Shown: one piece after another, positions 1 through 64,000 of the stretch
Layout of the letters: the number at the start of each line of letters is the position of its first letter
Numbering within the stretch: position 1 is the first letter of the stretch
DNA from: Macrostomum lignano
Lineage: Eukaryota
Reading direction: 5' to 3'
DNA: 64,000 nucleotides
Assembly: GCA_002269645.1 (NCBI GenBank)
Contig: NIVC01001274.1
Location: forward strand, 1-64,000
Position numbers and translations under genes: made by a program
The notes under the pieces: generated by a model
Told to the model about the DNA's origin: nothing
Databases searched by the model: none
The model's input: the letters and a program-made list of their open reading frames with translations, nothing else

Positions 1-5103
<5,103 letters not shown>

Positions 5104-6914
5104 TGCGCAAGCAGCAGACAGACAATTTAATGCTGTGCAAGCAGTCAAAGTGTGCTCTCCTTTAAATAGACTGTTTTGAAAAGCATCTATTTATACGACC
5201 CGAACAAACCTTGGCCTCGCTGTTTTAGCCTCGAGTTTGTTATTTGTCAAGGGCTGAGGCTACGATATGAGCTATTTCACTGTGTACCTCACCCTGTGAA
5301 AGCCTCTGGGCTGCTATTGTGCGCCGACCGCCATTAAGTTTTTCTACCCATGGAGACCTGAAGAACAACAAAACAACACTGCAACTTTATAGTGAGTCAT
5401 CTTCTCTCTATCTCTCCATCTCTCTTGAGTGCTGAGAGTGTATCAACTCTCTGACTCTCTGTGCAAAGGTTATCTTTTATTACTCTTGTTAATCCAAAAT
5501 AAACTATTCTACAGCCAATTCTGTTTTTTGTTTTTAGCTCGTATGTCGCTAGATAAATAACCCAGCTCATGGCTACGGGCCAGATGAGGGAAGAAAGGAG
5601 AGAGAAGAGTGAAGAGGAGATGAGAGAGAAGACAAGAGGAGGGAGGAAAACTAAGGAGAGGAGATGAGAGGATAAATGAAACGACAGAAGATGAGACGAG
5701 AAAGGAGAGAAGAGAACTTGAGAAGAGACACAATCCTTGAGCAGGTCGGATTGCTATTGGAAAGTTTCAAAGGACCCGAGGTCCGGGTAGAAAGGCTTCG
5801 TAGGCCTGAGTTGGCCTACAGATAAAACCAGGTACTCTACGGGCCGATCGCTTCACAAAGGGCCGGTGTGCAAATGTGAACGTCTTATAAAACAATTTAA
5901 CAATATAGATCTTGTACGTTAAATCTTCAGTTCGTCTATTAATATTAGACTCTCCAAATCTGAAGTGGTGCAGAGAATGCAACTAAGAAACTCCAGTAGA
6001 GAATTCTGAGAGATTTTAGAGTGCGCATTCAGAGCTAGCTGAGTTCATGCGAACAAGCATTTTTCCAACAATTTCAAGCTTAGCCTGCTGAGAACTCGCC
6101 TGACTCAAGGGCGAGGTGAGTGATGGCTAATTTTGGACGGGCTAAAACCAATTGTTTAGGAGGGTGAAGTCGTGCCCTGACTACTCGGTTTCATTATTTT
6201 TATTTTTACATTCGTACGTTACTGTCGGTAGGCTTGGTAGGTTGATAGGTTGTATAGCTAAGGTAGTTAGGAACATGCTACATGTAGACCATGTGCATGT
6301 AGAAAAATAAGGAGTTGGTTGGTAAATAGGTAGGTGGGTATGTATATTAGTAGCTGTTGGTAAGCAGGTAGATGGGTCGGCAGCTTTCGCAAGTACATAT
6401 AGGTATGTTAGTTGGCTGGTATTTAGTAGATTTGTTAGGAGGGTAGGCAGTTAAGCAGATGATGAGGTAGTTATAGGAACGTAAGCGAATAAGTTAGACT
6501 GATATCCAAGTAGCGAACCTGCAGAGTCACTGAATTCTAAATATAGCTGATTTGCATTGCAACAACAAGAAGAGCGTCATAATGCTGCCAACGTTTCATA
6601 AAAATGAAAAAAATATTTAGGCGCATTCTTGGCTTCATTCGGGCTTTATTTATGACCAAAATATTTTTACAGACTTTCAACTCAGATAAACCATATTTGC
6701 TTGGCTTGAAATTCTGAAAATTCTAATTTTTAAATTTAAATTTAACAATTACAATGATATTTATGAAAATATGAGCGAAACGTTAATTGTTCATTCCGTA
6801 TTAGTAAAGAAATTACTTTTAGTTGACAACTTCTATCAAACACTAAAAAACATAAGTTTTTGGCTTGTTCGCCACTACGCTTTGAAACCCAGTCTCAAAC
6901 TCACCCTTGAACTC

Positions 6915-7142
6915 AATCATGAACTCACTCATGAACCCAATCATGAACTCACTCATGAACTCCCCCATGAACTCACTTATAAACTCACTCATGAACTCAT
7001 GAACTCATGAACTCACTCATGAACTCACTCATGAACTCATGAACTCATGAACTCACTCATGAACTCATGAACTCATGGACTCATGGACTCACTCATAAAC
7101 TCATGAACTCACTCATGGACTCACTCATGAACTCACTCATGA
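6915..7142 (+). repeat. CATGAACT(CACT) short tandem repeat
   Basis: Direct reading. Confidence 0.9.
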
Positions 7143-7207
7143 GTAACAATAACTAACACACATGCACTCATATGAATTCACAGATGATCACACTCACTCA
7201 ACCCCGC

Positions 7208-9011
7208 TCACACCCCCAATCCAGTCTCAGCCGTGTATTTCTCAGGCAAGCCTTCGGCAATCTCCACCACCAGCTCCTGACTGATCGGCAACCGACTCAC
7301 GCCGGCACTTTTCGCCGATCTCAACAAATCGAAGCAGCTGTCCAGCAGTCTGGAGCACAGCTTGTGAAGCTCGCTGATTTTGAACTCCAGGGCCTTCACA
7401 TACTGCAGGCAGTAGGCCGCGTCAAGTGCGGCCTTCTTGGTGGCCCACTGGTCTCGGATCTGAGCCGTCAGCTGGGGTGACAGTGGAAATTGGTCAGTAT
7501 CAGTGCCTGCGCTTCTGTCTGTCCCATTGTCAATCTGTCTCAGTGTCAATCTGTCCCAGTGTCAATCTGTCTCAGTGTCAATCTGTCTCAGTGTCAATCT
7601 GTCTCAGTGTCAATCTGTCTCAGTGTCAATCTGTCTCAGTGTCAATCTGTCTCAGTGTCAATCTGTCTCAGTGTCAATCTGTCTCAGTGTCAATCTGTCT
7701 CAGTGTCAATCTGTCTCAGTGCCAATCTGTCTCAGTGTCAATCTGTCTCAGTGTCAATCTATCTCAGTGTCAATCTGTCTCAGTGTCAATCTGTCTCAGT
7801 GTCAATCTGTCTCAGTGTCAATCTGTCTCAGTGTCAATCTGTCTCAGTGTCAATCTGTCTCAGTGTCAATCTGTCTCAGTGTCAATCTGTCTCAGTGTCA
7901 ATCTGTCTCAGTGTCAATCTGTCTCAGTGTCAATCTGTCTCAGTGTCAATCTGTCTCAGTGTCAATCTGTCTCAGTGTCAATCTGTCTCAGTGTCAATCT
8001 GTCTCAGTGTCAATCTGTCTCAGTGTCAATCTGTCTCAGTGTCAATCTGTCTCAGTGTCAATCTGTCTCAGTGTCAATCTGTCTCAGTGTCAATCTGTCT
8101 CAGTGTCAATCTGTCTCAGTGTCAATCTGTCTCAGTGTCAATCTGTCTCAGTGTCAATCTGTCTCAGTGTCAATCTGTCTCAGTGTCAATCTGTCTCAGT
8201 GTCAATCTGTCTCAGTGTCAATCTGTCTCAGTGCCAATCTGTCTCAGTGTCAATCTGTCTCAGTGCCAATCTGTCTCAGTGTCAATCTGTCTCAGTGTCA
8301 ATCTATCTCAGTGTCAATCTGTCTCAGTGTCAATCTGTCTCAGTGTCAATCTGTCTCAGTGTCAATCTGTCTCAGTGTCAATCTGTCTCAGTGTCAATCT
8401 GTCTCAGTGTCAATCTGTCTCAGTGTCAATCTGTCTCAGTGTCAATCTGTCTCAGTGTCAATCTGTCTCAGTGCCAATCTGTCTCAGTGTCAATCTGTCT
8501 CAGTGTCAATCTATCTCAGTGTCAATCTGTCTCAGTGTCAATCTGTCTCAGTGTCAATCTGTCTCAGTGTCAATCTGTCTCAGTGTCAATCTGTCTCAGT
8601 AACCCTTCATCCTGTTCCCCAGTCCCTCCAACTCACGGACTGGGCCTGACCACCGAACGAGTTCACCTGTCCCTCCAGCTGACCAGGCACATCGCCACGC
8701 CTTCTACGCAGTTCACGAAAAACTTCGGCAAACTTTTCCAGACCATCGCAAAGACACTGGAGCTTGTGAAACCTGGCCAGATGCGCCAAGGTGGGCTTGT
8801 ACACGGGCAGAAGCGATTTCTCCTTCTTGCTGCCACCAGATTTGGATTTGGCACTGGAGGAACTGCCCGAATCGACTGCCACGTTCGACTTGTCACGAAG
8901 CCGATTGAGAAAGTGCTTGTCAATGGCCTCGATAGCCAGTTCAAGATTGTCAGAGGCTGTCTGCAGCTGGTCGCGCTGCTGTGGTGACTGGTCGTTTGGC
9001 ATTGACTGCAT
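7208..9011 (-). CDS. Uncharacterised two-exon protein (about 210 aa, predicted helical)
   Basis: Exon 8637-9011 (MQSMPNDQ...GQAQS|GTGAGT) and exon 7208-7471 (CCCCAG|LTAQIRDQW...GLGV*) join in phase 0 across an intron filled with a 16-mer satellite. GC-rich and codon-like. No family recognised. An alternative internal donor GTGAGT lies at 7295-7300. Confidence 0.65.
7525..8600 (+). repeat. 16-bp minisatellite (TCAATCTGTCTCAGTG), about 67 units
   Basis: Highly homogeneous; source of three spurious SVNLSQCQ ORFs. Confidence 0.99.
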
Positions 9012-9247
9012 TGTCTGGGATCTGCTTGCAACACTAGTTAGTAGCTAACTCTGCCATTATATCTGTGTATGCAGAGCATGAAAGGCTTAAGACTCTTTAT
9101 ATTCCGACTCGGGGTGTTTCAATCGATTATAGCTTCCACTTGCTATTTTGCAAGCGAATCAATATTATAGTTACTATAGTGCACACCCAATGCATTGTAT
9201 TGTTTGTAGCAATTTTTTCTAACTATTTCCATTCAAGGACAACTAAT

Positions 9248-9402
9248 GCTGGCACCCATTTTACAGCTGGGTGAACTGAAGCAATGCAGAGTTTAAGTGT
9301 CTTGCTCAAGGACACAAACTGCTCCGTGTGGGATCGGGAATCGAACCCCCGACCTTAAAGTTGCGAGTCCGACACTTTTAACCATTATAGGCTACAACCC
9401 CC
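9248..9402 (-). mobile_element. tRNA-derived SINE with CORE-like domain (3'-truncated)
   Basis: Minus strand shows an A-box-like TAGCCTATAATGG and B-box GGTTCGATTCC, then TTGTGTCCTTGAGCAAGACACTTAAAC...CAGTTCACCCAGCTGTAAAATGGG, which resembles the CORE/MIR consensus. Confidence 0.8.
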
Positions 9403-10625
9403 TTGACATCCGCTTTAGCTGTTTAACTTTGTGCGTAAAGTTATTATAAGAGTATCATAGGGTTCTAAATCGATCGTACTGTATGCTAGTTGGTTTCATT
9501 TGGGTTCTGTTTCCAAGAAATTATACTCATATGTTTTAATTCATGCGTGTGGCAGTCTTGGATGTAGATCAACCAGTCTAGGCAATATTAAAAAAGTGGT
9601 ATGTTATAATATCAGTCTTTAAGTGTACTCATTTAATAATAAGATATAAGAAAAATGAGAACTGTATTTCTTTTACTATAGCAAATCGTCCAGGCTTGGC
9701 AGGCGTAGCTTTCTACCACCAGTACTCTACTAGCCTCATTCGCTAAGTATTTAAATATACCGGACTATAGTTACACTTCCGTCCGTACAAAGCCGGAAAA
9801 TAATCATATTTTAAATATTAAATATTAAATATTAAATATTAAATTTGAAACAATAAGATGCAACACTACAGCTCGTATATTGTAAGCTAAGGTACTGTAC
9901 ATTTAAAACAGAATAATTATTTTCTAGGGGGAATAAAATAAGAAATATCAACTCCAAATAACGAAAAGAACGACTATGAAAAAATTTTCTACGACGCATT
10001 AGCGGGATTAAAATATTAGGAAAGAAAACCAAATATTTATCAGTCTGTGATAACTGCTTTCATGCTTTTCAGAATTAGTAATAAAAAAACTGTGTAGTCA
10101 CGAAAAAACGACAAATATGCTTTAGAAAGTACAAATAGAGGTTAGCTTAGTTATAAATTTCAAAAGAAAAAATGGATGTATTTTAAATCTAGAATTTTTA
10201 GCTAACCGCACCACAATAACACTATTTTTAACTCGTGCTGTTGTACCAGCAAAGCATTTTTGGATAGAAACAGTCTTTTATGATATGACGTTTTTTAATG
10301 AGATGACTTTATATTAAACGATTGAATAACAATTAATTACTGCGAGCGTATTCACAAAAATCAGAAACTTTTGCTATCTATAAATATTTCGCTAATAGTA
10401 TAAAGTACAACAGCTAGAGATTAAAAATTTACTGACGAGCGCCAGAAATTGCTGTTTTTTTGTTAAAATGTCGAACATAAGTGTGTAGTTTTACAGCTTC
10501 CTGAAGTTTATAGTCTTCTTATACTTTTGTTTTAGTTTGCGCGCTTCAGTTTTTAATTGAGAATTTAAAATGATGTTTCAATTAAAGTTGACCTTAGCGT
10601 AGTCCGAAGAAAGTTAGCAATGTCG

Positions 10626-13600
10626 TCAGTCCTTTGCTAGCGGGTCCCTCTTGCCGCCGTATTCATTTAGCCACTTTCTATAACGCTTTTGGTCTCGAAA
10701 AGGTTTAAACCATTTAAAAGTGTAGAAACAGGTGCCGAAGGTTTTCAAATTATTACAACAACAGACACAGCACTGCTTTGCTTTGTTTGTTGAATTCATC
10801 TTGAATGAATACGACCTCTGGTGCGCGCATATGCAGCAGCTCAGGCAACCGAAAATGTACTTGCAGAATTTCCTTCGGAAATCCTCCAAATCATAAATTA
10901 TATTGATCTGCAAATGAATTAGAAACGGCAAATATGATACAATATAGCTTTGCAAAGATTCGGGATTTCGAAAGTCAATCCTTTATTTGAGACAAGTGTC
11001 AAAGCTAGCGTTCAATACATATACAAGCAAATTTTTTTCTGTTTAAAGTTTTGTTTCACAAATGCATCCGTGTTAACTTACTCGATAATGCTCCATCTTG
11101 AGGCTGGCCACTTTCGTTAGTTTATCAATGTCGCCAACAGCGATACCGACCTGGAAGTTATAAGAGAACTCAATGAGCTACGGGTAGGCGGTTGATAATC
11201 ATAAGCATAAGACTACTCACTACAGCATGAGACTATTCACTACAGCATGAGACCATTCACTACAGCATGAGACTGCTCACTACAGCATGAGAACACTCAC
11301 TACAGCAAGAGAATACTCACTAAAGCATGAGAATACTCACTACAGTATGAGAATACTCACTAAAGCAAGAGAATACTCACTACAGCATGAGAACACTCAC
11401 TACAGCATGAGAATGCTCACTACAGCATGAGAACACTCACTACAGTAAGAGAATACTCACTAAAGCATGAGACTACTCACTACAGCAAGACACTACTCAC
11501 TAAAGCATGAGACTACTCACTAAAGCATAAGACTACTCACTACAGCAAGAGAATACTCACTACAGCAAGAGACTACTCACTACAGCAAGATAGTACTCAC
11601 TATAGCATGAGACTACTCACTACAGCAAGAGACTACTCACTATAGCATGAGACTACTCACTACAGCAAGAGACTACTCACTATAGCATGAGACTACTCAC
11701 TACAGCAAGAGACTACTCACTACAGCATGAGACTACTTACCAGCATGTTGACTAGACAAATCGGCATAATAATGACAAATACAATAAAAAACAGCAGAAG
11801 GCCAACCCGCATTTCTGTCGAGAAACTATTAGTCTTTTTAAAGAAAACTTCGACGTAATCCAGCTCGCCTGCAGTCATATCGAATGTCTTTAACAGCGAT
11901 AAGAAGAAGTATTCAAACATATCCTAAAATGTTTTAATAAAAGGTATTGATTATCAAAACCACGCTAGTAATATAAAAAATGCTTCAATGAATCAAATAA
12001 AATGGATTTTTTTAGATACTCTAATACAGGTATTATTATACAAAATTAGCTATGGCGACATACGGTAGAGCCCATGCCGATGCAGAAGGCCAGGCTGAAG
12101 CCAACGAACAAGTAGAGATGCATTAGCAGCACCTTCAGCAGCGAGGTCACCACTCGTTGAAACATAGCCGGATAGATTCCCCAGACGGGAAAACTAAAAG
12201 CGCAATTACGATCGCATTTATGAGTAGTATTCAAAAATAAAAATCAATGTATTTGACAAAATCAACTGACTCACTATTCAAAGATGAACAAAAGTAGACT
12301 CCAGGCCATGGCTACGCTGAACATCCCGAAGGCAGAGTTGTAGGAATGCGAACAGGAGCCAATCGGTAGGATGAAAGCAATTGTTAACGCGTAAAGAGTT
12401 GCGTAAAGAAAATTCTTAGGATGAACAATTATTTTTCCAATCATAAAGCTGCAAAGTGCAGGGGTAAGTTGCAAAAAAGTACTCTTGAATCTTGCGCAAT
12501 AAACAGACAGTTTTTTTACCTTCAATAAAGTTTTGATAAAGCCGACAAACAACCGAATTCCTAATGTGATAGCTACAGGAAGGCGTGATTTAAACAGTTC
12601 TTTAGCGTTCTCCTGTTAATGATGGTGCCGTTTCAAATTAAATTAGAAAAATGTTATAAAATTTATGTTCTAAGTATGATCTGAAGACCAGTATATATTA
12701 CTGACTTACGAATCGGTAGAAGTTGTTTGTCCAACCAAAGCTGCTTTTGTTACTGTCGTTGAAGCAGATTGCCGTGGTAAAAGGCGTCGACGTCTTAGGA
12801 GGCATGTTCAAAACAACGAAGGCGGTTAGGCAGCAAAGAAACAGGAGATACAGCACAATATCCAAACTGAATATGAAGCCAGTTATTCCTCTGCAATTAG
12901 GAAGTGATTTGATAGGCTTTTCAAAGTCAGTTGTACACAACTTTCCCAGGTCCATTGGCATTTGTAAATCTAAATCGCAAAATTTGTGTTGCTGAATAAA
13001 GTTTGGATGGAGACTTCATCCTTTAACCTTTTAGAATTTTTTAACTCTTTAGATTGCAAAAAACCGGGTCGTGTCTGCACAAAAAATCTGGCAAAATATC
13101 TGCTTAACAAGCGAAATCAATTTTGAATCTGCGAAGCTGGGTTGAAAAAGTTAAACTAAACTAGATCGAACACGTAGAAGCAAAAATAACTGGCATAACA
13201 ACATAACAATACACGAAGGATGATAATAAAAAATAAATACTATGAATGAATACTATGATGATAAATAAACTTGCATTTTGCTTTCCAATAAAGATGTGGT
13301 AACCGGATGCTTCAGCAACTCAATGCGTTTATACTCTACTATTTTCAACAGAGCCTTGATGCGATGTTTGTGCGTTGGTGCCTCGTCAGGACCCGGATCC
13401 AGGTGGTCAAAGTTGTACTCAACCTGATTGAAAGAAAGGGAAATACTAGAATTTCAATTTAACTGGTTAAACTTTTGTGATGGTTACGAGCGTAATAGCT
13501 TTTTTAACTTACCAGGAAGTCAGCGTGTTCACTACTATGCTTCGTAACAGACCGGTTTAGAACCAGCTGGAAAGTGGCAACTTCAAGTCTCATTGGACTG

Positions 13601-16600
13601 GAACTGGAAAACACGCAACCTAGACAGAGGTCAAGTTTCTCGATCTCTCATGCCATTCTTCAACCATCATTGTCATTAGGCAGTGTGCTTGAACCGAAAC
13701 CTTCAGACATCCAGCATAGCGGTAGACGATCGATGAGAAAATTTCATTTTTCAAGCATTAGGAGTGAGGATTTAGAAGTTGAGGAGTAAGAAGAGGGGTG
13801 ACAACATTCCATATGATGGATGCGTAGAAGTCTTGAAGTTTAGAATTGGTTCTTTTTGTTAGAAGAGTTTGAAGCAAGCAGATTGTGGCATGAAAGGGAA
13901 ATTTGATGGATTTGATGAGTTTTTTATTTACTGTCACTGTCAGTAGTCTTTTGTTCGAAACCTATTAGTAAGAGTTTTACTGTAGACTACTAACTCTGAG
14001 ATCAATAAAGTCAAGTTCTTGACCAGAAACTAGTCCACAAAAACACTGAACGCACCATGGCAGCATCTGGCATGTGCTTAATGAAGTCCTTCATGTGACT
14101 GTAGCCGTCAGCCTTTCTGTAGGACATCGTGAAGTCAAAACTGTAAATGGTTTTCCAATTGAAAAGTTTTGATAGTGAAAAAATAAATGCATTTTAGAGG
14201 AATTTACTCAATATTTTAAATTTAACTCACTACTTCTCAGATAGAAAAATTGAATAGCCCGTTCATTTTGATTCATCAACGCCACGTCAAGTGGCGTTTC
14301 CTCGATGTCATTCTGCTGCAGCTTGGCGCCGTGCTCTAAGAGAAAGTCCAGACAGCTCACGGGGTCAGGGTGCTTGCAGGCATAGTGCAGAGCCGTGTTC
14401 TGGCGTGTGGAAAATGGCTTTAATGGTTTTAACAAAATTACAGGAAAGGCAGACAAACAGACAGATATACCAAGGCAGAAATCAAACTTGAAGCCAAGAC
14501 AGATAACAAGACAAAGACCAAAACAGAAAACAAGACAGCTAAACCAAATCCAAGACAGATACCATGACAAAGACAAAGACAGAAAACAAGACAGCTACAC
14601 CAAATCCAAGACAGATACCAAGACAAAGACCAAGACAGAAAACAAGACAGCTACACCAAATCCAAGACAGATACCAAGACAAAGACAAAGACAAAAAACA
14701 AGACAGCTACACCAAATCCAAGACAGATACCATGACAAAGACAAAGACAAAAAACAAGACAGCTACACCAAATCCAAGACAGATACCAAGACAAAGACCA
14801 AAACAGAAAACAAGACAGCTAAACCAAATCCAAGACAGATACCAAGACAAAGACAAAGACAAAAAAACAAGACAGCTACACCAAATCCAAGACAGATACC
14901 ATGACAAAGACAAAGACAAAAAACAAGACAGCTACACCAAATCCAAGACAGATACCATGACAAAGACCAAAATAGAAAACAAGACAGCTAAACCAAATCC
15001 AAGACAGATACCATGACAAAGACAAAGACAAAAAACAAGACAGCTACACCAAATCCAAGACAGATACCAAGACAAAGACCAAAACAGAAAACAAGACAGC
15101 TAAACCAAATCCAAGACAGATACCAAGACAGAAATCAAACTTGAAGCCAAGACAGAAGCAAAGACAGAAAAAACATACACATAGACAAAATTCACCTGGT
15201 TGACGTCAGTGGCATTGACATCCAAGCCTTTGTCGAGAATTTTTTTAGCAATGTCTCGATGCCCACCGCCAACACTGAGCATCAGAGCGTTGCGACCAAT
15301 GCTGTCTCTAAGCGACAAAGCATCATTAAGCATGTAAAAGCACTCTTGTGATACTTTATAAACTTTTCAAATGTACGAGTAGTTAAAATATATCCTTACT
15401 TGGCAGTAAAATCAGCTTTGTAAGCTAGAAGATGTTCGAATAGCATCGTGTGTTCCTGCTCCGCTGCAATCAAAAGGCAGGTCATGCCACTGATGTCCCG
15501 ATGCTCCATCGCCCGAATCTGGATCGACATGTTCTTCAACATTTCAAGGTAATCCAAGCTTTCTTTCACAAAGTCCGAGTGGCCCATTTTAACGGCCAAG
15601 TGCAATGGAGTCCTGCAGTCGTTGTCGATTGCCGTTAGTTTAGCGCCACAGTCGACTAGGTCTTTGAAGATCTGTGCCAAATTAAACGGATAAGCAAGAA
15701 TTAGTTTGATTTCTTAGTTTCAGATAATACACATTCTTCAAAATTTGAAAACAACTTCTGAAAGCGACCATTGCTATTGGATATTGACAACAATGTGGGA
15801 ACTGCTTGACACTCGGGTGTCTCGCTAAAGACTTCTAGACTAAGGGGTTGGCAAACTGTGGAAGTAAAACAGCTTTCCAACCCCTGGTCTGGACCTAAGA
15901 AACAAGACAGCTTGAGATTTTTTTGCCCGCAAGAAAACGAAAATATGCCTAGTTGCAATCGAATTCGTCCAAATTGTAAAACATTTCGCTCTGTTTTCAA
16001 ATAAATTAGGCTGGGACGAAAAGTTTTGCAATCGATCTAACTTCAGCTCCCATTAAGTAGGTACATGTATTAGTGAACGAAAGCTTTTGCAGTTTGTGAA
16101 GTTCAACGTTTGCCTCCTCTTGGTCGTGGCATCCACCCGCCTAAGACAGGGGTAGTAGCGCTCACAGAGACTGAGAGGCACCCACCTTAGAGACAGGGAC
16201 GCCCATAAAGAGACAGGGACGCCCACCAAGAGACAGGGGGCCACCAAGAGACAGGGGTGCCCACCAAGAGACAGGGGGCCACCAAGAGACAGGGGGTGCC
16301 CACCAAGAGACAGGGGGCCACCAAGAGACAGGGGGCCACCAAGAGACAGGGGGCCACCAAGAGACAGGGGTGCCCACCAAGAGACAGGGGGCCACCAAGA
16401 GACAGGGGGCGCCAACAAAGAAACCGGTGCGCCTAACAAGAGACAGGGAAGCGCCACCAAAATTTAGAGGCCCATCGATGAGACAGGGGCGCCCACCAAG
16501 GACTGTTGGTGGATGGCAATAACAAATCTGCATGTACATGACAAAAATTTTAAACAGTTGCCTGCTCACATTTAAGTTACCAGCTTCTGAGGCGTAGTGC

Positions 16601-19600
16601 AACGGACTTTTGCCCTGAAAGTCTCCAGCGTTCAAGCACTTCGATAGAACAGTAGCTGGCTGGTTGGGCTCAGTTTTCAACTGCAGCAGCGCCTTGACCA
16701 GGTCAGTGCTGTTCGCCAGCACAGCCCAGTGCAGCCCAGTTCTCAATTGGGCGTCCACTTTTCCGAGCAGTTTCGAATTCTTCTTTACCATCAGCATGGC
16801 CTCCTCTTGTCTGGCTTGTCGGCAGGCCCAGTGAAATGGCGTCATGAACTCGGCGTCGTTTTCTTCCTCGCTGGCCTTCAATAGTGGCGTTTTGAATGTC
16901 AACGTTCGAAGCAATTCAGAGGCGTCCCCATGGATTTTATGGTGCGGGGGACAAAGCCAAATAATGATACATGTACATGTACATTATATTGAGAATTTGT
17001 GTTGTCGCTAGCTCTCATTTTGACTGTGCAGACACTCATTTTGGCTCTGCAGACACTCATTTTGACTGTGCAGACACTCATTTTGACTGTGCAGACACTC
17101 ATTTTGACTGTGCAGACACTCATTTTGACTGTGCAGACCTCATTTTGACTGTGCAGACACTCATTTTGACTGTGCAGACACTCATTTTGACTGTGAAGAC
17201 ACTCATTTTGACTGTGCAGACACTCATTTTGACTGTGCAGACACTCATTTTGGCTCTGCAGACACTCATTTTGACTATGCAGACACTCATTTTGACTGTG
17301 CAGACACTCATTTTGACTGTGCAGACATTCATTTTGACTGTGCAGACACTCATTTTGACTGTGCAGACACTCATTTTGGCTCTGCAGACACTCATTTTGA
17401 CTGTGCAGACACTCATTTTGACTGTGCAGACACTCATTTTGATTGTGCAGACACTCATTTTGACTGTGCAGACACTCATTTTGACTGTGCAGACACTCAT
17501 TTTGACTGTGCAGACCTCATTTTGACTGTGCAGACACTCATTTTGACTGTGCAGACACTCATTTTGACTGTGCAGACACTCATTTTGACTGTGCAGACAC
17601 TCATTTTGACTGTGCAGACATTCATTTTGACTGTGCAGACACTCATTTAGGCTATGCAGACACTCATTTTGACTGTGCAGACCTCATTTTGACTGTGCAG
17701 ACACTCATTTAGGCTCTGCAGGCACTGATTTTGGTGCTGTAAAGCAATTTTTTTTTCATAGCAGGTTCACTAAGGGGCACAAAGCATTGGCATATCCGTC
17801 TAGAGCTGGTACATGTACATGTCCCCCTGTCCCATGGTGGCGTGCCCCGGAAGCAATTTGAAAGCCTATTAATAAATCGTGTAGCAAACTTTTAATGTCA
17901 AATAAAAAAGTTACCTCTTTCATCAGAGCGTCGTAAATATTCGTGTCTTGCTGCCTGAAGCACCTTTAATTAAATAAACAACAAGCGAAAATGAAAATAC
18001 GAGTTACTTGAAGTAGAACTGAAAATATAACAATGTCAAAAAGACTCCTAAAAACATTGTTTTAAATTACTTCTAAATCTGGATAAATTGATAACACAAA
18101 GATAAAATTTAACAAAAAATATACATCGTTACTTCTTTTGTCACCGGCCTTCACCCAGACGGAGCTTCTGGACATTCAACAGGTGACACCAGATACTTAT
18201 GGACACTAGATTGAGATTTGTCATCATACGCTTTTATATTTCTGAAGCTCTCAAAAGTTATTTAATACTGAAATATGACTATAGTGAAGCTATTCAATAT
18301 ATTACTATTTCATTATCATAAAGGAAATAAAGGTGTCATAAGTCCTCTTATACTGCTAGTACTCATTGGGTATTAATATTTTAACTGAGAAGCTGTTTTG
18401 ATAATTATACTGTAAGTTAAACCCAATTTTTTTGCAGAGAGAGTCTCGAAGGAACGAAACTACGAAAATTTGATTTAATCCACTGTCATGTATGAAACCG
18501 TTAAATTTTCGTAAAATGGGTCGTAAAAAAAGGAGGCGACGACGACTGGATAAACGACTAAATGCTTGAGAAGCTATAGCAGTTTAGGACTGCCCACTAT
18601 CGAGCCTTGATCAGAGATAACAGAGAAATTTGCCACCCGTTGAAGATCCAGAAGCGACGTTTGGTTGAAGGCCAGTGACCCAAAAGAAGTCAGAACTGAT
18701 GCAGACACATGGTCGACGTGGTCGACGTGCTGATAAATTTTGGAGGCTTGGCAAGTCTGCACAGGTTGGTGACAGGAGTGTATTGAGCCAAAATGCAAGA
18801 CTGACAATGCAAGACTCTGTGCAAAGCAGTGCGCCACTCTACTCACCAATGCATGGCTGTTCTGCCCTGCTTGTCCTTCGTATACTTTGAAGCACCGAGC
18901 TTTAACAGTTTGATCACCGATTTTGTGTGACCGAGAGCCGACGCAGTCAGCAGAGGCGTGGATTTGTCGCTCTGAAATACGGGTTTGATATGATTATTAC
19001 AGTGAGTAGTTATGAAGATGCACTTCCAGCTCATATCGTTAAGACATAGAGAATCTAGCGTAATGCGTGCGGGACGGAACCCGATGAAAACGGTACCAAC
19101 AAGAGATTTATTTGTACTAACAAGTACCAACAACGGTACCAACATCATTCTGAATGACTCTTTCGCGTCTCTTACGATTCTGCAACTCTCACGTGACGAG
19201 CAACAATCGCCTCTCCGTCGCATCGAGAGTAACTAGAGAGACACTAGAGAGTTGCTTGCAAGGATTTTTTTGCGATTCTTGTCACGGTAACGTTTTTAAC
19301 GGGGAAAGAGGGAAGAAAGAAGAGACAAACCTTGAGCGGATAAACTGCTATTATGAAGTTTCAAAGGACCCACAGGCCGAAGTTCGCCGACCGATCGATG
19401 CTTTAAAAAAATACGAGTACAAGAAAGCTCTTACATTTACTGCATTGATGTCAGCTCCATGACCTACTAGCCATTCTATTTTCTGTAAAAAAGAAATTTT
19501 TAGGAGAATAGATGAAGTAAAATTGGCCATGTATTTGAATGAAGGTAGTAAAAATAACTTAATACCTCGGCCTCGTTGCTAACTACAGCGTAGTGAAGCA

Positions 19601-22600
19601 TGGTGTTCCCGTCGTGATCTTTCATTTTGATCGCTTTCTTCTGAGCCTCTTTTTCGAGTTTATCTACAAGCATATAGCAAGTGTCAATGTTTCAGTTCTA
19701 CTTGGGCTATGCTTAAAGATAAGAAATATTCAAACTGTTAATGATCCAGTCTCTCACCTAGTAGATGTTCCAGCAAGCTTCCTTTCACGGAAGCAGCAAG
19801 CATCAGTGGCGTCACATCGTGGTTGTCTTTGCTAGTAAGCAGTTTATTGGCGTTTTGACTGGGCTGCAATTTATTTGCATATTAATTAATTAACTACATT
19901 TTTATATCAATCAAATAACGTCTGGGCGTAACCATTTCATTCGAGGGGCGCCATTTTATCTAAAGGGGCGCCATCACATTTAAGGCGGTGTCATTTCATT
20001 TGAGGCGGCGCCATTCCATTTGAGGGGGCGCCATTTTATTTCATCTAAGGTAGGGGCAGAACTATGGTCACAGCACACTAAATTAATAAATAGAAAATGC
20101 AATGATATTTGCTTTACCGGAATATTCTTCCAAAACAGAGTTTTCTGTCCCTCATTCACCGGAGCTGCCGATTCGCGTAAAATCTGCGATTGATTAAAAT
20201 TTAGACGTATTTTAGTCATCTGACTTATGCGTGTTAAACATGCGTATGTAACTAATGTCAGGTGTCGTAAGTATATTTGATTTGAGGCGGTCCAGAGTCG
20301 CATTAGAGTCACTGAGTTGTGTTTGAAGCGCATTTTCGTCGTTGATGAATTAGAGTCACATTTCCGGCGTTTCGGCGGCGTTCTGCAGTCGCTAAAAAAG
20401 TCGCAGAAGAAGAGCTTTAGCGTCACTGGAGATTGTTAGTGCGTCACTTCTGAGGCACTTTGGACGCGTTACAGAGTCGTTACTACTGGCCTTAAACAGA
20501 CTGTTGAATCGTAATTTCTGGGCGAATAGATAAATGCATGCTCATCGACTCAGAAGCGATGCAGTAACGATTTTACAGTGAAGCTAAAGCGCTTCTTCTG
20601 CGACTTTTAGGCGAATTGTATGCGTCCATTACTCCGCCACGTTCAGTGGCTTGCCAATTTGGGGGAGGCCTGCCTATTTATACCGCCGAGTGGCCTTTGC
20701 GCTCTCGCCACTCTCGCCACTCTGCACTCAATTTTTTGAACGAAATAAAAATAGAAAATTGCCCGTAACTTTTGGGGAGTCGGTTTGCTGCTCCCCCTTT
20801 ACGCTCGTAATGCTTCGTTGCGCTGTTGCCGTCTCTTGCTCGTCAAACATCGCTTTGTTTGCCTCTTTGCCTGTCCATCCTTATGGTTTAACCGTGACAT
20901 CTTGTCATTTTAGAGTCATTTCGAATCACTTCTTTCCAATTTGACCTGTCATCCGCAACGCGTCTGAAACGACTCTGAGACGACGCTAGTGACTCCGGGA
21001 AGCTTCTTGGCTTAAGTACCGTTTTAATCGGGCCCTCAGTTTTAGCCTATTACAACCTAATTGCGCTTTAACTAGCAATTTAAAAGTCACAAGAGTCGCC
21101 CCAGACGCGCTAGAGTCACTAGAGAGTTGTTTGCAACGACTTTTTAGCGACTCTTGTCACGGTATTGTTTTCAACGGCTGAATCTCATGTGGTGGATGAT
21201 TAGGAGTGCCTCTCATGTGGTGGATGATTAGGAGTGCCTCTCATGTGGTGGATGATTAGGAGTGCCTCTCATGTGGTGGATGATCAGGAGTGCCTCTCAT
21301 GTGGTGGATGATTAGGAGTGCCTCTCATGTGGTGGATGATTAGGAGTGCCTCTCATGTGGTGGATGATTAGGAGTGCCTCTCATGTGGTGGATGATTAGG
21401 AGTGACTCTCATGTGGTGGATGATTAGGAGTGCCTCTCATGTGGTGGATGATTAGGAGTGCCTCTCATGTGGTGGATGATTAGGAGTGCCTCTCATGTGG
21501 TGGATGATTAGGAGTGCCTCTCATGTGGTGGATGATTAGGAGTGACTCTCATGGATTTTAAGGGGTGCCATTTCATCCTAAGGGTGCCATTTCAACTGTG
21601 GTGAGGCGGGCAGAGGATTTAGCACACTAAATTAGTAAATAAAACATGCAACGATCTTTGCCATACCTGCATATTCTTCCAAGGCTGTTTTTCCAGTTTC
21701 TCGTTCACCTTCGCCGACACGCAGATTGAAACCTGTGATTGGTTAGAATTTAGACGTATTTTAGTCATCTAACTTATTCATGTCATACATGCGTATGTAA
21801 GTGTAGCAAGTATATTTGAATTTTGTATGACTCTCGTGGGCGGATGATCACAAGTGACTCTCATGGGTTCAATGATGAGGGACTCTCATTGATTTGAGGG
21901 GGCAATATTATATCTAAGAGGGCGCTATTCTATTTAAAGAGGCGCCATTTCATCTTAGGGGGCGCCATTTTATCTGGGGGCGCCATTTCATCTAAGGCGG
22001 CGCCATTTTATTTGAGGGGGCGCCATTTCATCTTAGGGGGCGCCATTTCATCTGAAGGGCGCCATTTAATTTCAGGGGCGCCATTTCATCTTAGGGGGCG
22101 CCATTTCATCTGAGGGGGTGTCATTTAATTTGAGGGGCGCCATTTCATCTGAAGGGCGCCATTTCATCTGAGGGGGCTTAAAACTAGAGTCGTTAGCACA
22201 CTAAATTAGTAAATTAAAAATTTATAGATTTTTTGCCTTACCGGATTACAACATTTGCAGCCTTTCTTAGTCGCTTTATTGTTCCAATCGTAGGCGAGTA
22301 AAAGCTGTGTTTGGTTAGAAATTAGACGTATATTAGTCATCTGATTTATTCCCATTAAACATGCGCTTAAGAATGTCGCAAGTATATTTGAACAAGTTCA
22401 TTGATCAGAAATGACTCTCATAGAATCGATGATTGATCAGAAGCGACTCTCATAGAATGGATGATTGATCAGGAGTGACTCTCATAGAATCGATTATTGA
22501 TCAGGAGTGACTCTCATAGAATCGATGATTGATCAGGAGTGACTCTCATAGAATCGATGATTGATCAGAAGCGACTCTCATAGAATCGATGATTGATCAG

Positions 22601-25600
22601 GAGTGACTCTCACAGAATCGATGATTGATCAGTAGTGACTCTCATAGAATCGATGATTGATCAGGAGTGACTCTCATTGAGACGATGATTGATCAGGAGT
22701 GACTCTCACAGAATCGATGATTGATCAGGAGTGACTCTCACAGAATGGATGATTGATCAGGAGTGACTCTCATAGAATAGAATGGATGATTGATCAGGAG
22801 TGACTCTCATAGAATAGAATGGATGATTGATCAGGAGTGACTCTCATTGAGACGATGATTGATCAGGAGTGAATCTCATAGAATCGATGATTGATCAGGA
22901 GTGACTCTCATAGAATCGATGATTGATCAGGAGTGACTCTCAAAGAATCGATGATTGATCAGGAGTGACTCTCATAGAATCGATGATTGATCAGAAGCGA
23001 CTCTCAAAGAATCGATGATTGATCAGGAGTGACTCTCATCGAGACGATGATTGATCAGGAGTGACTCTCATGGGTCGATGATCCGGAGTGATTCTCATGG
23101 AGACGATGATCAGGAGTGACTCTCATTGCGACGATGATTGATCAGGAGTGACTCTCATGGGTCGATGATCCGGAGTGATTCTCATGGAGACGATGATCAG
23201 GAGTGACTCTCATTGCGACGATGATTGATCAGGAGTGACTCTCATAGAATGGATGATTGATCAGGAGTGACTCTCATAGAATGGATGATTGATCAGGAGT
23301 GACTCTCATAGAATGGATGATTGATCAGGAGTGACTCTCATAGAATCGATGATTGATGAGGAGTGACTCTCATAGAATGGATGATTGATCAGGAGTGACT
23401 CTCATAGAATCGATAATTGATCAGTAGTGACTCTCATAGAATCAATGATTGATCAGGAGTGACTCTCATAGAATCGATAGACTCACTTTAATGATATTAT
23501 CGTCATTTCGATTGCAAGCAATGTGCACCGCTGTCTGTCCTCTGTCGTCTCGAATGTTCCAGTCAATTTCAGCTCCAGCCAGCAGGCTGATCAGTGCCCG
23601 GCTGTGGCAAAAATTCGCCGCTAAGTGCAACGGCGTCAGTCCTTTGCATGTCGCATTGGCAGCCTTGTTTCGGCGTTCGCTACCCTTGGAGCCATAGGAA
23701 TTGAGTATCGCCGAAACTATTCGGGCTCTGCCGCACTGCACTGCCAAGTTTAGACAACTCAAACCCGTTGCTTCGTCGAGATAATCCAGACAGACTGACC
23801 CGTATTTTGTGGTCAGCTGAGAAAACTTTTCTGCTTGCCCAGTGCGAATAGCGTGAAAAATCTGCGAACATTGAATTAAACTCAGACTGGTGAACACTGA
23901 TTTAATCTAGTCGAAGCTATTTAATCTAATCTAGGCTAATCTATTTTATCTAATCTAATCCAATAGATTATACTCGTATAATCCATATAATCCAATCCGG
24001 TCTAATACATTCAAATCTCATCTATTTTAATATTATCCATTTTAATCTAATTTAGTCCAGTTCAATATAAAATAATATAATATAATTAATCGAATCGAAT
24101 CGAATCGAATCGAATCGAATCGAATCGAATCTAATCTAATCTAATCTAATCTAATCTAATCTAATCTAATCTAATCTACACTAATCTAATCTTATCTTAT
24201 CTTATCTAATTTAATCCCATATACTAACAATTCTAATCTAATATAATCTTATCAAGTCTAATGTAAACTGGTCTTATTAATGACAACGTAAACTTATAGA
24301 ATTTGCAATCCTATATACTAAAAATGAGTTGTTTGTTTGTACGCAATCGATTAGAGAAAAAATGGCTTAACCGATTTTCATGAGACTTGCACTGTTCGAT
24401 CAGAAATTTTCCCGTGACGGTACATGCATCGTGGCTAAGAAATTGCTCGATGCTAAAGGCATTAAATATTCGAAAAACATGCTTTTTTGCAAAGGTCAAG
24501 CAAACTTTTCGACTTGAAATGCATTGTAAGAATGCTAGAGAAAAAACTGACTGGTTGATTCTGATTCTGAAATAGATTGCATCATAACTGAATTGTAACT
24601 CCGACTTGAATTGAAAATGCAGTGTGGAAGCGTAGCACCAGACTTGATTTAAATTGCGTAACCATATTGTTAACTGATACTGACTGACTGAGAAACTGAT
24701 TATGTCATAACTGCTTCGTGTGATTTACTCTATGCTTGGAGTTTTGAAACTTATAATTATATTATAGAAGTGCTAAAATTCATGTTATCAAAACGATGAC
24801 AGCTAGCCTAGAGGTAAACAGACTGATTGCTAAATGCAGGGACGATGGTTCGGATTTTTAGAGAGTTTTTTTAATTAAAGTTTTTTAACGCCAAGAAAAC
24901 TAAAAAATCATGGAAGCGTCATGTAAAAAATCATAAAAGCGTTATGTAAAAAATCATAGAAGCGTCATGTAAACAATCATAGAAGCGTCATGTAAAAATC
25001 ATAGAAGCGTCATGTAGACAATCATAGAAGCGTCATGTAAACAATCATAGAAGCGTCATGTAAACAATCATAGAAGCGTCATGTAAAAATTATAGAAGCG
25101 TCATTTAAACAATCATAGAAGCGTCATGTAAACAATCATAGAAGCGTCATGTAAAAATCATAGAAGCGTCCTGCAGAAATCGTAGAAGCGTCATGAAATA
25201 ATCATAGAAGCGTCATGTAAAAAGCATAGAAGCGTCATGTAAAAAATCTTAGAAGCGTCATGTAAAAATTATAGAAGCGTCATATAAACAATCATAGAAG
25301 CGTCATGTAAAAATCTTAGAAGCGTCATGTAAAAATTATAGAAGCGTCATATAAACAATCATAGAAGCGTCATGTAAACAATCATAGAAGCGTCATGTAA
25401 AAATCATAGAAGCGTCATGTAAAAATCATAGTAGCGTCATGTAAAAATCATAGAAGCGTCCTGCAGAAATCGTAGAAGCGTCATGAAATAATCATAGAAG
25501 CGTGATGTAAAAAGCATAGAAGCGTCATGTAAACAATCATAGAAGCATCATGTAAACCATCATAGAAACGTCATGTAAAAAATCATAGAAGCGTCATATA

Positions 25601-28600
25601 AACATCATAGAAGCGTCATGTAAACAATCATAGAAGCGTCATGTAAACAATCATAGAAGCGTCATGTAAAAATATAAGCGCCATGTAAAAACCATAGAAG
25701 CGTCATGTAAACAATCATAGAAGCGTCATGTAAAAAATCATAGAAGCGTCATGAAAAAATCATAGAAGCGTCATGTAAACAATCATAGAGGCGTCATGTA
25801 AAAAATATAAGCGTCATGTAAAAACTATAGAAACGTCGTATAAACAATCATAGAAGCGTCATGTAAAAATCATAGTAGCGTCATGTAAAAAATCATAGAA
25901 GCGTCATGTAAACAATCATAGAAGCGTCATATAAACAATCATAGAAGCGTCATCTAAAAATCATAGAAGCGTCACGTAAAAATCATTGAAGCGTCATGTA
26001 AAAAAATCATGGAAGCGTCATATAAACATCATAGAAGCGTTATGTAAACAATCATAGAAGCGTCATGTAAAAAATCATAGAAGCGTCATTTAAACATCAT
26101 CGAAGCGTCATGTAAACAATCATAGAAGCGTCATGTAAACAATCATAGAAGCGTCATGTAAAAATATAAGCGTCATGTAAAAAGCATAGAAGCGTCATGT
26201 AAACAATCATAGAAGCTTCATGTAAAAAATCATAGAAGTGTCATGAAAAAATCATAGAAGCGTCATGTAAACAATCACAGAAGCGTCATGTAAAAAATAT
26301 AAGCGTCATGTAAAAACCATAGAAGCGTCATGTAAACAATCATAGAAGCGTCGTGTAAACAATCATAGAAGCGTCATGTAAAAATCATAGAAGCGTCATG
26401 TAAAAATCAAAGAAGCGTCATGTAAAAAATCATAGAAGCGTCATGTAAAAATCATAGAAGCGTCATGTAAACAATCATAGAAGCGTCATATAAACAATCA
26501 TAGAAGCGTCATCTAAAAATCATAGAAGCTTCACGTAAAAATCATTGAAGCGTCATGTAAAAAATCATGGAAGCGTCATATAAACATCATAGAAGCGTTA
26601 TGTAAACAATCATAGAAGCGTCATGTAAAAAATCATAGAAGCGTCATTTAAACATCATCGAAGCGTCATGTAAACAATCATAGAAGCGTCATGTAAACAA
26701 TCATAGAAGCGTCATGTAAAAATATAAGCGTCATGTAAAAAGCATAGAAGCGTCATGTAAACAATCATAGAAGCGTCATGTAAAAAATCATAGAAGTGTC
26801 ATGAAAAAATCATAGAAGCGTCATGTAAACAATCACAGAAGCGTCATGTAAAAAATATAAGCGTCATGTAAAAACCATAGAAGCGTCATGTAAACAATCA
26901 TAAAAGCGTCATGTAAAAAATCGTAGAAGCGTCATTTAAAAAATCATAGAAGTGTCATGTAAAAAATCGTGGAAGCATCATGTAAAAAGCATAGAAGTGT
27001 CATGTAAAAAATCATAGAAGCGTCATGTAAACAATCATAGAAGCGTCATGTAAAAAATCGTGGAAGCATCATGTAAAAAGCATAGAAGTGTCATGTAAAA
27101 AATCATAGAAGCGTCATGTAAACAATCGTAGAAGCGTCATTTAAAAAATCATAGAAGCGTCATGTAAACAATCATGGAAGCGTCATGTAAACAATCATAG
27201 AAGCGTAATGTAAAAATCATAGTAGCGTCATGTAAAAAATCATAGAAGCGTCATGTAAAAAGCATAGAAGCGTCATATAAACAATCATAGAAGCGTCATG
27301 CAAACAATCATAGAAGCGTCATGTAAAAATCATAGAAGCGTCATGTAAAAATCATAGTAGCGTCATGTAAACAATCATAGAAGCGTCATATAAACAATCA
27401 TAGAAGCGTCATGGAAAAGCATAGTAGCGTCATGTAGACAATCATAGAAGCGTCATGTAAAAAATCATAGAAGCGTCATGTAAAAATCATAGAAGCGTCA
27501 TGTAAACAATCATGGAAGCGTCATGTAAAAAAAATCTTAGAAGCGTCATGTAAAAAGCATAGAAGCGTCATATAAACAATCATAGAAGCGTCATATAAAA
27601 AATCATAGAAGCATCATGTAAAAAAATATGGGGGCCGTAGCCCAGCGGTAGCGCAGCTGCTCTGGTGTGCCGCGACCCAGGCTCGATTCCAAGTGCAGCC
27701 ACAAAAATTTGGGGCTGAATTGGAAATTCGGCTTGGCTCGCTTGTGCAATTTACGGCCTTGAGAGCCAACCCCCCAAGGCGCAGTGAAGTGTACATGCCT
27801 AACAATTGATAAAGTTAGGGCCGCTGTACACTCCTGTGTGAGTGTGTGCCTGCGTAACGTATCCGCGCGCTTGTATGCCTGCTCAGGGGAGTCGGCGGAA
27901 TGGGCAGCAATGCCTCTCGCCGGTTGTGTGCCTATGTCGCCTAAAGTGCGCCAGGGTGCACACAACCCCCCTGCCTCTAATAAAAAAAATCATGTAAAAA
28001 TCATAGAAGCGTCATGAAAAATCATAGAAGCCTCATTTAAAGACTAATGAAAGTGTCATTTAAAAAATTAAGAAGCATCATGGTAGAATAAAAGAAGCGT
28101 CATGTCAGACATGAAGGTGTCATGTAAAAATTAAATGCAGTTATAATGCTGTGCTGGGGAGAAAAACTGAGACGTAAAGGCTCTCAGAGAATAACTGAGA
28201 TTACGGGGGGGGGGTGGTTCTGAGATGTCAAAGCAAAAGTCAGAAGCTACTTCAAAGTTCATGTACTTTACTCAATTTTTTTATTGCATTCTTTGTTGGC
28301 TCGCCACGGGGGGAGGCGCTGATAGAAGAAGAGTCATGTAAAAAATAAAAGTAGCACTAAGTATACATAAAAGAAAGGTCATGTCGAAGTTAAAAGATTC
28401 ATTTGGGAATTGCTACGATGTCAAAGCTTGGTGGAAATCGTTATAGTGCTGTGATTCTTAAAGAAGGAATCACTAAAATGTCAAGGCTTAGGGGAGAAGA
28501 ATTGCTGAGATTTCAAGGCTTTAGGTTGGGTGAAAGTTAGGTTTAGGTCAGGTGTGGGTTGAGGGTTATATTTTATCGGGTTTCAAGGTTAACAGGGGAT

Positions 28601-29488
28601 TTTTTAGATTTCAAGGTTTATGGGGGGCATCGCTGACATGTCAAGGCTTACGGGGGGGAATAGCTGAGATGTCAAGGCTCACTGGGTAATAAATGAGATT
28701 TCAAGGCTAAAGCCAGAAGCTACATGTAGTTTATTGAAAACTTTTTATTACATTATTTGATGCCTCCTCAGGGGAGGGATCGCTGATAAAAAAAGCGTAA
28801 TGTAAAAAATAAAAGAAGCTTCATGTCGAAGTTAAGAGATTCATTTGGGAATCCCTACGATGTCGAGGCTTGCAGGGAATCGCTATAGTGCTGTAGTGCT
28901 ATAATGACTGTTGGAGAGAATTACTGAAATGTCAATGCTTTAGGGTTAGGTTAGGGTTAGGGTTAGGGTTAGGGTTAGGGCTAGGGTTAGGCTTGGGTTA
29001 GGGTTAGGGTTTGGTTAGGATTAGGGTTAGAAGGTTGACAGATATTTTTAGATTTTCAAGGCTTTTTGGGGGCATTGCTGAGATGTCAGGGGGGGGGGAG
29101 TTGATATGTTAAAGCTTGTGGGGGGAATTACTGACATGTCAAGGCTTACAAGGTTTGACAGGAGATTTTTTAAGATTTCAAGGATACATGTAGCTTATTA
29201 AAAAACGTGTATTGCATTTCTTTGGCTCCCCAACGGGGGGCGTAGATTGCTAGTCCAATCTATAACCGTAATTGCTTAAGAATTAAAAGTAATATAAGTA
29301 CGTATAAAGGTGTTTAATAGTTGAATTCTCACCTGTTTTCGCTGTTGTCCGGCGTCCAAACTTACGTCCAGCTCTTCTTTCATATTTTGCTGTTTGCTTG
29401 TTTGCTTGGGTTCTTCTGAATCGGAATCTACACTTGCGTCACTGTAACTAGACGCGTCAGATTCTTCACAACTGTTCACATTGGACAT
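10626..29488 (-). CDS. TRPA1: TRPA1-like ankyrin-repeat TRP cation channel (paralog 2, full length; two apparent 1-bp lesions; orthology uncertain)
   Basis: Exons: 29333-29488, 23487-23861, 22242-22304, 21667-21732, 20118-20183, 19758-19863, 19566-19663, 19435-19482, 18847-18971, 17915-17963, 16570-16875, 15400-15671, 15196-15307, 14231-14399, 14056-14159 (or -14140), 13513-13566, 13275-13423, 12710-12890, 12520-12612, 12275-12448, 12064-12193, 11741-11923, 11082-11150, 10626-10907. Ankyrin repeats are followed by TRPA hallmarks: HMPDAAMLVLNRS, VEYNFDHL, LLKHPVTTSLLESK, six hydrophobic segments, GIYPAMF, pore TFDMTAGELDY, and S6/TRP-like FVIIMPICLVNMLVGIAVGDI. Confidence 0.9.
11212..11740 (-). 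repeat. 20-bp minisatellite (sense strand ATGCTGTAGTGAGTAGTCTC), about 26 units
   Basis: Abuts the donor of exon 11741-11923; the unit resembles the exon-intron junction. Confidence 0.97.
14490..15150 (+). repeat. ~56-bp minisatellite (AGACAGATACCAAGACAAAGACC...AAATCCA)
   Basis: About 11 units, intronic. Confidence 0.95.
16185..16500 (+). repeat. ~18-bp minisatellite (CCACCAAGAGACAGGGGG)
   Basis: Direct reading, intronic. Confidence 0.93.
17016..17720 (+). repeat. 21-bp minisatellite (CATTTTGACTGTGCAGACACT)
   Basis: About 33 units, intronic. Confidence 0.97.
19080..19303. mobile_element. Putative MITE with CCCG...CGGG termini and possible 3-bp TSD (GAA)
   Basis: Left CCCGATGAAAACGGTACC and right GGTAACGTTTTTAACGGG. 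GAA at 19077-19079 and 19304-19306. Related ends at 21016-21032 and about 21158-21178. Confidence 0.55.
20390..20612. repeat. Inverted repeat inside a degenerate non-autonomous element
   Basis: CTAAAAAAGTCGCAGAAGAAGAGCTTTAGCGTCACTG pairs with CAGTGAAGCTAAAGCGCTTCTTCTGCGACTTTTAG. Confidence 0.75.
21182..21553 (+). repeat. 28-bp minisatellite (TGTGGTGGATGATTAGGAGTGCCTCTCA)
   Basis: About 13 units; related to the 32-mer at 22400-23478. Confidence 0.95.
21895..22180 (+). repeat. ~20-bp GGGGCGCCATTTCATCT repeat (also at 19940-20050 and 21560-21595)
   Basis: Direct reading; lies next to each duplicated exon. Confidence 0.9.
22400..23478 (+). repeat. 32-bp minisatellite (GAGTGACTCTCATAGAATCGATGATTGATCAG)
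   Basis: About 33 units, intronic. Confidence 0.97.
24088..24210 (+). repeat. (ATCGA)n/(ATCTA)n pentanucleotide microsatellite
   Basis: Direct reading. Confidence 0.9.
24900..28110 (+). repeat. 22-23-bp satellite (AATCATAGAAGCGTCATGTAAA[C/A]), interrupted by a SINE
   Basis: More than 100 units in the first large intron of the TRPA gene. Confidence 0.98.
27630..27989 (+). mobile_element. tRNA-derived SINE, copy 1
   Basis: 5' GGGGGCCGTAGCCCAGCGGTAG (A box), GGCTCGATTCC (B box), 3' stem GGTTGTGTGC...GCACACAACC, AATAAA plus A-tail, and an imperfect TSD (ATCATGTAAAAA). A second copy lies at 48118. Confidence 0.9.
28938..29030 (+). repeat. Interstitial (TTAGGG)n telomeric-type repeat
   Basis: About 14 perfect or degenerate TTAGGG units. 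Confidence 0.9.
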
Positions 29489-29511
29489 TTTCCTGCGAAA
29501 TAGGAACCATA

Positions 29512-30090
29512 GGTAGTAGGTAGGTAGGTATATGGATAGGTAGGTAGATGTATAGGTAGGTAGATGGATAGGTAGGTAGATGGATAGGTAGGTAGATGGA
29601 TAGGTAGGTAGATGGATAGATAGGTAGATGGATAGATAGGTAGATGGATAGGTAGGTAGATGTATAGGTAGGTAGATGGATAGGTAGGTAGACGGATAGG
29701 TATAGGTAGATGGATAGGTAGGTAGATGGATAGGTAGGTAGATGGATAGGTATAGGTAGATGGATAGGTAGGTAGATGGATGGGTAGGTAGATGGATAGG
29801 TATAGGTAGATGGATAGGTAGGTAGATGGATGGGTAGGTAGATGCATAGGTAGGTAGATGGATAGGTATAGGTAGATGGATAGGTATAGGTAGATGGATA
29901 GGTAGGTAGATGGATAGGTAGGTAGATGGATGGGTAGGTAGATGGATAGGTAGGTAGATGGATAGGTAGGTAGATGGATAGGTAGGTAGATGGATAGGTA
30001 GGTAGATGGATAGGTAGGTAGATGGATAGGTAGGTAGATGGATAGGTAGGTAGATGGATAGGTAGGTAGATGGATAGGTAGGTAGATGTA
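29512..30090 (+). repeat. 16-bp TAGGTAGGTAGATGGA repeat
   Basis: Direct reading; just upstream of the first TRPA coding exon. Confidence 0.95.
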
Positions 30091-30949
30091 TAAAAATGGT
30101 TGATGAGTGATAGATATAGATACTCGTAGATATATACATTTAGATAAATAGGGAGTAATATGTAAGTTTTATTAGATCCATGTAATTATAGTGAGTCTAT
30201 AGTTGTTAAATAGGCAATTGGTTAACTATTAAAGCATAAAAGCGCAAATCTTTGCAGTATTGAGACGTCACGGGAAAATTTCCAATCGAATGGTTCAAGT
30301 TTGAAGAAAATCGGTTGAGCCGTTTTAGCTAAAAATCAATAGCAGATGCTCAAAGTCAACTCATTTTCAGTATATAAAAAATGATCTTGGAGAATTAGTA
30401 TATGGGAAAAGTCAGAGATAGAAGTTGTTAAATATAATCTTATACAACTTACGGTGGTAATATGACTGCTGTTTTATTGCCGGAACTATCAAGCCAGTTT
30501 GTCAGTCACGCTCCTGGAGCCATGAGGCTTGCTATAGAAGTGCACGATGACATATCATGACTATCTGACGTTTTTACCCTTTCACCTTTTACCCTTGTCT
30601 CATTGATTTCAGCTCCTTAGATTCCGATTGGTTCTAGCTTCAAAATGCTGACCGATAACAGTGTGTACACTGTACATACAATGTACATTCTTTGGCATGG
30701 CACGTACATCCTAACCAGTTTAGGCAGCCAAAGAGTGCTTGTTGGCTGTTCACCTTTTATTTAAGTGCAGTAGTGGGTCAGATTTCTCTAACTTGTTTAA
30801 TTGAAGTCTGAAAAGTTCTTTCAGCTCTTTAAAATTTTCGGGTAAATGTATGTGTAGTCTATATATTAAAATCGATACTTTGAAATTGCCTAACTTAACT
30901 GGTAATACATGTATTATACATTTGCATTTGCATTTGCAAGATTTGCAAC

Positions 30950-31262
30950 TGATGATCTGGGAGGCTGGTGGCCCAGCAACTGAGGATCTGGGAGGCTGGT
31001 GGCCCAGCAACCGAAGATCTGGGAGGCTGGTGACCCAGCAACTGAAGATCTGAGAGGCTGGTGACCCAGCAACTGAAGATCTGGGATGCTGGTGGCTTAA
31101 CAACTGAGGATCTGGGAGGCTGGCCCAGCAACTGAAGATCTGGGAGGCTGATGGCTCAGCAACTGAGGATCTGGGAGGCTGCATGGCCCAGCAACTGAGG
31201 ATCTGGCAGACTGGCCCAGCAACTGAGGATCTGGGAGGCTGACCCAGCATCTGAGGATCTGG
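30950..31262 (+). repeat. ~31-bp minisatellite (GATCTGGGAGGCTGGTGGCCCAGCAACTGAG)
   Basis: About 10 units. Confidence 0.93.
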
Positions 31263-32511
31263 AAGCGACTTTTAGTAAGATGTACTGCGAGTAATATTAT
31301 TCAAAAACGGAATTAAAAAAGACGTTTGAAACTTCTTTTAACTTTTAATAAGCACATTAAAACAAAAACAGTTTCACATAGTCTGCTTTTGGAAACCACA
31401 AGCGATATCATAAATTTATTGCTGCTAAAATCTAAGTAAAACAGCCCTTTACTCAAAGAACTCAGAAGTCACAGCCACGAGAAAGCAGAACGTGCAAAAA
31501 ATTCAAACTTTATTCAGATTAACAAAGTTTCACAGGCAATCATATTAACGTTAATTTACTAGTTCAAGAAATTTTTTAAACAATGTTTTTATAGGTTTAA
31601 TATATTAATATTAAAAACAAGCAGTGTTTAAAAGTACAGAAGAATCATGAAGTAACTTAAAGCGCTCATGAAGTATCGCCAGCAATAGACGCACTACTGA
31701 CAACAGCTTCCAAGTAGTAGATTAGTGTGCAAAAAGTGACTGTTGAAAAATAACTTATCAAAATTAATTTACATTTTTTTAATGCCCTCAGAATAGAAGA
31801 AATAATAGTTAAGGACGGAAAAAAGTGCCAAAAAAAGAACAAAATCGAAAAAAAGAACGTCTTCAAACAGAACCTGGAGAAATTCAAATAAAATTGTTTT
31901 TTCAGACTTAACTAGATGCACATTTTATGTCTTTTATTTAAAACTTTTCCTTTGAATCCATTGCCAAAAACTAGATTTGTTAAAACGTTTACTACTTTAT
32001 GTTAATCGAATTATCAAATATATATTTTTAGAATATAATAACCTAAATTATTATAATTAAAATAACCTGGATATTTTTCGTCAATTTTCGATTTACTGCT
32101 ATTTTTTTTCAAAAATTAGACAAAAAATATATCAGAGTTATTTTTTTAATTATAAAAGCAGTACTACGTGCGAACTAAATGATTTTAAACAATAAAAAAT
32201 TATAGATTAAAATTTTAAATACTCGTAGTTTTACACGAGAAAGAAACAAATAGTTGATTATTTTAACTTTAATTATATCTCTTGTCAACAATCTTAGCTT
32301 TTCTTTCCTTCCTGTTCATTCTGCGCTGTTTAAACGAATAAAAGCTATTAATATTTTTAACTAATAAATAATTTGTTATTATTGTTGGCCGACTAAAATT
32401 TAAATGAAGGCTGTGCATTCTTCGATCAATCTTGCATATAGAAGAAACATTTACAAACAAATAAAGAACAAAAATTATAAAACAGAGAATCAACTCTAAC
32501 TGAGCCAGAGA

Positions 32512-34054
32512 TCACTGCTCATCAATTGACTCCGCTATTTCGTCGTCATCATCATCAAAACCGCCGCCGCCTCCTCCGCCAGGCGGCGCCCCCAGTCGAT
32601 TCGGGGGCGCATAGGGCACACCGGCGGCTTTGTGCACCCGCTCGAGGGTGCGGGGATGCACGAAGGTGGCCAAGTTCACCTTGGGACCAAGACGAGACTT
32701 CATCTCTTCAACTATGCTGTAGGCCTGCGATGTTGTCGGTGGGGAATCAATGATTTCTTTGGGTAAATAAAGTTGGAATTGTGCCAGAATCCTATCATTA
32801 AACCATGCACCCAACCCTGCACCCAACCCTGCACCCAACCCTGCACCCAACCCTGCACCCAACCATGCACCCAACCATGCAACTAACCCTGCACCCAACC
32901 CTGCACCCAACCATGCACCCAACCCTGCGCCCAACCCTGCACCCAACCCTGCACCCAACCATGCACCCAACCATGCAACTAACCCTGCACCCAACCCTGC
33001 ACCCAACCATGCACCCAACCCTGCACCCAGCCCTGCACCTAACCCTGCACCCAGCCCTGCACCTAACCCTGCACCCAGCCCTGCATCCAACCTGCACCTA
33101 ACCCTACACTCAACCCTGACCATAACCCTGCACCTAACCCTACACTCAACCCTGACCATAACCCTGCACCTAACCCTACACTCAACCCTGACCATAACCC
33201 TGCACCTAACCCTACACTCAACCCTGACCATAACCCCGCACCTAACCATGAACCCAGCCCTGCACCTAACCCTGCACCCAATCATGCACCTAACCCTGGA
33301 CCCAACCCTGCACCCAACCCTGCACCCAAACATGCACCCAGCCCTGCACCCAACCCTCCACCCAACCTTGCACCCAACCATTCACCCAACCCTGCACCCT
33401 TGCAACTCTGCACTCAACCCTGCACCCAACCCTGCACCCAACCATGCACCCAGCCCTGCACCCAACCCTGCACCTAACCCTGCACCCAACCATGCACCTA
33501 ACCCTGAACCCAACCCTGCACTCAACCCTGCACCCAACCATTCACCCAACCCTGCACCCTTGCAACTCTGCACTCAACCCTGCACCCAACCCTGCACCCA
33601 ACCATGCACCTAACCCTGCACACAACCCTGCACATAAACTATTTAAGGTAGCAGGCTAACCTTTTAACCACGCTTCCTACTTTTAGTAGCTAAAACGCAC
33701 GAAAGTTCAGATTATAACCATTTCCGTCATAACTAATAACTGCAACAACACGCAGAGAACCAAGACAAAACACAGGTGCAGCACACAAACTTACCGATTT
33801 CTCTCTGCCCGTATTGGCCAGGTGGTTAATCATGGCTGCGTAGGCGTCGCCCAATCTGACGAAGCCGGGGTTGCTGGGAAACTCCTGGATGAACTGCTGG
33901 GTGGCTCGGAGCGCCTCGTCTCGACTCGTTTTGTAGGAGCTGGCGAGAGGGACAGGTTGAAGAAATTATAAATTGAGTAGCTGCCAGGATCAGGTTACCT
34001 TTTCAGCTATCGAACTACCCATCAGTCTGCCTATTACGAGTAATATATCTATCA

Positions 34055-34140
<86 letters not shown>

Positions 34141-37100
34141 ATATCTATCAATCTACCCATCAATCTACCTATCAATCTACTTATCAATTAACCCATCAAT
34201 CTACCCATCAATCTACCTATCTATATACTTATCAATTAATCCATCAATCTACCTATCAATCTACCTATCAATTAACCCATCAATCTACCCATCAATCCAC
34301 CTATCAATCTACCTATCAATTAACCCATCAATCTACCCATCAATCCACCTATCAATCTACCTATCTATATACTTATCAATTAATCCATCAATCTACCTAT
34401 CAATCTACTTATCAATTAACCCATCAATCCACCTATCAATCTACTTATCAACTAACCCATCAAGCTACCTATCAATCCATCTGCCAATCTACCGATCAAT
34501 CTATCTATCAATCAATCCAGTCATCTCTTTTCACTCATCTTCAGCTACCAATTAATAGACGAAGCAGCCAGTCTCCGCAGGTATAACCGGTACTTACGCT
34601 TGGATATCCGCGAACTTCTTCACCAAAATTGTTTTAACTTTCAACTCTTCGAGTGCGTCTTCGTTAGCGGTGCCCTGTTCGACACCTTTGCTGAGGGTCT
34701 TCAGGGCTTCGGCAAGGGCGCCAAGGGCTTTTGAATAGTCCTGTGGGGTTAGCGGAGTGGGTTAATCAGCTCGATGCTTTAACTACTAGCCAACTTAAGG
34801 AGAGGGTAGAGGGTGGAAGGTTAGGGTAATTCATAGGGTAGATTCGATAGGGTAGACTCAGTAGGGTGTATTCGGTTAAGTGGATTTGGTAGGGTAGCCT
34901 CGGGAGGGTAGACTCGGTAGGGTAGCCTCGGTAGGGTAGCCTCGGTAGGGTAGCCTCGGTAGGGTAGACTCGGTAGGGTAGCCTCGGGAGGGTAGATTCG
35001 GTAGGGTAGCCTCGGGAGGGTAGACTCGGTAGGGTAGCCTCGGTAGGGTAGCCTCGGTAGGGTATCCTCGGTAGGGTAGACCCGCTATCGCCTGTTCCAG
35101 TATCCCATGCACACAAGGAAAGCTGCTCAAAGCAGAGTGCTCAAAGCAGCTCACCTGGAACTCTTCGATCTCCAGCTGAGCGCAAGACTGATAGAAATTG
35201 GCCAGCGAGTCCAGCGCTTTCCCTCGGCTGTAGAATTGCACAATGGACTTCATGATCTCGGGATTTTGCTGCCAGTTCAGCGTCTGCAGGTAGTTGGCCG
35301 CCATCACGTAGATCTCCTTCTGCTTGGACACGTTGGCAAAGAAGATGATCTTCTCGGTGTCGCCAGACTTCAGCAGGCACTTCATCGCTTTGAGCCGATT
35401 GCCTAGCTGGGTGAATTTCTTACAGGCCATGTGATAATTCCGCTGCTGGAAGCACAGCTCGGCAATGTCCTCGAGAATTCGTAGGCGCTCCGGTTCGCCA
35501 ATCTCGCCTTTCTCCGGCGTCAGCGACTCGGCCAGCTCCTCGGACATCGGCACGTTTTGCTCGGTGCACAGCCGCACTGCCAGTTGGAACTGCCGGCCAG
35601 CGCCCAGCAGAGTGACAGCTCGATCGAACTGATTGTTCTCCAGGAAGAACTCGGCGCATTTCTGCAACAGGGCCGGGTCGGTTTTATGATCCAGCTGGCG
35701 GGAGATGTGCTCAAGTGCGCCGAACTGCTTGGACCGGAATGCCAGATCCACGGCGTGGCTGGCGTGGCCGGACTTCTGGTACAGCAGGATGGCCTTGTCG
35801 GCCAGGTCCGGGTGGTTCAACTCTAGGTAGCGGGCCGCATCAAGCATGTCGTCTGGGCGTGCGAGCATCGCCAGGTTCACCAGCTGGTCCAGCAGGCCCT
35901 GGGGGAGGAGGGGATAAAGTTTGGTGGGTTCTTAGCTGTACCTCTGGGCTGCCTTTTAAACCTTCTATTTCGTACCCTGTCTTCCCCACCCTGTCTTCCC
36001 CACCCTGTCTTCCCCACCCTGTCTTTCCCACCCTGTCTTCCCCATCCTGTCTTCCCCACCCTGTCTTCCCCATCCTGTCTTCCCCATCCTGTCTTCCCCA
36101 TCCTGTCTTCCCCACCCTGTCTTCCCCATCCTGTCTTCCCCATCCTGTCTTCCCCACCCTGTCTTCCACACCCTGTCTTCCCCACCCTGTCTTCCTCACC
36201 CTGTCTTCCCCACCCTGTCTTCCCCACCCTGTCTTCCCCACCCTGTCTTCCCCATCCTGTCTTCCCCACCCTGTCTTCCCCACCCTGTCTTCCCCACCCT
36301 GTCTTCCCCACCCTGTCTTCTCCACCCTGTCTTCCCCATCCTGTCTTCCCCACCCTGTCTTCCCCACCCTGTCTTCCCCACCCTGTCTTCCCCACCCTGT
36401 CTTCCCCACCCTGTCTTCCCCACCCTGTCTTCCCCACCCTGTCTTCCCCACCCTGTCTTCCCCACCCTGTCTTCCCCATCCTGTCTTCCCCATCCTGTCT
36501 TCCCCACCCTGTCATCCCCACCCTGTCTTCCCCACCCTGTCTTCCCCACCCTGTCTTCCCCACCCTATCTTCCCCACCATCTCTTCCCCACCCTCTCTTC
36601 CCCACCCTGTCTTCCCCACCCTGTCTTCCCCACCCTGTCATCCCCACACCCTTATAGTTACCTGAGCCTTGCACAGCCGCAGCGCGGAGGAGAATGCCTG
36701 AGCCCTGCTAAAATAGTGCACAGCCCTCTCAGCGTCTCCAATGCTCTCAAAGTGCCTGGCGAGGTAGCAGCAGGCCGCACTGTCGCCCGTCATGTTGCAC
36801 AGCTCAACTGCGGCTTCTTCCTGAACGGATGCGCAAGATGGGAAGGAAGAAAGGTTTGGCTAGCAGTTTGTTTGTTCGAATGCTAAAATGGCTGATTGAC
36901 TCGGGTTTTGTTTAAATGGCACACCCCGTCGCAGTGCCTTTATTTGATTGAAGTTAATTTGATGCTAGTGAACGAAATCAGGCGCTAGTAAACTAAAATT
37001 CACACTTATTCACACTAATTCACACCAATTCACACTTATTCACACTGATTCACACTAATTCACACTAATCCACACCGATTCACACTAATTCACACCAATT

Positions 37101-40100
37101 CACACTTATTCACACTAATTCACACCAATTCACACTTATTCACACTGATTCACACTAATTCACACTAATCCACACCGTGAATTATGTGAATCCACACTGA
37201 TTCACACTAATTCACACTAATTCACACTGATTCACAGTAATTCACACTAATTCACACTAATTCACACAAATTCTCACTGATTAACACTAATTCACACTAA
37301 TCCACACTGATTCACACTTATTCACACTGATTCACACTAATTCACACTAATCCACACCGATTCACACTAATTCACACCAATTCACACTTATTCACACTAA
37401 TCCACAATAATTCACACTAGTTCACACTAATTCTCACTAATTCACACTAATCCACAATAATTCACAGTAATTCACACTAATCCACACTAATTCACACTAA
37501 TCCACAACAATTCACACTAATTCACACTAATCCACAATAATCCACAATAATTCACACTAATTCACACCAATTCACACTAATTAACACTGATTCACACTAA
37601 TTCACTCTAATTCACACTAATTCACTCTAATTCCCACTGATTCACACTAATTCACACTGATTAACACTAATTACCACTAATTAACACTGATTCACACTAA
37701 TTCACACCAATTCACAGTAATTCACACTAATTCACACTGATTCACACTGATTCACAGTAATTCACACTAATTCACACTAATTCACACTGATTCACACTAA
37801 TTCACACTAATTCACACTAATTCACACTAATTCACACTAATTCACACTAATTCACACTGATTCACACTAATTCACACTGATTCACAGTAATTCACACTAA
37901 TTCACACTGATTCACAGTAATTCACACTAATTCACACTGATTCACACTAATTCACACTAACTCACTCTAATTCACACTGATTCACACTAATTCACACTAA
38001 TTCACAGTAATTCACACTAATTCACACTAATTCACAGTAATTCACACTAATTCACACTGATTCACACTAATTCACACTAATTCACACTGATTCACAGTAA
38101 TTCACACTAATTCACACTAATTCACACTAATTCACACTGATTCAAACTAATTCACACTAATTCACACTGATTCACACTAATTCACACTAATTCACAGTAA
38201 TTCACACTAATTCACACTAATTCACACTGATTCACACTAATTCACACTAATTCACACTAATTCACACTGATTCACACTAATTCACACTAATTCACACTGA
38301 TTCACACTAATTCACACTAATTCACACTAATTCACACAAATTCTCACTGATTAACACTAATTCACACTAATCCACACTGATTCACACTAATTCACACTAA
38401 TTCACACTGATTCAAACTAATTCACACTAATTCACACTGATTCACAGTAATTCACACTAATTCACACTAATTCACACTAATTCACACTGATTCACAGTAA
38501 TTCACACTAATTCACACTGATTCACACTAATTCACACTAATTCACAGTAATTCACACTAATTCACACTAATTCACACTGATTCACACTAATTCACATTCA
38601 CTAATTCACAGTAATTCACACTGATTCACAGTAATTCACACTAATTCACACTGATTCACACTAATTCACACTAATTCACAGTAATTCACACTGATTCACA
38701 CTAATTCACACTTATTCACACTAATTCACACTGATTCACACTAATTCACACTAATTCACACTGATTCACAGTAATTCACACTAATTCACACTAATTCACA
38801 CAAATTCTCACTGATTAACACTAATTCACACTAATCCACACTGATTCACACTGATTCACACTAATTCACACTAATTCACACTAATTCACACTGATTCACA
38901 GTAATTCACACTAATTCACACTAATTCACACTAATTCACTCTAATTCACATGAATACTCACCTCTCCCATGTGGCACCGCAGCTTCACCATACTGTGATA
39001 GTCCTTAGCAGCCTCGTAAAACTGCATGGCTCCATTAAAATCGCCGGAACTTTCCAGGAACAGGGCGAACCATTTGTTTAACTGCGGATCCTGCATCCGA
39101 CGGACAAAAGCTTCGAGCTCGTGGGGCCGGTCGCACAGCATCCGGGGCACCTCTGTGCGATGCGTGTCAGCCAGCAGGTACTCCTGCACCGCCTGGGTGT
39201 AGTGACCCACCGATTCCAGGTGCTTGGCAAACTCATGGTGAGTAGTTCGAAGACTCATCCGATCGAATTTCTCTGCCACATCAATGGCTTTCTCCCATTG
39301 GCCTTCGGCCCGGTAGAAGTTCGTCAACAAGTCGTAGCGCTGTGCCGACTTCAGCAGGCGTTCAGCTTCATCCCTCATCCCCAGCTGGGAGGCCAGCATC
39401 GCCAGGACAACATCCGGGTTGCCGTCCGACACTTTCTGCGCCTGACGGATCATCATAGCGCCGCGGGCGTGGCCCATCTTGCCGAGGCACACGGAGGTGA
39501 CATCGAGTCGGCGGGTTTTCACACACATGCGGGCCATGTTGTGCCACACGGACTCGGATTTGATCAGCTTCATGGCCTGGGCGGAGTGGGGAGAATAAGC
39601 ACGGTGTCTGTTGTAGTAGGGACTATCCTGGATCTCTAGCAGGTGAGAGCCCTCGCTCTAACAGGTGAGAGCCCTGTCTCTAGCAGGTGAGAGCCTAGTC
39701 TCTAACAGGTGAGAACCCTGTCTCTAACAGATGAGAACCCTGTCTCTAACAGGTGAGAATCCTGTCTCTAACAGATGAGAACCCTGTCTCTAACAGGTAG
39801 AACCCTGTCTCTAACAGGTAAGAGCCCTGTCTCTAACAGGTGAGAATCCTGTCTCTAACAGATGAGAACCCTGTCTCTAACAGGTAGAACCCTGTCTCTA
39901 ACAGGTGAGAGCCCTGTCTCTGTCTCTAACAGGTAGAATCCTGTCTCTAACAGGTAGAATCCTGTCTCTAACAGGTAGAAACCTGTCTCTAGCAGGTGAG
40001 AGCCTAGTCTCTAACAAATGAGTACCCTGTCTCTAACAGGTGAGAACCCTGTCTCTAACAGGTAGAATTCTGTCTCTAACAGGTAGAAACCTTTCTCTAG

Positions 40101-43100
40101 CAAGTGAGAGTCCTGTCTCTAGCAGGTGAGAGTCCTGTCTCTAGCAGGTGAGAGTCCTGTCTCTAGCAGGTGAGAGTCCTGTCTCTAGCAGGTGACAGTC
40201 CTGTCTCTAGCAGGTGAGAGTCGTGTCTCTAGCAGGGCAGGTGAGAGTCCTGTCTCTAGCAGGTGACAGTCCTGTCTCTAGCAGGTGAGAGTCCTGTCTC
40301 TAGCAGGTGAGAGTCCTGTCTCTAGCAGGTGAGAGTCCTATCTCTAACAGGTGAGAATCCTGTCTCTAACAGATGAGAACCCTGTCTCTAACAGGTAGAA
40401 CCCTGTCTCTAACAGGTGAGAACCTTGTCTCTAACAGGTGAGAACCCTGTCTCTAACAGATGAGAACCCTGTCTCTAACAGGTGAGAATCCTGTCTCTAG
40501 CAGGTGAGAGCCTAGTCTCTAGCAGGTGAGAGTCCTGTCTCTAGCAGGTGAGAGCCTAGTCTCTAGCAGGTGAGAGTCCTGTCTCTAGCAGGTGAGAGCC
40601 TAGTCTCTAGCAGGTGAGAGCCTAGTCTCTAGCAGGTGAGAGTCCTGTCTCTAGCAGGTGAGAGCCTAGTCTCTAGCAGGTGAGAGTCCTGTCTCTAGCA
40701 GGTGAGAGCCTAGTCTCTAACAGGTAGAATCCTGTCTCTAACAGGTAGAAACCTTTCTCTAGCAAGTGAGAGTCCTGTCTCTAGCAGGTGAGAGTCCTGT
40801 CTCTAGCAGGTGAGAGTCCTGTCTCTAGCAGGTGAGAGTCCTGTCTCTAGCAGGTGACAGTCCTGTCTCTAGCAGGTGAGAGTCGTGTCTCTAGCAGGGC
40901 AGGTGAGAGTCCTGTCTCTAGCAGGTGACAGTCCTGTCTCTAGCAGATGAGAGTCCTGTCTCTAGCAGGTGAGAGTCCTGTCTCTAGCAGGTGAGAGTCC
41001 TGTCTCTAGCAGGTGAGAGTCCTGTCTCTAGCAGGTGAGAGTCCTGTCTCTAACAAGTGAGAGCCCTGTCTCTAACAGGTAGAAACCTGTCTCTAGCAAG
41101 TGAGATCCTAGTCTCTAGCAGGTGAGATCCTAGTCTCTAGCAGGTGAGAGCCTAGTCTCTAGCAGGTGAGAGCCTAGTCTCTAGCAGGTGAGAGTCCTGT
41201 CTCTAGCAGGTGAGAGCCTAGTCTCTAACAGATAGAATCCTGTCTCTAACAGGTGAGAGTCCTGTCTCTAACAAGTGAGAGCCCTGTCTCTAACAGGTGA
41301 GAGTCCTGTCTCTAACAAGTGAGAGCCCTGTCTCTAACAGGTAGAAACCTGTCTCTAGCAAGTGAGATCCTAGTCTCTAGCAGGTGAGATCCTAGTCTCT
41401 AGCAGGTGAGAGTCCTGTCTCTAGCAGGTGAGAGCCTAGTCTCTAGCAGGTGAGAGTCCTGTCTCTAGCAGGTGAGAGCCTAGTCTCTAGCAGGTGAGAG
41501 CCTAGTCTCTAGCAGGTGAGAGTCCTGTCTCTAGCAGGTGAGAGCCTAGTCTCTAGCAGGTGAGAGTCCTGTCTCTAGCAGGTGAGAGCCTAGTCTCTAA
41601 CAGGTAGAATCCTGTCTCTAACAGGTAGAAACCTTTCTCTAGCAAGTGAGAGTCCTGTCTCTAGCAGGTGAGAGCCTAGTCTCTAACAGGTAGAATCCTG
41701 TCTCTAACAGGTAGAAACCTTTCTCTAGCAAGTGAGAGTCCTGTCTCTAGCAGGTGAGAGTCCTGTCTCTAACAGGTAGAAACCTGTCTCTAGCAAGTGA
41801 GATCCTAGTCTCTAGCAGGTGAGATCCTAGTCTCTAGCAGGTGAGAGTCCTGTCTCTAGCAGGTGAGAGCCTAGTCTCTAGCAGGTGAGAGTCCTGTCTC
41901 TAGCAGGTGAGAGCCTAGTCTCTAGCAGGTGAGAGCCTAGTCTCTAGCAGGTGAGAGTCCTGTCTCTAGCAGGTGAGAGCCTAGTCTCTAGCAGGTGAGA
42001 GTCCTGTCTCTAGCAGGTGAGAGCCTAGTCTCTAACAGGTAGAATCCTGTCTCTAACAGGTAGAAACCTTTCTCTAGCAAGTGAGAGTCCTGTCTCTAGC
42101 AGGTGACAGTCCTGTCTCTAGCAGGTGAGAGTCGTGTCTCTAGCAGGGCAGGTGAGAGTCGTGTCTCTAGCAGGTGAGAGTCCTGTCTCTAGCAGGTGAG
42201 AGTCCTGTCTCTAGCAGGTGAGAGTCCTGTCTCTAGCAGGTGAGAGTCCTGTCTCTAGCAGGTGAGAGTCCTGTCTCTAGCAGGTGAGAGCCTAGTCTCT
42301 AGCAGGTATAATCCTGTCCCTAACAGGTGAGAACCCTGTCTCTAACAGGTACAAACCTGTCTCCAACGGGTAGAACCCTGTCTCTAACAGGTAAAATCCA
42401 TTCTCTAACAGGTACTCGTAAAATCCTGTCTCTAACAGGTGACTACCCATGCTTAACAGGTGTGACATTATCCCTGTCTAACAAGCTGCATCTCCCATTC
42501 CCCACAGTCGTACCTTGAAAGCTTCATCAATATTGCCAATAGTCAAATAGAAGGAGAAGTCCAGCATCGCCTCTTTCGAGTTCTTGTCGCTCTCCTCCAA
42601 TCCTACAAAATCTCGCATTGTCCTCTTGGCGACGTACTGCTTGTGAGAGCTCAGTGTGGCTGAATGCGACTTGTCCAACTGGTCTGTCTTGGCCACCATG
42701 TCTGGTCGGACAGTGAAGTAGAAGTAAGGCGTGTCCACTCTCAGTAGGCCACTGTAGGACTGGTGCATTGCGAACGAGTCCTGCACCCACAGGCCGTGGT
42801 CTGACGAGTAGAAGACCGATATGACCATGCGCTCGGCCTGGGGAGCGTGTGGGATGGGGTGAAGGGTAGAAAGGAAGAGGGGAAGAGGGGAAAAGGGGGA
42901 GACGGGAAGACGGGAAAAAGGGAAGAGGGGAAGAGGGGAGAGGTTGAGAGGGGAAGAGAGGAGAGGGGTAGAGGAAAAGACGGGAAGAGGGGAAGAGGAG
43001 AAAAGGGGAAGAGGGGAAGAGGGGAAGAGGGGAAGATGTGAAGAGGGAAAGAGGTGAGGAGGGGAAGAAGGGGAAGAGGGGAAGAGGGGAAGATGTGAAG

Positions 43101-43706
43101 AGGGAAAGAGGTGAGGAGGGGAAGAAGGGGAAGAGAGGAAGAGGGGAAGATGTGAAGAAGGAAAGAGGTGAGGAGGGGAAGAGGGGAAGACGGGAAGAGG
43201 GAAATGGGGGAAGAGGGGAAGACGGGAAGAGGGGAAATTGGGAAAAGGGGAAGAGGGGAAGACGGGAGAAGCGAAAGAGAGGAAAACGGGAAACGGGATG
43301 AAGGGAAAGAGAGTAAATAGGGAGATAGGGGAAATACAGAACTAAAGGGAAGAGAGAGCACCCTAAATTAACAATAAGACAGTAATTAGGATTGAAATGA
43401 ACGAAAAAAATAGTCTCTAAACGAAAAATCTTTAAATAAAAATTATAATAGTGACATAATTTTTAAAAAACTATTTGGCACGCAATTTTGAATAATTACC
43501 TCGTCAGGCATCACCTTATCATTGTTGGTAATGTTAAACTGCTCAAGGACCTCTTCGTGTGCAGTGAGTTTGGCTTCTACAATGAGTAGCCGGCTGTCCA
43601 GAGCGTCCCAGTGATGGCTGATTGGATAGCGGCCTGACAGGTCCCGGGCTTGGGCCTCCTTGTCGCTGGAATTATCGCGGTTTTTGAGAGAACTTTAATA
43701 AGAGAC

Positions 43707-43749
<43 letters not shown>

Positions 43750-43768
43750 GAGAGAGAGAGAGAGAGAA

Positions 43769-43800
<32 letters not shown>

Positions 43801-46800
43801 GGAGCTAAAACATGAAAATCAGGTCAATCAGTATCAAACAGCTGGAATCCACATGGCCTCACCGATCAATATTCCTATCATTTTCATCGTGCTCCGATCG
43901 ACCAGTTTTCAAGTTGAAATACGTCACCGTGTCCATCTCCACGTCCCAGACGTACACCCGAGGATCAACGCTCAGGTCGTCAAGCACGCAGACAACGCTG
44001 ACGCAGGTGCCAGACGAGTTGACGGCGACAGACTGTATGGTGGCGTGTCGTGGCACATGCTCGCTGATGAACTTCTCGCCGCCGTGAGCTTTGGCTTCGC
44101 GCCGACTGAGATCGAACAGGCGGATCACGCCGCGACTCGAACCAACGACCAAATTGTGAGAGTTGATGGTGAAGCAGACTGGCTCGCCGTGATTGTCGCT
44201 GAAGGCCAGCTGCTGCTTGACCGTGCCCTGATTGAGGGGGGGATTATAAAGTAAAAAACACTTGTATTGCAGAAGATAAACTGATGCTTAAAGTAATCTT
44301 CCCTTCCGATTCTACTCTACCTAATTTACCCCACCAAATCTACCCTACCAAATCTACCCTACCGAATCTACCCTACCAAATTTACCCTACCAAATCTACC
44401 CAGTCGAATCTACCCTACCGAATATACCCTACTAAATCTACCCTACCAAATCTACCCTACCAAATATACACTTTCAGATTTACTCTACCAAATTTACCCT
44501 ACCAAATCTACCCAGTCGAATCTACCCTACCGAATCAACCCTACCAAATCTACCCTATCAAATCTACTTACCGAATCTACCCTACCCAATTTACCCTACC
44601 GAATCTACCCTACCCAATTTACCCTACCGAATCTACCCTACCAAATTTACCCTACCGAATCTACGCAGTCGAATCTACCCTACCGAATATACCCTACCAA
44701 GTCTACCCTACCAAATATAGTCTACCGAATATACACTTTCAGATTTACTCTACCAAATCTACCCTACCGAGTATGCCATACAAAATCTACCCATCCGAAT
44801 CTACCTCACCGAATTCACACTACCGAGTCTGCCATGGCCTCCTTACCTGCAGTGTGCGAACTTGAATCTTCTTAGTCTCGCAGGTGTACACATTTTGATC
44901 GTAAATATCCAATTGGGTAGCATCGCACTGGAATTCTCCAACCTGTTTCAGCAGACTACTGACAGTAATTGGTTCAGCCGAATTGCCAGGCGGTGGCAGC
45001 AGCTCATACGAGGTGATTGACCTGCCATCGGAGCACACCAGATGTGCTCCAGTAGTGCGGACCTGTTTCAACCGGGATTCCAGCTGAAGTTCGGCAAATA
45101 TGCTCTCATTGAAATTGGCTAAGTAGAGAGATTTGGGTCCGGTTTGTACGGCGGATAAGCCGTTGCCATAGTGACAGCTGGCTGGCTGCTCGGTGATTAT
45201 GTACACATCGGAGACAGCATTGAGCCCCAGCAGCTGGTCGCTGGTGCCCCAAGTCAGCTGGCTAACGTTTGAACGAACAAACAACGGCGGCTGAAGCTGC
45301 CATTCGTCTTCGGGCTCGTGCTGAGCAGAGCTGTGAATGGGCTGGTACTTCCAGAATGCCAGCTGACCTGTCTGTGTGCCAGCGGCCAGCACCTGCGGCG
45401 GCGGGTTGGACAAATTGTTGCATAGTTAGAGTGGGGCGGCGAGATGAAGTAGACTGATGGCGGTAGATTGTAGATTAAGGAAGGTAGATCGTATATAAGG
45501 GATGGTAGATGGTAGATTAGGGATGGTAGATGGTAGATTAGGGATGGTAGATGGTAGATTAGGGAAGGCAGATGGTAGATTAGGGAAGGTAAATGGTAGA
45601 TTAGTGATGGTAGATTAGGAAAGGTAGATGGTAGATTAGGGATGGGAGATGGTAGATTAGGGAAGGCAGATGGTAGATTAGGGATGGTAGATGGTAGATA
45701 AGGGAAGGTAGATGGTAGATTAGTGATGGTAGATTAGGAAAGGCAGATGGTAGATTAGGGATGGGAGATGGTAGATTAGGGAAGGCAGATGGTAGATTAG
45801 GGATGGTAGATTAGGAAAGGCAGATGGTAGATTAGGGAAGGTAGTTGGTAGATTAGGGATGGTAGATGGTAGATAAGGGATGGTAGATGGTAGATTAGGG
45901 ATGGTAGATTAGGAAAGGCAGATGGTAGATTAGGAAGGGTAGATGGTAGATTAAGAAGGGTAGATGGTAGACTAATAAGGGTAGATTTGGTAGATTAAGA
46001 ATATTGGCAGATTGGAAGTAGACTGATAGCGGTAGATGGTAGAATAGATGTGGTAGATTATGCAGGGTAAATGGTGGATTAGAGATGGTAGGAATACCTC
46101 GTAGTCGATTAGGGAGGCTAGATTGTAGACTAGGAAGGGTAGGTGGTACATTAGCGAAAGTAGATGTGGTAGATTATGATGGATAGATGATAAATTAGTT
46201 TGGTTAGATGGTAGATTTAGAAGGGTAGATAGTAGATTAGAAAGCGTACATTTGCAGAGTCGATTAAAGAAGGTTAAATAGTACAGGGTAGAAAGGAGAG
46301 GGTAAAAAAGAGACGGTGGGCAGAAGGTAGACAGGTGAGGATAGACAGGAGAGGGTAGACAGGAGAAAGTAGACAGGAGCGAGTGGACAGGAGAGAGTAG
46401 ACAGGAGAGAGTAGACAGGAGAGAGTAGACAGGAGAGAGTAGACAGGAGAGAGTAGACAGGGGAGAGTAGACAGGAGAGAGTGGACAGGAGCGAGTAGAC
46501 AGGGGAGAGTAGACAGGGGAGAGTAGACAGGAGAGAGTAGACAGGAGAGAGTAGACAGGAGAGAGTAGACAGGAGAGAGTAGACAGGAGAGAGTAGACAG
46601 GAGAGAGTAGACAGGAGAGAGTAGACAGGAGAGAGTAGACAGAAGAGAGTAGACAGGAGAGAGTAGACAGGTAAGAGTGGACAGAAGAGAGTAGACAGGG
46701 GAGAGTAGTCAGGAGAGAGTAGACAGGTAAGAGTAGACAGAAGAGAGTAGACAGGTAAGAGTAGACAGAAGAGAGTAGACAGGAGAGAGTAGACAGGTAA

Positions 46801-49800
46801 GAGTAAACAGAAGAGAGTAGATAGGAGAGAGTAGACAGGAGAGGGCAGCTAAGACAGTATGTAATAAAAGCAAAGCCAAATTCACTCACTTGTTTCTTAG
46901 CCGAATAAGCAATGGACGTGACCTGCACATTGGAATCGTATCCCATGCCATCCTGCATAGACAGGGTGTAATTATCCTCGCTAGCGATATCCCAGAATCG
47001 AACCATTGTCTCGCCAACAGCCATTGCTAGAAGAGTTTTCCCAGCCCAGATGATATCCGGCTTGGGGCTTCTGCAGGCCAACTTGAACTTCGTAAGCTCC
47101 CTGGCTGCTCCGTTCGGCCCGATGCTGTGCTGGGACAACGAGCCGCTGTCCGTCACGCTGATCAACAGGTTGCGCTTCTGATGGTACAGCAGCCGCTTGA
47201 CGGCACCCTCGGTGCTGAACAGCAGCTCGCATCGACCGTGCTCGTCCAGATAGTGAACCGAGCCGTTCAATGTGCCGACAAAGAAGCAGTTGGCTTCGAT
47301 TGGGCCGGTGGGAGCGGCGGGGCCGACTCCGGCGGGTTGCGCGCCAGGTCTGGAGCTTCCGCCAGCGTTGTGCGAGGTGAACAGGTCCAGGGCGCGCTCG
47401 TCTCCGCTCACTGCCAGCTTGGCCAGGGTGGACAGGTCGCTGCGGACGGGGTGAAAGATAATGGGCTCGATTCAGAGTGTGATGTATCATTATATTGACA
47501 CTGACGTTGCGTCCTTATTGACACTGACGTTGTGTCCTTATTGACACTGACGTTGCGTCCTTATTGACACTGACGTTGTGTCCTTATTGACACTGACGTT
47601 GCGTCCTTATTGACACTGACGTTGCGTCCTTATTGACACTGACGTTGTGTCCCTATAAACACTGACATTGTGTTCTTATTGACACTGACGTAGTGTCCTT
47701 ATTGACACTGACGTAGTGTCCTTGTTGACAGTGAAGTTGTGTCCCTATTGACACTGACGTAGTGTCCTTGTTGACACTGACGTTGTGTCCTTGTTGACAC
47801 TGACGTTGTGTCCTTGTTGACACTGACGTTGTGTCCTTGTTGACACTGACGTTGTGTCCCTGTTGACACTGACGTAGTGTCCCTGTTGACACTGACGTTG
47901 TGTCCTTGTTGACACTGAGGTTGCGTCATTACTAATTCTGACGTAGTGTCCTTATTGACTCTGACGTTTTGTCTTTATTAACACTGACGTTGTGTCTTTA
48001 TTGACACTGACGTTGTGTCCTTATTGACACTGACGTTGTGTCTTTATTGACACTGACGTTGTGTCTTTATTGACACTGACGTTGTGTCCTTATTGACACT
48101 GACGTTGTGTCTTTATTGGGGGCCGTAGCCCAACGGTAAGGCAGCTGCTCTGGTGTGCCAGCGACCCAGGCTCGATTCCAAGTGCAGTCACATTAATTTG
48201 GGGCTGAATTGGAATCTCGGCTTGGCTCTGCTCGTGCAATTAACGGCCTTGAGAGCCAACCCCCCGAGGCGCAGTGAAGTGTACGATAAAATAAAGTTAG
48301 GGCCGCTGTACACTCCTGTGTGAGTGTGTGCGCTTGTATGCCTGCTCAGGGGAGTCGGTGGAATGGGCAGTAATGCCTCTCGCCGGTTGTGTGCCTATGT
48401 CGCTTAAAGTGCGCCAGGGTGCACACAACCCCCCTGCCTCTAATAAAAAAATGTGTCTTTATTGACACTGAAGTTGTGTCTTTATTTACACTAAAGTTGT
48501 GTCTTTAATGACACTAAATTTGTCCTTATTGACACTAAAAATGTGTCCCTTTAATTCGGTACACTGGAACTCACAGTCCATCCTCAGTGCCGCTGATCGG
48601 CTGCAGCAGCATGGACACCACAGCGCTGGAGACTTTGGCCGAATAGTTCGGAGCCGGTTGCGGTTTGCCTTTCATGTCGAGCTTCCATTGGTAGACTGTG
48701 CCGTACTGAGAACAAAGAAGGTGTTCGACGTTTAGTTCTCTGCAATAAACATGCATTATCTACTCTAACCGAGCCACTACTCCTAAAATTATTCCTTTTC
48801 TGCCCTACTGAATCTGTAGTTTATACGAAAAAACTACCGAACCGAATCTACCCAGACCGAATCTACCCAGACCGAATCTACCCCAGACCGAATCTACCCA
48901 GACCGAATCTATCCCAGACAGAATCTACCCCAGACCGAATCTACCCCAGACAGAATCTACCCCAGACCGAATCTATCCCAGACAGAATCTACCCGTCTAA
49001 AAAGAGTCTACCATCAGACAGAATCTACCCCAGACCGAATCTACCCCAGACCGAATCTACCCCAGCCAGAATCTACCCCAGACAGAATCTACCCCAGACA
49101 GAATCCACCCCAGACCGAATCTACCCCAGACAGAATCTAACCCAGACCGAATCTACCCCAGACAGAATCTACCCGTCTAAAAAGAGTCTACCATCAGACA
49201 GAATCCACAAACGCCTAGAAAACTCCATAAAATGTATTAAATTAATGCAAACGAAAAAAAAACAAGTCTCACATTGTCCCCAGTAAGCAATCGAATTCCT
49301 TTGCCATTGAACGCCAGCTCGCGAATCTCCGTCTTGTGGATTGGCGCAAATTCAAACAGCTGCTTCTCGCGCTCGTTCCAAACTGAAGCTTCGCCGCTCT
49401 CCCAGCCGCAGACAAGAATTGGCTTGACTGGGTGCCACGCAATGCAGGTTGGGGCGCACGGTTTGCTGACCTCCGAGTCCATGACACGCTCGCCCTGCAT
49501 TTTTTGCAAAAAAATAAAATAATTATTGAACTAAAAACTTCTTGCTTATGATCTAGATCTGCAATTTCTAACAATTTTAATAATAATATTTGCATTCTGT
49601 AGTCAGCAAAGTCTAATTTAGTTTTAGTATAGCAATATAAAATAGTTTAAAGTTAAAATAAGGATTATTATGATTGATTTATATTTTTTATTTACTAAAA
49701 TTATCTTTTTTAAGATAATATGTAAAAACCTGCAATTTCAAAGGCATAGTCTTCAATATATATTAAACATTTGCTTTAAAATAAAGTAATCCTATATACT

Positions 49801-50211
49801 AATTATTGAATTGTCAAAATAATGGAAACTCATTTAAAAGAAGATCAATAAATATTAAATATTAATTTCTTTTTAGTTTTTATACTTTCTACTTTTACAT
49901 GTGTCTTCAGATTTACCCTCTGGGAAGGTTAAAGTAGGCCTAGTTCTAACTTGAAAATGAATAAGTAAACAGAAACTATAATATTTCGATTTCGTACAAA
50001 AAATATTTGTCTATAACCTAGCTGTTTATTAAATCATGAAATAAAAATAATTTAACATCAGATACCTTACCTCATCCTTAAAAAATAGAATGGACCCTCC
50101 GATATTAGAATCATACGATGCAACAGCTAGATACTTTAATTTCTCGTGCCATGCAATGCTGACGATGTTCCCTTTGCTAACTTTAATGTGTTGGTCGAAG
50201 TAGATTGACAT
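32512..50211 (-). CDS. IFT140: Intraflagellar transport protein 140 (WD40 + TPR; IFT-A complex)
   Basis: 14 exons: 50071-50211, 49273-49494, 48575-48705, 46890-47439, 44847-45392, 43863-44227, 43500-43692, 42514-42837, 38962-39576, 36662-36820, 35155-35898, 34598-34740, 33795-33939, 32512-32724. Total 4491 nt, all phases consistent, 1496 aa. Motifs: [103 protein letters not shown]. Confidence 0.97.
32800..33640 (+). repeat. 12-bp CAACCCTGCACC repeat (6-bp periodic), IFT140 intron 13
   Basis: Direct reading. Confidence 0.95.
34028..34500 (+). repeat. (CTAT)n plus 12-bp ATCAATCTACCT repeat, IFT140 intron 12
   Basis: Direct reading. Confidence 0.93.
34860..35080 (+). repeat. 14-bp GGTAGGGTAG(A/C)CTC repeat, IFT140 intron 11
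   Basis: Direct reading. Confidence 0.93.
35975..36650 (+). repeat. 15-bp CCCTGTCTTCCCCAC repeat, IFT140 intron 10
   Basis: About 45 units; source of GKTGWGRQ ORFs. Confidence 0.97.
37000..38950 (+). repeat. 10-bp TTCACACTAA satellite, IFT140 intron 9
   Basis: About 190 units. Confidence 0.98.
39640..42320 (+). repeat. 22-bp CTAGCAGGTGAGAGTCCTGTCT satellite, IFT140 intron 8
   Basis: About 120 units with internal higher-order duplications. Confidence 0.98.
42860..43300 (+). repeat. Purine-rich GGGAAGAG repeat, IFT140 intron 7
   Basis: Direct reading. Confidence 0.9.
43705..43800 (+). repeat. (GA)n microsatellite, IFT140 intron 6
   Basis: Direct reading. Confidence 0.95.
44330..44820 (+). 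repeat. 13-14-bp GAATCTACCCTACC repeat, IFT140 intron 5
   Basis: Direct reading. Confidence 0.9.
45460..46845 (+). repeat. Two arrays in IFT140 intron 4: ~21-bp AGATGGTAGATTAGGGATGGT (45460-45975) and 14-bp GAGAGTAGACAGGA (46330-46845)
   Basis: Direct reading. Confidence 0.93.
47495..48545 (+). repeat. 23-bp TTGACACTGACGTTGTGTCCTTA repeat, IFT140 intron 3, interrupted by a SINE
   Basis: Direct reading. Confidence 0.95.
48118..48451 (+). mobile_element. tRNA-derived SINE, copy 2
   Basis: Same family as 27630-27989. Clean TSD TGTGTCTTTATT at 48106-48117 and 48452-48463, with an A-tail. Confidence 0.92.
48840..49205 (+). repeat. 16-17-bp GAATCTACCCCAGACC repeat, IFT140 intron 2
   Basis: Direct reading. 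Confidence 0.93.
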
Positions 50212-51099
50212 GTCATACAGGACGCATAAGACGATGATTTAAAATATAATTTGTCGTGATATGCGAATCGCTATTTGTAGGTTGTAACTCTTGTAATGCT
50301 CGCGGTGACAAAAATGTAAAAATATGTATAATTTAAATTTTTGGCGTTGTATCAAGTGTCAATAAGAATTTTTCATTGAAAGATAGTATATTATAACAAA
50401 AGGTAGCTTTTAATTCAACGTACTGTCTCTTATTATTTGAAAAATTGCGTAAATAAAAGACAAAGTTATTTTTTAACGTAAATTTTTCTGATCGCATTAG
50501 AAATTTAAAACTATATAGCAATTCAAGTTCGACTTAAAAATGAAACCTTATCATGGATCCGTCTACTTAGGACAAAATATCACCCATTGTGCAGGCATAT
50601 GCGTAAGAACGGGGAGCCAGTGTGAAAGTGGCTCCTACTTTACTATGTTGACCATACCCCCTACTTTTATTGCTAAGAAAATCAAATGTCACCATGCAAA
50701 CTACATGAAATACAGTACATGTACATGTACAGTATATAATGGGAGCTATGTACCCCTCCCTAAACGTACGTTCAGAGAAATGGTGCGGAAATAGAACTGT
50801 AGCCTTTAAGTTTCAGCTCGTTCAGCCGATCTGCAAAGCCTACAGTATGTAAACATGCAACATATCAAATTTTTACGTACTGCTTTTTGAACTGGTACTC
50901 TCTGCAAATCATGTACATGTACACGCGAATTCTCTGAACTCACGATTTTACCCATACAAGCAAAGAAAATGTAACTAATTAAATGTGTGCTCCCTTAGCT
51001 GACTTTCCAAGGGTTTAAAAATACTTCTTGCATGTAAGCACTAACTCTCCGACACTGCGAAAATTAAATCACGTCGCTTGGTTGTCCTTGAGATTTTCT

Positions 51100-51385
51100 G
51101 GAGCTGTTGTCGCTAGTTTTAGCGTCCGGACTCACGACTTGAAGGTTAAGGGGGTTCGATTCCCGATTCCACTGACACAATTTGTGTCCTTGAGAAAGAC
51201 ACTTAATTCTGCATTTGCTTCAGTTCACCCAGCTGTAAAATATAACACCATGACAGCAGCATCAGCTGGGGGTAAATTGAGGGTGTGTGGCGACCCCCCA
51301 GTCCTTGTACTGAACAGCCGTACGCAGCCTTTAGATGCGCCGCGTAATAGCTACGGCTGAGCTGTCGGTTATTAGGGCAGGTTTA
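51100..51385 (+). mobile_element. CORE-like tRNA-derived SINE, second copy
   Basis: GGTTCGATTCCCG B box followed by TTTGTGTCCTTGAGAAAGACACTTAATTCTGCATTTGCTTCAGTTCACCCAGCTGTAAAA, matching 9248-9402. The 3' end is approximate. Confidence 0.75.
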
Positions 51386-51735
51386 ATCGATTATTATATT
51401 TTTTGGGATGAGAGGAAGGAAAAAAATTAGTAAAAGATAGGTTAATAAAGGGTAATCAAAGTGTCTGCCATGTTTGCTTAGGAAAAGTGTACGCTTGTAT
51501 ATTTCCTTACACACATGCGCGGCCGAAGTCAATCTAGATATGATGATGAAATAAGTCTCAGAAATTACGAATTCTTGTATTCGACCCATTTCGATATGCA
51601 TTTGACATGACTTCGGCATGCAATATTATGTAATTTAGGGGGCCGTGTAATTGTATATTATTTTGATGTTATGCAACATATACTACTCATAAAACCAGTT
51701 TCCGCTTGTGTAGTTCTATTCTTAAAAATCGGCGG

Positions 51736-54700
51736 CTAAGCGCAGCCGCTGCCGATCATTTGCAGAAGCACGAAGCCGTGCTCGCTGCCCGTGTTGCCAC
51801 CCGTTGTGGCCACGCAGCCGCTGCCGCCGCAGAAGGAGCCGCCGCCTCCTCCGGCGTGGTCGCTGCGAGCCCCGGCTCCGCCGCCGCTGTAGCCTCCGCC
51901 GGCTCCTGCCGCTCCTTTTATGGTGGCCGCACCTCCGCCTCCGCCACCGCCGAAGCCGCCGTCGGCGGGACTCGTGTCTCCGGCGCGGCCGACGACCCAG
52001 CCATCGGCGCGGCTGCCGCCTCTGTCTCCGTATTTGGTGCTTGTGCGGGCGGCGGTAGGCTTGCCAAGCCAGCCGGCTCCGCAGCCTCCAGGGTTTCTAT
52101 TGGTATCCGCAGTGCTTTGGTCGTTGCTGCCCGGCTGTCCGTTTGCGCCACCGGTGCCAGTTCGCTCTGGCTGCAAGCCGGACATTGTGGAAACGTCAAC
52201 TGTATTAAGTTGCAGCAAACAATTAATTCCGATCGACTATCTGTCGAACGGCCAAGACTTACAGAATTAGTCCCGACCGAGTTTGAGCCTCTCGTGCCCG
52301 CCTCACCGGGTTGACCTGAAATTCATTTACAGCATGCAGTCAGTTCATTCATTGCAGCGATTGCTCATTTACTCAATCTACTGGAGTGGAAAGTAAGGCT
52401 TTGAAATCTCCTATAGCTAAGCAGATACATTCAGTAACATGTTAAAGTTTTCACGAAACCAGAGGTCAACAAGTGGCAGCTGTAATCCAACTCTAGCCAA
52501 TAACTCTCCACTGCCTCCTCACCAGCCTTGCGTCACCTAAGGCTGAGATCTGAGAAAAGTTGACAACTGGTTTCGTGCTGGAAACTTTACACCATGTTGC
52601 TGAGTGCATTTCAGTTTTTCAACAAAATAACTTTTAGCTTTTCGATTTTTTAGAAGTGCCTACTGCTCACTCAAGCTCGCAGTTAGTATACATGCCAATT
52701 TTTGCTTTCAAAAGAAGAATTTTAGCATGCGATCGTCGTCAATTGAAGAATGTCTGGGATAAAGTTTTTCAAAGCAGAAAAAAGTCTCAAGCTGGTCATA
52801 AATCAGTGAGCCATTCTGCTGGCAGACACCTTCAATCAACTCTGGCCCATAAATCACGAACATTTGTGCGATTTTACCATAGAAAAGTGTCGATAGACTT
52901 CCTTCTGATGTACTCTTTATTTGAAGGCTAAAATTCCTAAACTTACTGCAAAAAGCTAAATTTGTGTAGTTTTGTCCCTGGTTCAAGAACTATTGAAGAT
53001 ACTTGATAGAAGATACTTAAGTCGCTCTTGCCATAGTTTCGCACCTAAGTTCTAAAAACCCATTGGTGCATTCAATACTTGCAATTTTCAAATTTAAAGA
53101 CGAGCTAAAAGATATACGACTATCATCTCCTTCAAGTTCAAACTGTTTGTGTTGACTTCAGTTGCTTGAAACTACTTAGACGTGCATTACTTAATAGCTG
53201 CATACGACGATATGGCAAAAGCAACTATCAAACGTCTCAGTTAAGATACAATAAAAATCGCATGCTTACCGGTGTTCCCATACGACGCGCCGCCACCACC
53301 GCCAGCGGCCATCAGCAGCCCATTGTCCGATGTCCGGTACACGAAGCTGCCCCCGCCGCCTCCGCCGCTAGAGTAGCCGCTGCTCTGCGATGGGCCTCCG
53401 GCCTGGCCGACAACAATCGACAGCTGAACTCCGGCTGACAAACTGAAGTTGCCAGCAGCCAGAGCTCCCCTGCCGCCGAGTTGGTCAGGACTGACATACG
53501 TGTTGTCGCCGCCCTTGGCACCAGCGAGTTCGATCCGGTAGCAGCCGGCAATGTCGATGGTCACCAGCTGGACAGAGCCGATTCGACCCGTTCCATTGTC
53601 TGAAATCCATGCATGTTTGAATTAGTTATCGCTGACTCAAATATGCGCATATGGATTGAGTATAAAACGAATGTAAGACCAGATTTGCGAGAAAATAATA
53701 ACCAGACGAGGGCTCATAGGCCAAAGTTAGTCGATATATATTTTTTCATATTTGTCACGCACAAAGTACGCGCGTACACTACAATCGATATTGACACAGA
53801 TAAATAAAAGCGGGCCCAACCCCCCCCCCCCCCGCGCAGGCCAACCCCAAAACATGCCACACAAAACTCACACTACTTCCCCCCCGCCAAGAACGAGGAA
53901 TAAAGCTCTATTGCGAAAAGTTCAAAAAAGGTTCACTGTTCACTCAGGGCGATAAAAATCGGGAAGCCTCGGCTGTCGTACCGAATGTATTAGCGCTGGT
54001 TGAGGCCTCTTTGAGGGGTACCTCTTGTCACGGCGGCTGTCAGTGTCTCCAGTTGCTGCTCGAGTCGGACCAGCCGGTCGTCAACCGCGAAGATCATAGG
54101 CGAACTTGCGGGCGCGTTCTTGCTCATCACCTGCTCCAGTCTGGTGGCTCTCTCGACCAGCGTTCCCAGTGTGCATGTATCCGAGTTGCTCTCCTTGAGC
54201 AGGGCTTCGCGTATCCCTGCGCTTAATAGCTGGATAATTCTGAACTTGAGCTCCCGATCGCGGAGCGTTGATGGGTCATGCGGGCGGGCTCTCATGTACA
54301 GCAGCCTGAGAGCGAACGAGAGGTCCCTGATTGATTCGCCATTCTTGCGTTGTCGACCTTGGAACTCCTGCATGGCGCGGTGCTGACTGGCAGAGCCGCC
54401 GTATTGCTGGAGAAGAAGTGCATCGCCTTGACTTTCTCATAACTCTTTTTCACGGCATCTGGCATGTCCCAATCACAAGACCTGGGCCTCCCCTCTCAGC
54501 AGGAGCTTCACCTTGGAGGCACGCTTTGCATCGTCCGTATTCTTGTCTTCAGCGAAATCTTCAAAGAAGCTCAGCCAAAGTGCACGGGTTGTTGCTCTTC
54601 TCATCTCGTTCTTCCATTCTGATCTGCTGACTTGAGTTGAGCTTCGCTGTTACCAATGTAAGACCAGAATTGCGAGAAAATAATAACCACACGAGGGCTC

Positions 54701-55300
54701 AGTGGCCAAAGTTTAGTCTATTGACATTTGTCACGCACAAAGTACGTGCGTACATTTCAATCGATAAAGACACGGGTAAATAAAAGCGTGCCCCCCGCTA
54801 GCGCAGGCCAACCCCAAAACAGCCGATAGTACGAGTAAACTCACGAATATGGGATAGCGTAGGAAAATTTGGAAAAACCAAAACTATCGTAGTGACTTTT
54901 GGCCAGCTCGAGCCGACTTAAAGAAGAGGGAAGAAGTGCACCAAGTGTGCGATAATCTATGCAATTATTCATGCGGCTGAACTCTCACTTGTAAACACTT
55001 CAAGAGGCTTCATCAGTTCTTCGAAGTTTTCCAGCTTCATCACCACCACATCGGCAGTCTCCGAGCCCAGTAGTCTCCATTCGTTGTTTCCAGCAAATCC
55101 CGTCTCCCGGGACACCGCCACCAGCTGGCACAGACCGCTGCCCTTCCAGAACACGGCGGCAGAGCAGGATTGCCTTCCGCACAGCATGGCGCATGCTTCA
55201 ACTGAAGTCACTCCGGTGACATTCAGGACTTGGCTACTGACGGTCGAGTTGACAACAAGGACGCCGTTGTGCTGCACATAGCGAGTTCGGTTGCAAGCGC
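51736..55300 (-). CDS. PAN/apple-like domain plus ALK/LTK-type glycine-rich domain protein (5' exon not found; probable 1-bp frameshift)
   Basis: Exons: 54989-55300 (CAMLCGRQSCSAAVFWKGSGLCQL), 53270-53599 (GCYRIELAGAKGG...GGRGALAAGNFSLSAGVQLSIVVGQAGG...GGGGGSFV...AAGGGGG), 52263-52315, 51736-52199 (GGFGGGGGG...GAGGGYSGG...GGGGGSF...HGFVLLQ). The motifs match the glycine-rich domain of the ALK/LTK ectodomain. No TM or kinase domain follows. Confidence 0.8.
53672..54843 (-). mobile_element. Non-autonomous gag-only LTR retroelement (Gypsy-like), 1172 bp
   Basis: LTRs at 53672-53870 and 54657-54843 (TGTAAG...AACTCA) with a 4-bp TSD CGAA. PBS-like TGGTAACAGCG and PPT GGGGGGGAAG lie on the minus strand. 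Decayed gag includes WLSFFEDFAE...KLLLRGEA and QEFQGRQRKNGESIRDLSFALRLL (ORF 53990-54373). No pol. Confidence 0.85.
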
Positions 55301-56669
55301 CTGTATGGCAATAGTTATGGAGGGGGATGGGTATGTCCTGCGTATCACCTGGCCGGTGATACGCAAATCGTATACCTAAGGTATCTAAGGTACCTAAGGT
55401 ACCTAAGGTATCTAAGGTACCTAAGGTACCTATCGTATACCTAAGGTATACCTAAATCGGTATAAATTTAGGCAACCGCGAGATGCAAGATCGGACTCAA
55501 GAGGCCTATATGATTTCTAGTTATTAGATGCCTTGAGAAGATTAATTGAGCTTTGAAAGTTAGTTGGTCTAAAAGTAAGCCGTTCTCAGATTTCGCCTTG
55601 CTACAAATTAAAAAGCAAGCCGTAATCGAAAAGCTAGCCAGAGTAGTTCTCGTCCGTTCAAAGTACTTCTTTGCCACGAAAAACCAGGATATATTTTGCT
55701 AATAAACTTTTTAGGAGCAAAAAATCAACTTGATCACACACCTTCGGAGACCATGACGCAGCACAAACCGATGGCAAATAGTTGCAATACCTGTGGCTGA
55801 CACATCTCCCAAAGTTGTGTGTTTGCCGTCTCTCAGTACTGAAATTGTGTGTCGGAATGGGAATAAGGAGCTTTTTCCCGCTCCAAAATATTTACCGTTT
55901 TTACATTTTTTCTGAAAGGCCATTCAGTTGATTTGTTTGCTGTGCCGTTGTCAAGGCGCGGGTAGTAACAGATTCAGTCCCTCTGCCCCCCACCCCTGGT
56001 CTGCAGTACAGTTACACTGGCTTTGTACGTCTACCCACGGAGGGATGTTTCTCTGACTCAGACTTTCTAAACAAAAGTTTTTTCTTGTTTAACAATTCGA
56101 TTCCCAGTAGCAGCTCTGCTGCCGCAAGTTCACCCCTACTCCCCTACTCAAGATTGCAAAAGTTTCTGCGTCTATGGCCAGCGGACTCCCTACCGCAGCA
56201 CCTACGAGTACTTACCCCCCCCCCGCAAAGGGCAGTAGAGCTTCCGCAAAGTTTGTTCCGTTACTAGAAATTAAGCATAGACGGATGAACAATACAGATC
56301 GAAGAGCTAATCTTGGAATCACATGACTTCCATTTGACTTTAAAATCGTAGATATACTCGTATCAGGACGAGTAGTAAACCACTATAAAGCCAGCGTAGA
56401 AAACAACTACATAGCAGTATAGGGAACAGCGTCGGTGACAAGCATAGAAAACAGATACAGCCTTACCCCTCAGTCTACCCCTCACTCTTTTCACTCTACC
56501 CTTTACCCCTTACTCTTTTCCAACAGCGGGTGCTTCGCTGACATCCTATGCCAGCGTCTGTTTAATAGTAATAATAATAATAAAACAGTAACAATATTAA
56601 AAATAAGTAGAAAAGTAATAATGATAGTAGTAATAATAGTAAAATTTGTATTAGTAATAATAATAATAG

Positions 56670-57362
56670 AAAAAACAGCATCGCGGCATATAGAGACAAC
56701 AACACATCAGTATAGAAAAAACAGCATCGTGGCATATAGAGACAACAACACATCAGTATAGAAAAACAGCATCGTGGCATATAGAGACAACAACACATCA
56801 GTATAGAAAAAACAGCATCGTGGCATATAGAGACAACAACACATCAGTATAGAAAAACAGCATCGTGGCATATGGAGACAACAACACATCAGTATAGAAA
56901 CAACAGCATCTTGGCATATGGAGACAACAACACATCAGTATAGAAACAACAGCATCTTGGCATATGGAGACAACAACACATCAGTATAGAAAAAACAGCA
57001 TCGTGGCATATAGAGACAACAACACATCAGTATAGAAAAACAGCATCGTGGCATATGGAGACAACAACACATCAGTATAGAAACAACAGCATCTTGGCAT
57101 ATGGAGACAACAACACATCAGTATAGAAAAAACAGCATCGCGGCATCTAGAGACAACAACACATCAGTATAGAAACAACAGCATCTTGGCATATGGAGAC
57201 AACAACACATCAGTATAGAAACAACAGCATCTTGGCATATGGAGACAACAACACATCAGTATAGAAAAAACAGCATCGCAGCATATGGAGACAACAACAC
57301 ATCAGTATAGAAAAAACAGCATCGCGGCATATAGAGACAACAACACATCAGTATAGAAAAAA
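56670..57362 (+). repeat. 46-bp minisatellite (AGAAAAAACAGCATCGTGGCATATAGAGACAACAACACATCAGTAT)
   Basis: About 15 units, no spacers. Confidence 0.96.
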
Positions 57363-58469
57363 CGACAAAGGTAGGTAATCATGTTCCCTACAGGAAGGTA
57401 ATTTTACCCTAAGACACTCTAAAAATATACGACACTCAAATCCAAGCAGTCTTAATTTTTTTTTAAGTTCAATCTATTCATATCGCTTCATGTAATGCGT
57501 GTATTTATAGATTCTGTAAATCTTCTAGCTTTTACATATTTTTACTTGTGTAGTGTCTCTTCTACAAATACGAGTAAATTGCTTAGTGCTTGCTCGAGAG
57601 GCTTAACCAACCCACGAAACAGTTAATCGTAAGAAATATTTCTCAGCTTTGGTAAAGCTCAGAGCTGCATTAGCTAAGCCCAGGAAAAGTTTAAGAAAAA
57701 GAATCGATGCATGAGCTATTGTTTAAAAAATGCTTTAGGGACGAAAAAAATTCTGAGATCAACTGCATTAGTGGTAGTGAGCTATAATGAGAAGCAGACT
57801 TGCAAACCTACTGGCTAACTTTGGCTTCCCCCAAAGTCAGTAGTACGGTCGCTTAAGGAAGAGTACATTGCAACGGTTGACTGAAGAAGAAGTCAGTGGA
57901 ACACTTTACCGGAAGCCAAGGCGGAGGCAGTGGAAACTTTTAAAAAACATTGAAGAAAACGAAGCCATTGTTTGAAAGCGAAATTCAGGCATTCCAAGCA
58001 ACTGTTGCTTCATAAGATTGCTTCTTTTTGCTAAAGCCGTTGATGAGCTTGGGTGACTTTCGTAGTTATGAACGTGTCTACATTTATCCCATCAGTCAAC
58101 GCTATACCTGTGATTGATGTATACTTCTAATAGCATCAAGACTAAGCTCTTACATTTACATCTTTTTTTGGTAAATCGCACATGAGCATAATTTGTCTCT
58201 CCTTTAAGAGTATTTCGGCAATATGGAATGTATACCTTTGCAAGCCGGTCTTTCATTAGTCAGAGGTTTGGTTGCTTTTACAGTTGAGCAAACTTACAAT
58301 GAAGAAAGCAGATTACATTGTTTTTTATAATAGTTTATTCTTGAATCTTAAGATTCACTCTTGTGTATGAGACGTCCTCTCGTCTCATACCTAAAGTACA
58401 AACCATTTCGTTGCTGTAATTTAGGACTCAAAATTACCACGACTCAAAACGGCTGTTAGATTTCAGTTC

Positions 58470-59482
58470 GCACATGTCAACGCCTGAGACCTTCACAGAA
58501 AGCTGTGCTCAGACCATGGCCAGTGCCAAAGGAAGCCTGGTGCCGAGTACATGCAGATCTTGGTCAATTAGACCGAGACTACTTTCTGGTGGTTTCGGAC
58601 GCCAAGACGGGATTTATTGCTGCCGAATGGGTTCGAGATATTGACGCAGCGGCTGTGATTAAAGTGCTGCAAGAAACATTTTACAATTTCAACATCCCGG
58701 AAGTACTCGTCACTGACAATGGACGACAGTTCGTTGCTAATGAAACGGAGGCCTGGTTGAAGCGGATGAAAGCGCTACATCTTAAGTCTCCCCGATATCA
58801 TCCCGCTTCGTATGGCGTGGCCGAGGTCGCAGTAAAAAGGTTGAAGACCAAGTTAAAACAGCTTAACGACCCAGACCCGGAAGTTTGAATGCAACAGGCT
58901 TTTTACGCCATTCAAGAGCCAATGGTGTCGCTCCGTGTCGAGAAATGTTTGGTCGTCGCGAGTTCAATACGAGGTTGTCACTGCTACATCGTCGGTCGTT
59001 TCAGGACAAGAAAACCGATCAAGTCCACAATCCTGTTTGGGTTCAAGATCCCTTTAACAAGGAGTGGAGGGAGAAGGAGTATTTCAAGAAGCGATGGGCG
59101 AACAGCTGAAACGAGTGCGGGACCATCAAGGACGAGACCTGGTGGTGCACAGGGACCATGTCAGAGACAGAGCAGAGGCAACTAACAGATCTATTGGAGA
59201 CGATGAGGAGCCGATTGCAAATCAACCCACGGAGCACAGATACCCAGTGCGGATCCGGAGACCACCAGAGAGGTACCAAGTATCTTGAAGAAAAGAGGGA
59301 TAATGTGACTTGACTGTGTACCAGTATTTATGTTGTCAGTTTGACCGTTTTGCTTTTATCTATGGGCTCGCATGAAGCCAAGAGACAGTACCAGTTTTAA
59401 AGCCCGCTGTGTGGCAAGCTAAAATATAAGAAACCTTAAGTGGTCTGGAGCGTAAGAAGTACGCAATTATTTTGGAACACCA
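58470..59482 (+). mobile_element. 5'-truncated Gypsy/Ty3 LTR retrotransposon remnant: integrase core, PPT and probable 3' LTR
   Basis: CQR..PWP...WCRVHADL...LVVSDAKT...PEVLVTDNGRQF...SPRYHPASYGVAEVAVKRLK (rve core), with stop and frameshifts, then RRPPERY, PPT GAAGAAAAGAGGGA, and TGTGAC at 59304. The LTR end is approximate. Confidence 0.88.
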
Positions 59483-59579
59483 CTTGACGACTTGTGAAGC
59501 TTATTTTAAATTCAAGACATAACATCATAGCTCATCATAACATCATAACATCATATCATAGCTTATTATTGATCGCTTC

Positions 59580-60588
59580 ACCACCTGGTCACATCCCCAT
59601 TATTTGTAGGACTGCCTGGGTGGTCGTCATCCCCAAGCCCGTTAAAGCGACGATACTAACGTGGAATCCTTCCATCCCATTAGCCTAAACTCCTTCTGCG
59701 TTAACCTGATGGAGAGGCTCATCCTGAGGAGGCTGTGCGACTGCAACCTGTGGGCGGCACCCATAGGTAAGCACCAGTTCGCTTTTCAGCCAGGGAAATA
59801 ACGGATCATTTTACGTATAACATCAGACTTTGAGAAAGCAATCCTCAATAAAGAGATCGCTTGTTGACTTTTCTTTGACATCAAGAGGCCTTTGATAACT
59901 TACAATTTGGCTCCTTCAGAGACCCATTTTTACAGAAAAAGGTCAGATCCAGCATTGTGCGATGGATCGAATTAATGATCGGGGAACAGAATGGTGACCT
60001 CCACCCTCATGGATGCAATCTGCACTAACAGAGTGATAAAAGACCGAGGCCAAGACGGGGTACTGGGGTACTCAACCCACTTCTCTGAAACCACGTGATG
60101 AGCGAACGACTGATGGCTGCCGTCCCGAGCAGCATCGTCAAAGCCGGCTTCGCCGATGACGTCAGCATGATGCTACGGAATCTGATGCAGCAGCACTTCG
60201 CTGACAAGGTGCAAAACTGGGCCACCCGGAATGGCCGAACTACATGTATCAGCACCGTCAGGACGGTGGCCATTATCTTCACCATAGGAAGATAACGCTC
60301 ACGCATGATCTGCGTTGGACTGTGCATGCTGGCAATGTCATCTGGAGCACTAAGCGATGTTTTGAACGAGTAAAGCAGAGATACCGGACCTACCTGGGGG
60401 CTCTTTCCATGACGGCCAGATGGCTCTACACAGGCATCATCCGACCCAGCATCAACTATGCGCGTGCTTCATCTGGTACAGTGCGCTGAAGCTGAAGACG
60501 GTGCGAGACTGGCTGTACCAGCTGCAGGGCAGCATCTGCCGAGCCATCACCCTGGCGTACCCCTCTACCCCTGAACACCGTCCTCAAC
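59580..60588 (+). mobile_element. Decayed non-LTR retrotransposon reverse transcriptase (R1/Jockey-like); resumes at 62078-62140
   Basis: Frameshifted motifs VVVIPKP, PISLNSF...LMERLI, HQFAFQPG, FFDIKR..FDN, a degenerate GVLNPLL, AGFADDV, and WLYTGIIRPSINY. Confidence 0.85.
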
Positions 60589-62068
60589 GGGATAGCGACG
60601 TTTGCCTGCGGGACGTTTGCCAGCCGACGTTTGCCTGCGGGACGTTTGCCAGCCGACGTTTGCCAGTGGGACGTTTGCCAGCCGAAGTTTGCCTGCGGGA
60701 CGTTTGCCAGCCGACATTTGCCAGCCGACGTTTGCCAGCCGACGTTTGCCAGTGGGACGTTTGCCAGCCGACGTTTGCCTGCCGGAAGTTTGCCAGCCAA
60801 AATTTGCTAGCCAATATAAAGCCAGTCAGTGAAAAATTTGATACTGAAACATTCGCAGTTTAGCGGTTTGACAAAAACCGTTTTTACTCCAACTTTTTGA
60901 CGGTTATTCGCATGTATACAAGTTTGAAAGCAAAATATATAAATTATGCAGTTCATCAGTCTAACGTCTAATATCTAGTTTAACAACGATTTTGGCACAA
61001 CATATCAAAAGATGAACATTGGGTTTGCCTCGTATGAAAGCAATAACAATTGTTGTGCTGAAAAGATGAAAACTTCCTATCTCCCTATGGCCTTCAAAAC
61101 ATTTTTCATAGATTTCGAGTGCTGCGTACTTCTACTTTAGTAGTCCTTGGCATGACTAAGCTTTGCATACGTAGTGTCTAGCGCTTGCTATTCTACTAGC
61201 TTGCTACTGGCGGCTTGTCTGGCTATTCTGCTATATAGCTTACTATAAAAACGCACCGCATTCGACTCGTCTACACATGTACGTTGAGATCGCGGTTTCC
61301 TTGCTTACTTGAGTAGTAATACAACAGCATTGGAATCAATTTGCTTACTTTTAGATCTCCCAATGAACTGAGAAATATATGAGCCAGAATTACCGCTCAG
61401 CAGCTCTTTTTGTTTGCCTCATAACCTAATCGCTGGAGATTCCCGTTGTAATCTGCGCGTCTTCTTTCGCACATCAAAAATCAAACATCTCAAACTGGGA
61501 AAAACGATACACAATTGTCAAAAGTAAACAATATTTTCACATTCAAAGAAAATCGTTGTTAAACTGGATATTAGATGTAAATCTATATAAATTGCATAAT
61601 TTATATAGATTTTGCATAAATTTCATAATTTATATATTTTGCTTTCAAACTTGTATACATGCGAATAACCGTCAAAAAGTTGGAGTAAAAACGGTTTTTG
61701 TCAAACCGCTAAACTGCGAATGTTTCAGTATCAAATTTTTCACTGACTGGCTTTATATTGGCTAGCAAATTTTGGCTGGCAAACTTCCGGCAGGCAAACG
61801 TCGGCTGGCAAACGTCGGCTGGCAAACGTCCGGCAGGCAAACGTCGGCTGGCAAATGTCGGCTGGCAAATGTCGGCTGGCAAACGTCGGCTGGCAAACGT
61901 CGGCTGGCAAACGTCCCGCAGGCAAACGTCCGGCAGGCAAACTTCGGCTGGCAAACGTCCCGCAGGCAAACGTCGGCTGGCAAACGTCGGCTGGCAAATG
62001 TCGGCTGGCAAACGTCCCGCAGGCAAACGTCGGCTGGCAAACGTCCCGCAGGCAAACGTCGTAGACCC
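60589..62068. mobile_element. Foldback/Mutator(MULE)-like non-autonomous DNA transposon, 1480 bp
   Basis: Inverted arms of about 400-500 bp with subterminal tandem repeats (GACGTTTGCC[AGCC/TGCGG]). Termini GGG....CGACG / CGTCG....CCC. 9-bp TSD GTCCTCAAC at 60580-60588 and 62069-62077. Confidence 0.88.
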
Positions 62069-62175
62069 GTCCTCAACATGCCTCCGCTGCACCCGTTATC
62101 CGAGCTGGGGCAATGAAAGGTGCCACGCACCTATTCAATGATAAATTTGTTATTAACTCCCCCTGACCTTGATGA

Positions 62176-62430
62176 ACAAGATCAGGTGACACGCTGCTCA
62201 AGGTCAGTCATGCTGCAGACTAAGAAAGATCAGGTGACACGCTGCTCAAGGTCAGTCATGCTGCAGACTAAGAAAGATCAGGTGACACGCTACTCAAGGT
62301 CAGTCATGCTGCAGACTAAACAAGATCAGGTGACACGCTGCTCAAGGTCAGTCATGCTACAGACTAAACAAGATCAGGTGACAGGCTGCTCAAGGTCAGT
62401 CATGCTACACACAAAACAAGATCAGGTGTG
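62176..62430 (+). repeat. 48-bp minisatellite
   Basis: About 5 units of AAGATCAGGTGACACGCTGCTCAAGGTCAGTCATGCTGCAGACTAA(GA/AC). Confidence 0.93.
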
Positions 62431-63381
62431 GCTGTTTCAAACGAAAGCTAATATCAGTTTAAACTCTCCCATTACAAGCTCGTATTAGCAGGGAACAAAC
62501 GTTTTAGTCGCGACAGCCCCTGGATTGCCAGTTTTCTGCTAAAATTAAACCTTTAGACCAAAGTGAAACGAGGCACCTGACTGAATCACTTCCGAGTTAT
62601 TTGCAAAATTTCACTAGCGTCATTGTTTGCTCAGTTATATGAGTCAAGCACTGAAGTCAAATTATCCAACCCCAGTTTATCTTAATTTGACAAATTCCCA
62701 AGCCTAAAAAGCATTTTAGCCAAGCTCTAGGGCAAATATGTTTTGGTTAATTTATCAAATAAACAATCTTACCAAATGGAATATTGTCTAGAAAATAGAA
62801 TAAGAGATTGAAACGGACAGACACCAACTTAACAGTTTAATGCAAACCAGATACGGTCCCGGGTGCACGCGAAGGCGTATTCAGCATGCCAGTGAAGTAT
62901 GAGACAGACTAGGCCCATGGGCTAAGGTCTGCGATGCTTCACGCCTGCCCCCATCTTCAGCAGGTCAAGGCTGGTGGGAGGTCTGCACCCTCTATTTGCC
63001 TCTGGCAGCCGCAGACCCCCCCCACGCTGTCTCGCAAGTCGACCCAGGGTACTCGTCCCCGCGTGTGTTCAAGGCAGTCCCTAGGGCTGCTGGACAGACT
63101 GGGCTCCGGCGCTGGCGACCCTATCCAGTGGCTTCGGCCGAATTTGGGTATGCGGGTCTGGCTCGCCAACCTGCAGGCCGTGGTACTGCTCAACGTACTC
63201 TCTAATGCCTAAGGTGTTGACCGTGCCGATGGGCTGGAAGGCCGGGGAGTAGTCCGGTCGCAAGCGGTCCCCCTCCTGGTGTCGGGCCAGCCTTGAGGGT
63301 GCTATTGGCCTACTGCCCGGTCAGGTGGAGCGGCCGGGTGGGTACCGCGCCCCTTTGAGGGTAGCCCACCAACCTTTTATC

Positions 63382-64000
63382 ATGGCCTTCGAGCCGACTA
63401 TGGATAAACAAGCTATTTCTAGGGACGGGGACCCTTCTAAACCCCAACCTCAGTCCGAAGGACCGGCCGGCCCTGCTGGCAGATCCCAACCGACTGATTC
63501 AACTGTGGCAAAGGAAGGACCGGCTGGCTCTGCTGGCAGATCCGACCAGAGCTACCAAACTCAAAATACCCTAAGACCTGCCAGCTCCGCTGGTGGATCT
63601 AAGGGAACCGCGAGCTCTGAGCCTAAAGGACCGGCCAAATCTGGCAGATCCGATGAAGCTCAGCGGGCTCGGCTTGAGCGCAAACGCGCTAAACAACGCG
63701 CCAAAAGGCAGGCCAAGAAGGGAGCTGCGGGGGCCAAAGCGGCGGCGTCCACCATGGATGCTGAAGCGACTGGAGTCCCAAGGCAACCAGGCGGGCCGGC
63801 CGGTGGAAGCTCCAGTAGTTCAGCGGCGGCGCTCCCTGGAGCTGCTGCCGCGGCTGCTGAGGCCGAAACCACGGCGCAACAAATGGCCACTGCCAACAAG
63901 GAGGTTCCTTCGGGAGCTACCTTTGCGGCGAAGGCCAAGGCCAAAATCCCGGGAGTGATCATCCAAGGTCGCGACCAGGACTGGACCACTGATCAGCTTC
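63382..64000 (+). mobile_element. Probable ORF1 (gag-like) of a non-LTR retrotransposon, open to the window end
   Basis: Intronless open frame MAFEPTMDKQAISRDG...RARLERKRAKQRAKRQAKK...ATFAAKAKAKIPGVIIQGRDQDWTTDQL, not in the ORF track. The low-complexity N-terminus, basic stretch and TFAAKAK motif are typical of LINE ORF1. A GC-rich leader starts at about 62880. Confidence 0.6.

Follow-up and report, generated by a model that had tools for sequence, protein, structure and literature searches.

In Macrostomum lignano, one small coding exon of a TRPA-like ion channel gene has most probably been triplicated in tandem, with the three copies chained in series in the mRNA. The gene lies on the minus strand of the window, as we call the whole 64-kb stretch of DNA that was analysed. 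The triplication is real, yet as such it is a fairly ordinary tandem exon duplication; what is odd about it is the divergence among the exons, which far exceeds that among the adjoining introns.

Gene and exon anatomy

As judged from its sequence, the encoded protein appears to have the TRPA-type layout, in which a long N-terminal ankyrin array precedes a six-segment ion-transport domain nearest to that of TRPA1. Full-length database matches to TRPA1 of a bird, a snail and a bat cover 71-100% of the query with 21-24% identity, and P0003 bears PF00520. In the PDB the membrane exons match only Drosophila TRPA1 (7ykr), and do so weakly (E = 3e-4).

The constitutive exon upstream of the triplication, E_a (23487..23861, phase 0-0, donor AAA/gtgagt), is part of P0181 and P0004 and encodes 125 amino acids, comprising ankyrin repeats 1-4 up to ...NRNDDNIIK. 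It is followed on the same minus strand by exon C (22242..22304, 63 nt, LLLAYDWNNKATKKGCKCCNP), exon B (21667..21732, 66 nt, VSICVSAKVNEKLEKQPWKNMQ) and exon A (20118..20183, 66 nt, ILRESAAPVNEGQKTLFWKNIP), and then by the constitutive exon E_b (19758..19863, PSQNANKLLTSKDNHDVTPLMLAASVKGSLLEHLL), where regular ankyrin repeats restart. Exons C, B and A are consecutive in the gene model, near-equal in length and of the same phase (0-0), have CAG acceptors and GT donors, and are open in frame 0 only. The initial annotation was thus right in describing three symmetric phase-0 exons, and the peptides are exactly as it quoted them; the junctions recomputed on the basis of public protein P0181 fall at its positions. 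Its statement that the exons are absent from the track of open reading frames was mistaken, as each lies inside a listed minus-strand frame (22206-22355, 21619-21768 and 19980-20426 for C, B and A, respectively).

Exons A and B are identical at 40 of 66 nucleotides and 8 of 22 residues. The core of exon C shares 25-27 of 63 nucleotides with A and B and can not be aligned to them; the exon ends and the flanks do align. Sequence homology between the three copies is accordingly seen in the flanks, the exon ends and the A-B similarity. For the core of exon C the sequence is insufficient to demonstrate homology to A and B, which would rest on its flanks and exon ends.

The repeated unit

Each exon sits in a unit of about 200 bp bracketed by the same two minisatellite families, so that the order m1-unit-m2 is present three times. 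According to TRF the m1 family (GACTCTCA-type) forms an array of 34 32-mers (22400..23478, ...ATGAGAGTCACTCCTGATCAATCATCGATTCT... in transcript sense), which occupies nearly the whole intron between E_a and C, and an array of 13 28-mers (21183..21553, CATGAGAGGCACTCCTAATCATCCACCA). The m2 family (GGCGCCATTT-type) forms 20-mer arrays at 21912..22177 (13.6 copies, GATGAAATGGCGCCCCCTCA in transcript sense) and 19932..20041 (5.6 copies). Short remnants of both families adjoin unit B, namely three degenerate (A/C)TGAGAGTC units of m1 immediately upstream (21826..21890) and two GAAATGGCACCC units of m2 (21561..21596). Within the window both families are found solely in this 3.6-kb interval.

The three units align with long invariant blocks on either side of a divergent core, and three diagnostic 18-24-mers occur exactly three times each in the 64 kb, versus 0-0.05 occurrences expected by chance. 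The upstream intron flanks, again on the minus strand, are located at 22305..22391 in unit C (TCAAATATACTT...GCATG...AGATGACTAA.ATACGTCTAA.TTCTAACCAAACACAG, with a branch-point-like CTAAC and the CAG acceptor), at 21733..21819 in unit B and at 20184..20280 in unit A, the last with 10 inserted nt compared with the other two. The downstream flanks follow at 22195..22241 (GTAAGGCAAA...TTTACTAATTTAGTGTGCT), 21621..21666 (including TGCATG) and 20072..20117. The non-array part of the intron between B and A (20290..21182) is rich in GACTCT/GAGTC motifs and carries a 33-nt inverted repeat (20396-20428 / 20576-20608). The unit alignment, TRF and the remnants at unit B thereby bear out the annotated common context of about 200 bp with a different repeat family on each side.

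Origin of the triplication

The threefold m1-unit-m2 order, the alignment of the units and the confinement of the arrays to this interval all support the suggestion of the initial annotation that an exon was amplified in tandem. The copied block would have consisted of a GAGAGTCAC-type minisatellite, the exon unit of about 200 bp and a AAATGGCGCC-type minisatellite, and each copy therefore has the same splice module (branch-point-like CTAAC site, CAG acceptor, GTAAG/GTATG donor). Following triplication, the divergence of the exon cores would have outpaced that of the intron around them several-fold, and the arrays on both sides are still unstable. Unequal crossing-over between the minisatellites is a plausible mechanism, in which the first duplication junction (m2/m1) would not be homologous because the two array families are mutually unrelated.

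A duplicate genome copy of the locus, L003 (34.6 kb, about 95% identical), retains all three units, and each window unit resembles the unit at the corresponding position there more than any other. The copies differ in the arrays, with 34 m1 32-mers in the window versus 110 in L003 and 13 m1-type 28-mers versus 20. In addition exon E_a, which lies next to the 32-mer array, is missing from L003 and from P0002. The changed 32-mer number and the loss of E_a indirectly support array-mediated unequal crossing-over. Between window and L003 the exons show one change in 195 nt and the non-repeat intron 75 in 3179.

Paralog 1 carries a single exon of 105 nt (3331..3435, minus strand, phase 0-0) at the same position. 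It encodes 35 residues in ankyrin register which form a regular, canonical ankyrin repeat, and the spliced product of paralog 1 can be aligned gap-free with 144 residues of ankyrin-1/2 repeats. Paralog 1 has neither the triplication nor the shared flanks nor either of the two arrays. It had been annotated as having no such segment and the exons as an insertion into an intact ankyrin array; instead, exons C, B and A replace the regular-repeat exon of paralog 1.

Divergence of exons and flanks

In pairwise comparisons the unit flanks are 80-89% identical and the exon cores 49-68%, and the difference between exon and flank is significant for A-B (Fisher p = 4e-5), C-A (1.5e-7) and C-B (1.3e-8). 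The intronic flanks are indeed better conserved than the coding part, as the initial annotation had noticed, and its idea of rapid coding divergence agrees with cores that diverge several-fold faster than the flanks. For A and B the nonsynonymous differences (22/52) exceed those of the flanks (17/133; p = 3e-5), and dN/dS is about 1.7, a value based on only about 14 synonymous sites and not significantly above 1. The flanks themselves evolve at the neutral intron rate, with 9 changes in 410 positions between window and L003 versus 9.7 expected, and a 3-fold constraint on them is rejected (p = 0.006).

The contrast between flanks and cores, taken together with the neutral flanks, suggests either accelerated divergence of the exons or past gene conversion. 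The likeliest cause would be a burst of change in a tolerant loop, either adaptive or unconstrained and accompanied by indels. We regard it as possible, but not favoured, that the triplication is old and its cores merely drifted, the flanks being homogenised by repeated rounds of gene conversion or unequal exchange that started in the adjacent arrays, without any accelerated exon evolution. Flank conversion that spared the cores would yield an identical contrast, and the arrays are recombinogenic, as their copy numbers and the one exon loss demonstrate. Moreover, the similarity runs a few bases into both exon ends, just as conversion tracts entering from the flanks would leave it, and the A-B synonymous divergence (0.32-0.35) is higher than the flank divergence (0.14), although not significantly so (p = 0.12). 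However, such tracts would need to end close to both borders of the exon in each of the three units, and the short flanks (46-97 nt) with their 80-89% identity are poor conversion substrates. Since the units of window and L003 pair by position, no conversion has taken place after the two genome copies split.

Inclusion of the exons in transcripts

All three public M. lignano models (A0A1I8JLU6, A0A1I8HWJ3 and PAA57810.1, the latter being P0002) contain exons C, B and A in series and read ...NIIK/LLLAYDW../VSICVS../ILRESAAP../PSQNANK... Written out, P0181, P0004 and P0002 all have .../LLLAYDW(N/S)NKATKKGCKCCNP/VSICVSAKVNEKLEKQPWKNMQ/ILRESAAPVNEGQKTLFWKNIP/PSQNANK... The models span two assemblies and two genome copies; the two UniRef models come from the older assembly and may be partly ab initio. 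In PAA57810.1 the exons belong to a CDS built purely from RNA-seq, as the NCBI BOX15 models derive from RNA-seq assembled with StringTie/TACO and from a de novo transcriptome, and TransDecoder called their open reading frames (PMC5730564). Their presence in these models shows the exons to be real, as had been proposed, and since they are already annotated, nothing changes for the annotation. Among the modes of use that had been considered, joint inclusion is what the public models show, and it may be constitutive in all tissues.

We consider it doubtful that the exons are mutually exclusive or independently skippable cassettes, giving up to eight in-frame isoforms, with the conserved flanks as splicing-regulatory modules. 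Skipping is permitted, since phase 0-0 keeps every combination in frame, and each exon start (LLLAYD, VSICVS, ILRESAAPVNE) could extend ankyrin helix 2 after ...NIIK, that of exon A being near the LLLEAGADVNA consensus. Regulated exons typically have conserved intron flanks (PMC6071210), the upstream flanks of the six unit copies of window and L003 share an invariant GCATG, and mutually exclusive exons are known from insect TrpA1 (PMC11471635). Minor isoforms were discarded by the annotation pipeline, which retained only those reaching at least 0.75 of the major one (PMC5730564), and skipping isoforms would be dropped from the BOX15 models because of this cut-off.

Against such a use stands the C-B-A chain in all three public models, which is also why a cluster with one exon per mRNA was rejected. 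Steric exclusion is ruled out by the surrounding introns, which are 254-1483 nt long and all GT-AG, and the flanks evolve neutrally between the two genome copies. No docking/selector pairing was found by RNAalifold, the inverted-repeat search or the comparison of duplex energies with shuffles: for the six unit copies RNAalifold gave only -7.5 kcal/mol (covariation term -0.06), no inverted repeat of at least 14 nt touches the unit flanks, and the duplex energies of the flanks, whether paired among themselves or with the unique ends of the introns, stay inside the shuffle distributions. Mutually exclusive use, another option of the initial annotation, is thus contradicted both by the gene models and by the absence of docking/selector complementarity.

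The encoded segment

The triplicated exons had been described as a non-ankyrin segment. This fails for the first nine or so residues of exon C (LLLAYDWNN), which complete helix 2 of ankyrin repeat 4, and it applies to the remaining stretch of about 55 residues, which is Lys/Cys-rich, has no relatives outside M. lignano and is not predicted to form canonical 33-residue repeats. PDB profile alignments of paralog 2 reach ...NIIKLLLAYD and then end. In the AlphaFold2 model of paralog 2 (mean pLDDT 80.6, pTM 0.77) a helix at 173-181 crosses the E_a/C junction (mean pLDDT 91 for the block 171-180), and residues 190-193 and 195-240 are below 50, with the repeats on either side above 90; low pLDDT may here merely reflect an alignment that has no homologues rather than true disorder. 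As modelled, the stretch of about 55 residues is probably flexible and sets the first four ankyrin repeats, as an N-terminal module, apart from the remainder of the array. Counted from where repeat 4 begins, 98 residues pass before regular repeats restart, versus 66 in paralog 1; the 98 residues are near three repeat lengths, a match that may be coincidence.

It is rather improbable, in our opinion, that the exons are a recent diversity module whose cores were split by positive selection and are perhaps combined per sensory cell through the GCAUG flanks. They would then place a variable Lys/Cys-rich loop (KKGCKCCNP...SIC) into the sensing ankyrin domain, which could be lipid-anchored or electrophile-reactive and retune the channel. 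The suggestion of the initial annotation that the exons may tune ankyrin-domain sensing is likewise speculative.

Least of all do we expect the units and arrays to be copies of a dispersed repeat or transposon in this intron, with the exons as exonised repeat sequence. In favour of this, repeats make up over half of the M. lignano genome, with simple and tandem ones at 15% of the genome (PMC5730564), dozens of unrelated minisatellite arrays lie in the window, the unit flanks are more similar than the cores and an inverted-repeat element lies in the intron between B and A. But just three unit copies were found in the 64-kb window and just three, collinear, in L003, both arrays are restricted to this interval, the units lack terminal inverted repeats, a poly-A tail and an open reading frame, there is no Rfam match, paralog 1 has a same-phase exon at the same place, exon C extends the ankyrin helix in frame, and the peptide occurs in no other protein among 1.84 billion representatives.

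Comparison with known systems

Under the preferred reading of a tandem triplication used in series, the locus is a clean and datable case of unstable intronic minisatellites remodelling a repeat-protein gene, since at one locus an exon was amplified three-fold in one gene and the duplicate genome copy has lost the adjacent exon. Duplicated exons are rarely less alike than their introns, and this reversed conservation makes the locus a small natural test of adaptive divergence versus gene conversion. For channel biology the loop, which interrupts the TRPA-like ankyrin array around repeats 4-5 and brings in a cysteine cluster, is of limited interest so far.

Solenoid proteins change their repeat number through exon duplication, as in expansions of the ankyrin, nebulin and collagen type. 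The M. lignano gene resembles them in the tandem amplification of a symmetric exon of a repeat-protein gene; however, its exons of 21-22 residues are shorter than the 33-residue repeat, and no ankyrin fold is predicted for what they encode.

Tandem exon duplications in animals, reviewed by Ivanov and Pervouchine (PMC9013439, PMC6071210), likewise yield adjacent expressed exons that agree in phase and nearly in length and were copied with part of their introns. There the exons are usually more similar than the introns through coding constraint, and the copies are often mutually exclusive (PMC6071210), whereas in M. lignano the similarity is reversed and all copies are in one mRNA. The docking/selector clusters of Dscam, srp and 14-3-3zeta share with our locus a duplicated exon cluster and a conserved intronic element before each exon (PMC6071210), but in the M. 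lignano cluster neither docking site nor pairing was found, and its public models include all three exons.

Exons 1a/1b and 10a/10b of insect TrpA1 are also duplicated small exons for the cytosolic N-terminal part of a TRPA-family channel (PMC11471635). These are mutually exclusive and encode the N-terminus or the ankyrin-to-membrane region, in contrast to the break inside the ankyrin array in M. lignano. The choice of exon changes the chemical and thermal sensitivity of insect TrpA1 (PMC11471635), and in the TRPA family the cytosolic N-terminal region, to judge by these insect exons, affects thermal and chemical gating.

Anatomy of the triplicated interval

Two TRPA-like ankyrin genes lie in tandem in the window, both on the minus strand. 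For paralog 2, the gene studied here, full-length database matches are TRPA1 proteins of other animals (21-24% identity), and N-terminally it carries a long ankyrin array. The sole PDB match of the membrane exons is Drosophila TRPA1 (7ykr), a weak one (E = 3e-4). The downstream exons as query retrieve Macrostomum lignano proteins with 87-100% identity.

The interval 19940-23478 (minus strand) is flanked by two exons of this ankyrin-repeat gene and contains three cassette segments, in transcript order C (22242-22304), B (21667-21732) and A (20118-20183). They are 63, 66 and 66 nt long, and each is open in frame 0 alone, with CAG immediately before it and GT immediately after. Aligning the three neighbourhoods of about 200 bp reveals a divergent core between long invariant blocks on either side, and three diagnostic 18-24-mers out of these blocks occur exactly three times each in the 64 kb (expected 0-0.05). 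Tandem Repeats Finder identifies two minisatellite families around these units: m1 (GAGAGTCAC type) with a 32-mer array of 34 copies at 22400-23478 and a related 28-mer array at 21183-21553, and m2 (AAATGGCGCC type) with 20-mer arrays at 21912-22177 and 19932-20041. Unit B is adjoined by short remnants of both. Along the transcript the order is m1-unit C-m2-m1-unit B-m2-m1-(0.9 kb)-unit A-m2, and within the window both families are confined to the interval, with dozens of unrelated arrays elsewhere. The anatomy in the initial annotation was thus right, as the three exons, their CAG/GT borders, the quoted peptides, the shared unit context and the array brackets were all recovered, and the locus proves to be a real tandem triplication in which a small exon was copied along with its splice signals and minisatellite flanks.

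The transcript-sense m2 20-mer, ...GCGCCCCCTCAG/ATGAAATG..., resembles a splice acceptor in that it combines a pyrimidine tract with CAG. These acceptor-like 20-mers recur just 3' of cassette donors (21912-22177, 19932-20041), with a TGA at most 8 codons past the CAG. Intron 1 of the gene carries an interstitial telomere-type TTAGGG run of about 16 copies (28940-29030).

Cassettes in public gene models

All three cassettes appear in series in three public models, A0A1I8JLU6 (the one matching the window copy), A0A1I8HWJ3 and PAA57810.1 (BOX15_Mlig019302g1), where they sit between ...NRNDDNIIK and PSQNANKLLTSKD.... The splice junctions derived from A0A1I8JLU6 coincide exactly with the exon coordinates of the initial annotation, and the four introns from the upstream constitutive exon E_a (23487-23861) to the downstream constitutive exon E_b (19758-19863) measure 1182, 509, 1483 and 254 nt, GT-AG throughout. 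The third of them, between B and A, harbours a 33-nt inverted repeat (20396-20428 / 20576-20608, 94% complementary, arms 147 nt apart) and a further arm pair (20432-20454 / 20549-20571), resembling a small hairpin or MITE-like element.

The NCBI annotation of M. lignano is RNA-seq-based (STAR mapping, StringTie and TACO assembly, de novo transcriptome, TransDecoder ORFs; PMC5730564), and PAA57810.1 is therefore transcript-level evidence for the C-B-A chain. Because this pipeline retained isoforms of at least 0.75 of the major isoform and dropped the others (PMC5730564), minor skipping isoforms may still exist. Three models, one of them RNA-seq-derived, bear out the cassettes as exons: they are real, already annotated and, as far as the public models show, all included. 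No paper on this gene came up in a literature search on TRPA or other TRP channels in Macrostomum.

The duplicate genome copy

PAA57810.1 maps to NIVC01002443.1, a duplicate genome copy of the locus (L003) which is collinear with the window at about 90-96% nucleotide identity over the longer unique blocks. This likeness fits the assembly as published, in which duplicated blocks with >=95% identity are reported to total approximately 180 Mb (PMC5730564). All three units are present in unchanged order. The upstream neighbour gene in the public contig (L003 1-6516) encodes an IFT140/IFT122-type WD40-TPR protein.

The arrays differ strongly between the copies, as the 32-mer array has 110 copies in L003 and 34 in the window, and the 28-mer array 20 and 13. 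Nothing in L003 matches exon E_a (L003 11232-14742 compared with window 22400-23861) or most of intron 1 with its 2.7-kb 23-mer array (window 24901-27625), and the expanded 32-mer array of L003 begins at the expected E_a position. PAA57810.1 therefore lacks E_a, and this RNA-seq-derived model joins exon 1 straight to exon C. The array expansion and the missing exon give indirect support to array-associated recombination reshaping the locus. Because the m2-m1 junction joins unrelated repeats, the first duplication did not arise by plain homologous exchange; such exchange could have produced the later duplication steps.

That the units are copies of a transposon keeps only a small residual probability, since they possess neither terminal inverted repeats nor a poly-A tail nor an ORF, the 64-kb window and L003 contain no extra copy, and paralog 1 has an exon of equal phase in the corresponding place.

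The counterpart in paralog 1

Paralog 1, likewise TRPA-like, lies directly downstream in tandem (1-5150, minus strand). The initial claim that it has no such segment is wrong, as a single 105-nt phase 0-0 exon (3331-3435) directly follows ...RRNHEEVVQ. This is an ordinary in-register ankyrin repeat, because the spliced product aligns ungapped over 144 residues with ankyrin-1/2 repeats. The cassettes therefore stand where an ancestral exon was, and they did not insert into an unbroken ankyrin array, as had been proposed. Counted from the beginning of repeat 4 up to where the regular repeats resume, the stretch comprises 66 residues in paralog 1 (19+35+12) and 98 in paralog 2 (19+65+14). Cassette A (ILRESAAPVNEGQ...) is similar to the opening part of the exon in paralog 1 and to the ankyrin helix-2/loop consensus, a match too short for statistics. 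We also considered the three cassettes as three repeat lengths in ankyrin register (98 versus 99 residues), but although the sums fit, AlphaFold2 shows no repeats there. The intron that follows the paralog 1 exon holds a 23-mer minisatellite (3087-3278).

The encoded segment

AlphaFold2 on A0A1I8JLU6, with an alignment of 56 sequences, gave a mean pLDDT of 80.6 and a pTM of 0.77. Whether the cassettes encode a non-ankyrin segment, as initially annotated, has a divided answer: pLDDT falls below 50 at residues 190-193 and 195-240 and exceeds 90 in the repeats on either side, but helix 173-181 crosses the E_a/C junction with confidence (mean pLDDT 91 in block 171-180), and the PDB profile alignments of paralog 2 reach ...NIIKLLLAYD before they end. 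Lack of homologues may be a partial cause of the low pLDDT. Foldseek matches comprise generic ankyrin proteins and Drosophila TRPA1, nothing else. When the cassette peptide was compared exhaustively with 1.84 billion representatives by phmmer, no homologue beyond M. lignano's own cluster was found; two bacterial Ig-repeat proteins were rejected, as they owe their scores to the addition of ten weak repeat matches. In paralog 2 an ankyrin repeat has been replaced by an orphan, probably flexible Lys/Cys-rich loop.

The approximately 55 low-confidence residues are Lys-rich and include four cysteines within 10 residues (KKGCKCCNPVSIC). This stretch is encoded by exon C together with the first part of exon B (22242-22304, 21667-21732), and lysines flank the cysteines. 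The cluster might be acylated, bind metal or react with electrophiles.

Splicing regulation

The docking/selector model is unsupported, because all tests bearing on it were negative, and exon-looping RNA structure was rejected as well. RNAalifold on six unit copies gave a weak consensus (-7.5 kcal/mol, covariation term -0.06), no inverted repeat of at least 14 nt touches a unit flank, duplex energies lie inside the shuffle distributions for every tested pairing (flanks within units, flanks across introns, flanks versus unique intron ends), and the flanks match no RNA family or intronic snoRNA in Rfam at E <= 1. With these results, and with the public models chaining C, B and A, the suggested mutually exclusive use is not borne out. 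All six unit copies have an invariant GCATG, the core of the Rbfox-type UGCAUG, in their upstream flank (window flanks 22305-22391, 21733-21819, 20184-20280), and the full TGCATG occurs 22 nt 3' of exon B, the other cassette exons having none. Such motifs may serve as a clue to splicing regulation, as a lead only.

Divergence of exons and flanks

Between units the upstream (87-97 nt) and downstream (46-47 nt) flanks are 80-89% identical and the exons 49-68%, which confirms the initial observation that the intron flanks are more conserved than the coding part. For A versus B, 26/66 exon and 17/133 flank positions differ (p = 4e-5), and the contrast is found also for C versus A (p = 1.5e-7) and C versus B (p = 1.3e-8). 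Nonsynonymous change alone (22/52 between A and B) exceeds flank divergence (p = 3e-5); the Nei-Gojobori estimates for this pair (dN 0.55-0.63, dS 0.32-0.35) include only about 14 synonymous sites.

Between window and L003, 9/410 flank positions differ compared with 75/3179 in non-repeat intron, so that the flanks evolve at the neutral intron rate. Under three-fold constraint about 3 changes would be expected, and a constraint of that strength is rejected (p = 0.006); strong purifying selection is therefore not the cause of the flank likeness between units. The cassette exons, with 1/195 nt different (N to S, exon C), are if anything conserved (p = 0.06). As a side observation, E_b differs at 6/126 nt (window 19758-19863, L003 17407-17532) with at least 4 residues changed, compared with 1/195 in the cassettes, and one copy may be under relaxed constraint.

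Two explanations are left for the contrast: either the exons diverged at an accelerated pace following a triplication of fairly recent date, or gene conversion spared their cores. Such conversion would have to be early, since each unit is nearest its positional counterpart in L003 and there has thus been none after the split of the copies. A sensory loop diversified by adaptation, and possibly spliced in various combinations, seems to us rather improbable. The odd features of the locus are the swap of an ankyrin repeat for an orphan, probably flexible loop and the conservation of intron over exon. Duplicated exons usually keep a closer likeness than their introns (PMC6071210), whereas in the M. 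lignano cassettes the reverse is found.
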